Below the pieces are notes generated by a model. That model had not been told where the DNA came from, made no database searches, and saw nothing but the letters and a program-made list of their open reading frames with translations. The position numbers and the translations under genes are program-made. A DNA stretch of 59,223 nt, counting the filler. It is 8 parts of 8 records of this genome, joined end to end, with 100 filler letters (N's around TTAATTAATTAA, not from the genome) between each part and the next. Parts side by side here need not be neighbours in the genome. Positions count along the whole stretch, not along the records: positions 43,903 to 51,045 come from SRR31156797_24369; 7 more parts are not named here. One strand, written 5' to 3'. Positions 1 to 59,223 of the stretch are shown here, in pieces. The first letter of the stretch is position 1, and each line of letters starts with the position of its first letter.

Positions 1-51
1 AAAATATTGGTGAGTGGAGGGTAAACGCTAGATTCCTTACGAATAAAGCTA

Positions 52-630
52 TTATTGCTTTTTTATAGAATCCAGAGTCAATGCAGAGCTAAAACGCATT
101 TTCTGGGCTAAGTCAATAGCTCCTTCTGAAATACAGTATCTATTTGCGATACCGTGAAGCACGTCGAAAATATAATCAATAATGTCGGTAACAGCATAGT
201 CACTGCGAAATTCTCCACTTTCCTGTCCGTACTTTATAATTTTTAAAAGCAGATTATGAGATGTTCTTTTCTTTAGGCTTTGCTTGTTGTCTACATTGGA
301 AAGAAGTTTCATCTTGTTTAAACCTGTTTCTAAATCAAGCTTAATATACCTCTCTATAAATTCTTCATATAAGCTAACAGCTGTGTGCTTACTAAAATCG
401 ATAGAAAGCATAGAGACAAAGTAAGTATCACTTGCTTCATACATGTCTGCTAGTAAAGCTGACTTGGTGGAGAAGTATGTATAGAAAGACCCTATCGACA
501 CTCCTGCCTTTTTGCAAATCTGACGTATAGTAGTTATTTCGTATCCTTGGCTAAGCATAAGTGAAATACCAGAATTATAAATTTTACTACGCACATCAGA
601 CGATTTATAATTTTCGACCTCAGAATTCAT
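52..630 (-). CDS. TetR/AcrR family transcriptional regulator
   Basis: N-terminal HTH 'GYEITTIRQICKKAGVSIGSFYTYFSTK'; 192 aa; AGGAG RBS upstream. Confidence 0.92.
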   Translation of the reverse strand: MNSEVENYKSSDVRSKIYNSGISLMLSQGYEITTIRQICKKAGVSIGSFYTYFSTKSALLADMYEASDTYFVSMLSIDFSKHTAVSLYEEFIERYIKLDLETGLNKMKLLSNVDNKQSLKKRTSHNLLLKIIKYGQESGEFRSDYAVTDIIDYIFDVLHGIANRYCISEGAIDLAQKMRFSSALTLDSIKKQ

Positions 631-966
631 GTTTACTCCTCGTTTAAATAGCTACGTTTTATAATATTTTTGTAGTTAACCATTGAGCAATTATTATTAT
701 TTTTTGACTAAATTCGTCTTTTTCTGTGTGCTTCGGGGTAACAGGAAAGGCTTTTGGCCTCCATTTATTTATTGCTATTTATTTTTATTTAAAACAGTTT
801 ACAATATTTTAAGTTACTATGCAACTCTTTTTTTTACAATAGAAGGATTAAAAAGCAATTTATAGACATTTTTATGTTATAATATTAAAGATTTATTAAA
901 TTGCCAAAACTTTTCTAATACCGTATACATAATTGACTTTATTTTGTATTTCTTTTGACATAATGT

Positions 967-1015
967 AACACCCCACTTGTTTTATAAATTATACCGTGTA
1001 AGCAAATGGGGTGTT
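967..1015 (-). terminator. Probable intrinsic terminator after the solute-binding protein gene
   Basis: Inverted repeat AACACCCCA...TGGGGTGTT just downstream of the SBP stop. Confidence 0.5.
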
Positions 1016-1061
1016 GTTTAACTCTACTCTATTGGGTTTATATTACTCTATTATTTTGCTG

Positions 1062-2747
1062 CTAGTGCTCGTCCATCCAAACCCCTTCTGGATCCCAGTT
1101 AAATTGACATCCGCGAGAAAAGCTCATGTTGTGGACGTAGTTACAGATACATTGTCCATTATTCTGTAGAGCGATAGGCACAATTTGAACATTTTCAACT
1201 ACGCTACCAACCATGTTCTTGCAGGCAACAGCAAGTTCGTCGTTCGTCTTGGCGGCTTTCGCATCTTCAATAGCTTCAAGCAGATCTGTAGGTTTTGCCG
1301 TAATTGAAGCATAGGTGTTGCCGCTCTCGGTGAAGGTCTTAGCGTAAGTAGATGTACAATTTGCACCTATATTTGTACAAAACCATACGATACCATCCAA
1401 CTGTTTACCTGTTCCGGCTGTCATTTCACTAATCAAAGCCATGTCGTTGTTTTGGTTCTCGACAGTAATACCAACTTCTGCAAGATAAGCTGCGACTAGA
1501 TCGGCGCACTGTTTAAGTAAGTTGTTAGAAACGATAACATAACCGGTGCAGGTAAAGCCATCTTCATATCCAGCTTCTTTTAGGAGTTCCTTTGCTTTCT
1601 CAGGGTCGTATCCATAGCCTTCAATCGTGTCGTCGTAAGACATCGTACCAGGTATAGCTATCTGATTCATTGCGTTATAATCTCCACCCTGCTCGGACAT
1701 CAGATTTGCGATGGCTTCGGTATCGATCGCATAAGCAATTGCCTGCCTGACACGGACATCATAGAAGGGGAGATCTGGGTTGTTGGAGGGGAATATTAAA
1801 CAATGAGCTGTCAATAAAGTTGTACGTCCGGTTTCAGTGATGCCGCCACTATTGGCCCAAGCAAGGGCAACAGAAGCATCAGCAGGAATAACTGTGTCAA
1901 CTTTACCGGTTTCAAGAGCAGCCGACAGAGCTGTTACATCGGAGTAGATGCATATCTCAATGCGATCAAGATAGGGTTGACCATCACGCCAGTAGTTTTC
2001 ATTTTTGTTATAGTATACTCCTACATCGCGTTCCCATTCCTCAAAGACAAATGGACCAGTACCCACGGGGTTTGCAGAAGCCCAGTCCATATCGTGCTCC
2101 TGTATAGCTGTGGGGGAAACAATCCAGCCGCAGGTATACAGAACGTTCTCCTCGATGGAGCTATCCCAGTAGGAAAAATGTAAAACAACGGTAGTGTCGT
2201 CGACTGCTTCATACTTTTCTATCGAATCCAACTCGCTTCGGCCATTAACTGTGCTTTGCTCTAAGTTCCAAATCAATGCTTCTGCATCAAAATCGGTGTC
2301 GTCATGGAATTTGACGTCGGGATGGATATTAATAGTCATAGTTAAATTGTCAGCATCAATTTCCCATGAATCGGCAAGCCAAGGTACAAGAGTACCATCT
2401 TCATCACTCCATCGTGCAAGAGTCTCGATGGCTGGACAAGCAGCGATTTGCTCCCAGCAGGAGTTCGTTGCCATAGTAAACGGATAGCCGATATTGCTGA
2501 CGCCACTGAAACGTGTTCCAACACGCAGGGTTCCGCCGTAAACAGCACCGTCATAAGTAATTTCGGATACGGGTGTCTTATAAAGAACCGAAGCATCCGA
2601 ATTCTCTGTATCATCATAGCTTGTTGATTCGTTGTTATTTGAAGCATTTTCGTCAGAACTGCTGTTACCGTTACATCCTGAAAATGCCATAATCAACGTT
2701 AGAGCTAGGATAAGAGAAAAAATACGCTTACTCTTCTTCATTTTCAT
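1062..2747 (-). CDS. ABC transporter substrate-binding lipoprotein, family 5 (OppA/DppA-like)
   Basis: Lipobox 'AFSGC'; family-5 motifs 'VKFHDDTDFDAE', 'PVGTGPF', 'DVRVRQAIAYAID'. Start moved from 2837 to ATG 2747, which has an AAGGAGG RBS. Confidence 0.93.
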   Translation of the reverse strand: MKMKKSKRIFSLILALTLIMAFSGCNGNSSSDENASNNNESTSYDDTENSDASVLYKTPVSEITYDGAVYGGTLRVGTRFSGVSNIGYPFTMATNSCWEQIAACPAIETLARWSDEDGTLVPWLADSWEIDADNLTMTINIHPDVKFHDDTDFDAEALIWNLEQSTVNGRSELDSIEKYEAVDDTTVVLHFSYWDSSIEENVLYTCGWIVSPTAIQEHDMDWASANPVGTGPFVFEEWERDVGVYYNKNENYWRDGQPYLDRIEICIYSDVTALSAALETGKVDTVIPADASVALAWANSGGITETGRTTLLTAHCLIFPSNNPDLPFYDVRVRQAIAYAIDTEAIANLMSEQGGDYNAMNQIAIPGTMSYDDTIEGYGYDPEKAKELLKEAGYEDGFTCTGYVIVSNNLLKQCADLVAAYLAEVGITVENQNNDMALISEMTAGTGKQLDGIVWFCTNIGANCTSTYAKTFTESGNTYASITAKPTDLLEAIEDAKAAKTNDELAVACKNMVGSVVENVQIVPIALQNNGQCICNYVHNMSFSRGCQFNWDPEGVWMDEH

Positions 2748-2810
2748 TTCCTCCTTAAATAAATTAAATTTTACAAGAGATAGAACTCTTGATAGATAAT
2801 ACAGCAAGCA

Positions 2811-2881
2811 TTGAACGGGTTCAATGAACATGTTCAATGTTGCTATGGTCTGATATTACAATATAGTTTTAAATTTGTCAA
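2811..2881 (-). promoter_or_regulatory. SigA-type promoter of the SBP gene with palindromic operators
   Basis: Minus strand TTGACA(2881-2876)-N17-TAATAT; TTGAACGGGTTCAA (2811-2824) and TGAACATGTTCA (2825-2836) lie just downstream. Confidence 0.75.
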
Positions 2882-2952
2882 ATAAAAATTTTTGGTTCCA
2901 CTTAGTGCAATTATAATGGGTAATTCAATTATTTACGATAAAAAAATAATTA

Positions 2953-3006
2953 TTGACAAACATTCTGAATTCTGATAACATCTAGAACAAATGAACATGT
3001 TCATTT
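2953..3006 (+). promoter_or_regulatory. SigA-type promoter of the permease operon with an 18-bp palindromic operator
   Basis: TTGACA(2953)-N17-TAACAT, then perfect palindrome AAATGAACATGTTCATTT (2989-3006). Confidence 0.78.
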
Positions 3007-3048
3007 TTCTGTTAATTTGCAAATATCAGTTGATACAAGATTAAAATT

Positions 3049-4020
3049 ATGTCAAAGAGAGGATGGTTAGCTATCATGTTATCCTATACCCTAAGGCGTC
3101 TAAGCCAAGCAATCATAGTGTTTCTTCTAATTGCATTCTTCTCCTATATTATTCTCTTTCTGATACCGGGCGATCCTGTATATGCTATGTATGGATCAAA
3201 CATTACACAGGAGCAGTATCAGATGTATTATGATAAGCTTGGGCTTGATGAACCACTGCTGATCCGTTTTTTTAACTGGTTTATTGATTTTCTACAAGGT
3301 GATTTTGGTTACTCTGCAAAGTATAAGATGGATGTTAATCAGTTGATAGCGGATCGATTACCTATAACAATATACATAGGTGTTTTATCCTTGACCCTGA
3401 CAGCTATATTCGGAATTTTTTTCGGTATAATCGCAGCGGTCAAAAGAGGATCATTTCAGGATTCCGTTATTACCATACTGGCTAACATAGGTTCTACCGT
3501 TCCGTTGTTCTGGCTAGGAGTCGTTGGAGTGTATTTTTTTTCCATTAAGCTTGACTGGCTTCCATCCTCTGGTTTTACATCTCCGTTTGAGGATTTTGGG
3601 CTGAGCTTGAAGCAGATTGTAATGCCAGTAACCGCAATGGCCTTTTGTCAGGTTGCCAATATTTGCCGTTTGACACGTTCCAACATGCTTGAAGTAATTC
3701 AAGAGGATTACGTTCGCACTGCACGTTCAAAAGGTATGACAGAGAAAAGTATTATTATGAGTCATGTTATTCCTAATGCAATATCTCCTGTTATAAATAT
3801 GATTGGTATGCTGTTTCGTGTTGTCGTTGCCGGTTCGGTTGCAATAGAAAAAATCTTCAATATCCCTGGTATTGGTCAGTTGATGATTTATAGTATTACA
3901 AGTAAAGATGTCGACCCACTGCAGGCATGTATCGTCATTATAGCGGCCGTTGTACTGCTCATGACTCTTCTCGTCGATATTATTTATGCACTTGTTGACC
4001 CTAGGATAAGGCTGCATTAA
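3049..4020 (+). CDS. Peptide/nickel ABC transporter permease (OppB/DppB-like)
   Basis: 'IPGDPV', 'DYVRTARSKG', 'YALVDPRIR'; likely true start ATG 3076. Confidence 0.93.
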   Translation: MSKRGWLAIMLSYTLRRLSQAIIVFLLIAFFSYIILFLIPGDPVYAMYGSNITQEQYQMYYDKLGLDEPLLIRFFNWFIDFLQGDFGYSAKYKMDVNQLIADRLPITIYIGVLSLTLTAIFGIFFGIIAAVKRGSFQDSVITILANIGSTVPLFWLGVVGVYFFSIKLDWLPSSGFTSPFEDFGLSLKQIVMPVTAMAFCQVANICRLTRSNMLEVIQEDYVRTARSKGMTEKSIIMSHVIPNAISPVINMIGMLFRVVVAGSVAIEKIFNIPGIGQLMIYSITSKDVDPLQACIVIIAAVVLLMTLLVDIIYALVDPRIRLH

Positions 4021-4032
4021 GGAGGCAATATT

Positions 4033-4899
4033 ATGATAAAAAGAAATAAGCTTAATGACGTTAGCCTATTTTTCAAGCGTTTGTTCCACAGAAAGATAGT
4101 CATTGTGGGCGCAGTGATTATCGTAGGATTTATCCTAGCAGCTATTTTTGCAGATGTTATTGCGTCATATAGTCCGTACAAAATCGATGTTAAACATTCC
4201 CTTGAATCATCATCCTCGGAGCACTTGCTTGGAACAGATGAAAATGGTCGAGATGTCTTTAGCCGCGTCTTATTCGGAGCTCGAACTTCGTTGCTGATTG
4301 GGCTGGTTGCCGTTTTATTTTCAGCAGTAGTGGGTATTCTTTTAGGAATTATTTCGGGTTATATTGGTGGTATTGTTGATATGGTCATTTCACGTCTTAT
4401 GGACGCTATCATGTCAATTCCCAATGTGATGTTAGCCTTGGCTCTAGGGCTGGTACTTGGAAACAGTATTCCTAGTTTGATGTTCATTCTGGGAGTTTCA
4501 ACGATACCTACCTACGCAAGGATCATGAGAGGTCAGGTATTGAGTATACGGAATTCAGACTATATTATGGCTGAAAAGATAATCGGTGCAAATACTGCTA
4601 GGATTACACTGTTCCATCTTTTTCCCAATTGTATTTCCCCTATGATCGTTCTGATTACTCAGAATATCGGCAACACCATTCTCACAGAGGCAACTTTATC
4701 CTTTGTTGGTTTGGGAGTTAATTCACCGACAGCTTCTTGGGGCGGCATGGTAAGCGATGGGTATATCTTTTTGCTATCTAATCCTATATACTCACTGGCC
4801 CCTGGTATTTGCATCATGCTACTTGTGTTCGGATTCAATATTGTGGGTGATGGATTACGCGATGTGCTTGATCCAAGGCTCCGCGGTACACTTTCATAG
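4033..4899 (+). CDS. Peptide/nickel ABC transporter permease (OppC/DppC-like)
   Basis: 'HLLGTDENGRDVFSRVLFGARTSL', 'GDGLRDVLDPR'. Confidence 0.93.
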   Translation: MIKRNKLNDVSLFFKRLFHRKIVIVGAVIIVGFILAAIFADVIASYSPYKIDVKHSLESSSSEHLLGTDENGRDVFSRVLFGARTSLLIGLVAVLFSAVVGILLGIISGYIGGIVDMVISRLMDAIMSIPNVMLALALGLVLGNSIPSLMFILGVSTIPTYARIMRGQVLSIRNSDYIMAEKIIGANTARITLFHLFPNCISPMIVLITQNIGNTILTEATLSFVGLGVNSPTASWGGMVSDGYIFLLSNPIYSLAPGICIMLLVFGFNIVGDGLRDVLDPRLRGTLS

Positions 4900-4976
4900 G
4901 CGGATACCACTTGGATGTCAATGAAAATGTATATTATATATCGTAACATCAATGATTTAAAATTATTATTTAGGAG

Positions 4977-5978
4977 ATGATGAAGTTGGATGATAAATTA
5001 CTGGAAATTAAAGATCTCAGTGTTGAATATCACACAGAATTTGCAAATGTGTATGCCGTAAACGGCTTGAGTCTATCTTTAGATTATGGTGAGACTCTGG
5101 GTTTGGTGGGCGAGACAGGAGCTGGGAAAACAACCACTGCTCTCAGCATTATACAACTCTTACCGACAAGAATCGGAAAAATCACTTCGGGAACCATTAT
5201 GCTTGATGGTAATAATATTACGGAGCTTTCAGAGGATAAAATAAGGAAAATGCGCGGTAATGTAGTTTCTATGATTTTTCAAGATCCTATGACTAGTCTG
5301 AACCCAATCAAGACAGTGGGCGAGCAGATACTAGAAGTTTTGAAAATTCATAACAAGAAAAAGAGCAAACAGGAGCTTGATAAGCAAGTTGATTATATGA
5401 TGGAGCTTGTTGGTATACCCGCATTTCGTAAAAATGAGTTTCCTCATGAGTTTTCAGGGGGTATGAAGCAAAGAATTGTGATTGCTATAGCACTGGTTTG
5501 TGAGCCGAAGCTTATTCTTGCAGATGAGCCAACTACGGCGCTGGACGTTACGATTCAGGCACAGATGCTGGGACTGATAAGTAATCTTCAAAAACGCATG
5601 AATACGGCTATGATTTTGATTACGCATGATTTAGGTGTCGTGGCACAGACTTGCGAAAAGGTTGCTGTTATGTATGCGGGTGAAATCATAGAATATGGTG
5701 CAGCGACGCAAATTTTTGATGGCGAGAAGATGCATCCATATACAAGAGGCTTATTTAACTCCATCCCTAAACTGGATGTTGAATCAGATAGATTGGAAAC
5801 AATTAAAGGTTTGATGCCGGATCCTACGATTAGGATAGAAGGATGCCGATTTGCTGGGAGGTGTAAATATGCTATGGAAGCATGTAAAAAAGCTCCGCCA
5901 ATAATCGAGGTAGAGCCTTCCCACTTTATTAAATGTCATTTATACAGTAAGACCTATTGTAGTGATGAGGGGAAATAG
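4977..5978 (+). CDS. Peptide ABC transporter ATP-binding protein (OppD/DppD-like)
   Basis: Walker A GETGAGKT, FSGGMKQR, DEPTTALD, C-terminal Cys cluster 'GCRFAGRC...C...C'. Confidence 0.94.
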   Translation: MMKLDDKLLEIKDLSVEYHTEFANVYAVNGLSLSLDYGETLGLVGETGAGKTTTALSIIQLLPTRIGKITSGTIMLDGNNITELSEDKIRKMRGNVVSMIFQDPMTSLNPIKTVGEQILEVLKIHNKKKSKQELDKQVDYMMELVGIPAFRKNEFPHEFSGGMKQRIVIAIALVCEPKLILADEPTTALDVTIQAQMLGLISNLQKRMNTAMILITHDLGVVAQTCEKVAVMYAGEIIEYGAATQIFDGEKMHPYTRGLFNSIPKLDVESDRLETIKGLMPDPTIRIEGCRFAGRCKYAMEACKKAPPIIEVEPSHFIKCHLYSKTYCSDEGK

Positions 5979-5980
5979 AT

Positions 5981-6934
5981 ATGGAAAACAAAATTTTAGT
6001 TGAAGCACATGACCTAAAAAAGTATTTTAAAATGTCGAAGGGTTCAGTTCACGCTGTTGATGGCATTAGTTTTAAGCTGCAGCAAGGAAAAACGCTGGGT
6101 GTTGTAGGAGAATCCGGTTGTGGAAAAACCACTCTTGGCAGGGTACTGCTGCATTTGTACGATGTGACAGGCGGAAAGATTATTTATAACGGTGTGGATA
6201 TTACCAAATACAGCCAAAAGCAGATGAGGAGCATCAGACGGGAAATGCAGATGATCTTTCAGGATCCCTCGGCTTCTCTTGACCCGAGAAAATCCGTAAT
6301 GGATACCATAGGTGAACCGTTAAAGATTTATAAAAGTTTCTCCACAAAGGCAGAGTATGAGGAAAAAGTTTTGGAGAACATGAGAACCGTTGGTCTTGCA
6401 GAACAGTATGCAAGCAGTTTTCCTCATGAATTGGACGGCGGCAGACGTCAGAGAATTGGTATCGGTCGTGCGCTTGCGACAAATCCAAAATTTATTGTGT
6501 GTGATGAACCTGTGTCCGCATTGGATGTGTCTATTCAGGCGCAGGTGCTTAACTTATTAATGGATCTTCAGGAGTCTAAAGGATTAACCTATATGTTTAT
6601 CACACATGACTTGAGCGTAGTCAAACATATTAGCCATGACATTTTGGTTATGTATTTAGGTCAATGTGTGGAATATAGTGAGACGCGTGATTTATTCAAG
6701 AGTCCGCTGCATCCGTATACAAAGGGTCTTTTAGACGCAGTTCCGATTCCTAGTTTGACGGGTAAAAAACTTTCTACTGAAGTTATGAAGGGGGAACTGA
6801 CCAGTCCTATTGATCCAAAACCTGGCTGCCGGTTTGCAGTACGCTGTCCTTATGCGACTAAAAAGTGCATTGGCACAGACATTGCATTGAAAGAAGTAGA
6901 ACCCGGACACTTTGTTGCCTGTACGCTATATTAA
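5981..6934 (+). CDS. Peptide ABC transporter ATP-binding protein (OppF/DppF-like)
   Basis: GESGCGKT, LDGGRRQR signature variant, DEPVSALD, HPYT, 'GCRFAVRC'. Confidence 0.94.
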   Translation: MENKILVEAHDLKKYFKMSKGSVHAVDGISFKLQQGKTLGVVGESGCGKTTLGRVLLHLYDVTGGKIIYNGVDITKYSQKQMRSIRREMQMIFQDPSASLDPRKSVMDTIGEPLKIYKSFSTKAEYEEKVLENMRTVGLAEQYASSFPHELDGGRRQRIGIGRALATNPKFIVCDEPVSALDVSIQAQVLNLLMDLQESKGLTYMFITHDLSVVKHISHDILVMYLGQCVEYSETRDLFKSPLHPYTKGLLDAVPIPSLTGKKLSTEVMKGELTSPIDPKPGCRFAVRCPYATKKCIGTDIALKEVEPGHFVACTLY

Positions 6935-7005
6935 TAGCTTATCGGTTAGCAATCATTTTATGTCCGTGAAAATTATTTAAGACAAAATATGAGGAGTATA
7001 TTATT

Positions 7006-7734
7006 ATGACAGATTTTGAACGTATTTGTAAGCGAATGGATAAAATGCAGCATACAATTGAGCGTTTACAGGCTATTGTAGATATTCAGAATGTTATGGG
7101 ACGATATGAAACCTTGCTTGTCCCTCAGACAATGGATCGTGTGGCACCTGAAACATTTGCTATGTGGATGGATGATGTTTCTATGGAGGTGGCTGATCGA
7201 GGTGTATATGTAGGATCTAAAGGTGTTCAAACCTTGTTCGCAGATTTAATGGGGCGTAGTGAGCCTGAGGAGGATGGGATACCCGATAGACGGGGCGCTA
7301 TGTATGTTCATCAAATAAATACGCCTATGATAGAGGTCGCTCAGGACTGCAAGACGGCTCATGCTGTTTGGTTTTCCTGTGGATTAGAGACCCCCTTCAA
7401 TAAGGATATGGGGAAACGGCAGGCCAAATGGTGTTGGGGCAAATACTCAGTTGAATTTATCAAGGGCGACTGTGGCTGGAGAATATGGCATATGCATTGG
7501 TTCAGGGGCTTTATGAACGACTATTATAAGAGTTGGGTTGATGATTTTACCAATGATACCCGTGACATAACCAATAAGGAGATTTACGACTTTATAAAAT
7601 CTACCACTTTCTTCCAACCGTATAACCCCAATGAAGAGATTGTTCCGGTTCCTCTCAACCCAGAGCCTTACGATACTCACGTTAACAGCGATTGGATTTA
7701 CGGGGACTGGCTGAAGAAGTCTTCTTCGGAATAA
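7006..7734 (+). CDS. SnoaL-like / NTF2-family protein
   Basis: 'DIQNVMGRY', 'HQINTPMIEVAQDCKTAHAVW', 'WGKYSVEFIK...WRIWHM' are typical SnoaL_4 patterns. Confidence 0.8.
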   Translation: MTDFERICKRMDKMQHTIERLQAIVDIQNVMGRYETLLVPQTMDRVAPETFAMWMDDVSMEVADRGVYVGSKGVQTLFADLMGRSEPEEDGIPDRRGAMYVHQINTPMIEVAQDCKTAHAVWFSCGLETPFNKDMGKRQAKWCWGKYSVEFIKGDCGWRIWHMHWFRGFMNDYYKSWVDDFTNDTRDITNKEIYDFIKSTTFFQPYNPNEEIVPVPLNPEPYDTHVNSDWIYGDWLKKSSSE

Positions 7735-7797
7735 CCATAAAGTGGTATTTATTAATGGTTTATACCTAACTACGTACAAACAAGGAGATAATGCAAA

Positions 7798-8488
7798 ATG
7801 AAGAATGCACTAGTAGCACAATCAGGTGGACCATCACCAGTAATAAACGCATCGCTTCAGGGAGTTGTAGAAGCATGTTTTGAATATGATGAAATAGACA
7901 AAGTATATGCTGCATGGCATGGGATAGAAGGCGTACTGCTTGAAGAATTGATAGATATGACTGCTCAGGACAAAAAGGAGATTGCGCTTTTAAAAAACAC
8001 ACCAGCAGCCGGTGCAATAGGCACATGCAGATATAAGCTAAAGGAAAATCAGCAGGACGATTTTAATAGAATTATAGATGTATTTCAAGCGCATAATATC
8101 GGATACTTTTTCTACATTGGCGGTAACGATTCTATGGATACTGCATCAAAAGTATCAAAACTTGCTAAAGAAAGAAATTTTGATTTAACGGTTGTAGGAG
8201 TACCTAAGACAATTGACAATGACGTCGGAGACAGCGAATTTACAATTATTGACCATACTCCTGGCTACGCAAGCGCTGCAAGGTACTGGGCAATTATAAT
8301 GCAGAACGTTGAAGAAGAAAACAGAGGTATGAACGTATCAGAATCTGTTGCAGTATTTCAAGCTATGGGCAGAAAATCAGGATGGCTGACAGCCGCTTCA
8401 AGACTGGCTGATCCAGAGAGAAAAATGCCGCTCCAGTTATATTTTGCAGAATCAAAAAATAACCTAGAGACTTTGGCTGACAATGTAA
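7798..8488 (+). CDS. 6-phosphofructokinase / PPi-dependent PFK, 5' part (truncated by contig end)
   Basis: 'AQSGGPSPVINAS', 'IGGNDSMDT', 'PKTIDND', 'MGRKSGW'. Confidence 0.92.
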
Positions 8489-8588
8489 NNNNNNNNNNNN
8501 NNNNNNNNNNNNNNNNNNNNNNNNNNNNNNNNTTAATTAATTAANNNNNNNNNNNNNNNNNNNNNNNNNNNNNNNNNNNNNNNNNNNN
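8489..8588. other. Artificial contig spacer
   Basis: N runs around TTAATTAATTAA (stop codons in all six frames). Identical 100-nt spacers at 17730-17829, 24048-24147, 29518-29617, 34754-34853, 43803-43902 and 51046-51145. Confidence 0.99.
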
Positions 8589-8618
8589 ATTCGAACCCCC
8601 GACCTACTGGTCCGTAGC
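8589..8618 (-). repeat. att site: duplicated 3' half of tRNA-Arg(ACG)
   Basis: Minus strand GCTACGGACCAGTAGGTCGGGGGTTCGAAT = anticodon loop (ACG), 3' anticodon stem and T arm. Upstream bases do not form the 5' anticodon stem, so this is a fragment. Confidence 0.88.
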
Positions 8619-9070
8619 TGGTAATAGAGCTTATTATTTGGTATTAAGTATTGACAAAAACGTACTATTTAGTGGGTTATAGGGTAAAAATCATATTAAA
8701 TACTTGCATTTATTATTGGGTCATTTTACCTTCTGTGACCCAGAAATTCATGCATAAATAAATTCCACAAAATAGAATTAATACAATATACTGTTATCAA
8801 ATTGATAATATGTCCTATTCAAGTTAATTTTAACATATTCTTATTGGATGGATAAATAATATTCAAATAGGTTCATTTTATTCTAAGCGAGTCTAAGTTA
8901 GTATATGATTTTACTATGCATTGGAAAGGTATTGAAGATTATAACAAAAAAATGCATGACAAAAAGAATTTTTTTGTTATTTATTATAATTTCTACCTAG
9001 AACATAATATATTTATTGGATTCTAGCAATCCCAATGATATAATAATAGTAAATTAATTAGAGGTATAAC

Positions 9071-10978
9071 ATGAGTCAATTTTACAATACAGTTATTTCA
9101 GTTTTGAAAAAAGATAAAAGATTTTTCACCGAAGACGGAGACTTATTAAGAAATACCGTTTATGAAGCTGCAATGAAATTTGATAAAGAGTTATTAAATT
9201 TGTTGATTTCAAATGAAACGACAAAAGAGCGTTTCTTTGAAGAAGTGAACGGAATAACTGTTTTTGATAAAGTGCAGTTTGGATGGGTTATAAATAATAG
9301 AAACTTCTTACCGGACTCATATACAAGATATAAGAACAAAATTGGATTAGTAAATGATAGGGGCGATTATATTTCTCAAAGCGGCGATGTTGAGCTTGTA
9401 TGGGCGTATAAAGATTGTGTGCTTGAAGGTGGGCAGACAAAGGAAGACCAGAAGAGAGATGAAATTTTCTATAATGAAACACTTGCTCCCGATGAAGTGG
9501 ATAGATTGCTTTATCCTAAAGTATTAACAAATGCAAAGAAATATACTGCCAATGGTGAAAATGTAGTAACAGAATTTACAAATGAGGATAATCTCATTGT
9601 TAAAGGGAACAATTTAATTGGACTTAGCACTATTACCGAACGTTTTTATGGACGTATTAAGTGCATTTTCATTGACCCACCTTATTATTTCGTTAACACG
9701 AAACCTTCTGATGCTTTTTCTTATAATTCTAATTTCAAACTATCTTCATGGTTAGTATTTATGAAAGACAGATTAAAAGCTGCTTATAAGCTATTAGCTG
9801 AAGATGGAGTTCTTTACTTGTTAATCTCAGATGAGGGTGCACACTATCTGAAAGTTATGACAGATGAAGTTTTTGGTATGAGTAATTTTATAGCTGATGT
9901 AACTTGGGAATCAAGAAAATCAATATCAAGTGATGGACTAATGTCTGAAAATAATAATCATATTTTAGTTTATGCAAAGAATATCAGTAAAATAAATAAG
10001 AATAATTTCAGACTAGCGCTTGATATTGAATCATTTGCCTATGATGATAATGATGGAAGAGGGAAATATCGACTTGAACCTTTTGATGCACCTGAAGTTA
10101 GAAAGAACTTATCATACGTTATAGAAAATCCTAACACTGGTGATAAGTATACTCCTCCACCAGGAAGGCATTGGAGAACGGAAGAGGCAACTTATCAAAA
10201 ATATTTGGGAGAAAATAGAATAAGATTTGGAGTAAGAGGTACGGCAAAACCACAATATAAAGCATATTATAGTGATGTCAAAGAAGCGGGAAAAGGCAAA
10301 GCAAGCAGTACAATATGGCATGATATAAAGCAGTCAATTATATGGCAAGAGGTAGATTCAAATACAAATGCTACAAAAGCACAGGTTGATTTATTTGGGG
10401 AGTCAGTATTCTCAAATCCTAAACCAGAAAATCTTATTATGCGTGCATTGGAATTATCTACTAATGAGGGGGATTGGGTTTTAGATTTTTTTATGGGGTC
10501 AGCAACAACACAGGCAGTTGCGTTAAAAATGAGACGTCATTTTATTGGGATTGAACAAATGAATTATTTACATAACGTATCATTACCACGATTAGTTAAA
10601 GTTATGCAGGGTGAGAAAACAGGTATTACCGAGGAAGTAAATTGGAAAGGTGGAGGCTCATTTGTTTATTGTGAGCTAAAGGAGTTAAACCAAAAATATA
10701 TTAATGATATACAATCTGCAGAGAATGATGATGAGTTACGTAGAATATGGAAAGATATTCAATCTACAGGCTTTATTAGTTCAAATGTTGATATAAAAGA
10801 AATAAATCCGAAAGCAAAAGAATTTCAAGAATTGTCTTTTGAAGAGATACAGAAGCTATTTATCGCTGTTCTTGATAAGAACATGGTATATGTCAATCTA
10901 TGCGATATTGATGATGAAGATTATCAAATATCAGAAGAGGATAAAGCGTTTAATAACAGCTTTTATGGGAGAAACTAA
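9071..10978 (+). CDS. mod: Type III restriction-modification methyltransferase subunit
   Basis: Catalytic 'IFIDPPY', SAM-binding 'VLDFFMGSATT', 'PKPENL', C-terminal 'WKGGGSFVYCEL'; directly upstream of a Res helicase/nuclease. Confidence 0.93.
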   Translation: MSQFYNTVISVLKKDKRFFTEDGDLLRNTVYEAAMKFDKELLNLLISNETTKERFFEEVNGITVFDKVQFGWVINNRNFLPDSYTRYKNKIGLVNDRGDYISQSGDVELVWAYKDCVLEGGQTKEDQKRDEIFYNETLAPDEVDRLLYPKVLTNAKKYTANGENVVTEFTNEDNLIVKGNNLIGLSTITERFYGRIKCIFIDPPYYFVNTKPSDAFSYNSNFKLSSWLVFMKDRLKAAYKLLAEDGVLYLLISDEGAHYLKVMTDEVFGMSNFIADVTWESRKSISSDGLMSENNNHILVYAKNISKINKNNFRLALDIESFAYDDNDGRGKYRLEPFDAPEVRKNLSYVIENPNTGDKYTPPPGRHWRTEEATYQKYLGENRIRFGVRGTAKPQYKAYYSDVKEAGKGKASSTIWHDIKQSIIWQEVDSNTNATKAQVDLFGESVFSNPKPENLIMRALELSTNEGDWVLDFFMGSATTQAVALKMRRHFIGIEQMNYLHNVSLPRLVKVMQGEKTGITEEVNWKGGGSFVYCELKELNQKYINDIQSAENDDELRRIWKDIQSTGFISSNVDIKEINPKAKEFQELSFEEIQKLFIAVLDKNMVYVNLCDIDDEDYQISEEDKAFNNSFYGRN

Positions 10979-10980
10979 GC

Positions 10981-13575
10981 ATGTTTTTATTTGAACAAAT
11001 TGAACAATCAAAAAAGTTTAATGCATATGCTCCTTTACCTGATTATATTGGTGAATGCATTAATCCGAATTTTCCATTAAGACAATATCAGATTGATGCT
11101 TTTAGAAACTTCATAACTTATTTTGAGAATGAAAATACTAGAAGATATCCTACGCAAACGCTTTTTCATATGGCGACAGGAAGCGGAAAAACTTTGATGA
11201 TGGCAGGCTTGATTATTTATCTGTTCAAACAAGGATATAGGAATTTTCTTTTCTTTGTTCACCTCGATAACATAATTCGAAAAACAAAAGATAATTTTAT
11301 AAACAGCTTATCAAGTAAGTATTTGTTTGCGGATGAAATTAGAATTGATGGTGAAGAAATACGGATAAATGAAGTAGACAATTTTGAAGGAGCAGATAGT
11401 GATTCTATTAATATCTGTTTTACTACAATTCAGGGCTTACATATTAGTTTAAATACTCCGAAAGAAAACAGCATTACAATTGAGGACTTTATTGATAAAG
11501 AAGTAGTGCTTATATCAGATGAAGCACATCATATCAATGTAGAAACAAAAAAAGGCAAACTAACAAAAGAAGAGGCTGAGGAAAAGAATAACTGGGAGTA
11601 TAGCGTAAATCGTATTTTTGGAGCTAATAAAAACAATGTAATGCTTGAGTTTACAGCAACATGCGATTTAGAAAATCCATACATAGAAGCAGAATACGAA
11701 AATAAAATTTTATTTGATTATCCACTTTCAAAATTTAGAGAAGATGGATATTCAAAAGAAGTGAAAACTTTACAATCTGATATCCCCTTGATGGACAGAG
11801 CATTGCAAGCAATAATATTAAGCCAATATAGACAAAAAGTTTTTCAAGATAATGGGCTAAATATTAAGCCGGTAGTTCTTTTTAAAGCTGCTAAAATAGA
11901 AGAAAGCAAAGACTTAATGCAAAGCTTTATTGATACAGTAAAAAGTTTAAACTCAGATACATTGTTAAGAGTAAAGAAACAAACTGATAATCCGGCTTTA
12001 ATATCTGCATTTCGTTATTTTGATAGAAGTGAAGTAACTTATGAAATATTATCGCAAGAATTAAAAGAGGAATTTTCAGAAGAAAAGTGCATATCTGTTA
12101 ATGATAAAAAAGAGGCTATAGATACTCAATTGATAGTTAATTCACTGGAAGATAAAAACAATCCTTTTAGAGCGGTGTTTCAAGTAAAAAAATTGGATGA
12201 AGGTTGGGATGTTCTTAATTTGTTTGATATTGTAAGATTATATGAAACAAGGGACGCGAAAAATGGAAAACCGGGAAAGAAGACAGTTGCGGAAGCTCAA
12301 TTAATAGGAAGAGGGGCGAGGTATTGTCCGTTTGTTATCGAAGAAGAGAAAGATAAGTTTATACGCAAATTCGATAATGATTTAGACAATCCATTGCGAA
12401 TTTGTGAGGAGCTTTATTATCATTGTCAATATGATTCAAAATATATAAGTGAGCTTACAATTGCATTGAAGGAAGTTGGAATTATAGCTGAAAATTCTAT
12501 TGAAAGAGAGTACGTTTTTAAACCTGAATTTAAGCAAGATGAATTTTATCAAAAAGGGCTTGTTTTCTATAATAATAAAAAAGTAAAAAGCAGAAATAAT
12601 ACATTTTCTTTACTAGAGAAAATTAGAGAAAAAGAGCATGAAGTTAAAATTTTTTCCGGTCGAACGATGACTGATACTATATTTGAAGATAGGCATTATG
12701 CAACAGATAGTATGACATATCACAAGAAAGTTACAATTTTTCAAATTGCAGATATGAATTATAATATAGTTCATAAAGCACTTCGGAAGTTTCCAATTTT
12801 CAAGTTTAATACTTTAAAAAGTTATTTTCCGAACTTGAAATCAATCAGAGAGTTTATAAAGTCAAAAGAATATATAGGAAATACAAAGATTGATATAGAA
12901 AGCAATTTAGAAGAGCCTAGTATGAATATATATTATGATGCTTGCGTGAAAGTTGCAGGAATAATGGCGGATTCAATATCAGATATTGAAATCACATATG
13001 AAGGAACAAAGGAATTTGCATGCGATTATTTCCATAGAATATTTAAGGATAATCAAAAAGTAAATTATACTAATCCTAGCGGTGATAAAGCAGGAATCCC
13101 ACAGTCAGATTTGACAGTATCACCAGAGCTTAGATTGGATTTATCAAAAGAGGACTGGTATGTATTTAATGATAACTATGGAACATCTGAAGAAAAAGCT
13201 TTTGTAAAATATTTTCATACTCATGTCGAAGAGCTTAAAAAGAGTTATGATAAAGTTTATCTGGTGAGGAATGAGCGCAAATTAAAGATATACTCTTTTG
13301 TGGATGGTCAAAGATTTGAACCGGATTATTTGCTATTCTTGCATAACAAGAAATCAGATGGGTATAAGCAAATGCAAATATTTATAGAACCAAAAGGTGC
13401 TCATCTAATTAAAGATGAAATTTGGAAAGAAAATCTAATGTTAGAGTTGAAAGATAACGCAATACCAGTTACGAAGTTCGTAGATGATAATGAATACAAA
13501 ATTTGGGGCTTTCCGTTCTATAATAGGCAAGAGAGAAGTAATGAGTTTTCAGAGGCTATGGATAAGATAAAATAG
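10981..13575 (+). CDS. res: Type III restriction endonuclease subunit (SF2 helicase + PD-(D/E)xK nuclease)
   Basis: 'MATGSGKT', 'ISDEAHH', 'FTAT', 'LDEGWDV', 'QLIGRGAR', C-terminal 'FEPDY...IFIEPKG'. Confidence 0.93.
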   Translation: MFLFEQIEQSKKFNAYAPLPDYIGECINPNFPLRQYQIDAFRNFITYFENENTRRYPTQTLFHMATGSGKTLMMAGLIIYLFKQGYRNFLFFVHLDNIIRKTKDNFINSLSSKYLFADEIRIDGEEIRINEVDNFEGADSDSINICFTTIQGLHISLNTPKENSITIEDFIDKEVVLISDEAHHINVETKKGKLTKEEAEEKNNWEYSVNRIFGANKNNVMLEFTATCDLENPYIEAEYENKILFDYPLSKFREDGYSKEVKTLQSDIPLMDRALQAIILSQYRQKVFQDNGLNIKPVVLFKAAKIEESKDLMQSFIDTVKSLNSDTLLRVKKQTDNPALISAFRYFDRSEVTYEILSQELKEEFSEEKCISVNDKKEAIDTQLIVNSLEDKNNPFRAVFQVKKLDEGWDVLNLFDIVRLYETRDAKNGKPGKKTVAEAQLIGRGARYCPFVIEEEKDKFIRKFDNDLDNPLRICEELYYHCQYDSKYISELTIALKEVGIIAENSIEREYVFKPEFKQDEFYQKGLVFYNNKKVKSRNNTFSLLEKIREKEHEVKIFSGRTMTDTIFEDRHYATDSMTYHKKVTIFQIADMNYNIVHKALRKFPIFKFNTLKSYFPNLKSIREFIKSKEYIGNTKIDIESNLEEPSMNIYYDACVKVAGIMADSISDIEITYEGTKEFACDYFHRIFKDNQKVNYTNPSGDKAGIPQSDLTVSPELRLDLSKEDWYVFNDNYGTSEEKAFVKYFHTHVEELKKSYDKVYLVRNERKLKIYSFVDGQRFEPDYLLFLHNKKSDGYKQMQIFIEPKGAHLIKDEIWKENLMLELKDNAIPVTKFVDDNEYKIWGFPFYNRQERSNEFSEAMDKIK

Positions 13576-13621
13576 GAAAATACAAATTTTTTTGTATCTG
13601 AAAACAGATATATAAATTTTA

Positions 13622-13778
13622 TCTATGGATTATAATAATCCGTTTTCTTAAATGTCTTAAAATAGAATATCCTTCTTTTTATGGACTGTAATAATACATT
13701 TTTTTATAGTGTACGAAAATAAAACACACACCTCTTTTTATAGACTCCAATTATCCCTTTTTAGGTGTGTAAAATTTC
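13622..13778. repeat. Three degenerate ~56-59 bp tandem repeats
   Basis: Units begin TATGGATTATAATAATCCGTTTT (13624), TATGGACTGTAATAATACATTTT (13680) and TATAGACTCCAATTATCCCTTTT (13739). Confidence 0.55.
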
Positions 13779-13886
13779 TAATAATGTCATATTGATAAAT
13801 AGTATAAAGCTTCAAATAAGCAAAAAAGCATAAGTAATTACTTACACTTTTATATTGATTAGTTAGTTGAGGTATGTTTTATTATG

Positions 13887-14189
13887 TTAGGCTTCTTGTT
13901 TATTTTCTCTGTGTAGTCTGGCGGTTTTTAGGTTTTGAGCAAGCTCTTTTTTTCTCTCTTCTGATAATACTCTTGGAGGGTTAATCTTAATCCATAGTTT
14001 TGGTACAGTACATGTTAATGCATCATCACGATAACCCTTTATAGGATAGCACTTTGAAGGGTATTTTTGGTTAATCTCTGCAAGTCTTCTTTTTAGTCTT
14101 CTATCATATGTGTAAATTTCTGCTGTTTGTTCCTCATTGTTATAGTTGATTGTGGTTTCCTGTTCGTACTTTGAATATTGCATTTGCAT
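13887..14189 (-). CDS. Conserved hypothetical protein of Firmicute mobile elements
   Basis: 100 aa, AGGAG RBS, 'EQETTINYN...AEIYTYD...VPKLWIKINPPR...SEE' pattern. Confidence 0.7.
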   Translation of the reverse strand: MQMQYSKYEQETTINYNNEEQTAEIYTYDRRLKRRLAEINQKYPSKCYPIKGYRDDALTCTVPKLWIKINPPRVLSEERKKELAQNLKTARLHRENKQEA

Positions 14190-14271
14190 ACTCCTTTTCT
14201 AGGTTCGTTTTCAGTGGTTCAGCTGCGTAATTTATTTTTTCTAGTGTTCAAGTATCGACATCATTTGTATT

Positions 14272-14381
14272 AATCTTGTCTATTTACAGACAAGTTACAC
14301 GATTTATATTCTCAATCTTGTCTATTTAGCGACAACCAGTGCAGATTGTACTTGCTTTATCTAGTCGCTAGTTAGACAGAT
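14272..14381. repeat. Iteron/hairpin cluster (candidate origin)
   Basis: AATCTTGTCTATTTA at 14272-14286 and 14314-14328; hairpin CTTGTCT-N6-AGACAAG (14275-14294); related GTCGCTAGTTAGAC. Confidence 0.55.
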
Positions 14382-14411
14382 ATACTATATATAGCCATGA
14401 GTAGCTTTTTA

Positions 14412-14753
14412 TTAATCGTATTTCCATTTAGAAGAGAAGCGATAAACATTTGGTTTCTTACGGTGCTTATTATTCTCTATCTCTTCAATAAAGCCTAATT
14501 CAATTAATTGCTTTTTAGCAGAATCAAAACCTCCAGCAGAGATAAAACCGATATATTTTGACCTAGGGAAGATAAACTCAATTTTACCAGCACTTTCTAA
14601 TTTCATATAACAGTAAACTTTAAAAGCGGATGGTTTTAGTTTTCTCATTTGGCTATGTGCCATTTGTGAAGCACCCATTTGAATGAAACGTTTTTCGACT
14701 ACATCCTCTTTACAGGATGCATAGTCTGGAAATGTGTATTTCTTCTTAGCCAT
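14412..14753 (-). CDS. Winged-helix DNA-binding protein (replication-initiator-like)
   Basis: 113 aa; 'LKPSAFKVYCYM...AKKQLIELGFIE...PNVYRFS' wHTH pattern; translationally coupled to the Xis-like gene. Confidence 0.6.
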   Translation of the reverse strand: MAKKKYTFPDYASCKEDVVEKRFIQMGASQMAHSQMRKLKPSAFKVYCYMKLESAGKIEFIFPRSKYIGFISAGGFDSAKKQLIELGFIEEIENNKHRKKPNVYRFSSKWKYD

Positions 14754-14980
14754 TATTCAGATATGGGATAGACCCCATTAATACTATTTGAAGTATTAAA
14801 CATGAGGTTTTGTTTTTCTTGATTATCCATCCATTCATCAAGCGACTTAATCCTAAATAAGTACACACCTCCAGCGAATATATGAGGAAGCTGTTTTTCC
14901 CTGCATAGTTTTCTTACTGAATATTCTGATAAGCCTAAATACTCTGCTGCTTGTTTAATTTTCACTGTTGTCAATATCAA
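14753..14980 (-). CDS. Excisionase-like HTH protein (HTH_17)
   Basis: 'IKQAAEYLGLSEYSVRKLCREKQLPH...YLFRIKSLDEWM'. Confidence 0.85.
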   Translation of the reverse strand: MILTTVKIKQAAEYLGLSEYSVRKLCREKQLPHIFAGGVYLFRIKSLDEWMDNQEKQNLMFNTSNSINGVYPISE

Positions 14981-15153
14981 TCACCTCTTCTTAATGATTC
15001 AATGGCTTCTAAAGCTTTGTATTTGTCGCTGTCGCTTAATTCCTTTCGTAGCTTCTTGCATAGTGTTGATTCTGATATTTTAAGCTTATCGGCTAACTGC
15101 CAATGCTTAATGCCGTACTCTTTTAATAGTTCTCTGATTTGGGTGTTTTGCAT
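14977..15153 (-). CDS. Small Cro/XRE-like HTH protein (58 aa, absent from the ORF track)
   Basis: Manual translation MQNTQIRELLKEYGIKHWQLADKLKISESTLCKKLRKELSDSDKYKALEAIESLRRGD; AAGGAG RBS; TTGA overlap with the Xis-like start. Confidence 0.8.
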   Translation of the reverse strand: MQNTQIRELLKEYGIKHWQLADKLKISESTLCKKLRKELSDSDKYKALEAIESLRRGD

Positions 15154-15342
15154 TTTATACTCCTTTTGTTATTGACATTAACGTTAACAAATGATAAAGT
15201 GTTATTGTAATTGTTATCATTATAGACATTATATTATTAAATGTTAAAGCAAACAAGAGTGTTTTAATAATATTGATAACGTTAACTATATCCAATATAG
15301 TATATAAAATGTTAACAAGAAAGCGTGTAAGTGATTTAGTAT

Positions 15343-16377
15343 ATGTATGTACTTTTACAGATTTTTGAATATAATGAACCAGTAGTATTGATAAATGGTA
15401 TAAACGAAAAATTGTTTTTCTATCCAGAATTAGGATACGATATGCTTGATTTTATTGAACTTGAAATAACGGAATACGGAATTAAAAAAAACTATACAAG
15501 TAACTATTACTTAAGCAAAGACAAAAATAAACATATATTTGAAGCAGTCGATGATTCTAAAGAGGCAGTTAAGTATAGCGCAAATTATGATACAATTCAT
15601 CCGTATTTTAGCTTTGATTTGTATGATTCTAGATATGATAAATTTAATGATTTGAATGACAATAAAATATGTGATTTTATAAGCGGGAAAAGTGTTGTTC
15701 TAGCGCATAGATTGCTTTCACAGTTTTTTGAAATATGTGATAATAGGGAAGTAACATATAAATTGTTTCAAAAATTTATCAACGGAAGAATTCTTATCCC
15801 AAAGTTTTCTGTAGGCTATATGCCTGTTTTCGAAGAATATGCAATAGCTGAGTTTGCATTTAATTATAATGATTCACTTGCTATAAAAACGGAACAGATT
15901 ACTAATGAAACAGATACTTCCAGTGATGTAGTTATCTATTATTGTAATAATTTAGTTGATTTAGTATTCTCTTATACATATTACTTGTTACAGAAAGGAT
16001 ACACTTTCAAAAAGTGTAAGAACTGTGGTAAATGGTTTGTTCCTTTACATAGGTCAGATACTTTGTATTGTGATAGATTTGCACCACAAGACAAAAATAA
16101 GACTTGTAAGCAATATGGAACAGAAAAGGCATACTCAAACACATTAAAGAAAGATGAAGCTAAGAGATTATATCGAAAAATATATCAAAGGAAATCAATG
16201 CTAGTCACACGCAACCCAGACATTGAAAAGTATTTACATGATTTTAATGAGTTTAAAAAAGCATCAAAAAGATATAAATCTGATATAAAAGAAGGAAAAG
16301 CAAGCAATGAAGTATATTTGAATTGGTTAAAAAAGCATGATATATCAAGAATATCAAAGGAGGATAAGAATGGGTAA
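15343..16377 (+). CDS. DUF6076-like protein with Zn-finger motif
   Basis: 'KKCKNCGKWF...YCDR...KTCKQYG' Cys motif and basic helical C-terminus; overlaps the integrase start. Confidence 0.7.
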   Translation: MYVLLQIFEYNEPVVLINGINEKLFFYPELGYDMLDFIELEITEYGIKKNYTSNYYLSKDKNKHIFEAVDDSKEAVKYSANYDTIHPYFSFDLYDSRYDKFNDLNDNKICDFISGKSVVLAHRLLSQFFEICDNREVTYKLFQKFINGRILIPKFSVGYMPVFEEYAIAEFAFNYNDSLAIKTEQITNETDTSSDVVIYYCNNLVDLVFSYTYYLLQKGYTFKKCKNCGKWFVPLHRSDTLYCDRFAPQDKNKTCKQYGTEKAYSNTLKKDEAKRLYRKIYQRKSMLVTRNPDIEKYLHDFNEFKKASKRYKSDIKEGKASNEVYLNWLKKHDISRISKEDKNG

Positions 16378-17584
16378 AGGTACAATTGAGCGTATTTCAC
16401 AAGATACTTTTAGGCTAACAATTTCTGATGGATATGACCAATACGGAAAGAGAATAAGACATAGAAAAACTGTAAAAGTCGAAGGTGCAACTGATAAAAC
16501 TCAAAGAAAAAATGCTAATGTGCAGCTTGCAAAGTTTGAGGAAGAAATTAGAAAAGGTATTAATATTGAAGGCTCAAAAATGACCTTTGCTGAATTTATA
16601 AAGTACTGGCAGGATGAATATGCTAATAAGCAGTTAGCACCAAAAACACAGCAATGGTATAACTACATGTTAGAATCAAGAATAATACCTGCATTAGGGC
16701 ATATTAAGCTTATTAATCTTAAACCTATGCATATAATGAAGTTCTATAACATGTTGACAAATGCTAACCTTGAAGGTAATGATTTTAATAAGAGGTTTTA
16801 CAAAAATAACAGTAAACCTTTATCCTCAAAAACTATTCACCATTATCACGAAGTAATATCCTCTGTGCTTACAAAGGCGGTTAAATGGCAGTTTATTGAG
16901 AACAACCCAGCAAGAAGAGTTGAAGCTCCTAAAATAGAATATAAAGAAGCTAAGCACTATGATTTAGAACAATCAAGGCAGTTATTAGAAAAGCTTGAAA
17001 GTGAACCTTTGAAATATAAAGTGATAATTTATTTAGCTTTATTGTGTGAAATGCGAAGAGGTGAAATTGTAGGTTTAGAATGGCATGATATAGATTTTGA
17101 AAGTAAAACATTAAGAATTGAGAGAACTGTTCAATATGTAACTGGTAAAGGTATTATTGCTAAAGAACCTAAAACTAAGAAAAGCAGAAGAACAATATCA
17201 GTGCCTAGTTCAATTATCAGAATGTTAAAAGAACATTATAAAAACCAATTACAAGAAAAACTCAAATGGGGTAGTTTATGGACTGATACAGAAAGAGTAT
17301 TTACTGCAAATGATGGTGGACAGATGCACCCAGATACGCCTTCTAAATGGTTCTCAAAGCTGTTAAAATGCAATGACATGCCTTATATTACATTCCATGA
17401 ACTAAGACATACAGGAGCAACTTTGATGATTGCACAGGGTGCTGATATAAAAACAGTAAGTTCAAGATTAGGACACAGCAGAACAAGTACAACACTTGAT
17501 ATATACTCTCATGCACTTAAAGCAAAGGATAGGGAAGCAGCTGATGAAATGGAAGAATTGCTGCTAAAAAACAGTGATTTTTAA
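16370..17584 (+). CDS. int: Tyrosine recombinase / integrase (ICEBs1/Tn916-type)
   Basis: Catalytic 'MRRGE', 'PKT', 'HELRH', 'LGHS', 'IYSH'; ATG 16370 has an AGGAGG RBS. Confidence 0.95.
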   Translation: MGKGTIERISQDTFRLTISDGYDQYGKRIRHRKTVKVEGATDKTQRKNANVQLAKFEEEIRKGINIEGSKMTFAEFIKYWQDEYANKQLAPKTQQWYNYMLESRIIPALGHIKLINLKPMHIMKFYNMLTNANLEGNDFNKRFYKNNSKPLSSKTIHHYHEVISSVLTKAVKWQFIENNPARRVEAPKIEYKEAKHYDLEQSRQLLEKLESEPLKYKVIIYLALLCEMRRGEIVGLEWHDIDFESKTLRIERTVQYVTGKGIIAKEPKTKKSRRTISVPSSIIRMLKEHYKNQLQEKLKWGSLWTDTERVFTANDGGQMHPDTPSKWFSKLLKCNDMPYITFHELRHTGATLMIAQGADIKTVSSRLGHSRTSTTLDIYSHALKAKDREAADEMEELLLKNSDF

Positions 17585-17588
17585 GGCA

Positions 17589-17610
17589 TTGACCCAGAAT
17601 TGACCCAGAA
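17589..17610 (+). repeat. Tandem TTGACCCAGAA x2, candidate integrase arm-binding sites
   Basis: Same motif occurs at the other element end: TGACCCAGAA 8736-8745 and inverted TGGGTCA 8717-8723. Confidence 0.7.
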
Positions 17611-17700
17611 TTAGCGTATTTTCAATTTTAATTTATTCAATAAAAATCTAACAGAATCACAAAAACCCTACTAAACAGTACATTTAGAGGGGTTTCTTTT

Positions 17701-17729
17701 TGGCGTACCTGGAGGGATTCGAACCCCCG
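17701..17729 (-). tRNA. tRNA-Arg 3' end (partial; rest beyond contig end)
   Basis: Minus strand CGGGGGTTCGAATCCCTCCAGGTACGCCA: T loop, acceptor stem and encoded CCA. Anticodon ACG inferred from the duplicated att copy. Confidence 0.85.
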
Positions 17730-17829
17730 NNNNNNNNNNNNNNNNNNNNNNNNNNNNNNNNNNNNNNNNNNNNTTAATTAATTAANNNNNNNNNNNNNNN
17801 NNNNNNNNNNNNNNNNNNNNNNNNNNNNN

Positions 17830-17865
17830 ACCATACCCCGTCCGCTTGCGGCGTGGGTTATTGAT
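17830..17865 (-). mobile_element. IS200/IS605-family element end (hairpin), truncated by contig end
   Basis: Minus strand ATCAATAACCCACGCCGCAAGCGGACGGGGTATG resembles the 'TCAAyAACCC...' GC-rich hairpin ends of IS200/IS605 elements. Confidence 0.6.
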
Positions 17866-17958
17866 TTCATTATTATTTGGACTATAAAACTTAATCATAT
17901 CATCTTTAGTAAAATTATTCTTAAATCTTGTATATACTGTTTCATGAATTGCTGCCAT
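17866..17958 (-). pseudogene. Tn3-family transposase N-terminal stub
   Basis: Manual translation MAAIHETVYTRFKNNFTKDDMIKFYSPNNNE resembles the 'MTAIHETAYPRL...YTP' starts of Tn3-family TnpA; AGGAG RBS; runs directly into the IS end. Confidence 0.6.
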
Positions 17959-18027
17959 AAACTCACTCCTTTATTTATTAAATTTATATATAAATATCGG
18001 AGAAATTATGATATATTTAAAGAAAAG

Positions 18028-18165
18028 AATGTACCGAAAACTAATGTTTTTAATACATAGTCTAACATAGGGAAAATATAGTAAAATCATCATAATTTTA
18101 TGTGTCAAAATAGTACCACGATGCACAGTGTTCCTTTTTTTAGTTTAGATAGTTTTCGGAACATT
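18028..18165. repeat. 16-bp inverted repeat pair enclosing 138 bp
   Basis: AATGTACCGAAAACTA (18028-18043) / TAGTTTTCGGAACATT (18150-18165), 15 of 16 complementary. Confidence 0.7.
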
Positions 18166-18179
18166 ACAGGAGGAATTAC

Positions 18180-19091
18180 GTGAATTATAAGCTAAACTTA
18201 ACAGATAAAGAAAAGGCAATAAAAAAATTTGGAGAGGAATTTATAATAAGTGTTGAGCAGAAAATTGCTATATTTGCAGAACGTTGGGAAATAGAAGAGC
18301 TTAATTTAATAAATTCATTTTCTGTAAACTTAGTCTTCAAAGGTGTTTCTAAAACTCACGGTGCAATTGTGATTAAGTTTGGAAAGGATAAAAGTGAACT
18401 CATAAACGAAGTAAAAGCATTGAATTATTTTTCTGGAGATCACATATGTAAATTGATTGACGTTGATTATGATAATATTGTGCTATTAGAGGAGTGTGTG
18501 CAGCCTGGAACAGAGCTTGTAGTAGAAAAGGATATAGATAGAAGATTAGACGCTTTCTGTGAGATATATAAGAGCTTGCACGAACGAGAGGATATTGATG
18601 ATGATGAGTACGAGTTTCAATCGTACAAGGATTGGATATTTAATATAACAAAGTATATGGAACAACAGGAAGAATGGCAGGAGATAACAGCACACATGAA
18701 GAGAGCAAAAGAGTTGTATATTGAATTAGCAGATCAGTATCCGAATAAATCTCTTTTACATGGAGACTTTCATTATTACAATATCTTGAAAAGTGAGACG
18801 GGCTATAAAATTATTGATCCAAAAGGAGTAATAGGAAATCCTATTTTTGATATTCCAAGATATATTCTAAATGAATATTGGGATGAAAAAGATAGATCAA
18901 AAGTTGATAAAACTATCGAGAAAGTTTTTTGTGTTATTAGTAGTAAATTGGATGTTCCCATAAACATTTTAAGAAAACTGCTATATATAGAAGGAACTAT
19001 GGCTTTATGTTGGTTCGTAGAGAGTGGTATGCCAATTGAAAAGAAAGAGGAGACTCTGCTTGCACTTAAAAAATTCCAAGACTATATTTAA
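18180..19091 (+). CDS. Aminoglycoside/hydroxyurea phosphotransferase family kinase (APH(6)-like)
   Basis: 'LLHGDFHYYNIL' Brenner motif, 'IIDPKG.IG'; GTG start with AGGAGG RBS. Confidence 0.85.
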   Translation: MNYKLNLTDKEKAIKKFGEEFIISVEQKIAIFAERWEIEELNLINSFSVNLVFKGVSKTHGAIVIKFGKDKSELINEVKALNYFSGDHICKLIDVDYDNIVLLEECVQPGTELVVEKDIDRRLDAFCEIYKSLHEREDIDDDEYEFQSYKDWIFNITKYMEQQEEWQEITAHMKRAKELYIELADQYPNKSLLHGDFHYYNILKSETGYKIIDPKGVIGNPIFDIPRYILNEYWDEKDRSKVDKTIEKVFCVISSKLDVPINILRKLLYIEGTMALCWFVESGMPIEKKEETLLALKKFQDYI

Positions 19092-19262
19092 TTTTAGCTG
19101 ATTTCATAAAATGAAGGTAGATATGCTATTAACAGAAAAACTTAAAATCTCATAAATAATAGTACTTTAGTATGATGTATATAATCCTATTATATTATAT
19201 AGTTATACTTGAGCGCAGTTTTACTTAATTATTCAGCAAGATTATCATCAGTTAATTAGGAG

Positions 19263-19694
19263 GTGTTTATGGGAAATTTAGGTGATATTAAGAATTTGAA
19301 AATGATTTTAATAGCAAGTGGTATATTCGATTTAGTCGGTGCAATTTATTTTGCAACTCGTGTAGGAGTAGGTAAGAGTATAGCAGACCCTCCCACTCAT
19401 CAGTTTTATGCACTTTTAATAGCAACTTTTCTATTCAGCCTTGCTTACATACAATTTATCACTGCCTTAAATGTCAAACGTTATTTAGTAAATATCGGAG
19501 CTGTCATTATCAGTAGAGTTTTATATTTTCTACTTTTTACTTGTTGCTTTGTTATGGAGGATAGTTTTGCGATAACATTTCTACCAACAGCTATATTAGA
19601 TTTAATATGGGCAATAATTTATATTTATTTTGTTCGAATAATTGATGAAATTAGCATAAGAAGGCTATTTATCCCCAAATTAAATAGAGAATAA
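19263..19694 (+). CDS. Hypothetical membrane protein (about 4 TM helices)
   Basis: Four hydrophobic segments; AGGAGG RBS. Confidence 0.75.
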   Translation: MFMGNLGDIKNLKMILIASGIFDLVGAIYFATRVGVGKSIADPPTHQFYALLIATFLFSLAYIQFITALNVKRYLVNIGAVIISRVLYFLLFTCCFVMEDSFAITFLPTAILDLIWAIIYIYFVRIIDEISIRRLFIPKLNRE

Positions 19695-19696
19695 CT

Positions 19697-19739
19697 AAAA
19701 AAGAGTAGAAGATTAAATAAAAACTTCTACTCCTTTTTT
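19697..19739 (+). terminator. Intrinsic terminator
   Basis: GAGTAGAAG...CTTCTACTC followed by a T run. Confidence 0.65.
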
Positions 19740-19967
19740 ATGTTTATGATTTACTCGTTTCTATCTCATAATTCAAATTGTATCTTGAATCGATATATGC
19801 ATCTTTCAAAAAATTAACAATCTTTTCTCTTCAAAAATAAAATACCTGAAAATAATATATAAACTGTAAAAATGTTGAATGTGATTTTTTAAGATGATAT
19901 AATGAATGAAATGATTTGTTTTTTTTATTTGAGTGAAAATGACTATAATCAAAGCGGAGGAGAAATT

Positions 19968-20336
19968 ATGCTAAGGTCAATGATGCAGGCTTATGTAAAA
20001 AATAGTGTAGAAGCAGTGGAGTTATACCAGAAGGCTTTTAACGCTGATATAATAAGTGAATATAAAAATGATGATGGAAGTTATATGCATGTAGAGCTAG
20101 ATTTGTATGGGCAGGTTTTCTCATTATCAGAATCAATAGAAGCAGAAAGTATAAGTGGAAATACGATGCAATTTTGCTTACATTTTGGAGAAGAAGAAAA
20201 ACAAAGGGTTGAAGAAGCTTTTAAAGTCCTTGAGCATGATTCAAAAATAATAATTCCATTAGGCCCGTCATCATATAGTTCTATGATGGTTAGTTTTATT
20301 GATAAATTTGGTATCAATTGGTGTTTATTCGCATAA
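19968..20336 (+). CDS. VOC family protein (PhnB-like)
   Basis: 'EAVELYQKAF', 'YMHVEL', 'FIDKFGINW'; ATG 19968 with GGAGG RBS. Confidence 0.88.
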   Translation: MLRSMMQAYVKNSVEAVELYQKAFNADIISEYKNDDGSYMHVELDLYGQVFSLSESIEAESISGNTMQFCLHFGEEEKQRVEEAFKVLEHDSKIIIPLGPSSYSSMMVSFIDKFGINWCLFA

Positions 20337-20371
20337 ATGATGAAACGCATTGCTACTTGAGAGGAGATACG

Positions 20372-21151
20372 ATGAGAGAGATTATTATAGATAAATTAAA
20401 TGAAATTGAATTAAAACATGACGTGAAAATTTTGTATGCAATAGAATCTGGAAGTAGAGGATGGGGATTTGAATCTGAAGACAGTGATTATGATGTTCGA
20501 TTTATTTATATACACAAACCGGAATGGTATTTGTCAATTGAAAATAGAAGAGATGTAATTGAATTACCAATTGATAATTTACTTGATATAAATGGTTGGG
20601 ATATTAGAAAGACGTTAAATCTATTTAAGAAATCTAATCCAGCTCTATTAGAGTGGATGAATTCCCCAATTAATTATAAACAAGAAACAGATTTTATTAA
20701 TCACTTAAGAGAATTAGCTAATGATTATTTTTCAAGTAAATCTTGTATTTATCATTATTTGCATATGGCTACAGGTAATTATAGAGAATATTTGAAGAAA
20801 GATTTAGTTAAAATTAAAAAGTATTTTTATGTTTTACGTCCATTAATGGCATGTATGTGGATTGAAAAAAATCAAAATCAACCACCAATGATTTTTGAAG
20901 AATTAATGAATTCTCTTGATATTGAACAGGAAGTTATTGAAGAAATTAATAATTTACTTGAAAGGAAAAAGGCAAGTAAAGAAATGAAAGAAGAAGCAAA
21001 AATAGAAGTATTAAATAACTTTATTGCAGAGAAAATTGATTACTATACAGACTATGTTAAGAGTATTTCGAAAAATGATAATAATGGTTATGCTAAATTG
21101 AATAAATTGTTTAGAGAAACTTTGAATACTACTTGGGAGGCTTATGTTTAA
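20372..21151 (+). CDS. Nucleotidyltransferase, DNA pol-beta superfamily (YcgL/RlaP-like)
   Basis: 'ESGSRGWGFESEDSDYDVRFIY', 'DINGWD', 'KKYFYVLRP'. Confidence 0.9.
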   Translation: MREIIIDKLNEIELKHDVKILYAIESGSRGWGFESEDSDYDVRFIYIHKPEWYLSIENRRDVIELPIDNLLDINGWDIRKTLNLFKKSNPALLEWMNSPINYKQETDFINHLRELANDYFSSKSCIYHYLHMATGNYREYLKKDLVKIKKYFYVLRPLMACMWIEKNQNQPPMIFEELMNSLDIEQEVIEEINNLLERKKASKEMKEEAKIEVLNNFIAEKIDYYTDYVKSISKNDNNGYAKLNKLFRETLNTTWEAYV

Positions 21152-21470
21152 AGAAAATTTATTATATATTAGAACAGATTATAGAATAGAAGGCAAAATA
21201 ACTACAAAAGAAGATTTTGAAGATCATATAAAATATTTAACGGATATAGCGAATGAAAGATTTTTTATGGGTGGTGGATTTATACATAATCCAGGAGGCA
21301 TGATAGTATTCGAAGCAAAAAATATTGATGATGCCAGAATGATAGCAGAAGGAGACCCACTAATTTCCAGAGAATTGTATAGATACGAACTAAAAGAGTG
21401 GGAACTGATTATTCTTTCAGAGAGTTTAAATAATTGTAAAAAAATAAAGCAAATAGATGTAAATCAGTAA
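21144..21470 (+). CDS. YciI family protein
   Basis: 'EDHIKYL...GGGF...GGMIVFEA...DPL'. Confidence 0.8.
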   Translation: MFKENLLYIRTDYRIEGKITTKEDFEDHIKYLTDIANERFFMGGGFIHNPGGMIVFEAKNIDDARMIAEGDPLISRELYRYELKEWELIILSESLNNCKKIKQIDVNQ

Positions 21471-21528
21471 TAATTTAGGAATAAAATTTAATTATAGAAA
21501 ATATAATTTGAAATAGAAGGGGTAAAAC

Positions 21529-22044
21529 ATGATAATTTTCTTTAGAGGAAAAGCTGCTACTGGAAAATCATATCTTGCTGAGCAAATTCAAAATAAATTT
21601 AACTTTGAAATAATTAGTAAGGATTCAGTTTTTGATTTATTGCTCAATGAGGGTTATACTTGGTCAGAAGCAAATGACATCGCATATAATAAGTTATCTG
21701 AAATTATTCAAATAAAGCATAATAGAAATGAAAATATTATTGTTGATATTGGTTTGGCGCACAATGAATATTTTAGGCAGTTTTTATCTAAGATGAAATT
21801 AGAAGCTAAAAATGTTTTTAAATTTCTATTTGTCTGCTCAAGTGAAAAACTTTGGAACGAAAGAATAGTGCAGAGAATATTAAATCCCAATGCACCAAAT
21901 CAAATGTTTAAATCTGTTGAACACGCAAAAGAACATTACGGAAAATACAATACTCATCCTCTGGAAAATGAGATGATTATAGATAGCTGTAAGTTAATAG
22001 ATGATTTGGTTGATGAAGTAGCGAAAATTCTAAACTTGAAATAA
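21529..22044 (+). CDS. P-loop (AAA_33-like) small-molecule kinase
   Basis: N-terminal Walker A 'GKAATGKS', 'ISKD', 'IIVD'. Confidence 0.8.
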   Translation: MIIFFRGKAATGKSYLAEQIQNKFNFEIISKDSVFDLLLNEGYTWSEANDIAYNKLSEIIQIKHNRNENIIVDIGLAHNEYFRQFLSKMKLEAKNVFKFLFVCSSEKLWNERIVQRILNPNAPNQMFKSVEHAKEHYGKYNTHPLENEMIIDSCKLIDDLVDEVAKILNLK

Positions 22045-22059
22045 ATAGGAGTAAATATA

Positions 22060-22797
22060 ATGAAATACATAATTGATCTTGATGGAACTCTTCTAAATGG
22101 TGCAAAAGCAAATTTAGATGCAGTTGAATTTATAAATGAGTTAAATATACAAAATATTGATTATTTAATAATGACAAACTCTATTAAATCTCCAAAATTA
22201 ATTAAACAGAGACTTGCTACTGCCAATATTCAAGTTGAATTAGATAGAATATTGAACCCGATATCAGCGATTAACTCATACATAGCCGATAAAAATATAA
22301 CGAAAGTATACGCTGTTGGAAGTAGATTGGAGTTAGAGCAAATAAATGTTACGCAGGATATTCTTAATCCTGAATTAGTAATTTTACTTGATTTTGAAAA
22401 GGAAAATTTTGGATTTTCCGAATTACAAAATATATTTGAATTCAGCAATAAAGGAGTTCCGATTATAACTGCTTCAAAATCTCTGTTTTATTTGAAAAAT
22501 GGAAAGAAAAATTTAGATACAGGTGCATTTGTTACTTTGTTGGAAGCAGTCAGTGATACTAAAATCAAAGTTCTGGGTAAACCATCTAGAGAATATTTTG
22601 AAGCTGGAATAAACATATTAGATGCTAATCCAGATGAAATTACTGTGATTGGTGATGACTGGAGTACAGATGTCAAAGGGGCTTTGGGAGTAGGTTGCAA
22701 TGCAATATTAGTAAAATCAGGAAAGTATATAGATGGTGATGAAGAAAAAATAGAAGGGCATAAGTTTGTTGAAAGTTTAATGAAAATATTAGATTAA
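22060..22797 (+). CDS. HAD-IIA family hydrolase (NagD-like)
   Basis: 'DLDGTL', 'MTN', 'GKPS', 'IGDDWSTDV', 'LVKSGKY'. Confidence 0.9.
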   Translation: MKYIIDLDGTLLNGAKANLDAVEFINELNIQNIDYLIMTNSIKSPKLIKQRLATANIQVELDRILNPISAINSYIADKNITKVYAVGSRLELEQINVTQDILNPELVILLDFEKENFGFSELQNIFEFSNKGVPIITASKSLFYLKNGKKNLDTGAFVTLLEAVSDTKIKVLGKPSREYFEAGINILDANPDEITVIGDDWSTDVKGALGVGCNAILVKSGKYIDGDEEKIEGHKFVESLMKILD

Positions 22798-22882
22798 TAA
22801 AAATAATCATATATAAAAAGTACTTTAGTATGTTCTGTTTATTATTATTCTATATTAAAATAAAATTGTATGAGGTGATGTT

Positions 22883-23977
22883 ATGAAAGTCAAAATTATA
22901 GTAACTATATTTAGCTTATTAATATATATAAATGCTCTTTCAATTAACGCTATTCATGCTGATAGTATCTTCAAATCAAACCAGCTGGAAAGTGATATAA
23001 GAACTATTGTTGAAAACTTAATATATATAAAAGTTCTTAATAGTAAACAAGAAAAGAAATATGCTAATTTTTTGAGTAATGAGATAAATCGACACAAATT
23101 AATAATTAAAAAGACTTCAAGTTCAATAAAAATTGAAAACTTAAAAGAAATAGTTTCTTTTCTAGAAAATGAGAATATTAATTTAGAAATGCAAGTGCTT
23201 AAAATTCTAAAAAATAACTTGCATTTATTAAAAAATGAAAGTTTAATAGATGAAATGCTTAGTTTAATTCCAAATAACTATGAACATGATCTTGTTTATC
23301 AATTTTATAACTCCTATATTGATGAACAACTGCGATTAGTTAGGTTATTTCCTAAATATCCGAGTGAAATTAAAAAAATTGATGATTCTGAAGTTTTGGG
23401 AGATAAGTTTATAAATAAAGACGTGTATTTGACTTTTGATGATGGGCCTAGTAAGTATACATCTGAAATCATTAATATTTTGGATAATAATAATATTAAG
23501 GCAACATTTTTTATACTTGGAAATAACTTGAAAAAAAATAACAATTTAAAGATTATTAATAGCTTAATCTCTGAAAATCATCAAATTGGATCACACTCTA
23601 ATACTCATAAAAATTTAATTAAAATAGAAAATCAAGATCAATTATTAAATGAAATCACTGATCTTAAAACAGAACTTCTAAATAACTTTAATTACGAAAC
23701 CAAAGTTTTTAGAGCACCTTATGGTAGTAGAGATTCAGATATTTTAAAACTAATCAATAAGCATTACGAAAATCATATTTTGTGGAATATTGATACACAA
23801 GATTGGAGAAAGAATTTTACTTCTCTAATAATACAAGAAAGAGTTATCAGGTTAGTACATTTGAACAATGGTGGAATTATTCTTTTTCATGATAATAAGC
23901 AAAAGGTTATCGATGCTTTACCCTATATTATTGAAGCCCTACATAATTGTGGTTATGAATTTAGAATTTTCTCATGA
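22883..23977 (+). CDS. Polysaccharide deacetylase (NodB domain) with signal peptide
   Basis: 'LTFDDGP', 'GSHSNTH', 'FRAPYG', 'DTQDW', 'ILFHD'. Confidence 0.92.
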   Translation: MKVKIIVTIFSLLIYINALSINAIHADSIFKSNQLESDIRTIVENLIYIKVLNSKQEKKYANFLSNEINRHKLIIKKTSSSIKIENLKEIVSFLENENINLEMQVLKILKNNLHLLKNESLIDEMLSLIPNNYEHDLVYQFYNSYIDEQLRLVRLFPKYPSEIKKIDDSEVLGDKFINKDVYLTFDDGPSKYTSEIINILDNNNIKATFFILGNNLKKNNNLKIINSLISENHQIGSHSNTHKNLIKIENQDQLLNEITDLKTELLNNFNYETKVFRAPYGSRDSDILKLINKHYENHILWNIDTQDWRKNFTSLIIQERVIRLVHLNNGGIILFHDNKQKVIDALPYIIEALHNCGYEFRIFS

Positions 23978-24147
23978 TCTGATCACCTAAATTAGAATTA
24001 ACAAAGATATATTAAACTAGATAAATTTTAGTTTCTTTTTGATACATNNNNNNNNNNNNNNNNNNNNNNNNNNNNNNNNNNNNNNNNNNNNTTAATTAAT
24101 TAANNNNNNNNNNNNNNNNNNNNNNNNNNNNNNNNNNNNNNNNNNNN

Positions 24148-24377
24148 CAAACAATGGTTTTTGTTTTAACCAGATCGATAAAATAACCACCGGCAAACAT
24201 GGCCACAGCAAAACCCCAAAAGGCTGGTCCGAAAGCACGCCCCACATCTTCTTTCGACAATCCGTAGTCATCGGTAAAAACTCCTTCAATTTTTGCGCGA
24301 ATAGCAAAAGTTAAGGCAGTAACAAGCAAAGCCAAACATGAAGCAACAAAGAGTCGTTTCTGATTTACATTTTTCAT
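24148..24377 (-). CDS. MFS transporter, N-terminal part (truncated)
   Basis: 'RLFVASCLALLVTALTFAIRA' and 'GPAFWGF' typical of Bacteroidota MFS proteins. Confidence 0.8.
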
Positions 24378-24440
24378 AATTGTACATTGGTTTAGCAGAG
24401 ATTTTGGTTAGTAGAAAGTTTGTCGCCCGAATCTCTTGAT

Positions 24441-25163
24441 TTATAATTTAGATTTATCTGAGTTTTTTAGGTATTGAATAGCTTGTAATAGTAATTTCCG
24501 GTAATTTTCATCTTCATATGTCCTGCGGTCGTGCCCCGATTGGATATAAATGATAGAGGATGTGTTATAACGGTTTTCCCAGGCAATGTATTCAGCACTT
24601 TGAGGATGACGAGTGCTAATCAAAGGAATTACCTCATCTGAAATACGAATATTGCCATATACTTCATCAAAAAAACGAAACTCTCTGAATCCTGCAGTTA
24701 CCGGTGTATATTTTTCAATCTTGCCATACACCCAAACATCGTGTTCGTATGTCGACCACTTTTCTTCAGGTATGCGTTTATTTTCAGCCACATATCTGCC
24801 TCCGATTATTTTTTCGAATGCGGGCCATTTTTGATACGATACCAGCGAATGATGCAAAAACAAGAAAGGTTTTCCCTGTGTGGTTAGTTGAATATAGGCG
24901 GCTTTCTGATCAGGCGTAATCGTTTTCCACATATCATAAAAAACCAACACATCAAATTTGCCGGCATATCCATCTGCAATTTTCTGATTGGCTTCGGGCT
25001 GCTGAAAATGCTCATATTCTACATTTTCCATGGCATCAAAAAGTTGAAAAAACTGAAGGGTATCGTAACTATGCCCACCGGTAACCAATAATATTTTGGT
25101 TGTTTGCGCCTGGTTTATCAGCACGAAAAAAGTTAAAACCAGCAATAATGATGTTCTCTTCAT
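24441..25163 (-). CDS. ThuA (trehalose utilisation-like, GATase-fold) domain protein
   Basis: Signal peptide from MKRTSLLL; 'LVTGGH', 'FDVLVFYD', 'LHH', 'DEVY', 'GHD'. Confidence 0.82.
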   Translation of the reverse strand: MKRTSLLLVLTFFVLINQAQTTKILLVTGGHSYDTLQFFQLFDAMENVEYEHFQQPEANQKIADGYAGKFDVLVFYDMWKTITPDQKAAYIQLTTQGKPFLFLHHSLVSYQKWPAFEKIIGGRYVAENKRIPEEKWSTYEHDVWVYGKIEKYTPVTAGFREFRFFDEVYGNIRISDEVIPLISTRHPQSAEYIAWENRYNTSSIIYIQSGHDRRTYEDENYRKLLLQAIQYLKNSDKSKL

Positions 25164-25552
25164 ATCAACTACATTTAGGAAGAATCTAATCGGTCTATAC
25201 CTTCCCTGCTGTCCTGTTCTGATCGATTCTGCCGTTAAATTTAATAAATTCAACTGTATGTTCTTTGCATAAGTAATATTTTAGAAGCCTTTTTTTTAAC
25301 GATTTTTCATCTGGGTTAAACGTCTACTTAGCTATTTCGTGCATTTTGCCAGTGATACCAGTCAATTGAGATGATTAAATTATCTTATGCTCCATCTAAA
25401 TTTTTTACAATCTTCGTATGAACCATTATATCTCTTGTTCCTAAAAATATAGAAATTGACAGAAATACATTTTCTCGATAAATATTAGGCTCAATCCTTT
25501 ACACCAAAAAGAAATTACCCTATTTTTGGTCATCACAAATTAAAAACCAGCC

Positions 25553-26788
25553 ATGAAAGAAAACACTATACGATTTGCCCTATACCTTTTATTATTCGCT
25601 TTTATTTTTGTTTCCTGCCAGGAAAATGCAGATAATCCGTTACCAAATGAGAACGAATATTTAATTGAATCGGAGCTAATTAAGACATATTCCAAATCGG
25701 AAATTAATATACTTATCTCCATTGCCTCTCTCGAATACTCAGATCTGGCTGATTTAACTGAAAAAATTCAATCGGGAGTTAAAATTTATAAAATAACCTA
25801 CAAAACTACCTTCGATGGTGAAACGGTTCACGCCTCAGGAGTAGTTGCCCTACCCGATGCTTCGGGAGAATACCCTGTACTTAGCTATCAAAACGGCACC
25901 AATACCGAACATAGCAATGCACCATCGGTTGATATCGAAAACCAGTTTTTTCAAATACTTGAAATGATGGGATCTACCGGATTTGTAGTATCACTATCTG
26001 ATTATCTTGGTTTTGGAGAGGCCGACGATATGTTTCACCCGTATTTACATGCCGAATCAACCGTACAAACCGTTACTGATATGCTGGAGGCTGTACGCGA
26101 ATTTATTGACGAACAGGACGACATCTCTTTAAACAACGATTTATACCTGGCCGGATATTCGCAGGGAGGTTGGGCAACCATGCAGGTACAAAAGGCAATT
26201 GAGGAGCAATCTTCGCCAAGCTACAATTTAAAAGCCAGTGCGTGCAGTGGTGGCCCGTATAAGTTAACTTCTTTAAACCAGTATGTGGTTGAACAGGAAT
26301 CCTATGCAAATCCATATTTTATATCCTATATTTTTAGTAGTTATTTACAACTGGGATTAACTACCCCGATCAATACGGTTTTTAATGCTCCCTACGCTGA
26401 TCTTATTCCAACTATGTTTGACGGAAATACTTCGGGAAGTGATTTAAATGCTCAGTTAACTACTACAGTAGCCGATTTGTTTACAGCTGAATACCTTTCC
26501 GGATGGAATTCAGAAAGCGCTTATACTGCAGTACTGGCAATGCTCGACGAGAACAGCATAAACAATTTTATACCACAAGTACCTACAAGATTATACCACG
26601 GAACTGCCGATACAGATGTACCAGCCCTGGTTGCACTGGAAATTTATGCCGAGTTTATTGCCGGGGGAGCTTCAACCGAACAGGTAAATTATATTCCCCT
26701 TCCCGGCCTGGATCATACAGGGGCAATTTTACCTTCAGGCTTGGCTTCCATACTTTGGTTTCTGGAGCTGGAAGGTGAGAATATGTAA
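25553..26788 (+). CDS. Secretory lipase-like alpha/beta hydrolase lipoprotein
   Basis: Lipobox 'FVSC', 'GYSQGG' nucleophile elbow, 'DYLGFG', 'HGTADTDVP', 'DH'. Confidence 0.88.
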   Translation: MKENTIRFALYLLLFAFIFVSCQENADNPLPNENEYLIESELIKTYSKSEINILISIASLEYSDLADLTEKIQSGVKIYKITYKTTFDGETVHASGVVALPDASGEYPVLSYQNGTNTEHSNAPSVDIENQFFQILEMMGSTGFVVSLSDYLGFGEADDMFHPYLHAESTVQTVTDMLEAVREFIDEQDDISLNNDLYLAGYSQGGWATMQVQKAIEEQSSPSYNLKASACSGGPYKLTSLNQYVVEQESYANPYFISYIFSSYLQLGLTTPINTVFNAPYADLIPTMFDGNTSGSDLNAQLTTTVADLFTAEYLSGWNSESAYTAVLAMLDENSINNFIPQVPTRLYHGTADTDVPALVALEIYAEFIAGGASTEQVNYIPLPGLDHTGAILPSGLASILWFLELEGENM

Positions 26789-26806
26789 ACCAAAATATCG
26801 TCGCAG

Positions 26807-26841
26807 AAAAGTCCTTTAACAAAAACGAAAGGGCTTTTTTT
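26807..26841 (+). terminator. Probable intrinsic terminator
   Basis: AAAAGTCCTTT...AAAGGGCTTTTTTT. Confidence 0.6.
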
Positions 26842-26973
26842 ATTAATCTGGCCAATGATATAATTCCACCCGCTGGGAGCATAAAATTCGTAACAAAAAC
26901 TTGATATTATTTTCACACAAAATTCTTCTGTCCTGAAAATAAAAGGTTCACCTTCGCACAAAATTGAAGAACA

Positions 26974-27606
26974 ATGGCTACTGAAATTACAATTGTCCGA
27001 CACGGAGAAACAGTTTGGAATGTACAACAACGAATACAAGGGCAACACAACAGCCAGCTTACCGAAAATGGTATTTTGCAAGCTGAACTTGTGGCCAATG
27101 CGTTGGCTAAACGAGAATATGATGTACTAATTAGTAGCGACCTGGAAAGAGCAGCAGAAACAGCCAGGATTATCAACAAACAACTTCTTTTACCCCTTGA
27201 ATATAATTCGAACTTACGCGAACGCTCTTTTGGGATTTTGGAAGGCAAAACCATTGCGGAAATAAAACACCAATACCCTGAAGCATTCCGATTTTATAAA
27301 GAACGAAATCCTAAATACATAATCCCTGACGGAGAAAGCATTGAACAACTTTTTTCACGCGTATCTTCCGAGATAGAAGATATAGCCCATAAGTTTTATA
27401 ACCAAAAAGTACTGATTGTTTCGCATGGGCTTGTGCTGGAAATGATGATGTACAAAACCTTTAATATTGAGTTGGATACTCCACGGGGCTTCTCCATAAA
27501 CAATTCATCAATCAGTTCATTCTACATCGGAGAAAACAATTGGTTTTTAAAAGAATGGGGTGTAATTGAGCACCTTGTATCGTTGAATGTATTAACCGAG
27601 CTGTAA
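26974..27606 (+). CDS. Histidine phosphatase (phosphoglycerate mutase family)
   Basis: 'VRHGET.WN', 'SSDLERA.ETA', 'LRERSFG', 'VSHG'. Confidence 0.92.
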   Translation: MATEITIVRHGETVWNVQQRIQGQHNSQLTENGILQAELVANALAKREYDVLISSDLERAAETARIINKQLLLPLEYNSNLRERSFGILEGKTIAEIKHQYPEAFRFYKERNPKYIIPDGESIEQLFSRVSSEIEDIAHKFYNQKVLIVSHGLVLEMMMYKTFNIELDTPRGFSINNSSISSFYIGENNWFLKEWGVIEHLVSLNVLTEL

Positions 27607-27863
27607 AAGCAGAATCTTTATCGTTTAATTAATATTCGTTACTCCAAAGTTTTGTTGGCTCCTGCCTGATTTAAAATTGCAAGCGAACCATGCTAAAAAG
27701 GAATTATCGTTTTAACCATTTATTCGGGTTATAACCAAACTCCAAAGCACCTCTGTATTTATTGTCATTTTAAACTATCGATAAATTTTGAAATATATTT
27801 TGAGTTCTTTTCGCTATAATAAGTGCCAATAAAAATAGTACTGAGAGTATGGTATACTTTCAA

Positions 27864-28253
27864 TTATTTTTCTTCAACACATTCAAATCTTATTCCGTTT
27901 TCATCTCTCCACTCAATCCATCTATAATTGTTGTACCAGAATCCGTTAAAAACACCGATCTCATATTTAATCCCCTGATTATCCAGTTTATTAGCAATAG
28001 CTTCAATATCATTCACAGTTAAAGACAAATGTTGTTCCTGAAGAAATTCTTTTGGCCAATCTTTTTGTTTTACAAAAAAATGAAGGTGTTTATTTTCACA
28101 TATCATTACATCTTCAGCACCTTCTTTTAATCTAGTCTCAAGATCAAAAAGAACCTTCAGGTATTCTTCTGTCCGATAAATATCTCTTACAATCAAACAA
28201 ATATGATCAATCAGTTTGGGAGTAACAGCATCTGAACATTTAAGTTTTTTCAT
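27864..28253 (-). CDS. VOC/glyoxalase family protein
   Basis: 'IDHICL', 'QHLSL', 'RDENGIRFE'. Confidence 0.8.
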   Translation of the reverse strand: MKKLKCSDAVTPKLIDHICLIVRDIYRTEEYLKVLFDLETRLKEGAEDVMICENKHLHFFVKQKDWPKEFLQEQHLSLTVNDIEAIANKLDNQGIKYEIGVFNGFWYNNYRWIEWRDENGIRFECVEEK

Positions 28254-28325
28254 TGAAATATTTTTTATGAATTTGAAGTTCTATAGGATAATTGAATTGT
28301 TGACTTTTTTTATCGGCTGTTTACT

Positions 28326-28511
28326 TTAATCCGAATTACAACTGACAATTGTACGTTCCCATTCGTATTCGCTGTAAAATCCGGTGTCCGTAATTTTAAA
28401 GCGGATCATTAGCTTGTCGAGTTTGTTCTTCACCAAATCGTTGGCTGTATCAAAAAGCTCGTCCATTAGTGTAGTAGTGGCAGAGGCCTGGTTGCGTGGC
28501 GTATCAGTGCC
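28326..28511 (-). pseudogene. 3' remnant of a Bacteroidota hypothetical gene
   Basis: Open frame ...PRNQASATTTLMDELFDTANDLVKNKLDKLMIRFKITDTGFYSEYEWERTIVSCNSD* looks like a protein C-terminus, but an in-frame TAA lies upstream. Confidence 0.45.
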
Positions 28512-28746
28512 TTATACCCAATAACCACAAAATGCTATTAATTTATACGGCACAACACCTCCCCCTTGTTCCTCGGGCACTCATCCTCAAGAAGGAGAAA
28601 TTGAGCCTCCAGAAATTCAAATGTTCGGCTATTGCATGCAAATCACCAAAAATATCCCATCTGCCTAACTGGTGGAATTTCTTTGATATTTAGGTAACAG
28701 GTCACTCCTCATGTATGGTCGGATAACAGCTGTTACTGCGATTAAA

Positions 28747-29517
28747 CTACACCAATTCACCTTCCAACGAAAAATCGGAGGCAGAGGTAATTTTCACATC
28801 GGCAAACTGCCCGATAAGCTTTTTATCCGTACAAGCGAAACGAACGGTTAATTTCCCTTCGGTTTGCGAAGTAAGGAATCCTTCTTTGCGGTCTTCACCG
28901 CGTACCAATACCCGGTATGATTCTCCAACCATGTTCTTATTATAGGTCAGGTTGTGCTTTCGCAGATCTTCTGTAAGCGTATGTAAACGTCTTTTTTTCT
29001 CATCAAGTGCCACATCGTCTACCCAACGGTGACTGGTAGCTCCCGGTCGCGGTGAATATATGGCAGTGTACGACATGTTAAATTTAAACTCATCGAAGGC
29101 CTTTCTGGTATTTTCGAATTGCTCAACAGTTTCGCCTGTAAAGCCTACTATTACATCAGTAAATAAAGTTGCTTCGGGTAATATTTCGCGAATGCTTTCT
29201 ACAATATGGCGGTATTTTTCCATGTTGTGTTTGCGGTTCATTTTCATCAGCACCTTATCATCACCACTTTGCATGGGCAGGTGAATCTGTTTTCCCAGAA
29301 CCGGATATTGCGCAATAACTTCAATTACATCATCGGTCATATCGCGCGGATGTGGTGAAGTAAAATACAACCAGAACTCTTTATTAAGTCGTTTGCCCAG
29401 CTCCCCTATTTCGCGTAGCAACTGGGTAAAGGTTAATTCTTCGCCTTTTTTATCCAGTCCGTACGAGTTTACGTTTTGCCCTAACAGGGTTATCGATTTA
29501 TAGCCCTGTGCCACGAG
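28747..29517 (-). CDS. miaB: tRNA methylthiotransferase MiaB, 3' part (truncated)
   Basis: 'TLLGQNVNSY', 'TSPHPRD', 'HLPMQSGDD.VL..MNR', 'TDVIVGF', 'YSPRPG', C-terminal TRAM domain. Confidence 0.9.
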   Translation of the reverse strand, partial: LVAQGYKSITLLGQNVNSYGLDKKGEELTFTQLLREIGELGKRLNKEFWLYFTSPHPRDMTDDVIEVIAQYPVLGKQIHLPMQSGDDKVLMKMNRKHNMEKYRHIVESIREILPEATLFTDVIVGFTGETVEQFENTRKAFDEFKFNMSYTAIYSPRPGATSHRWVDDVALDEKKRRLHTLTEDLRKHNLTYNKNMVGESYRVLVRGEDRKEGFLTSQTEGKLTVRFACTDKKLIGQFADVKITSASDFSLEGELV

Positions 29518-29618
29518 NNNNNNNNNNNNNNNNNNNNNNNNNNNNNNNNNNNNNNNNNNNNTTAATTAATTAANNNNNNNNNNNNNNNNNNNNNNNNNNN
29601 NNNNNNNNNNNNNNNNNT

Positions 29619-29742
29619 TTAACAGTGCATTTACATATATTTTACATTAAACTTCTTGAACTGTCTATGATAAATATTTTCACTTTTACACAATAGCTTT
29701 TTTATTAACATTACTTTAACTTTATATGCTTTGATATTTACA
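29619..29742 (+). promoter_or_regulatory. Pho-box-like TT(A/T)ACA direct repeats
   Basis: TTAACA 29619, TTTACA 29630 and TTTACA 29641 (11-bp period); further copies at 29685, 29705, 29716 (TTAACT) and 29737. Confidence 0.55.
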
Positions 29743-29761
29743 ATATATAAATTATATATTA

Positions 29762-29792
29762 AAAAAACGAGCTGAAATTCAGCTCGTTTTTT
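29762..29792. terminator. Bidirectional intrinsic terminator
   Basis: AAAAAACGAGCTGAA-A-TTCAGCTCGTTTTTT perfect stem flanked by A and T runs, downstream of phoR. Confidence 0.85.
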
Positions 29793-29813
29793 CATCTAAT
29801 TTTTACATTTGAA

Positions 29814-31487
29814 TTACTTTAATACTCTTATATTGAAAGTTGTTCCTATTCCTTCTTCACTTTCAATTTCAATTCTTCCTGAATATACTTCAACTATTTC
29901 TTTTACAATTGAAAGCCCTAAGCCGGTTCCGGCTTTATTACTCGTTCTGGCTTTATCAATTCTATAAAATCTATTGAAAATATTTTTTATTTCAGCTTCA
30001 GGAATTCCAATACCATTATCTGAAATTTGGAATTTTAAATATTTCTTTTTTTCTTCAACTTTAATTTTTATTTCAGGATTTTCTTTATCATTATAAGTAA
30101 TTGCATTTTCAATTAAATTTTTAAATAAAATTTGAATTTTATCTTTATCTGTATTTACATAATTATCCACATCAGTTACTTCTATTTCTCTCTGAATTAA
30201 AGCCCCTCTTTCTTTGATTACATTTTCCATTTCAGATTCTACTTCATCAAGAAGTTCATCCATATTAACAGGGTATTTATTAACCATAGAGAAAGCTTCC
30301 ATTTTTTGAAGACTCAGAAAGTCTTTAATAATATTTTCCAGTTTTTCAATATTTCTCTGGGCAATATCCAGAAAATTTTTCCTCATCTCTTCATCAGTTT
30401 CCTCTTCAACTGCAATTAAATAACCTTTAATATTAGTAAGAGGGGTTTTTAATTCATGGCTGACGTTAGATATAAATTTCTTTTCAATTCTTTGATGTTC
30501 TTTACTTTGAGTAATATCTTTAACTGATAAAATATATAAATTTTCTTTCTTAAGATATCTTCCTTTGACAATGAAATATTTTTTAGTATCATGAATATAT
30601 ATTTCTCTTGTCATTTGAGTTTTTTCTTCATACAAAAAATTAATAAAATCAATAATTTCAAGATTTCTAATTTTTTCATTATACTTTTCACTATTTATAT
30701 CATTGTAAAAATTATATCTAAACTCCCAGTTACTTGAAACAATAGTTTTTTTAGTATTACAAACTAAAACTCCGACATCAATAAGGGAGATTAACTTATC
30801 TAATTTTGATTTCTCTCTTTTTAGTTTTTCAATATTTTCAAGATTCTGATTCTGCCAATCTTTTATAACATACCAGAACTCTTCAAGATCTCTTTCCTCT
30901 TCGAGATACATATTTTTAGCTTCTTTTCCACTTTCAATAACTTTTCTCATATTACTCAGTTTATCAAAATAATATTTCCTTAGAACAGTTTTATAAGCTA
31001 TAAATATAAATATATTTAAGAGAATATAGGAAATTACTTTTACATAAAGCTGCTTACTAAGTGCATTACCTACTCTTGAATATGAAGTAGAGGTTCTAAT
31101 AATCAAGTCTTCAAACAGCATAGAATAATAGATCAGCTCATCTTGAACGGTATTACTATATCTCACGCTAAATCCTTCTTGTGATTCTATCGCTTGCTTA
31201 ATTTCAGCTCTATCCGAATGAGGTTCTTGTGTATCCGAAGCTGAATCAAAAAGAACTTCTCCACTTGTTGAAATTATTGTTATTCTGTTTTGAGTTAAAA
31301 ACGTAAGTCTTTTTAAATCTTCAACACCGTTTAACTCAAAATACTGCTCAACAGACCATGCTGTTCCTTTTAACTGTGTTCTAATAATATCAAGCGTTGC
31401 ATTTCTATTGATATCATATTCTCTAAATATGAAAAAACCCTGTATAAAGAAAATTACCAATAGAATTAAGAATTCTCTTCTTCTAAT
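29814..31487 (-). CDS. phoR: Phosphate regulon sensor histidine kinase PhoR
   Basis: H box 'SNVSHELKTPLT', N box 'NLIENAITY', 'DNGIGIP', 'GTGLGLSIV'; downstream of phoB. Start is either ATT 31487 or TTG 31460. Confidence 0.88.
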   Translation of the reverse strand: MRRREFLILLVIFFIQGFFIFREYDINRNATLDIIRTQLKGTAWSVEQYFELNGVEDLKRLTFLTQNRITIISTSGEVLFDSASDTQEPHSDRAEIKQAIESQEGFSVRYSNTVQDELIYYSMLFEDLIIRTSTSYSRVGNALSKQLYVKVISYILLNIFIFIAYKTVLRKYYFDKLSNMRKVIESGKEAKNMYLEEERDLEEFWYVIKDWQNQNLENIEKLKREKSKLDKLISLIDVGVLVCNTKKTIVSSNWEFRYNFYNDINSEKYNEKIRNLEIIDFINFLYEEKTQMTREIYIHDTKKYFIVKGRYLKKENLYILSVKDITQSKEHQRIEKKFISNVSHELKTPLTNIKGYLIAVEEETDEEMRKNFLDIAQRNIEKLENIIKDFLSLQKMEAFSMVNKYPVNMDELLDEVESEMENVIKERGALIQREIEVTDVDNYVNTDKDKIQILFKNLIENAITYNDKENPEIKIKVEEKKKYLKFQISDNGIGIPEAEIKNIFNRFYRIDKARTSNKAGTGLGLSIVKEIVEVYSGRIEIESEEGIGTTFNIRVLK

Positions 31488-32146
31488 CGATATCCAACTC
31501 CTTTTACTGTTTTAATCATAGGAGAAATACTTTTTAGTTTATCTCTCAATTTCCCTACATAGACATCAACTGATCTGTCTCCAGAATAGTAATTAGAGTT
31601 CCAAACTTTATTTAGTATTCTATCCCTGCTTAAAACAAGACCTTTATTTTCCATTAGGTAAAGTAGTAAATCATACTCTTTTTTTGATAAATCAATCTCT
31701 GTACCACTTTCAGTAACGGTATGCCTATTTTTATCGACTTCTAGTTCCATATACTTTAATTTAGAAAGTTTTACTCTTTTATCTCTTTCCAATAATTTTT
31801 TTACTCTTAAAATTAATTCTCTTGGATCAAACGGTTTTTTCAGATAATCATCTGCACCTGTATCAAGACCTTTTAACACATCTTCGATTTCAGTTTTAGC
31901 CGTTAACATAATTATCTTTGGATTTCCATATTTTTCAGGCATTTTTCTAACCATATCACATAGACTCATTCCATCAAGGTGTGGAAGCATTAGATCTAAA
32001 ACAATTAAATCAGGTTGGTATCTTTTAACCATCTTCAATCCGTCAAGACCATTGTCTATTGCTTCAACTTGATAGTTTTCTTTTTTTAAAAAATAAGATA
32101 TCAGTGTTCTAATTTCACCATCGTCTTCTATAACTAAAATCTTCAT
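31466..32146 (-). CDS. phoB: OmpR/PhoB family response regulator
   Basis: Receiver 'LDLMLP', 'LTAK', 'KPF' plus wHTH 'RSVDVYVGKLRDKL...TVKGVGY'; within the pst operon. Confidence 0.9.
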   Translation of the reverse strand: MKILVIEDDGEIRTLISYFLKKENYQVEAIDNGLDGLKMVKRYQPDLIVLDLMLPHLDGMSLCDMVRKMPEKYGNPKIIMLTAKTEIEDVLKGLDTGADDYLKKPFDPRELILRVKKLLERDKRVKLSKLKYMELEVDKNRHTVTESGTEIDLSKKEYDLLLYLMENKGLVLSRDRILNKVWNSNYYSGDRSVDVYVGKLRDKLKSISPMIKTVKGVGYRLEEENS

Positions 32147-32151
32147 TATTT

Positions 32152-32820
32152 TTACTCCTCTATGTCTTTATGTTTTAATACATCTCCCTTTGAGATATAA
32201 ATATTTGTCTCTGCTAAATTTTGAATTATATCAGCTATTCTTTCAAATTTTTGTGCAATAACTATTGTTTTTAATCCTGCATTAATTAATTCAGAATTTC
32301 CATGAATTTTTTTTCCTGTTTCTTCATATACTTCATCTCTTATCTCATCAACTTCATCATCTAAACCAAGAATCAGATAAGATTTATTCATATCCTTTTC
32401 TATAAATGACCTTTCGAAAAGTTCAAATATTTTTACAATTTTTTTTATCATTCTTCTTATTGGTTCTATTAATTCTACCTTATTTTCACATTTATATACA
32501 GCCTTTATTAATGACATCGTTCCGGTACACAGATCAGATATTCTCTCCAGGTCCATTATCATCTTCATGATACCTAAAATATATCTCAAATCTCCTGCTG
32601 CAGGTTGATATCTAACCAAGGCATAAGTTGCTTCCTCTTCAATCGATACTTCCAGTTCGTCACACTCTTCTTCTATTAGTTTTGATTCACCATATAAGTA
32701 CTTATCAAATTCCTCACTATCAAGTGTAAGTGATAAGATCTCTATCCCTCTTGACGTTTTTCTCGTCATGTTTATAACTCTGTCATTTATCTCCAATAAA
32801 CTTTCTTCTAGATTAATCAA
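32152..32820 (-). CDS. phoU: Phosphate signalling protein PhoU
   Basis: 'QPAAGDLR', 'DLERISD', 'DDEVD', 'ERIAD...N.AE'; TTG start with GGAGG RBS. Confidence 0.92.
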   Translation of the reverse strand: MINLEESLLEINDRVINMTRKTSRGIEILSLTLDSEEFDKYLYGESKLIEEECDELEVSIEEEATYALVRYQPAAGDLRYILGIMKMIMDLERISDLCTGTMSLIKAVYKCENKVELIEPIRRMIKKIVKIFELFERSFIEKDMNKSYLILGLDDEVDEIRDEVYEETGKKIHGNSELINAGLKTIVIAQKFERIADIIQNLAETNIYISKGDVLKHKDIEE

Positions 32821-32929
32821 TGGTGTCCTCCATTTTTTATTTTATTCGAATCTATTAAAGCTTCTCCTTCAATATCCTCGAATAAAGAAAAGCCTCTAAA
32901 ACTATAAAATTTAAATATTAATAATTAAA

Positions 32930-32961
32930 GAAAAAGTTATCCTTTTCAGGATAACTTTTTC
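32930..32961 (-). terminator. Intrinsic terminator between pstB and phoU
   Basis: GAAAAAGTTATCC-TTTTCA-GGATAACTTTTTC perfect stem. Confidence 0.75.
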
Positions 32962-32973
32962 TGAAAGAAATTC

Positions 32974-33741
32974 TTATCCGAACTTTCCAGTTATATAATC
33001 TTCTGTTTTCTTATTATCTGGATTTGTAAAGATTTTTTCTGTTTTTCCAAACTCCTCTACCACACCTTGATAGAAAAATCCAGTGTATTCTGAAATTCTT
33101 GCCGCTTGCTGCATATTATGAGTTACTATGATAATAGTATACTCTTTTTCAAGCTCTCTTACAAGTTCTTCGATTTTTGAAGTTGAAATTGGATCTAATG
33201 CCGATGTAGGCTCATCCATTAATAAAATTTCAGGTTTTACTGCGATTGCTCTTGCGATACATAATCTTTGCTGCTGTCCTCCTGATAAACCAAGTGCTGA
33301 TTGGTGAAGTTTATCTTTTACTTCATCCCATAAAGCTACTGATTTTAAAGAACTTTCAACTATTTCACTTAATTTATCTTTATCATTTTCACCGTGAAGT
33401 TTTGGACCATATACGATATTCTCATAAATTGTTTTAGGGAATGGATTAGGTCTTTGGAAAACCATTCCTACGCTTTTTCTAAGGTCAACCATATCATAGT
33501 TTTTAGAGAAAATATCATTTCCATCCAATTCAATTTTACCTTCATATTTTACACCTTCTATAAGATCATTCATTCTGTTGATAGATCTTAAGTAAGTTGA
33601 CTTACCACAACCAGATGGTCCGATTAAAGCTGTTGTTTTATTTTTAACAATATCCATATTTACTTCTTTTAAAGCTTGGAAATCTCCATAGTAAAAATTA
33701 AAATCCTTAACCGATAATCTGATTTCTTCATTTGTAAACAT
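32974..33741 (-). CDS. pstB: Phosphate ABC transporter ATP-binding protein
   Basis: GPSGCGKS, '[11 protein letters not shown]', [13 protein letters not shown], '[10 protein letters not shown]'; start at ATG 33741 (GGAGG RBS). Confidence 0.96.
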
Positions 33742-33802
33742 TTTCTCTCCTCCACAAAGTGTTTTATTGTCTGAATTAATATTCTTATTTATTTTTCTAT
33801 AT

Positions 33803-34711
33803 TTATTTATTTTTTTTAGCAAAGTACGATCTTAAGTATGCACCAAACAAGTTAAATCCTACTGTGATAAATACTAATACAAATAGTGTTCCGTTCATAT
33901 TTTCAGCCGGCATATTTGCAACCTGAGTAGCTATTACATATAAGTGATATGGTAATGCCATTACCTGATCCCACATTGATGATGGCAGGAATGGTAAGAA
34001 AAACGCTGCTGCAGTAAAGATGATTGGTGCAGTTTCCCCTGCTGCTCTACTAATACTTAAGATAATTCCTGTTAAGATACCAGGCATCGCTGCAGGTAAA
34101 ACAACTTTTATAGTTGTTTCCCATTTAGTTGCTCCAAGCGCAAGTGATGCTTCTCTTAAATCTTTTGGAATAGCTAATAAAGATTCTCTTGTAGAAGTAA
34201 TAATTACCGGTAAACACATGATCCCTAGTGTTAAACATCCGGCTATTAACGACGAACCAAATCCTAAAAACATTACAAATAATCCAAGTCCAAATAATCC
34301 GAATACGATACTTGGAATTCCTGCTAAGTTTACAATTGTTAAGTTTACAATTCTTCTAATCCAATTTTCTTTAGAGTATTCTACTAAGAAAACTCCTGTA
34401 AGTACTCCAAAAGGTACCGCTACAATAATTGTTCCAAATGTTAAGTAAAGAGTTCCCATAATCGCAGGGAAGATTCCACCATCTCTCATTCCGTTACTTG
34501 GCATTGCTGTTAAAAACTCCCAAGAGATTGATTGAACACCCATTACAATAATATATCCTAATATAAATACTACTGGTAAAATTGACATCAAAGCAAATAA
34601 TCTAATTAAACCTTCTATTGCTTTTTGACCATTACCTTTAAGTAAACCTGTTCTTCTTCTACTTGTTGTGCCTGTTGTTCCTATAGTTATATCTTTATTC
34701 ATAGCTTCCAT
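33803..34711 (-). CDS. pstA: Phosphate ABC transporter permease PstA
   Basis: '[10 protein letters not shown]', '[14 protein letters not shown]', '[11 protein letters not shown]', 'RAAGETAP'. Confidence 0.95.
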
Positions 34712-34723
34712 TTTCTGCTCCTC

Positions 34724-34753
34724 CTATCCTTTAGCTGCTTTTCTTGATTTGTG
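34724..34753 (-). CDS. pstC: 3' end of upstream gene, probably PstC (fragment)
   Basis: Open frame HKSRKAAKG* ends just before the pstA RBS; identity inferred from operon order only. Confidence 0.45.
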   Translation of the reverse strand, partial: HKSRKAAKG

Positions 34754-34925
34754 NNNNNNNNNNNNNNNNNNNNNNNNNNNNNNNNNNNNNNNNNNNNTTA
34801 ATTAATTAANNNNNNNNNNNNNNNNNNNNNNNNNNNNNNNNNNNNNNNNNNNNTGTGGAGTGAATTTTAAAAAGTTTGCAACAAAACCGTTTTCTACAGA
34901 ACCATTATTTTGAGTATATCTATAT

Positions 34926-36317
34926 CTAACCCATATTGTATACAGACGTACAGCAACAATTCAAAAACTCCTGATCATGGGTAGTAACAATTAGTGCCTT
35001 GCCCTGACTGGCTAAGTTACGCATCAGTTGAGCAACCCTTGTCATAGACTTATAATCAAGTCCGCTGGTTGGTTCATCAAAGCAAATTATATCCCCATCT
35101 TTTATGTAGGATACTGCAATGCATAGCCTTTGCTTTTGTCCTCCCGATAGTGATGCAGGGTGTCTGTCCATGTAGTTGGATAACTCCATCTGTTCCAATA
35201 CTCTTAAGCCTTTTTCTTCATAATTATCTGTCTTTTTACTGCCTAAATAAATCTCCTTTTCCACGCATTCTGTAAACAGCTGATAGTCGGAATCCTGCAT
35301 TACAAAATATGTGTGCTCAATCCTATTTTTGGCTCTATGCTTCTTATCATGTATGTATATAGTTCCGCTATTTTGCTTTTTCAGTCCGCAAATTATTTCC
35401 AGAAGTGTGGTTTTCCCCGTTCCATTGTTGCCGACGATGCCTAGGATTTCACCTTTGGCTACTTGAATATTTACATTCTCCAAAAGTGTTTTACCGCCTT
35501 TGTAACTGAAACATAAATCTTTCAGTTTTAAAATAGCATCACTTGTATTCGCTTCTTTTTCTAAGCATTCTAAGTTATCCAAATTAATAGAACGTAGTCC
35601 GATTTCATTCAATTGGGCGTTGGATAGATTTCTGAATTCATCACCTGAAAGTACGCTATGTATCCTTCCGTTTTTTATTATTATCACCCGATCGCACAAA
35701 TCCTTTAAATAGTGAATTCTATGCTCAGATACCACCATAGTGTGTCCCTTTTCTTTTAGCTTTTCCAGGTTGTTTTTCAATTTTTCTATAGAGCTGTTAT
35801 CGAGATTTGCAGAGGGCTCATCAAAGACTATAACCTTTGGCTGTCTGGCATATACTGATGCTATCGCTATCATCTGCTTTTCGCCGCTTGATAATTCAAA
35901 CACCGACTTGCCTAAAAGACGCTCGATATTAAATAATTTTGCAGCATCTTTTATTCTCGATACTGTCTCTTCTCTTTTAAGTCCTGCGTTCTCACAAGAA
36001 AAGGCTACCTCAGCTGTGGTGTCCGTTGCAAAGAACTGTGACCTAGGATCCTGAAACACGCTGCCTATGGAGTGGGATAATTCCTGAATGGTATATTCTT
36101 TTGTGTTCATGCCGTCGATGGTTATATCGCCTGTTAACTCACCTTCATAAAAATCCGGTGCAAGGGCATTAATCAGGCGGGTAATTGTAGTCTTTCCGCA
36201 GCCGCTGTCGCCTAATAAAAGCACAAACTCACCTTCTTTTATATGAAGGTTAATATCACTAAGGGCGTAGTCATCACCGGACGAATACTTATATGCAGCG
36301 TTATTTATTTCTATCAT
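34926..36317 (-). CDS. ECF-type transporter duplicated ATPase
   Basis: Two ABC domains: GDSGCGKT...LSSGEKQ...DEPSANLD and GNNGTGKT...LSGGQKQR...DEPTSGLD. Confidence 0.92.
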   Translation of the reverse strand: MIEINNAAYKYSSGDDYALSDINLHIKEGEFVLLLGDSGCGKTTITRLINALAPDFYEGELTGDITIDGMNTKEYTIQELSHSIGSVFQDPRSQFFATDTTAEVAFSCENAGLKREETVSRIKDAAKLFNIERLLGKSVFELSSGEKQMIAIASVYARQPKVIVFDEPSANLDNSSIEKLKNNLEKLKEKGHTMVVSEHRIHYLKDLCDRVIIIKNGRIHSVLSGDEFRNLSNAQLNEIGLRSINLDNLECLEKEANTSDAILKLKDLCFSYKGGKTLLENVNIQVAKGEILGIVGNNGTGKTTLLEIICGLKKQNSGTIYIHDKKHRAKNRIEHTYFVMQDSDYQLFTECVEKEIYLGSKKTDNYEEKGLRVLEQMELSNYMDRHPASLSGGQKQRLCIAVSYIKDGDIICFDEPTSGLDYKSMTRVAQLMRNLASQGKALIVTTHDQEFLNCCCTSVYNMG

Positions 36318-37054
36318 AATGCTCCTCCTAGCTGCCTTGTGCTAAAGATAAATCCGCATACTATAGCGACTATAAATGCAACGGTTATTATAACTTCCAA
36401 ACCGCTTATTTTTACTTCACGGTATGATATCCGCTTAGTTTCCAAATCCAGCCCTCTGGTCATAGCTGAGGCTGAAAGTTCATCGGCTATTTTAATGCTG
36501 CGGATTATCATGGGGACAACGGAATACTCTATGGTTCTTATCGGATGCAGAAAAATATTTTTTGCATTCAACCCTATTCCACGCAGTCTCATAGTGTTTT
36601 TTATGTAATAAAACTCCTGCCTAACAGTAGGCAGATATCTGAACACTACTGCCAAGGTTATGGTTATTCCTTTTGGGATATGCATCTTTTCCATAGACGT
36701 CACGAAATCCCCCACTTTAATTGTGGATGACATCCAAATGCCCATTATCAAAAACACAGATATCCTTTGCAGCAGCTGGACTATAACAGAAAAAATATCT
36801 GCAAACTGCTGATTATAAAATAAACCGCTTAAGTTACCAATCAATAATAACATTGCAATATACACTGCAACCTTTATTCCCTTAACATATAATTTGCTTA
36901 AGAGGAACAAAAAGACAATCAATGAATAGTTGTATATTAGTGTTGCGTTATCAAAAGACAGAAACGTAAACGTGGAAAAAACCACTAGGATAAGCAGTTT
37001 CATCCTAGGGTCCAGTTCTTCAAAAATGTTACCTCTTTCTCCGGTTAATTGCAT
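36314..37054 (-). CDS. ECF transporter T component
   Basis: 'LDPRMKL', 'FRYLPT...MRLRG', 'ADELSASAMTRG'. Confidence 0.9.
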   Translation of the reverse strand: MQLTGERGNIFEELDPRMKLLILVVFSTFTFLSFDNATLIYNYSLIVFLFLLSKLYVKGIKVAVYIAMLLLIGNLSGLFYNQQFADIFSVIVQLLQRISVFLIMGIWMSSTIKVGDFVTSMEKMHIPKGITITLAVVFRYLPTVRQEFYYIKNTMRLRGIGLNAKNIFLHPIRTIEYSVVPMIIRSIKIADELSASAMTRGLDLETKRISYREVKISGLEVIITVAFIVAIVCGFIFSTRQLGGAL

Positions 37055-37056
37055 CG

Positions 37057-37680
37057 CTATACTATACCTGCCTTTGCAAAATGCTTTTTGAGCAATGCCT
37101 TGCCTATAAATACTCCGGCTATGCAGCAGATTATAGTGGCTGCTAATGCTCCCAAGAATACAGGTCCTGTAAGCAATGCTTTAACCTCTGCATACATTTC
37201 TACATAGCTTTCTGCCAAATATTTGCCCAAGTTGGAAATAATCATCATAGGAATAGTTATGCCTAAATACCAGAATGTTATCTGCACAGTAAAGACAGTT
37301 GTCATGGTTCTAAACTTTTTTCTGTCCATCTTCTGCCATATTATCTCGCTGATTACAGCGCCGATTGCCAAAAAGGCCGAAGTAGGCCAGAAATTCATAA
37401 TCTGAATTAAGGCTAGAATGATGCCGAATACAAGCACAGTCCACTTTTTGTTTATCCTTGTATACAGTAGCAAAAATATTGATCCCCATAGCAGTGAACA
37501 CGCTGCATGTATAAGTATATTGCCTATGCCTGACATTGCCAATGGTATTCCGATTATCATGTATACTATAAATACTAATATTAATAAAAATGCCATTGTT
37601 ATATAATCACGTACCGATAATTTCTCTTTGTTCTGCTGCTTTTTTACCGCCTTGTTTGTAGGTTTTGTTGCTTCATTCAT
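37057..37680 (-). CDS. MptD-family putative ECF S component
   Basis: About 6 TM helices, 'KLSVRDYIT' N-terminus and 'GKALLKKHFAKAGIV' C-terminus. Confidence 0.88.
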   Translation of the reverse strand: MNEATKPTNKAVKKQQNKEKLSVRDYITMAFLLILVFIVYMIIGIPLAMSGIGNILIHAACSLLWGSIFLLLYTRINKKWTVLVFGIILALIQIMNFWPTSAFLAIGAVISEIIWQKMDRKKFRTMTTVFTVQITFWYLGITIPMMIISNLGKYLAESYVEMYAEVKALLTGPVFLGALAATIICCIAGVFIGKALLKKHFAKAGIV

Positions 37681-37690
37681 TTTTATCTCC

Positions 37691-38365
37691 CTATGTTTCG
37701 CTTTGTTTTGGTACTACATAGAAATCACACATATCATCGCCGTCTGCTAAGGTTTTGGTTCTGATTAGCTTCGTTCCCATATACCCGTATGTAATAAAAT
37801 CAATCTTACAAAAGTATTTTACAATTTCAGTGCATTTCTCTTGCTTAGCTAATTCATAGACTGCACATTTTGAATAGGTCATTTTGTATCCTGTATCGCA
37901 TAGTTCATGCTCAACAACCCAGTCCATTGGGTATTCTTCTTTTTGAGATCTAAGTGCATTTGCAGCATTTTGGGTCTGTGCTTCATCTGAAAACGGTTTT
38001 CTTCTTTCAAATGATTTGCGTAGCATAGATGTTGTGGGAATGTACTGTGTTATTTTTTCAAATATTTCTTCATCAATTTTGTCTGATGACTTGTATACAG
38101 AGAATAATACAGCTCCCATCAGATAGCCACCGTTAGCCGTGTTATCCTTGCCGCCTATAGATGGGGTTCTTTTCAGCATCTCTCTATATACATTTTTTGC
38201 ATCCTTTTTAATTTGTTTTAATTCACTGTTGTCGAAATGCTTTTTTAGAACATCGAATGCCATTTTGCTAAACATTCTGTACATTATTCTGGCTGATAAA
38301 TCGTATTTTAGATAATTCTCCGGCATAACATCCTCCTGTCTTGCGCTATTTTTTATCGTACTCAA
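37691..38365 (-). CDS. L-2-amino-thiazoline-4-carboxylic acid hydrolase-family protein
   Basis: 'YSKCAV...FCKIDF...LIRTKTLADGDDMCDF' Cys pattern of the ATC_hydrolase family. Confidence 0.78.
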   Translation of the reverse strand: MSTIKNSARQEDVMPENYLKYDLSARIMYRMFSKMAFDVLKKHFDNSELKQIKKDAKNVYREMLKRTPSIGGKDNTANGGYLMGAVLFSVYKSSDKIDEEIFEKITQYIPTTSMLRKSFERRKPFSDEAQTQNAANALRSQKEEYPMDWVVEHELCDTGYKMTYSKCAVYELAKQEKCTEIVKYFCKIDFITYGYMGTKLIRTKTLADGDDMCDFYVVPKQSET

Positions 38366-38969
38366 ACTCTAAATCTTTTACTCCGTCACCGATAAACAAT
38401 TTAAGCCCCTCATCGTCACACATTTGATTGATAACAGGAACAAACTCCTCTTTTGTACCGAATGAAATGCTTTTTATGCGTTTTATGCCATTCGGATGAA
38501 CGTATCCTTCAGGTGGTCGTACATTTACATTAAACGTTGATGACAGTGCAGGTATTTCCATATAATCGGGGAAAATGCCCGTGAATTTTATTTCCCTGTT
38601 CTTTGGGTCTGTTCTTCCTGCTTTCATCTTCATGTATGTTAGCTTTGCATCATCTAATATTTGCTGTTCTAAATCTATATCCAGCCTGTCGTTTTCCAAA
38701 GTAACACCTATCAATCCTTCCTTGGAACTGTCCCAAATGTTTAGCCTTTTTACAAAAGCCTTTTTGCCGAAAAGTCTCAATAGTACCTTTGCAAAAGAGG
38801 GCATCCCCGTTCTTTCTAGTAGCTCAAAATATGGTCCTTCTGCAAAGTAAATCAGAGCATTGTACGGGTTTTTGCTCTTTCCGTATTCTACAGTAAATCC
38901 TTTGTTGGTGTATTCCTTTACAGCTTCGTCCAGGTTATCAACTTTATATATTACATGTCCTAATTTCAT
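38346..38969 (-). CDS. VOC family protein (Glyoxalase_3-like)
   Basis: 'MKLGHVIYKVDNLDEAV...GFTVEYG...NALIYF..GPYFEL', 'HPNGI'; ATG 38969 with AGGAG RBS. Confidence 0.82.
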   Translation of the reverse strand: MKLGHVIYKVDNLDEAVKEYTNKGFTVEYGKSKNPYNALIYFAEGPYFELLERTGMPSFAKVLLRLFGKKAFVKRLNIWDSSKEGLIGVTLENDRLDIDLEQQILDDAKLTYMKMKAGRTDPKNREIKFTGIFPDYMEIPALSSTFNVNVRPPEGYVHPNGIKRIKSISFGTKEEFVPVINQMCDDEGLKLFIGDGVKDLEFEYDKK

Positions 38970-38979
38970 TTTACTCTCC

Positions 38980-40725
38980 TTATAAGCTCCAGCCCTCAGC
39001 TGATTTTCTAATATTAATAAATTTTTTATAAACGCCATCTTTTCTCATTAAATCTTCATGCTTTCCCTGCTCATTAATTTCTCCGTCTTTTACTACGATG
39101 ATATTATCAGCATTCTTAACGGTTGATAATTTGTGCGCAATAGTCAGCACCGTTTTACCTTTTGTCAGTTCATTAATTGCCCCTTGTATATAGTGCTCAT
39201 TTTCAGGGTCGATACTTGCAGTAGCTTCATCCAGCATAACTATAGGTGCATCTTTTAGTATTGCACGAGCTATAGATATACGCTGTTTTTCCCCGCCTGA
39301 CAGTGTAGAGCCTCCTTCTCCGACTACTGTGTCGTAGCCGTCAGAGAATGCAGATATAAACTCATGGCATCTTGCTTTTTTAGAAGCCTCAATAATATCT
39401 TCTTTGCTTGCATTCGGGTTGCCGAATCGTATGTTGTTTTCTATGGTATCGTGGAACAAGTAAACCTTTTGGAATACCATGCTTATGTTTTTTAGCAGAC
39501 TGTCGCATGTCAGGTCTTTTACGTTATGTCCGCCTATGCTGATGCTTCCGCTACCCACATCGTAGAATCTGGCAATTAAATTGCACAATGTAGTTTTTCC
39601 ACCGCCGGATGGGCCAACAATCGCCGTCATGCTCTTCTCAGGTGCTGAAAATGATACATTCTTTATTACGTCTACGCTGTCATATGCAAATGTGACATCA
39701 CTGAATTCAATATTATAATTTTCCAAACCTATGTCTTTGCCGTCTGCATCAATAAATTCAGCTTCTTTTAAGCGATTAAGGTTTTTAATGTTTGATTTGA
39801 TTATTCCCATTACGTTTGTAGAATCATTCAATCTTTCAATGGATGAAAACATATTAAACATAAACATAAGCATCATAATGGCATAAGCGATAGGCATACC
39901 TCCGTTTATTGCAAGTATAGATACAATAACAATAATCGCACATGATGCTAGCTTTAATGAAAGCACATGCATGGCATTAATTGGTGCATACTTTTTCTCC
40001 AATTCTATACTGATATCCCGGCTGTTTTTAAATGCATTACGAATAGAGTCAAGGGCAGCGCCCTCATTGCCATATGATTTGACGTCACTCATGCCATGCA
40101 GGTATTCTATTACGCTTCTGGTCATGTCCGCCTGTGCCTTATGAGCCCTGGACATATGCTTATTGCAGAGTCTGTTGATAATTTGCAGAAAAACCAAAGA
40201 TAATAATACTCCTACTACGCTGATAATAGCAGCCTGAGGGCAGAAAAATGCCAAACACAGTATAGTAGCACCTGTTGTAATATATCCGCCCACAATCATA
40301 TCAACCATAGTTGTTCCTAAGTTTTCTAGGAATGTAAGTTGTGTCGATATTGTGGCTGTAATGTCGCCTGTCTTGTTTTCTTCAAAATAGCCTAAGGATA
40401 CTCTTTTTAATACATTACCTATTGCAAGTCTTTCATCGGCAGTTGTTTCGTATCCGATAGACTCCTGAGCCAATGCTCTAAGATGGGTGAATACAAACCT
40501 TAATATTACCGATACGCCAATACCTAGTGCCATCAGCCATCCAAAGTTTTCAGGCAGCTGAGCTTCTCCATTTATGTCCATTAAAATATGGTTCAATGAG
40601 TACGCAGCAAGTATAACGGGGATTGCCGTAAATATTGCCACAAAAAAGGAGCCTACAAATCCCCAATACATATTTTTTTTATATTTACCAGTCCAGTCAA
40701 TAACCTTTTTAACTGTTTTAAACAT
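38980..40725 (-). CDS. ABC transporter permease/ATPase fusion (YbtQ/IrtB-like)
   Basis: TM domain plus GPSGGGKT, LSGGEKQRISIAR, DEATASIDPENE; start at MFKTVKK. Confidence 0.92.
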   Translation of the reverse strand: MFKTVKKVIDWTGKYKKNMYWGFVGSFFVAIFTAIPVILAAYSLNHILMDINGEAQLPENFGWLMALGIGVSVILRFVFTHLRALAQESIGYETTADERLAIGNVLKRVSLGYFEENKTGDITATISTQLTFLENLGTTMVDMIVGGYITTGATILCLAFFCPQAAIISVVGVLLSLVFLQIINRLCNKHMSRAHKAQADMTRSVIEYLHGMSDVKSYGNEGAALDSIRNAFKNSRDISIELEKKYAPINAMHVLSLKLASCAIIVIVSILAINGGMPIAYAIMMLMFMFNMFSSIERLNDSTNVMGIIKSNIKNLNRLKEAEFIDADGKDIGLENYNIEFSDVTFAYDSVDVIKNVSFSAPEKSMTAIVGPSGGGKTTLCNLIARFYDVGSGSISIGGHNVKDLTCDSLLKNISMVFQKVYLFHDTIENNIRFGNPNASKEDIIEASKKARCHEFISAFSDGYDTVVGEGGSTLSGGEKQRISIARAILKDAPIVMLDEATASIDPENEHYIQGAINELTKGKTVLTIAHKLSTVKNADNIIVVKDGEINEQGKHEDLMRKDGVYKKFINIRKSAEGWSL

Positions 40726-42490
40726 TAGCTTCACCTCTTTTCTTATTGGGCGACCAGTTCTTCGAGCTGATATGCGCATCCCACATTTTGCTGTATAAAC
40801 TGCTGCTTTTAAGAAGTTCTTTATGCGATGCAGCATCACTAACTTTGCCGTCATCTATCAAAATAATCTTATCTGCATCTGTAATTGTAGATAGTCTGTG
40901 AGCAATAACAACCAGAGTTTTGTCCTTAGAAAGTGCCGATACACTCTTTTGTATTTCCCATTCATTTTCAGGGTCAGTGTAAGTAGTAGCTTCATCCAGT
41001 ATTACTATCGGTGCATCCTTTAATATTGCCCGTGCTATGGATATGCGCTGTTTTTCGCCGCCTGATAGGCGATTGCCTGCTTCGCCTGCTGTTGTGTTAT
41101 ATCCGTTTTCAAGTTCTGATATAAAATCATGGCATCTTGCCATCTTTGCAGCAGTAATTACTTCTTCATTACTTGCTTTTGGGTTACCCATGCGAATGTT
41201 TTCCATTAATGAACAATCAAAAAGGAATATATCCTGTGTCACAAAGCTGATATTTTCTGACAGCTGTTTTAGAGGAATATCTTTTATGTCTATTCCGCCT
41301 ACTGATATCTCGCCGTCTTTAACGTCCCAAAATCTTGCAATAAGCTTTGCTATTGTGGATTTGCCGCTTCCCGATGGACCAACGAGCGCTGCAAAATTAT
41401 TTTCCGCTATATCAATGTTAATGTTACTTAATATTTCATTATCGTCGTCGTATGAAAAACTAACATCATTTAGTCTAATATCAAAACTTTCTATTTTAAC
41501 TTTTTCTTCTGTGTTTTTCAGCTGCTCCACATTCATAAACTCGCTTGTATCACTAACTGCATATTGAATCAGCTTTGTATCATTTATGAATTGTCTAAAT
41601 TTTAAAAGAGGGGGTACTATGCCGATACCTAATATGACGCACAAAGCAAACTCAGCCGGAGACAAATGTCCTGCCTGATACATCCAAACTCCTATTGGTA
41701 CTATGCCAAGCAATGTGGACGGCAGAAATGCCATAGTAAAGCTTAATGATGCTAAAACGCTTTTATGCCAATCTAAAATATACTTTTTAAATCCCTTAAC
41801 TGCGCCTTCATACTTTTCATATGATTCTTTTGACTGGTTAAACATCTTAATTACTTCGATGCCCTCGGAATACTCAACAATAACGCTGTTTACATAGTCG
41901 CTGGATTTCATGTATTGGTTATACTTCTCTGTATATCCTTTAAGAGTTACACCAAGTAAAACAAAAGAAATTGGTACAGTTACCATAGCCGCTAATGCCA
42001 TTCTGTAATCGATGTATAACAAGTATCCGAAAATACTGACTGCCAGCAAAAGATTAGATAAGCCCTCCGGGATCATATGGGCTATAGGTAGTTCCAACAC
42101 TTCGACCCTATCAACAATTGCATTCTTTATTCTTCCGATTTTGTTATTTATAACTACGCCCAGAGGTGCTCCCATCAGTTTTTCAGCTATTTTTAGTCTT
42201 ATGTTGTTCAATATTGTATATGCTGATATATGAGATAGCACTGTAGATATTGAGTGAAAAAGAAGATTTGTAATATATCCCCCCAAGCAAACCAGCACCC
42301 ATGGTATCACCTGACTGATTTCAGGTGATGCTTCCGTTAAAATAAAAATTATTCTGTATACACCGTAATATGGCAACAATCCGCCGAAAACTCCGATAAT
42401 TGCACAGATGACCGATAGTGTCATTTTGCCTTTGCAGTTTCTTGCATGTTTTAAAACCGATTTAATCCAATGTTCTTTTCGTTCCTTCAT
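40718..42490 (-). CDS. ABC transporter permease/ATPase fusion (YbtP/IrtA-like)
   Basis: 'SHISAYTIL', 'VEVLELPIAHMIPE', GPSGSGKS, LSGGEKQR, DEATTYTDPENE. Confidence 0.92.
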   Translation of the reverse strand: MKERKEHWIKSVLKHARNCKGKMTLSVICAIIGVFGGLLPYYGVYRIIFILTEASPEISQVIPWVLVCLGGYITNLLFHSISTVLSHISAYTILNNIRLKIAEKLMGAPLGVVINNKIGRIKNAIVDRVEVLELPIAHMIPEGLSNLLLAVSIFGYLLYIDYRMALAAMVTVPISFVLLGVTLKGYTEKYNQYMKSSDYVNSVIVEYSEGIEVIKMFNQSKESYEKYEGAVKGFKKYILDWHKSVLASLSFTMAFLPSTLLGIVPIGVWMYQAGHLSPAEFALCVILGIGIVPPLLKFRQFINDTKLIQYAVSDTSEFMNVEQLKNTEEKVKIESFDIRLNDVSFSYDDDNEILSNINIDIAENNFAALVGPSGSGKSTIAKLIARFWDVKDGEISVGGIDIKDIPLKQLSENISFVTQDIFLFDCSLMENIRMGNPKASNEEVITAAKMARCHDFISELENGYNTTAGEAGNRLSGGEKQRISIARAILKDAPIVILDEATTYTDPENEWEIQKSVSALSKDKTLVVIAHRLSTITDADKIILIDDGKVSDAASHKELLKSSSLYSKMWDAHISSKNWSPNKKRGEANV

Positions 42491-42510
42491 CTATTCCCCC
42501 TAATAACAAT

Positions 42511-43470
42511 TCATAAATTTCTTGTTTTCCTATATTCGTTTGGAAGTTTCCCTATTATCTGCTTAAATGCAGATGAAAACTTACTGGGATTTACATATCC
42601 AACAGATAGGGATGCGTCCGCTATAGAAATATCTGACTGAAGAAGTAGCTTTGCAGCATAGTTCATGCGATATTCTTTCATGTACGAATAAATAGTCGTT
42701 CCATACACTCCCTTAAAGCAGTTTGTCATTGTCGTCAAAGGGATTTCGAATTTCTCGGATAAGTCATTAAGTGTATAATGGTGCTCCAAATCATTTATCA
42801 TCGTTTTTTGTATTTGTTTTATTTTTTCGACGTGGGATTTGTAAAAGTATTCACGCTTCATGGTTTTGTAGTTGGCATCAACAGTATCTAGATACAGTAA
42901 CAGCTCAAAAATTTTTAATTTTATAATTGTATTGTCTTTTTGTTCACGTGAATTTATAATGCCCTCGAAAATCCTTTCAATATTCACGTCAGATCTAATC
43001 AAATAAGGGAACTCTCTATAAGTAAAAACCTGTTGCAATTTTTTTAAATCAACTGGAAAGTTTTTGAAAGTATTTTTTAAAGATTGCTGTGCAGTAGGTA
43101 AAAAGAAAGCTACTGTAATTGCGTGATAATGCTTAAGAGGTAGATAGAATTTATTATAGATATGCTGTCTGTTGTCAATCGTTAAATCGCCTGCCTTTTG
43201 ATACAGGAAAGAGCTATCGGAAACCGCCCATTCCATTCTGCCTTCATAGCAGTAATCAAGGCACAGAATATCTGCACTGTGGGAAATTTCGCTGACCATA
43301 CTGCTCATATGGAAATCATCATACATCAAGTATACTCCATCCATAATTTCATAGGATGTCATTACTCCTTCGCCTGTTTCATTGCGTATGACACATACTT
43401 GGCAGTCATCATTTTCTATGACAGAAATTCCACTGCCTAAATTCATTTGCTCTAATCCTGGCATACTCAC
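42511..43470 (-). CDS. AraC family regulator (PchR/YbtA-like)
   Basis: 'YCYEGRME' sensor domain; C-terminal 'FKGVYGTTIYSY...RM..A..LL...VGYVNPSKFSSAFK'. Confidence 0.92.
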   Translation of the reverse strand: MSMPGLEQMNLGSGISVIENDDCQVCVIRNETGEGVMTSYEIMDGVYLMYDDFHMSSMVSEISHSADILCLDYCYEGRMEWAVSDSSFLYQKAGDLTIDNRQHIYNKFYLPLKHYHAITVAFFLPTAQQSLKNTFKNFPVDLKKLQQVFTYREFPYLIRSDVNIERIFEGIINSREQKDNTIIKLKIFELLLYLDTVDANYKTMKREYFYKSHVEKIKQIQKTMINDLEHHYTLNDLSEKFEIPLTTMTNCFKGVYGTTIYSYMKEYRMNYAAKLLLQSDISIADASLSVGYVNPSKFSSAFKQIIGKLPNEYRKTRNL

Positions 43471-43491
43471 TCCTAATACTAGTGCACTTTA

Positions 43492-43516
43492 GTAATGTTA
43501 GCGCACGCTAATTTAC
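43492..43516. promoter_or_regulatory. DtxR/IdeR-like metal-repressor operator upstream of the AraC gene
   Basis: Palindrome TTAGCG-CA-CGCTAA (43498-43511) within GTAATG...TTTAC. Confidence 0.6.
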
Positions 43517-43944
43517 ATATTATATCATATCTTTGATATATTCCACTCCATTTTATTTAGAAATGCTCCATTTCATTTAAAAGTGATTATAGTTGAGTAT
43601 TCGGATGATTAATATACTTGGTAGGGTAGAGTGATAACAGTAATGGGATTTTCATTGATAGCAATATGTGATTTGCTGGACTGGGGAGTATGTTAAAATA
43701 AGAGCAATTTCGCATTTACTCATCAACTACAAGTATTTACTATATTTTTGTTATTAAGTAGCAGAATTGCCGCATGAATTCTGAAAATGAATATAATGCC
43801 TCNNNNNNNNNNNNNNNNNNNNNNNNNNNNNNNNNNNNNNNNNNNNTTAATTAATTAANNNNNNNNNNNNNNNNNNNNNNNNNNNNNNNNNNNNNNNNNN
43901 NNTTGTGTTTCATTGAGGTAAAAAAGAATGTTGAACGGTTGTTT

Positions 43945-43986
43945 TCTAAAAACTAAACGCTAACTGCTAGTGGCTAAAAGCTAACC
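43945..43986 (+). repeat. Six tandem heptamer repeats (consensus GCTAAnn)
   Basis: TCTAAAA ACTAAAC GCTAACT GCTAGTG GCTAAAA GCTAACC. Confidence 0.7.
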
Positions 43987-44086
43987 GCACAGGTCCAAAG
44001 ATATTGACAAGTCATTCTATTCATCCTATTTGTCACCACTGCAGATAGCGAACGGAAAGGTCTTCGTAAATGAAATGGAGGGGAAA

Positions 44087-45172
44087 ATGGGTGCTGAAAA
44101 AATAAGTTTGCGTCAAATCATTGATGTCATAAAGGGAACTGAAAATGAATGGGTCGAAAAGGCGCGACAAAGAACAGCCCGACTGGTCATGCCGACCCGT
44201 GCCCTCGGCAGGCTTCATGACATTGGGGAACGCTTGTGTGCCATTAATAGAACGCTCAAACCTTCAATTGATAGAAAGGCTTTTCTGGTGCTCGCCGGCG
44301 ATCATGGTGTTGTTGAGGAAGGCGTCAGCGCTTATCCCCAGGTCATTACCGGCGAAATGGTCCGCGCTTTCCTCACGGGCGGTGCAGGCATTAATATCCT
44401 GGCCGAGGGGATAAATGCGGAAGTCCAAGTGGTGGATATGGGCATCATTCCACATCTGGACCCCGATTCCCTGGAAAACGGCCACAGGCTTCTGGTTCGA
44501 AAAATGGGCGAGGGTACCGAAAACATAGCAAAAGGGCCCGCCATGACACGTAAAAAGGCGGAAGAGGCGGTGCTTACGGGGTTTAAAACGGCTTCGGATC
44601 TCCTGGAAAAGGGTGTGGCCATATTGGGGACGGGCGACATGGGCATCGGCAACACCACCCCATCCGCCGCAATCGGCGTCCTGTTGACCCAAAAGAGCGT
44701 GGAAGAAATGGTGGGCCGGGGGACCGGGGTTGACGATGAGGGTCTCATGCGGAAAAAAGATGTCATCCGCCGCGCCATTGACGTGAACCGGCCCGACCCC
44801 CGGGATGGCCTGGATGTTCTTTCCAAATTGGGGGGATTCGAAATCGGCGGCATCGCAGGATGCATTCTGGCCGGCGCCTACCATGGCCGCCCCGTGGTGA
44901 TCGACGGTTTCATTTCAACGGCAGGCGCACTCATCGCCAATGCGCTCTGTCCCGCAATCAAGGATTATCTCTTTGCGGGTCATTGTTCGGAAGAACCGGG
45001 ACACAGGCACATGCTGGATTATCTACAGCTGGACCCGATCCTGGACTTGGGAATGCGCCTCGGAGAAGGAACCGGCGGCGCATTGGCCATGGGGATAATA
45101 GAAGGTGCGGCTAAAATTGCCAGAGAGATGCTCACCTTTGAGGAAGCCGGTGTTACCGACAAGGAATCCTGA
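44087..45172 (+). CDS. cobT: Nicotinate-nucleotide:dimethylbenzimidazole phosphoribosyltransferase
   Basis: 'ALGRL', 'AGDHGV', 'GDMGIGNTT', 'GGFEIGG', 'DGFIS', 'MRLGEGTG', 'TFEEAGV'; likely start ATG 44087 after GGAGG. Confidence 0.95.
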   Translation: MGAEKISLRQIIDVIKGTENEWVEKARQRTARLVMPTRALGRLHDIGERLCAINRTLKPSIDRKAFLVLAGDHGVVEEGVSAYPQVITGEMVRAFLTGGAGINILAEGINAEVQVVDMGIIPHLDPDSLENGHRLLVRKMGEGTENIAKGPAMTRKKAEEAVLTGFKTASDLLEKGVAILGTGDMGIGNTTPSAAIGVLLTQKSVEEMVGRGTGVDDEGLMRKKDVIRRAIDVNRPDPRDGLDVLSKLGGFEIGGIAGCILAGAYHGRPVVIDGFISTAGALIANALCPAIKDYLFAGHCSEEPGHRHMLDYLQLDPILDLGMRLGEGTGGALAMGIIEGAAKIAREMLTFEEAGVTDKES

Positions 45173-45230
45173 GCCGCTTCCGGAGGTTTATGGTTCCAAC
45201 ATGAGAATTGCCGATCGTGCGGAATATTTC

Positions 45231-45273
45231 TTGACACATTCATCATATTAGCGCATAAATAGATATTGATATG
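45231..45273 (+). promoter_or_regulatory. Promoter with candidate ArsR/SmtB operator
   Basis: TTGACA at 45231, followed by imperfect palindrome CATAAATAGATATTGATATG (45254-45273). Confidence 0.5.
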
Positions 45274-45373
45274 GTTTTATTGCATCTCCTTTTTCTCATG
45301 TCGGCATTTTCGATCATGTTTTTTGGACCCCAATAAACAAAAAGCGGGAAAACAACGTAAACCGGAGGACAGC

Positions 45374-45703
45374 TTGCAAGAAGCGAAACCGACACCAAGT
45401 CTGAAAAATCAACTTGACTCAATTGCCATTCTAGTCAAGAGTCTTGCGGATGGAAACCGCCTCCGCATTCTGCTTTGCGTGATCGACGGGAAAAAATCGG
45501 TTTCTCAAATTGTGGAAGCACTTGAACTTTCGCAACCCCTTGTTTCCCACCATCTTAAAGAACTGAAGCGGACGCTCTTGCTTAAAATCGAGCGAAGAGG
45601 GCCTTTTATCTATTACGAAATCGCAGATAAGAGAATTATTGATATTCTCAACCGTTTGGATGAACTGGTTACGGACCTTTTATCAAAAAGAACTTCATTT
45701 TAA
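45374..45703 (+). CDS. ArsR/SmtB family metalloregulator (TsoR-like)
   Basis: 'KSLADGNRLRIL...SVSQIVEALELSQPLVSHHLKEL...R.GPFIYY'; TTG start 45374 with GGAGG RBS. Confidence 0.9.
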   Translation: MQEAKPTPSLKNQLDSIAILVKSLADGNRLRILLCVIDGKKSVSQIVEALELSQPLVSHHLKELKRTLLLKIERRGPFIYYEIADKRIIDILNRLDELVTDLLSKRTSF

Positions 45704-45722
45704 TTCTCGGAGATAATTCAGT

Positions 45723-46178
45723 ATGAATACTGAAAGAATTCAAAAGTTGGTCGATACCATGGAACCTGAAGAGGCCGCTTCGGCCCTTGCCGGTGTATTG
45801 AGAAAAGTGTTTCCTCTCCTGAAAGAAGAAACGCGTCTGGAACTGGTATCGAATCTGGTCGGCACATCTTCTGATGAAAAGCTGACGAGCATGGTCCATC
45901 TCTGAATGGCCACGTGCATGGACGAAGGTGTCGATCCAACGGATATGTGTCAGAGCATGGTAGAAAAAGTGGCCCGATCAAAACAACTTACGACGGTGGC
46001 TGAACCTGAAATCCTCATATTGTTTGAGGAGTGGCTGGAAGAGCTGGACAGTGAAGTTGTGGCTTTCGTAAAAAATACAGGCTCAACCGACCCCGTCGAG
46101 CTGTCCGGAGCCTGCGGCATCTCCCGATCAGGGGCGGATTTTTTAATCACAAAACTGAAAAGAGAAGGGAAACTATGA
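45723..46178 (+). CDS. tsoA: Selenoprotein with L-U-M-A-T-C motif (151 aa; TsoA-like)
   Basis: ORFs 45723-45905 and 45906-46178 are in frame and separated only by TGA (45903-45905); a SECIS-like hairpin follows. Matches the 'LULAXC motif' TsoA family as I recall it. Confidence 0.85.
45919..45938 (+). promoter_or_regulatory. Bacterial SECIS element candidate
   Basis: TGGA-CGA-[AGGTG]-TCG-A-TCCA hairpin; G-containing loop 20 nt after UGA. Confidence 0.7.
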
Positions 46179-46279
46179 AATCCGGCCTGTCCGGTTTTCC
46201 AAAAAAGGGCGTGTACAAAGGTACTTGGCCATAAAATGTTCATAAATAATTAAAGCATCTATTTCAAAAGGAGGTCATC

Positions 46280-46597
46280 ATGCTGAAAATAAGATTCTTC
46301 ATGAATGAACCCAACGGAAAACCGTGAAAGCATTTCAAATCCATGATGCCCAGGTTGGGCGAAAAATACGACATAGAGATCGAGACCATTTCCAAACCTC
46401 GTGCGGAATATAACACGGATGAATACTTCGAAATGGACCTGCCGGTGGCACCCGCCGTCATGGTAGGCGAAGAGATTCTGGTGGAGGGCTCTGATGTTTC
46501 CGATGAAACCCTCGAAGAAGCCATCTGCAAACAGCTCGGCATCACACCGCCGGATCCAAAAAAGAAGGGGATCCTCGGCCGGTTGCTGAAGAAGTAA
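46280..46597 (+). CDS. tsoC: Thioredoxin-fold selenoprotein with NEPNGKPU motif (105 aa; TsoC-like)
   Basis: AAGGAGG RBS, ATG 46280, MLKIRFFMNEPNGKP-TGA(46325)-KHFKS continues in frame into ORF 46343-46597; cis-Pro-like 'VAPAVMV'. Matches the 'NEPxGxxU' family as I recall it. Confidence 0.88.
46348..46360 (+). promoter_or_regulatory. Bacterial SECIS element candidate
   Basis: GCCCA-[GGT]-TGGGC hairpin; loop 25 nt after UGA; AGGT core as in the first candidate. Confidence 0.75.
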
Positions 46598-46633
46598 TCT
46601 TTACATGGTCACCATACTCGTTACTTAGGAGTT

Positions 46634-47146
46634 ATGATGGTTATTATTGAAAAATTTTTAGGGAGGCGCTTGGCGTTACCCGAAGATCTTCGCTATTATG
46701 TCAAGCAGGGTCTTTGGGCCAAGCAGGACGAAGACTTTGTCACATTCGGCTTGAGTGAACCGGCCTTAATCCTGGCCGGTGGTCTCAAAGATTTGGACTG
46801 GCTTGTGGCAGAAGGTCAAACCGTTCAGCAGGGAGAGACCGTTATCTTTGCCATTACCGGGAAAATCCTCTACATCGATTCACCCATGGGTGGAGATATC
46901 CATTTCAATGACGGGATAAAACATGCTCCCGCGCTCGTGTTGGATGATCCCTATCACCGGGGATGGCTGTTTAAACTAAAATCCGGGGAAAAAATGGAAA
47001 AGTCTTTTCATGGGCTGGCCGATGCGTCCACATACGCCGAAAGCCTTAAAAGTTCGGAAGGATGCAAAAACCCGGAGGGTTTAAAGGGGGGTGTCTCGGG
47101 AATGTGCAAAGCCGTGTATTCCGGTATAGGAGCGCAGAAAATCTAG
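46634..47146 (+). CDS. Glycine cleavage H-protein-like carrier with Cys-containing C-terminal extension
   Basis: 'LPEDLRYY...LWAK...FGLS', 'SPMGG', 'DDPYHRGWLFKL' are GcvH-fold motifs; tail 'GCKNP...GMCKAVY'. Confidence 0.8.
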   Translation: MMVIIEKFLGRRLALPEDLRYYVKQGLWAKQDEDFVTFGLSEPALILAGGLKDLDWLVAEGQTVQQGETVIFAITGKILYIDSPMGGDIHFNDGIKHAPALVLDDPYHRGWLFKLKSGEKMEKSFHGLADASTYAESLKSSEGCKNPEGLKGGVSGMCKAVYSGIGAQKI

Positions 47147-47220
47147 CGGTTTTACCACCGACAACGGCTCAACCGAAAATCAATCCGTATTGATCAGGGC
47201 GCGGCAACGGGTTTGCCCAT

Positions 47221-48240
47221 CTATTGATCGGTTGAGCGGTCCCTGAATCGTGTGGGGTCGACGTTCATGCGCGAATCCCTTAAAAACTGAGGCGCCAGTG
47301 ATTCCGAAATATCGGGGATGTTCGATAATTCATGATGTTTCATCAGGAACTTGGCCGTACATTGCAGGCTGGAAAGGATCGCCTCGTCAAGGCATAACCG
47401 GTATTCATGGCGCTTCATGGCCTTTTGGGTCACCGGCACGGAAAGGCCGGTGTTCCGGCTCAATATTTCAGCGGTTTCATCGGGGTGGGTGTGCACAAAA
47501 TCCTCTGCGTACCGCAGGGCCCGAAAAAACCGAACCAGATCCCCTTTTCTCTCTTCCATGATGGATGCGTTGGCCAACATCACAATAGGGTAGCGATTTC
47601 CGAGTCCGCCGAACGTAACCAGTTCTCTTCCCCCCCGGGCTTCGGCCAAAGATGGCGTGGGTTCGCTGGCGGCCACGGCATCCACCGAACCGGCCATGAG
47701 CGCTTCAGGCATTGTACCGGGATTCAGATCAACAACCGTTACGGCATTTTGACCGATGCCGTTTGCCGACAAAAAGGTCAGGAACCCGCCATGGGTGGAG
47801 GTGCCCTTCTTCATTGCAATCCGTTTTCCAACAAGATCCTTGAAACTGCCTATGGATCCATGGTGTCGAACAATAAGGCGGTGGCGATGTTCTCCACTGC
47901 CGTGGCTGGCGACAAGTTTCAATTTTGAATGCCGAAAAAGCGCCAAAACAGCCGTACTGTCGCCCATGGTCCCCACATCCGCAGAGCCGGAATAGAGGGC
48001 TTCCGCACAGGCCGGACCACTGCTGAACCTGAGGGGACGCACCTTGATCCCCGCTTTCCGGAAGTATCCCTTTTCCACGGCTACCATGGGAATGGCACTT
48101 CCGATGCGATTCTGAAAAGCAAACCGCAAAGGACTTTTTCCTCCACCCTCATCCCATTTAACGCAGGAAACACATAAACCCATTACCCCGAACAGCCCGA
48201 AACAAAAAAATATTTTTTCCAATATATTGAATTTTGCCAT
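47221..48240 (-). CDS. NitT/TauT/SsuA-type ABC substrate-binding protein
   Basis: 'VAVEKGYF', 'FSSGPAC.EAL.SGSADV', 'DLVGKRIA..KGTSTH', 'GSVDA..ASEP'. Confidence 0.9.
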   Translation of the reverse strand: MAKFNILEKIFFCFGLFGVMGLCVSCVKWDEGGGKSPLRFAFQNRIGSAIPMVAVEKGYFRKAGIKVRPLRFSSGPACAEALYSGSADVGTMGDSTAVLALFRHSKLKLVASHGSGEHRHRLIVRHHGSIGSFKDLVGKRIAMKKGTSTHGGFLTFLSANGIGQNAVTVVDLNPGTMPEALMAGSVDAVAASEPTPSLAEARGGRELVTFGGLGNRYPIVMLANASIMEERKGDLVRFFRALRYAEDFVHTHPDETAEILSRNTGLSVPVTQKAMKRHEYRLCLDEAILSSLQCTAKFLMKHHELSNIPDISESLAPQFLRDSRMNVDPTRFRDRSTDQ

Positions 48241-48257
48241 AACCGATTTTTCAATGC

Positions 48258-49016
48258 TTAAACACTTCGGGGAAGTGAATCCAGCACGGCACGCAATGCT
48301 GAAATGATATCTCGCATTTCCCCGGATGACCGTATCCGGGGCCGCGTGGATTCCACTAACATATCACAGCGGATGTTTTTACGGGAAGGTCCCATGACGA
48401 TCACACGGTCGGCAAGGTACGCCGCCTCTTCCACACTGTGGGTAATATAGATCAGCGTTCGCCGGCGATGCTGCCAGATTTTGAGCAGTTCATCCTGGAG
48501 ATGCTCCCGGGCATTGGCGTCTAGATTGCTGAAAGGTTCATCCATGAGGAGCACCTTCGGTTCGAGCGCCAGGACTCGGGAAATGGCGGTCCGCTGACGC
48601 ATCCCTCCCGAAAGGGTGTGTGGATAAGCATCCGCGTGTGATGCCATCCCCACCAGGTCGAGATATTTCCGGGCGGTCTCGGCCATGGAGCCGTAGTTTA
48701 CGCCTCTTAAACGCAAAGCGAATTCCACATTTTTCCGCACCGTTAACCATGGGAAGAGGTTTGCATCCTGGAAAACAACACCCCGTTCCGGCCCGGGACC
48801 ATCAACGGGCGATTCGTCAAAGAAGACTTTGCCTTGTGAGGGCGTGATAAAACCGGCGACAAGATTCAACAGGGTCGTTTTGCCGCAACCGCTGGGGCCC
48901 AGGATACAGGCAAACTGTCGATCGGGGATGGTGAGACTGAGATTACAAAGAACCGGTACCGACCGTTTCCCCTCATTCCGATACCATTTGGAAACATTTT
49001 CCAGCCGAATCATCAT
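48258..49016 (-). CDS. NitT/TauT ABC ATP-binding protein
   Basis: GPSGCGKT, 'VFQDANLFPW', LSGGMRQR, DEPFSNLD, 'THSVEEA'. Confidence 0.93.
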   Translation of the reverse strand: MMIRLENVSKWYRNEGKRSVPVLCNLSLTIPDRQFACILGPSGCGKTTLLNLVAGFITPSQGKVFFDESPVDGPGPERGVVFQDANLFPWLTVRKNVEFALRLRGVNYGSMAETARKYLDLVGMASHADAYPHTLSGGMRQRTAISRVLALEPKVLLMDEPFSNLDANAREHLQDELLKIWQHRRRTLIYITHSVEEAAYLADRVIVMGPSRKNIRCDMLVESTRPRIRSSGEMRDIISALRAVLDSLPRSV

Positions 49017-49798
49017 TCCTGACGCTGAAGCGACCACCGTTCAACAGTGCGCTTCTCCAAGGGATTGAAAACCAGATGTTCCATCAGCAACCCCATGATG
49101 CAGATTACACATAGACAGGCGAAGGCGGCGGCGTAATCAAGGGTCCAGCGCGCCTGGATAATGGAGTAGCCGAGCCCCGTGCCGGCGCCCACGATCATTT
49201 CCGCCGCAACCAGAACCCGCCATCCGTTGCCGAGGCCGATCCTGAGACCACTGATGATGGACGGCATGGCGCCCGGCAGCAACACCTTAAACAGCATGGT
49301 CATCCGTCCCGCCCCCATCATCTGCGCCGCACGCACGAAGGTGGTGTCCAACCGTTTTACACCGTTTAAAACATTGATGGCCACGGGCGGAAAGGCGGTC
49401 ATGGCGATCATGAAAACCGTTGCGGTTTCGCCGATGCCGAAAATCAGGATGGCAACGGGGATCCAAGCCAACCCCGGAATCAACTGGAGAATATGTACGA
49501 TGGGAAAGGTTGCGGATTCAAGGGAGCGCGACCAACCCGAAAGCAGCCCGTAAATCACACCGGCAACGGCCGCCATGATGAATCCGGCCAGCCAACGGAC
49601 GGTACTGTCCGCAAAATGCCGATACAGGGTATGGTCGGAAAGGTTCTGCCCCCCCAGCAACGCGGTGAGTTTCATAATGGTGCTCCAAGGGGTCGGGAAC
49701 GGTACACCTCTCATGGCTGAAACCGTAAAAGCGACCAGCTGCCATACCACCAAAAAGATAATGATGGGAGTAAAACTCCGTATCATAAATCTGATCAT
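49013..49798 (-). CDS. NitT/TauT ABC permease
   Basis: 'IPGLAWIP', 'AAQMMGA', 'GLRIGLGNGWRVLVAAEM...GLG'. Confidence 0.93.
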   Translation of the reverse strand: MIRFMIRSFTPIIIFLVVWQLVAFTVSAMRGVPFPTPWSTIMKLTALLGGQNLSDHTLYRHFADSTVRWLAGFIMAAVAGVIYGLLSGWSRSLESATFPIVHILQLIPGLAWIPVAILIFGIGETATVFMIAMTAFPPVAINVLNGVKRLDTTFVRAAQMMGAGRMTMLFKVLLPGAMPSIISGLRIGLGNGWRVLVAAEMIVGAGTGLGYSIIQARWTLDYAAAFACLCVICIMGLLMEHLVFNPLEKRTVERWSLQRQE

Positions 49799-49850
49799 AT
49801 TAATGTCCGCCTGCGGGTTGCAACCAGAAATTCAAAGAATAGTGCTGGGA

Positions 49851-50255
49851 TCAGTGCGCTTCAATGATGCCGGGAAGAATGGCTTCAGGGAAACTCTGCC
49901 GCACCTGATTAAAAAACTTATCAATAAGGGACATCTGCCGGCTGAGGGTTCCAACCCATCGCCATAAGCATTCCTTACCGGCTTCCGTCAAATAATATTT
50001 CCGTTTGGGCCTCCCTTTTTCAGGTGTGTCCCATTCGGAGATGAGCATACCCCTTTTTTCCAAAAGATTCAGATGTCGGTAAAGACCGGTAATATTCATA
50101 CCCACATCCATCTCTTCCATGTATAAACCGATCCGCTTCTTGATCTCATAACCGTGCGTGCCACCGTGATTGAAAAGCGTAAGCAAAATCCAAGGAGCCG
50201 CCAGATTACTCATGCTTTTTCCGGAACACGGGCATTTTTCGATGCTTTGGGCCAT
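49851..50255 (-). CDS. PadR family regulator with N-terminal CPC motif
   Basis: 'HGYEI', 'LYRHL..LEKRG', 'RPKRKYYLTEAG'; N-terminus 'KCPCSG'. Confidence 0.9.
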   Translation of the reverse strand: MAQSIEKCPCSGKSMSNLAAPWILLTLFNHGGTHGYEIKKRIGLYMEEMDVGMNITGLYRHLNLLEKRGMLISEWDTPEKGRPKRKYYLTEAGKECLWRWVGTLSRQMSLIDKFFNQVRQSFPEAILPGIIEAH

Positions 50256-50269
50256 TCGATTCTATCCTC

Positions 50270-50291
50270 CAATGTAACATATCCTACATTG
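50270..50291. promoter_or_regulatory. Palindromic operator abutting the PadR RBS
   Basis: CAATGTA-N8-TACATTG; fits ATGT-Nx-ACAT-type PadR-family sites. Confidence 0.65.
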
Positions 50292-50382
50292 TATAATATA
50301 ACCGCAAAAAAAACAACATTCAAAGGAAATCAACCCGGCATCACCAAAAATTTTGTCAAATCCGTGAAGTTTCGGGTTAACA

Positions 50383-51045
50383 TCATGATGACGCTTCCGA
50401 ATAAGGCTGAAATACCCCCAGGCTTGACCAGGAGCCGGTTTCGGAGGCCTTCTCAATTCCTGCCATGGATTCCGGAGGCCCAATGAAAACCACAACATTT
50501 CGGTGCTGAATCCGATGGCGGGGAATATCCGTTTTTTCGATGGTCCAGTCGCCCATGACATAGTTGAAAATATGCATGCCGCTCCCGTCTTCCACAAACC
50601 CTTTGGCCCGAACCACTGAAGGAGGGAGTGCATCCGCAATTTCCTTTACTTCACGGATGTCTTTCCCATTCCATTGATATCCCACCGACATGAGCATATC
50701 CGGAGGCGTAATTTCAAGGTCCGGGCTGTCGAGCAAATCATCAAGGAACCGATCCAGTTCCGTATCCGACAACTTCGGTGTATGGGAAGATGGATCCGTC
50801 AGAGAGTCAGCCGGGGATGCTCCTCCCTCATCCAGTTCCAGAAAACGTTCCAGCGGAATATCCGCATAGGTGGTTTCGAAAAAAAGGGGGTCGGGATGAA
50901 ACCGGGCGATAATCTTTTTGGTTTCTTCAATCTTTTCGTGCGGCGCCGTATCCGTTTTGTTGATAATGAACACACTGGAGGAAGCGATCTGTTTCTCCAG
51001 GGACGCATAAACCTCATAAGCATCTACGAAATGAGCGGCATCCAC
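50383..51045 (-). CDS. CobW/COG0523 GTPase, C-terminal part (5' truncated)
   Basis: 'VDA...QI...IINKTD' G4 motif and CobW_C 'VVRAKGFV...VVFIG'; the TGA stop is followed by TGT TAA. Confidence 0.85.
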   Translation of the reverse strand: MDAAHFVDAYEVYASLEKQIASSSVFIINKTDTAPHEKIEETKKIIARFHPDPLFFETTYADIPLERFLELDEGGASPADSLTDPSSHTPKLSDTELDRFLDDLLDSPDLEITPPDMLMSVGYQWNGKDIREVKEIADALPPSVVRAKGFVEDGSGMHIFNYVMGDWTIEKTDIPRHRIQHRNVVVFIGPPESMAGIEKASETGSWSSLGVFQPYSEASS

Positions 51046-51200
51046 NNNNNNNNNNNNNNNNNNNNNNNNNNNNNNNNNNNNNNNNNNNNTTAATTAATTA
51101 ANNNNNNNNNNNNNNNNNNNNNNNNNNNNNNNNNNNNNNNNNNNNAATCCCAAACTTTTTTAATAAGGCTTCGCCACTGGGTCTCCCAGAAGGAGTTACC

Positions 51201-52559
51201 ATGACCACCAAAAGTAAAAACTATACCTCAACAACCAATGCCTGCAAACTTTGCACACCTCTTGGCGCATCACTCGCCTTTCGCGGCGTGGAAGGTTCCA
51301 TTCCTTTTCTGCACGGTTCACAGGGCTGCGCTACTTACATGCGCCGCTACATCATCAGCCATTTCCGTGAACCTGTAGATATTGCTTCCTCTGCTCTGGG
51401 TGAAAAGCACGCCATTTACGGCGGCGGCCCGAACCTTAAAAAAGGCATCCTCAATGTCATGAAAAAGTATGAGCCGAAAATCATCGGCGTAGCCACCACC
51501 TGTTTGACCGAAACCATCGGCGACGACGTACCCATGTACCTAAAGGAATTTTTTGATGAATTCGGCGACTTGAATCTACCTGATATCGTGCAGGTTTCCA
51601 CACCCAGCTACAACGGCACCCACGTGGACGGCTGGCACGGAGCGGTGCGCTCCATGGTCGAGCAGCTTTGTACAGAGAAGGCAAAAAACGACGGACACAT
51701 CAACATCATGCCCAACATGGTTTCCTGCGAAGATGTACGCCACCTCTTTGATATTTGCGATGATTTCGACCTGAAAGCAACCATCCTGCCTGATATTTCC
51801 GAAACTCTAGATGGCCCTGCACTGGAAGATTACATGAAAATCCCGGTCGGCGGCACTCCGGTTGAAGATATCAAGAAAATGTCCGGCGCGGCGGCAACCA
51901 TCGAACTCGGCCGCTGTGTACCCGCCAAGAGCGGCGGAACAAGTCTCTACGAGAGGTTCGGCGTGGCAAACCATCGCATCGGGCTGCCTATGGGACTGCG
52001 CGAATCAGATATTTTCTTCGAAACACTTGAGGCCGTTTCCGGCAAGGAAATGCCCGCACGTTACGAACGCGAACGGGGAAGGTTGATTGATGCATATGTG
52101 GACGGCCATAAATACGTATTCGGCAAACGGGCAGTTGTTTACGGCGAGGAAGACCTCGTGACCGGACTGTGTGCATTTCTGGCTGAGATAGGCGTGGACG
52201 TGATCCTTGCCGGCTCCGGAGCCAAGAAAAAAGGCATGGCCGAAGCTGTCTACGCCGTAACCGAAGGCGTAGGCAAGACCATCCCCGAAATCCACGAAGG
52301 CGTTGATTTCCACGACATTGCCGAACGAGCTGAAGAGTTAAAGCCCGATATGCTCATCGGACATTCCAAGGGCTACCGCTACGCCAAAGCATGGGACATC
52401 CCGCTGATCCGGGTTGGCTTCCCGGTGCATGACCGCTTCGGCGGGCAGCGCATTCCGACCCTCGGCTATCGCGGGACGCAGCACCTCTTCGACCGCATCG
52501 TCAACGCCATGCTGGAGAAGAAGCAGACCGCTAGCCCGGTTGGCTATGGATATATGTAA
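51201..52559 (+). CDS. nifN: Nitrogenase FeMo-co scaffold beta subunit NifN
   Basis: 'NACKLCTPLGA', 'HGSQGCATY', 'HFREP.DIASS', 'TTCLTETIGDD', 'GFPVHDR'; directly upstream of nifB. Confidence 0.85.
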   Translation: MTTKSKNYTSTTNACKLCTPLGASLAFRGVEGSIPFLHGSQGCATYMRRYIISHFREPVDIASSALGEKHAIYGGGPNLKKGILNVMKKYEPKIIGVATTCLTETIGDDVPMYLKEFFDEFGDLNLPDIVQVSTPSYNGTHVDGWHGAVRSMVEQLCTEKAKNDGHINIMPNMVSCEDVRHLFDICDDFDLKATILPDISETLDGPALEDYMKIPVGGTPVEDIKKMSGAAATIELGRCVPAKSGGTSLYERFGVANHRIGLPMGLRESDIFFETLEAVSGKEMPARYERERGRLIDAYVDGHKYVFGKRAVVYGEEDLVTGLCAFLAEIGVDVILAGSGAKKKGMAEAVYAVTEGVGKTIPEIHEGVDFHDIAERAEELKPDMLIGHSKGYRYAKAWDIPLIRVGFPVHDRFGGQRIPTLGYRGTQHLFDRIVNAMLEKKQTASPVGYGYM

Positions 52560-52585
52560 GAAACTAATTTTAAGGGAGATATACC

Positions 52586-53857
52586 ATGCAGAAAGATACT
52601 ACTAAACACCCGTGCTTTAACAAAGAAACCGCAGGCTCCTGTGGACGTGTACATCTCCCGGTAGCCCCCAAGTGCAATATCCAGTGCAACTACTGCAACC
52701 GCAAATATGATTGCGTTAACGAATCACGCCCCGGCGTTACCAGTTCCGTGCTTAAACCTTTTCAGGCTGCTGAATACATAAACACAGTGCTGAAAAAGGA
52801 ACCGCGCATCACCGTTGCGGGAATCGCAGGACCGGGCGATCCTTTTGCCAACCCGGAAGAGACACTGGAAACCATGCGACTGCTTAACAAAAAACACCCA
52901 CAGCTTATCTTCTGCCTTTCTTCCAATGGCATGGGCATCCTCCCTTATCTGGATGAGCTAAAAGAACTGGACGTATCGCACGTAACCATCACCATCAGCG
53001 CGGTTGATCCGGTCATCGGGGCCAAGATTTATTCCTGGGTCAAAGACGACAAGGTTGTTTACCACGGGGTTAAAGGCGCAAAGATTCTTCTTGAACGCCA
53101 GCTTGCAGCCATCAAAGGACTAAAACAGCGGGGCATCACCGTAAAAGTAAACTCCATCGTCATCCCCGGCATCAATGACCAGCATATTCCCGAAGTTTCA
53201 AGGGTCTGTGCCGAGCTTGGAGCGGACATCCAGAACATGATCCCGCTTAAGCCGACAGCAGATACTCCTTTTGCGAAGATCAACGAACCGGGACATAAAA
53301 CCATCGGTCCCCTGCGCAAAGAAGCGGGCAAATTAATAAAGCAGATGACCCATTGCCGCCGTTGCCGTGCTGACGCTGTCGGCCTGTTGGGTGAAGATAA
53401 ATCCGTGTCTCTCTGCGGAACCCTAAAATCCTGTTCTGAACTGCCCCCCATTGATCTGAAAAACCCACGCCCCTATGTGGCGGTGGCTTCCCGCGAAGGC
53501 ATGCTGGTCAACCAACATCTTGGCGAGGCAAGGGATTTCCATATCTGGGCAGAAAATGAGGATGACAGCTTCAAGCTAGTGGAGAAACGGCCCGCGCCCA
53601 AAGCTGGATGCGGCCCCCAGCGCTGGACTGACCTTGCAGCCACCCTCAGAGACTGTCGCGCAGTGCTGGCAGCAGCCATCGGAGAAACTCCGCAGGCAAA
53701 GCTGGCTGAGAACGGCATAGAGCCGCACGTAATCGGTGGTTTTATCGAGGATGCACTGCGTACTGTCTACAGTGGCGGAAACATGGATATTCATAAGGGA
53801 CGTCGTGGTAGTATAGCCGATGCATGTTGTACCGGAACAGGAACAAAATGCGGCTAA
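52586..53857 (+). CDS. nifB: Nitrogenase cofactor biosynthesis radical SAM protein NifB with NifX-like domain
   Basis: 'HPC', CxxxCxxC 'CNIQCNYC', 'ESRPG', 'AGPGD', 'CRRCRADA', C-terminal 'VNQHLGEA'. Confidence 0.95.
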   Translation: MQKDTTKHPCFNKETAGSCGRVHLPVAPKCNIQCNYCNRKYDCVNESRPGVTSSVLKPFQAAEYINTVLKKEPRITVAGIAGPGDPFANPEETLETMRLLNKKHPQLIFCLSSNGMGILPYLDELKELDVSHVTITISAVDPVIGAKIYSWVKDDKVVYHGVKGAKILLERQLAAIKGLKQRGITVKVNSIVIPGINDQHIPEVSRVCAELGADIQNMIPLKPTADTPFAKINEPGHKTIGPLRKEAGKLIKQMTHCRRCRADAVGLLGEDKSVSLCGTLKSCSELPPIDLKNPRPYVAVASREGMLVNQHLGEARDFHIWAENEDDSFKLVEKRPAPKAGCGPQRWTDLAATLRDCRAVLAAAIGETPQAKLAENGIEPHVIGGFIEDALRTVYSGGNMDIHKGRRGSIADACCTGTGTKCG

Positions 53858-53912
53858 TTTATCAAAATTGCTCCGTGTTGATTTTGTTCAAAAAACAAGA
53901 TCAACAACACTG

Positions 53913-53954
53913 TGAAGTCCCTGCCAAGTTGCTCTGGCAGGGACTTCATTTTTT
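53913..53954 (+). terminator. Intrinsic terminator after nifB
   Basis: TGAAGTCCCTGCCA-N8-TGGCAGGGACTTCA-TTTTTT. Confidence 0.85.
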
Positions 53955-54072
53955 TAAAGAATAGACATTATCCGACAACGAAAAAACGAAATCTCCACCA
54001 AATACAGAGATTCCGTTTTTTGTCAGCCTCAATCCCGATGACCGCGGCATCAGCCAAACAGAAAATATTCTA

Positions 54073-55716
54073 TCAGCTTTTCATACGCCGCAGCCGCGCG
54101 CGCCCCTCGGCAATCATAGGTTCAAGACTATAGCGTTTGACTCGATACCCCATCTGACGGGCGGAAAGTCCCAATTTTTCGGCGGCCTTGTATTGAATCC
54201 AGCCACTACGCTCCAGAGCAGCGACAACTTCATTGCGTTCCACTTCTTTGAGCGAGGTACAGTGAGGATGTGTGTCATTGAGAGCAAGAATGCCGACCTC
54301 TCCAGCAGAACTACCGGACACCCCGCGCTGACTCGGCGCAAGATAAGACTTAAGAAATTCAAGGTTGATATATTCGGAGTCAGACATAATCACCAGCCGT
54401 TCCAGCAGATTCTGCATTTCGCGTACATTGCCCGGCCAATCGTAAAGTATGAGTGAGTCAAGAGCCGCCGGGGTAAAAAACATTTTACGCCCGTAATCCT
54501 CAGCCATTTTCTGGATGAAATGATTAAGTAATCCGGTAATATCCTCTTTGCGATCACGCAGGGGCGGTACGGTAATGGGAAAAATATTCAATCGGTAATA
54601 AAGGTCCAGCCGGAATTCATTACGCTCCACCAACTCCCCAATATTGCGGTTAGTAGCGGCAAGAATACGTACATCGATGTTACGGGTCTTATTTGAACCA
54701 ATCCTTTCCAGCTCTTTTTCCTGCAAAACCCGCAAAAGCTTAGCCTGCAAATTCATGGGAAATTCACCGATTTCATCAAGAAAAATTGTCCCGCCGTCAG
54801 CTTCTTCAAAACGTCCCGGACGGGTGGAAGCCGCCCCGGTAAATGACCCTTTCTCATGACCGAAAAGTTCGGACTCCAGAAGGTTTTCCGGAATCGAAGC
54901 ACAGTTAACCTTGATAAACGGATGACTGCTGCGGTCAGAAAGCTCATGGATGATCTTGGCCATGAGGGTTTTACCCACACCTGACTCACCAAGCAGCAGG
55001 ACAGTAGCCTTGGTGGGGGCAACCTTTTCCAGCTGCCGCTGGACCTCAACCATAACCGAACTCTGCCCTACAATATATAACCCCTTTGATTTTTTCGAAA
55101 TCTGGTATTTGAGCGAGGTATTTTCACGCTTGAGCACAGCTTCACGCTCAAGAACCTGCTTATTCAGACTGATGAATTGACCGATAAGGGTGGCCACAAT
55201 TTTCAAAAAATCAATATCCTCTTCAGCAGCAACTTCATCGCCGAAGATGCGGTCAACGTTGAGCACACCAATTGGCTCGCCATGCAAAGTGATTGGCACA
55301 CCAATAAATCCGGTTTTAGCCCGCTCAATTTTGCGGGCTCCAGTCTTATCCAGAAAAAGAGGTTCCTTGCTGATATCCGGAACAGAGTAAGGCTCAACGG
55401 TCTGAAAAATACGCCCGGTAACCCCTTCGTCAAGGCGGTAAATTCCCCGCTGCTTTTCTTCAAGAGAAAGACCGTAGGAAGCATTAATCGAAAGCTGTTT
55501 TGTTTCAGGGTCGTACAGAGTTATTGTAGCCCGCTTCATACTCAAATTTTCAGAGAGAATACTAAGCACACCATCAAGGGCAGACTCCAAATCAAGCGCC
55601 TGCTCAATGGCCTGACAAATAGCCAGTAGCGCGGAAAGTTTCAATCCGTGTAATGAAGGATACATACCCTGATTAAGCAAATGCTGTACCAGCTCCATTG
55701 AATATGAAAACGGCAT
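54073..55716 (-). CDS. nifA: Sigma-54 activator NifA (GAF-AAA+-HTH)
   Basis: GAF domain, GESGVGKT, '[15 protein letters not shown]', 'WPGNVRE', Fis-type HTH; adjacent to nif genes; possible start 55665. Confidence 0.88.
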
Positions 55717-55971
55717 TATTCAAGCAGGTTAACTCAACGTAAGCCGCAACAGAAACGACAATTATGTTAAACAGACACTTATGATCAACATTTATGGAAA
55801 AACAAAATACGTAATGCTGCTGATGTTTACCGCATGGTGGGCACTACTCTGCTGAATGATGTTCAGAAGAAGGTCCAGCTTGAGTTTCAAGATGGACCTT
55901 TTATTTTATTGACGTCAATATTTTTATAGCCATAATAAGAACGACGACACAAACCTTTTCAAAAATAGGGG

Positions 55972-56220
55972 ATGAAAACTATGAAAAAAAAGACCTTGAT
56001 TGCCTATACCGTTATAGTTCTCATTCTTGGGGCGTTGCTTGGCGGAGCCATTACAGGATGGGCTATGAATACTGTCGCGACACTCGGTGTAGGTCCGTAT
56101 CGGATCAAGGCTGCCTATTGGAATGAGAATAAAGTTTTGGTTCAGGTCTTAGCTCCCAAAGTTATTGAAAGCGTTAAGCAGGACTCTGGAAGGACAGTGT
56201 CTATCATACTAAGAGATTAA
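55972..56220 (+). CDS. Small hypothetical membrane-anchored protein
   Basis: 82 aa, basic N-terminus plus TM helix, AGGGG RBS. Confidence 0.6.
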   Translation: MKTMKKKTLIAYTVIVLILGALLGGAITGWAMNTVATLGVGPYRIKAAYWNENKVLVQVLAPKVIESVKQDSGRTVSIILRD

Positions 56221-56358
56221 TTAATCTTTATCTGGTGTGTGGAATATTTTCATCCCCCCCGGACCCCACTCACCTAATTCATGTGAAGGAGTAATGATGG
56301 GTTGGGCCGGAACACATCTTTCCGAGGATAAACGCAAGACCATAGCGCATCCACAAAA

Positions 56359-56388
56359 GAAAGGCCGCATAAGCGGCCTTTCTTTTCA
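56359..56388. terminator. Bidirectional intrinsic terminator
   Basis: GAAAGGCCGC-ATAA-GCGGCCTTTC with flanking A and T runs between convergent genes. Confidence 0.8.
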
Positions 56389-56408
56389 TCATATCTCGAA
56401 AAATCTTT

Positions 56409-56822
56409 CTACAAAATCTCAGACTTCCTAAACTTCAGAGCCAACCCGGCAAATACCAGCAGGACTACATCGCGAGCAATCGTCATCTGCATATCAGAAG
56501 CAGTGGAAGCATCCGTGGAGAAACATCCGCAGGCCACGTCTATGCCGCGATAAAGGTTAGCCGAGAGCGCGGCGATGAAAACAAGCAGCATAGTCACCAG
56601 AATCGCCACCGCAGCATCTATAAACACACCACAGACCAGCATGGCTCCGCAAACAAATTCCAGCCACGGCAAGAAGAAAGCCACGGGGCCGACCATCATT
56701 TCCGGCAAGATCTGATAATTCTTGATTATCTCAGCGAAAGCCAGCGGGTCAACAATCTTATCCAGACTGGCGACAATAAAAACAATCCCGAGAAGAATAC
56801 GGGGTAATGATCTAAATTCCAT
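56409..56822 (-). CDS. MauE/DoxX family membrane protein
   Basis: 'RILLGIVFIVASLDKI..P..F', 'LPWLE', 'RGIDVACGCF', 'RD'. Confidence 0.9.
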   Translation of the reverse strand: MEFRSLPRILLGIVFIVASLDKIVDPLAFAEIIKNYQILPEMMVGPVAFFLPWLEFVCGAMLVCGVFIDAAVAILVTMLLVFIAALSANLYRGIDVACGCFSTDASTASDMQMTIARDVVLLVFAGLALKFRKSEIL

Positions 56823-57292
56823 TAGTTTGCCTCCAAATCCATTCCGGCTCCGATCCAGCCGTCTATGCCTTCAGTATACACTGCCACATCCCTGAATCCC
56901 TGCGCCACCAGCTTCTTGGCTACGATAAGGCTTTTACCGCAAGAAAGACCGTCACAATAAATTATCACCGGAAGATTTCGATCAATCTTGGCTGCCTGCA
57001 TCGCCAGTTCATCCCCTTCCATATAAACGGTAATATTCAGCGCACCGGGAATATGGCCCATGGCGAATTCCATGTCGCTACGGGCGTCCACGAAAAAATA
57101 TTTCCCGGCAGTATAGTCCTGCAACAGATCAGCAGTGCCGATCTCCCCTATCTCGGGCGGCTGCGGATGGCTAAGCTCCGCAAAGGTATATGGTTTGAGG
57201 CGGGCAGCATTAAAAGCCACTGCCAGACCGCCGGAAAGGGCACATATCAAGATTACTTTAACCAAAAACCCGGTTACTTTACCAAACTTCAT
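56822..57292 (-). CDS. Membrane-anchored rhodanese-domain protein
   Basis: 'FVDARS..EF..GHIPGA.NI', active loop 'YCDGLSCGKS', 'EGIDGW'. Confidence 0.9.
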   Translation of the reverse strand: MKFGKVTGFLVKVILICALSGGLAVAFNAARLKPYTFAELSHPQPPEIGEIGTADLLQDYTAGKYFFVDARSDMEFAMGHIPGALNITVYMEGDELAMQAAKIDRNLPVIIYCDGLSCGKSLIVAKKLVAQGFRDVAVYTEGIDGWIGAGMDLEAN

Positions 57293-57408
57293 TAGATTCG
57301 CCTGATTTTGAATTAATGATCATCCCGCAGGATTTCATAATAACAATTTGAAAAAAGATTGCACCGATTCATTCTGGAATGCAAGCACACCTCAAAAATT
57401 GGATAATA

Positions 57409-57439
57409 AAAAAGGGTGTGTTCGTGAAGAACACACCCT
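57409..57439 (-). terminator. Terminator of the SRP RNA gene
   Basis: Minus strand AGGGTGTGTTC-TTCAC-GAACACACCCT-TTTT. Confidence 0.8.
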
Positions 57440-57444
57440 GCTTT

Positions 57445-57535
57445 CAGCGAGACCGGACACCCGGGATAAACCGTTACCGCTGCTTCCTTTCGGACCTGAC
57501 GGGATTCACAGCGCACCCGCCGTCCGGCCTCTCTG
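57445..57535 (-). ncRNA. ffs: Signal recognition particle RNA (4.5S)
   Basis: Minus strand contains the conserved helix-8 core CCCGTCAGGTCCGAAAGGAAGCAGCGG, closed by GAGGCCGGAC/GTCCGGTCTC; TTGACA promoter at 57598-57593. Confidence 0.93.
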
Positions 57536-57767
57536 TCAAAAAACTTTTCGTCGCTGCGACGAGATGAAATACCTATTGATTCCGGCTGAAACTGTCAAGC
57601 CTTATTACTGAAAATTATAACTTATTTTTAAAATTACTTTAAAAATGGTTCCTTACAGCTATTGCAAAATTCGAAAATTCAACGAGCCCCCCTTTATCTC
57701 AGCCCTTGTTTCTGCTTAACTATACAGACTCAGCCACACAAAATAAATCCTAATTCCGGAGAGAAAT

Positions 57768-58169
57768 ATGGACGCAAAAAACATTAAGGATGTTGAAGGC
57801 ATCAAAGTTCAGCAAATTGGCTACAAAGGTGAAAACCACGAAGTAAAAGGCGTGACCATCCGCTGGCTCTCCAAATCCGGTCAGGATGAAAACGGACAGC
57901 CCGAATACGGCCTGCGTCACTTTACTGTTGAACCGGGCGGAGAAATCCCGGCCCACAACCACTTCTATCTCCAGACAGTCTATGTGGAAAAAGGCCAGTT
58001 CGAATGCTTCGCTTACGACCCAGAAACCGATGAAGTAGTTGAAAGCAAAATCTGCGGTCCCGGAGACTTCGCTTTTTCCGATTGTATGGAACCGCACGGC
58101 ATGCGCAACACCAGCGAGACTGAAGAAGCGACCTTCCTCTGCTGCATAGGCTGTGTTTACGACAAATAA
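57768..58169 (+). CDS. Cupin domain protein
   Basis: 'LRHFTVEPGGEIPAHNH...Q', 'PGDF...EPHG' cupin motifs. Confidence 0.88.
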   Translation: MDAKNIKDVEGIKVQQIGYKGENHEVKGVTIRWLSKSGQDENGQPEYGLRHFTVEPGGEIPAHNHFYLQTVYVEKGQFECFAYDPETDEVVESKICGPGDFAFSDCMEPHGMRNTSETEEATFLCCIGCVYDK

Positions 58170-58201
58170 CCTTCACAATTCAAACTGCACTTTAAAATAA
58201 A

Positions 58202-58236
58202 AGAAGGCCCGCTCAGTATCATGACGGGCCTTCTTC
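58202..58236. terminator. Probable terminator between the cupin gene and ribB
   Basis: AGAAGGCCCG...CGGGCCTTCT inverted repeat. Confidence 0.65.
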
Positions 58237-58323
58237 CTTGAGATGTCGGTGTTGATCCAAATTGCCGGTTTGAATCAGGAGTTAGAGTGTCAATTCTGGA
58301 AAACTGCTTGCCTTAATTATACA

Positions 58324-58977
58324 TTATGATGCTTTTTTAGCAAGCTGAATTCTATAATTAATTATGTCGTCTACAGTCAGCACGGGCATATCGTGCTTCT
58401 GGCCGAAATCAACAATATCCGGCAGCCGTGCCATAGTCCCGTCAGGGTTGGTCAGCTCACAGAGAACACCGCAGGGATTGAGGCCCGCAAGGGTCATCAT
58501 ATCCACAGTGGCTTCGGTGTGCCCTTCTCTTTCCAGAACACCGCCGGCCCGTGCCCGCAAGGGGAACACATGTCCAGGCTTGTGCAAGTCAGCAGGCTGG
58601 GCACCATCGGCAATGGCAGCCTTTACGGTGGTTACACGGTCAGCTGCGGAAACACCGGTGGTCACGCCCTCAGCGGCTTCGATAGTGACTGTGAATCCGG
58701 TCTGATAGCGACTGGAGTTAGACTCAACCATCATGGGCAGGCCAAGCTGCTGAGTCTTTTCCTCGGTCAGGCACAGGCAGACAATACCACTGCATTCGCG
58801 GATCATCATAGCCATCTGCTCATCACTAAGCATTTCGGCAGAAAAAATAAGATCGCCTTCGTTCTCGCGACTTTCATTATCAGTCACAAGAATTCCACGA
58901 CCTTCACGCAATGCCTGAAGACCTTTCTCCACCCTCTCAACAGGGGTGCCATACTGGGATAATAGATTCTGATTCAT
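58324..58977 (-). CDS. ribB: 3,4-dihydroxy-2-butanone-4-phosphate synthase
   Basis: 'RENEGDLIF', 'SGIVCL', '[11 protein letters not shown]', 'PGHVFPL', 'GHTEA', 'CE...DGTMAR'. Confidence 0.96.
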
Positions 58978-59087
58978 GGTAAATCTCCATATTACAGTTA
59001 CCAGAATCAGGGCGATAGAATAGACAGCTGTCCACTAAGGAACAGCGCGCAAGTGTAGGGAAGACCACGTGCGGTAAGACTGTCTCA

Positions 59088-59223
59088 CTCTCTTTCATCC
59101 GGACTTTAACCGTCGGCTCCGGAGTTTCACCGGATCTGCTGACCCTTTTCACCGATTGAAAAGGCGCTCGCGGGCTGTCTTTAAAACTTAAAGAATCACC
59201 GCCGGTGGGGAATTTCACCCCGC
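59088..59223 (-). ncRNA. FMN riboswitch (RFN element), 5' end clipped
   Basis: Minus strand GCGGGGTGAAATTCCCCACCGGCGGT...AGCCCGCGAGC...GATCCGGTGAAACTCCGGAGCCGACGGTTAAAGTCCGGATGAAAGAGA upstream of ribB. Confidence 0.96.

Follow-up and report, generated by a model that had tools for sequence, protein, structure and literature searches.

Several of the gene families considered here have well-described members. The COG0523 GTPases, which include CobW, ZigA and YjiA, carry a CxCC metal motif, and classical PadR operators are ATGT-N8-ACAT dyads. Among selenoprotein gene clusters, the Tso 'three selenoprotein operon' was named in 2025 (Haft & Tolstoy, mSystems 10:e0141724, as cited in a 2026 review, PMC13188914), and curated NCBIfam models are available for it (NF045707, NF045695, NF045694, NF045708 and NF045810). 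The same review describes SAO, a selenoprotein system with the ABC transporter SaoA/SaoP/SaoX (PMC13188914).

Here we compare these systems with one contig (positions 43903-51045) of a 59-kb window, the window being the whole stretch of DNA that was analysed, in which several contigs are chained by N spacers. The GC content of this contig is about 0.50, versus 0.26-0.42 in the contigs to its left. Every gene listed for it in an initial annotation was found again (Table 1), with the minus-strand importer genes converging on the plus-strand Tso genes across a gap of 74 bp. Gene identities, synteny and conservation counts were obtained directly, and co-location was counted in 43 Tso loci of other genomes (scan reach 8-10 kb, ORFs of at least 80 residues) and in 80 importer loci (up to 10 kb fetched on each side). 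Our preferred reading, to which we assign a probability of roughly 0.7, is that cobT, the Tso operon and the importer cluster are three independently working units, and that finding them side by side is peculiar to one narrow lineage.

Table 1. Features of the studied contig, in window coordinates
Feature	Position	Strand	Basis
cobT, nicotinate-nucleotide:dimethylbenzimidazole phosphoribosyltransferase	44087..45172	+	TIGR03160; PF02277
tsoR, ArsR/SmtB-type regulator	45374..45703	+	NF045707
tsoA, selenoprotein	45723..46178	+	NF045695; in-frame TGA 45903-45905
SECIS-like hairpin in tsoA	45919..45938	+	consensus fold of 40 sequences
78-bp spacer at usual tsoB position	46186..46263	.	blastn vs L139
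tsoC, thioredoxin-fold selenoprotein	46280..46597	+	NF045708; in-frame TGA 46325-46327
GcvH-related protein of Tso neighbourhoods	46634..47146	+	NF045810
NitT/TauT-type substrate-binding protein	47221..48240	-	PF09084; PF13379
ABC transporter ATPase	48258..49037	-	PF00005
ABC transporter permease	49013..49798	-	PF00528
PadR-family regulator	49851..50255	-	PF03551, 46.8 bits, cut-off 27
Inverted repeat, likely PadR operator	50257..50304	.	repeat search; 8 orthologous upstream regions
COG0523 (CobW-type) GTPase, 3' part	50383..51045	-	PF07683 24.2 bits; PF02492 23.1 bits

The Tso operon and cobT

The stretch from the ArsR-type regulator to the GcvH-related gene had been annotated as an operon with one selenoprotein. 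The operon stands, and the count has to be raised to two since an in-frame TGA is present in both tsoA and tsoC. Judged by the curated models, this is the already known Tso operon: TsoR (NF045707, 155.5 bits, cut-off 115), TsoA (NF045695, 219.8 bits, cut-off 170), TsoC (NF045708, 154.7 bits, cut-off 45) and the GcvH-related protein (NF045810, 259.2 bits, cut-off 150) all score above their thresholds, and the L-U-x-A-x-C and NEPxGxxU motifs of the system are found in TsoA and TsoC, respectively. A known operon is thereby not misread as a piece of a new pathway. The tsoR gene, read from a TTG at 45374 that follows GGAGGA, is separated from tsoA by 19 bp, and the two genes adjoin each other in all 43 compared loci.

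Sec61 of TsoA lies in the sequence L-U-M-A-T-C (family motif LULAxC) and, together with Cys65 and Cys76, is invariant across 40 sequences. A single in-frame TGA is present in 40 of 44 TsoA matches, the remaining 4 being C-terminal pieces. The SECIS-like hairpin begins 13 nt downstream of the final UGA base in tsoA, and its pair columns 20/33 are A-U in 24 and G-C in 16 of the 40 sequences and broken in none; the single-sequence fold is unremarkable (z 0.47). In the AF2 model of TsoA (pLDDT 76.5) the C-terminal end appears winged-helix-like, its structure matches being weak (E>0.4). The TsoC model (pLDDT 88.8, pTM 0.77) places Sec16, which sits in the motif NEPNGKPU, at the beginning of a helix spanning residues 14-29, and thioredoxins give the top hits in the PDB (E 5.9e-4, TM 0.58), in keeping with a thioredoxin fold. 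Lys76 of the GcvH-related protein aligns to the lysine of 'ESVKA' in E. coli GcvH, which we take to be the lipoyl-attachment site. The gene for this protein also lies within the Tso operons of L020-L023 and adjoins tsoC in L024 and L025, the order differing in that it follows tsoC in the window whereas it precedes tsoC in L020-L023.

A further departure from the described system is that TsoB, a rhodanese/DsbD fusion-like double selenoprotein, is gone from the window operon. The 78-bp spacer of the window stands in for 1808 bp (12968-14775) of the related metagenome contig L139 (blastn), which encode rhodanese, DsbD_TM and thioredoxin parts, and the tsoA-tsoC interval of 101 bp leaves no room for TsoB. 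When the TsoB pieces of L139 were compared with the entire 59-kb window, the sole match was a weak one of 30 residues, to a rhodanese gene on another contig. Loci of this kind are a minority, tsoA directly adjoining tsoC in 4/43 (L003, L006, L007 and L052), and the window operon documents a natural TsoB-less variant. The four genes are best read as a copy of the known Tso operon after loss of tsoB and its rhodanese/DsbD membrane selenoprotein. TsoR might release the operon when it senses metals, metalloids or reactive forms of sulfur or selenium, whereupon TsoA (Sec-x3-Cys...Cys), TsoC (one Sec at the tip of the first helix) and the GcvH-like carrier could pass on or bind a thiol-reactive species in the cytoplasm.

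Upstream of tsoR, CobT gives a full-length equivalog match (TIGR03160, 431.8 bits, cut-off 319.3, E 1.7e-129, residues 20-356) and probably acts in the ordinary way, activating the lower ligand of cobamides. It falls outside the block common to the window and L139, in which DNA similarity begins at 45229, past the cobT stop, and cobT does not adjoin tsoR in L139. No cobT match was found in L139 or L140, the two loci that pair Tso with the importer, and by tblastn cobT is near Tso in 1 of the 43 Tso loci (L005, 2.4 kb off tsoR).

The proposed corrinoid island and the PadR regulator

The CobW-PadR-ABC cluster is part of a conserved importer family, and we propose that its five genes make up the last, downstream part of a corrinoid methyltransferase island. 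The CobW piece in the window, the C-terminal 220 residues cut by the contig end, shares 80-83% identity with its full-length counterparts in L139 and L140. The cobW and CobW_C Pfam domains are those of the COG0523 GTPases, membership being at the Pfam level only, and assignment to CobW sensu stricto was rejected: the full-length relative from L139 (80% identical) scores 80.7 against the TIGR02475 cut-off of 332.1 and reads CVCV at the expected CxCC position. This GTPase may serve a metal or cofactor step.

The initial annotation had predicted that corrinoid-dependent catalytic genes would lie upstream of cobW, and they are indeed present there in the closest relatives, L139, L078 and L059. In L139 the order is corrinoid protein, RACo, DUF6951, DUF2284, MtaA/UroD-like methyltransferase, an unassigned ORF, small thioredoxin and CobW; L078 and L059 have the same series minus the corrinoid protein, and a thioredoxin-reductase-like gene also belongs to the island in close relatives. 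Neither the window contig nor the rest of the window yielded a corrinoid protein, UroD-family methyltransferase or RACo gene. Described corrinoid methyltransferase systems combine a UroD-family methyltransferase of the MtaA/MtbA type with its cognate corrinoid protein and an ASKHA activator of the RACo/RamA type. The relatives resemble them in having RACo (PF14574, PF17651, Fer2) upstream of cobW and an MtaA/CmuA-family protein, along with a TIGR02370-like corrinoid protein in L139. They differ in that the methyltransferase scores 122.9 against an MtaA/CmuA cut-off of 235.4, and in the additional presence of DUF6951, DUF2284, a small MTH895/ArsE-family thioredoxin, the COG0523 and thioredoxin-reductase-like proteins, the three-Cys PadR and the NitT/TauT importer. 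No substrate-specific MT1 methyltransferase was recognised in their island.

The N-terminal Cys-Pro-Cys motif already noted in PadR occupies residues 8-10 and, like Cys96, is invariant in 13/13 aligned orthologues; none of the characterised proteins PadR, LmrR and PhaQ is known to have these cysteines. The palindrome reported at padR also proved real, with a core of CAATGTA-N8-TACATTG inside the longer inverted repeat just upstream of the gene. Its arms are kept by symmetric changes in L059 and L078 (CATGGTA...TACCATG), and the repeat is conserved over 8 orthologous upstream regions. It covers the ribosome-binding site of padR together with a -10 hexamer of promoter-like sequence, the promoter-like site near padR being at 50323-50295, and is likely the PadR operator. 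With known PadR autorepressors the regulator shares a PadR winged-helix domain, an inverted repeat that overlies the promoter and ribosome-binding site of its gene, and ATGT and ACAT half-sites in the core of that repeat. In contrast, 10 nt separate the half-sites if these are taken as ATGT/ACAT, and the invariant Cys-Pro-Cys and Cys96 set this type of PadR apart. The regulator could be pictured as repressing its own operon at the palindrome until a substrate or a redox/metal cue is sensed.

Co-location of the units

The single module in which the initial annotation had placed cobT together with the Sec operon and the importer genes is not supported: such co-location is absent from the 43 Tso loci and the 80 importer loci. 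A tblastn search of the Tso loci with 10 window proteins found CobW, PadR, the binding protein and the permease in 0/43, the ABC ATPase matches being 27-48% identical. Local profiles likewise gave 0/43 for CobW, UroD, RACo, B12-binding protein, binding protein and permease, and PadR in 1/43. In the reverse direction, TsoA, TsoC, the GcvH-related gene and CobT were found in 0/80 importer loci. A neighbourhood co-occurrence check set beforehand returned Tso and importer together, without cobT, only in L139 and L140, two close metagenome contigs with about 80% DNA identity to the window.

Because the Tso-importer juxtaposition recurs in these two independent contigs, it is no assembly accident, and since their DNA shares only ~80% identity with that of the window, some time must have passed without separation of the units. 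There may be a reason why the adjacency was kept. The DNA between the two units is unrelated in L139 and L140 (about 1.06 kb and 6.8 kb), the 6.8-kb block in L140 consisting of glycosyltransferase and AAA genes. Cys/Sec chemistry is a theme common to the two units (ArsR-type metalloregulator, thioredoxin-like, DedA/VTT and ArsM-like proteins).

The alternative that survives best, although still unlikely, is a loose 'soft metal(loid)/chalcogen' island, in which separate operons under separate regulators are held together by a common stress such as selenium, arsenic or reactive sulfur species. In its favour are the adjacency lasting at ~80% DNA identity, DedA/VTT proteins in both types of neighbourhood (19/43 Tso loci and 7/80 importer loci), an ArsR/SmtB-type metalloregulator on one side and a PadR carrying three invariant Cys on the other, and the recurrence near the importer of ArsM-like methyltransferases (22/80 loci) and DUF2284/MbdU-like proteins. 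However, the families held in common are generic, and co-occurrence at the genome level is weak: TsoA is found anywhere in 7/50 importer-bearing genomes versus 29/401 in the phylum sample (Fisher p 0.10), and never inside the fetched importer locus of the former. Moreover, tsoB, the thioredoxin-reductase-like gene and padR have each been lost in one or other of three relatives, which looks like drift and not like a maintained unit.

We see only a slim chance that the importer, CobW, the three-Cys PadR, small thioredoxins and DUF2284, combined with either a corrinoid/RACo/MtaA-like set or radical-SAM/ArsM-like/DUF5714 fusions, constitute an undescribed system for the uptake and subsequent (de)methylation of a thiol-reactive molecule (a metalloid, organo-chalcogen or organo-arsenic compound), with the Tso selenoproteins handling the same species in the window lineage.

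Doubtful as well is a single pathway in which cobT, Tso, CobW, PadR and the importer would together bring in a methylated or organometallic substrate and process it by corrinoid- and Sec-dependent proteins. The convergent adjacency of Tso and importer island in the window and L139, their proximity within 6.8 kb in L140, and the corrinoid methyltransferase genes upstream of cobW in relatives speak for it, and the ArsM-like, MIP or MTH895/ArsE-type genes at many importer loci hint at metalloid chemistry. Set against this are the missing co-location and the near absence of cobT from Tso loci described above, the cell-envelope genes, unrelated to either unit, that intervene in L140, and the genomes of L059 and L078, which of the reference genomes come nearest to this importer, where no TsoA was found genome-wide (both genomes being incomplete). 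The evidence as a whole favours three independently working units.

The importer and its binding protein

In this preferred reading, the substrate, the signals and every biochemical step, for all units, are what we infer. The cysteine singled out earlier in the 'SSGPAC' stretch of the binding protein is C78, and it is invariant in 36/36 aligned binding proteins; the nearest solved structure, E. coli SsuA (2x26), has Met at this position. By its three-gene architecture and fold family the transporter resembles SsuABC/TauABC and SaoA/SaoP/SaoX, with SsuA and TauA as the nearest structures and SaoA (ATPase, 236 bits, cut-off 360) and TauC and SaoP (permease, 151 and 148 bits) as best NCBIfam matches. 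Unlike these systems, it stays below all cut-offs, in the permease for both families, in the binding protein just short for SsuA_fam (TIGR01728, 154.3 against 163.5) and far short for TauA (TIGR01729, 48.8 against 304), and throughout for the SAO models NF040729, NF040733 and NF040735 (236.1/360, 148.2/295 and 41.3/300). That it is an ordinary aliphatic sulfonate/taurine importer for sulfur supply, simply placed beside unrelated genes, is improbable despite these nearest relatives and the near-threshold SsuA_fam score, given that it is below the cut-off of every named NCBIfam transporter family (SsuA, TauA, SaoX/A/P), that Cys78 is invariant at a position where SsuA carries Met, and that the annotated recurrent neighbour clusters include methyltransferase systems and no SsuD/SsuE or TauD-type sulfonate oxygenase.

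We suggest that the importer, whose binding protein has its invariant Cys near the ligand loop, supplies corrinoid-dependent methyl transfer with a small substrate. Its ligand, once found, might reveal a route by which anaerobes (de)methylate a metalloid or a sulfur/selenium compound. The ATPase adjoins the binding protein in 79 of the 80 importer loci, the permease is present in 76, and PadR orthologues are near 14. Local profiles matched CobW in 11 of these loci, UroD-like proteins in 10, RACo in 9 and B12-binding proteins in 6, and methyltransferase systems occur in roughly a third (union of neighbour-cluster lists). This importer family, with its invariant-Cys binding protein repeatedly found beside methyltransferase systems, is widespread yet unstudied: 425 relatives of the binding protein were found at E<=1e-20, and the family extends over sulfate reducers, Geobacter relatives, Sulfurospirillum, methanogens and Bathyarchaeia.

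The contig and its TsoB-less Tso operon

The region described here is one whole contig, at positions 43903-51045, with a GC content of about 0.50, versus 0.26-0.42 in the contigs to its left. At least 8 contigs, with paired N runs between them, make up the window (GC 0.26-0.42 left of 43900 and 0.46-0.53 to the right), and given this spread they may not all derive from one organism. Genes were identified by listing ORFs, translating them with TGA as Sec and scoring the products against Pfam and NCBIfam. The minus-strand importer cluster converges on the plus-strand Tso genes across a gap of 74 bp. An Rfam scan of the contig gave no match at E<=0.1 and no cobalamin riboswitch was detected, and a tRNA scan of the window returned zero tRNAs, hence no tRNA-Sec was seen.

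Genes on the contig, with family model scores and cut-offs where available
Feature	Position	Strand	Model match
cobT	44087-45172	+	TIGR03160, 431.8 bits vs cut-off 319
TsoR, ArsR-type regulator	45374-45703	+	NCBIfam TsoR, 155.5 vs 115
TsoA, LULAXC-motif selenoprotein, 151 residues	in-frame TGA at 45903	+	NCBIfam, 219.8 vs 170
TsoC, NEPxGxxU-motif selenoprotein, 105 residues	in-frame TGA at 46325	+	NCBIfam, 154.7 vs 45
GcvH-like (GcvH-related) protein	46634-47146	+	NCBIfam, 259.2 vs 150
NitT/TauT-type binding protein	47221-48240	-	
ABC ATPase	48258-49037	-	
ABC permease	49013-49798	-	
PadR regulator	49851-50255	-	
COG0523 GTPase (CobW), last 220 residues, interrupted by contig end	50383-51045	-	

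The Sec operon is an already known system whose genes are named by curated NCBIfam models. A passage of a 2026 review (PMC13188914) lists TsoA, TsoB, TsoC, TsoX and TsoY, and attributes Tso, the 'three selenoprotein operon', to Haft & Tolstoy 2025. Set against the known operon, TsoR, TsoA, TsoC and the GcvH-related protein all score above their cut-offs but tsoB is absent, making the window copy a TsoB-less variant. In its place are 78 bp (46186-46263), which replace 1808 bp of the related metagenome contig L139 (12968-14775) coding for rhodanese, DsbD-membrane and thioredoxin parts. In most relatives tsoA and tsoC are about 1.8 kb apart, and 27 of the 43 Tso loci have TsoB pieces that cluster together; tsoA is directly beside tsoC also in four compared loci (L003, L006, L007 and L052). 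When the TsoB pieces of L139 were compared with the window, the sole match covered 30 residues encoded by a rhodanese gene of a different contig (57035-57124, E 4e-4). That gene is followed by one for a MauE/DoxX membrane protein (the pair at 56409-57292, minus strand, on the next contig), and the same contig carries nifE/N-like, nifB-like and NifA-like genes.

Although a genuine partner of Tso, the GcvH-related gene is a minority one, found in 8 of 401 phylum-sample genomes (7 over the cut-off), inside the Tso operons of loci L020-L023 and adjoining tsoC in L024 and L025. In the window protein a lysine is aligned with the lipoyl-attachment lysine of E. coli GcvH (motif 'ESVKA').

Predicted Sec decoding in Tso is well supported. 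TsoA matches occur in 39 of the 401 genomes at E<=1e-10 (29 over the cut-off), and exactly one in-frame TGA is present in 40 of the 44 matches, the remaining 4 being C-terminal pieces. When the 60 nt from the UGA were aligned, the 40 genes had in common a hairpin beginning 13 nt past the last UGA base, one pair of which is A-U in 24 sequences, G-C in 16 and broken in none. The hairpin is visible only in this alignment; sequences folded singly downstream of the two UGAs were no better than shuffles (z 0.47 and -0.34). Sec61, Cys65 and Cys76 of TsoA are invariant in the 40 sequences. TsoA is predicted to be helical, at middling confidence (pLDDT 76.5, pTM 0.39); a fold search gave nothing at E<=0.001, with only the last ~45 residues weakly winged-helix-like. 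The TsoC model is a confident thioredoxin fold (pLDDT 88.8), thioredoxins also being its top matches in the PDB (E 5.9e-4), and places Sec16 where the first helix starts. In four other loci tsoC is closely preceded by another TsoC-like gene (L001:13395-13712, L002:3135-3446, L004:2831-3148 and L037:12000-12278), whose product has a Cys at position 12 (NEPCGKP-C/U) and thus a C-x3-(C/U) pair not present in the main TsoC.

Tso and importer neighbourhoods in other genomes

The initial annotation had read cobT, the Sec operon and the CobW-PadR-importer cluster as a single corrinoid/metal-selenium module. Linkage was examined from the Tso side in 43 loci of about 41 genomes (7 from a reference-genome scan and 36 from the phylum sample; up to 10 kb each side), against which ten window proteins were searched by tblastn. 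The tsoR-tsoA adjacency was seen in 43/43 and TsoC in 29/43, with CobT in a single locus (L005, 2.4 kb upstream of tsoR) and CobW, PadR, the binding protein and the permease in 0/43; ABC ATPase matches were only generic (27-48% identity). As the CobW and PadR queries are short or divergent, local profiles were built from importer neighbourhoods and run on all ORFs of at least 80 residues within 8 kb of tsoA. This search placed PadR in one Tso locus, and CobW, UroD-like, RACo, B12-binding, binding-protein and permease sequences in 0/43, so the co-occurrence expected of these families with Tso was not borne out. Recurrent Tso neighbours were instead TsoB, DedA/VTT (19/43), a sigma-54 response regulator, a class I methyltransferase and TsoY. 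DedA/VTT membrane proteins form the only non-generic family seen in both kinds of neighbourhood (7/80 importer loci), the copies from the two being at most 41% identical.

Turning to the importer, 425 of 4028 candidates were related to the binding protein at E<=1e-20, the nearest of them being 74-77% identical. A single-protein scan of the reference genomes gave one 25% match, and an alignment-based scan gave 80 importer loci, in Desulfobacterota, Geobacter relatives, Sulfurospirillum, Methanosarcinaceae, Bathyarchaeia and others. By tblastn these loci contain the ATPase in 79, the permease in 76, PadR in 14 and CobW in 6 (11 by profile), and TsoA, TsoC, the GcvH-related protein and CobT in 0/80. 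TsoA was found in 7 of 50 importer-bearing genomes (30 of the 80 loci, mostly non-Desulfobacterota, being left out) and never within the importer locus itself (up to 10 kb each side); compared with 29/401 in the phylum sample, this is no clear enrichment (Fisher p 0.10). A binding-protein profile run on the 401 genomes, with 5 candidates scored per genome and without a positive control, gave 0 at E<=1e-60, a result of little weight. A three-part module is not seen as a co-located unit in either set of loci, the single Tso loci with CobT or PadR aside.

Closest relatives and the genes upstream of cobW

Two contigs, L139 and L140, came out of a metagenome scan; they share 75-89% protein identity and ~80% DNA identity with the window. 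On one strand L139 begins with a corrinoid protein (interrupted by the contig end), RACo, DUF6951, DUF2284 and an MtaA/UroD-like methyltransferase, continues with an unassigned ORF, a small MTH895/ArsE-family thioredoxin, CobW and a thioredoxin-reductase-like gene, and ends with a padR remnant, the permease, the ATPase and the binding protein; about 1.06 kb further on, the opposite strand carries GcvH-related, tsoC, tsoB, tsoA and tsoR. The importer end of L140 is as in L139 and is followed by a 6.8-kb block (a PMT-family glycosyltransferase, an AAA_14/DUF4143 ATPase, a family-9 glycosyltransferase and one unknown gene), then GcvH-related and tsoC. An assembly chimera as the source of the juxtaposition can be rejected, as both contigs have the same neighbours; the arrangement is real and common to three close relatives. 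The full-length COG0523 protein of L139 (6058-7092) reads C-V-C-V at the position where the CxCC metal motif of the family is expected, and it matches the NCBIfam 'CobW-related selenoprotein' model weakly (59.9 bits vs cut-off 180).

The three relatives have lost different parts: the window lacks tsoB and the reductase-like gene, which lies between cobW and the ABC genes in L139 and L140, whereas most of padR, intact in the window, is gone from L139 (8103-8198, where the last ~32 residues match) and L140 (2700-2810), leaving a C-terminal remnant. The spacer separating Tso from the importer varies in length (74 bp to 6.8 kb) and can contain unrelated genes. Similarity between the window and L139 starts at 45229, past the cobT stop; the 195 bp left in L139 beyond that point have no match to cobT, and L140 has none anywhere on the contig. 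We regard cobT as a bystander, an ordinary gene.

The prediction that catalytic genes of corrinoid type lie upstream of cobW did hold in relatives, namely in L139 and in the closest reference genomes, L078 and L059 (61-72% protein identity). The series in the latter two is RACo, DUF6951 (L078 only), DUF2284, UroD-like, thioredoxin and CobW, then the reductase-like gene (L059), PadR and ABC genes. Profiles found UroD-like in 10, RACo in 9, B12-binding in 6 and the small thioredoxin in 7 of the 80 importer loci, counts that are lower bounds because crude ORF picking missed genes (the permease was recovered in only 47). Neither these genes nor those for the radical-SAM fusion and the MIP described below are found on any window contig. 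The importer cluster is probably the tail of a corrinoid methyltransferase island, whose upstream part is inferred for this organism from synteny. The initial interpretation is partly supported: its corrinoid-type genes are upheld in relatives, and the case for one pathway is confined to adjacency in one narrow lineage. The overall observation itself is confirmed. Nothing relevant on DUF5714, DUF6951, or DUF2284 with corrinoid was found in the literature searched.

Regulators, putative roles and importer variants

Three details of the initial annotation were upheld and extended. The CPC motif of PadR (residues 8-10) is invariant, together with Cys96, in 13/13 orthologues, and the Cys of SSGPAC in the binding protein in 36/36; E. 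coli SsuA has a Met at this position, beside a conserved G-P loop. The palindrome is an inverted repeat at 50257-50304 (core CAATGTA-N8-TACATTG) that covers both the ribosome-binding site of padR and a promoter-like -10 hexamer, and its arms are altered symmetrically in L059 and L078 (CATGGTA...TACCATG), which argues for a real operator. No named family's cut-off is reached by the importer (SsuA 154.3 vs 163.5; SaoA, SaoP, SaoX and TauA well below).

The window Tso genes most likely represent a cytoplasmic remnant of Tso, in which TsoR, an ArsR/SmtB-type repressor, would have a GcvH-like carrier and two selenoproteins under its control; the role of TsoB in the full system would be to transfer reducing power through the membrane. 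That a thiol-reactive species is bound or relayed is suggested by the invariant Sec-x3-Cys...Cys site of TsoA and by the single Sec at the thioredoxin active position of TsoC. The importer is probably tied to a corrinoid methyl-transfer system and may be governed by the three-Cys PadR acting as an autorepressor at its conserved operator. The neighbouring genes make it reasonable to guess at a substrate that is methylated or a metalloid/chalcogen compound; in vitro methylation of several metalloids has been reported for MtaA-type enzymes from methanogens.

Other importer loci vary in their companions. Relatives of a 1002-residue fusion of radical SAM, ArsM-like methyltransferase (PRK11873, 212 bits vs cut-off 263) and DUF5714/MbdU-like parts were found by profile in at least 22/80 importer loci; the gene lies directly upstream of that for the binding protein in L135 (6945-9950) and 11 others, mainly in Sulfurospirillum and other Campylobacterales, alongside rhodanese, DedA/VTT and CCG/Fe-S genes. 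An aquaglyceroporin-type MIP is present in at least 5/80. Two Geopsychrobacteraceae genomes have a ThiC-family radical SAM gene directly upstream of UroD-like, CobW, MIP and ABC genes (L114:3120-4511 and L115:3121-4446), with more UroD-like, B12-binding and DUF1638 genes close by. Finally, the UroD-like methyltransferase of some loci (e.g. L064:5988-7352) bears an extra C-terminal domain, which in L064 scores 45.5 bits against the 'HUIPC motif thioredoxin-like (seleno)protein' model, below its cut-off of 105; instead of such a domain, L139 and L078 have a separate unassigned ORF of 134-145 residues after the methyltransferase.
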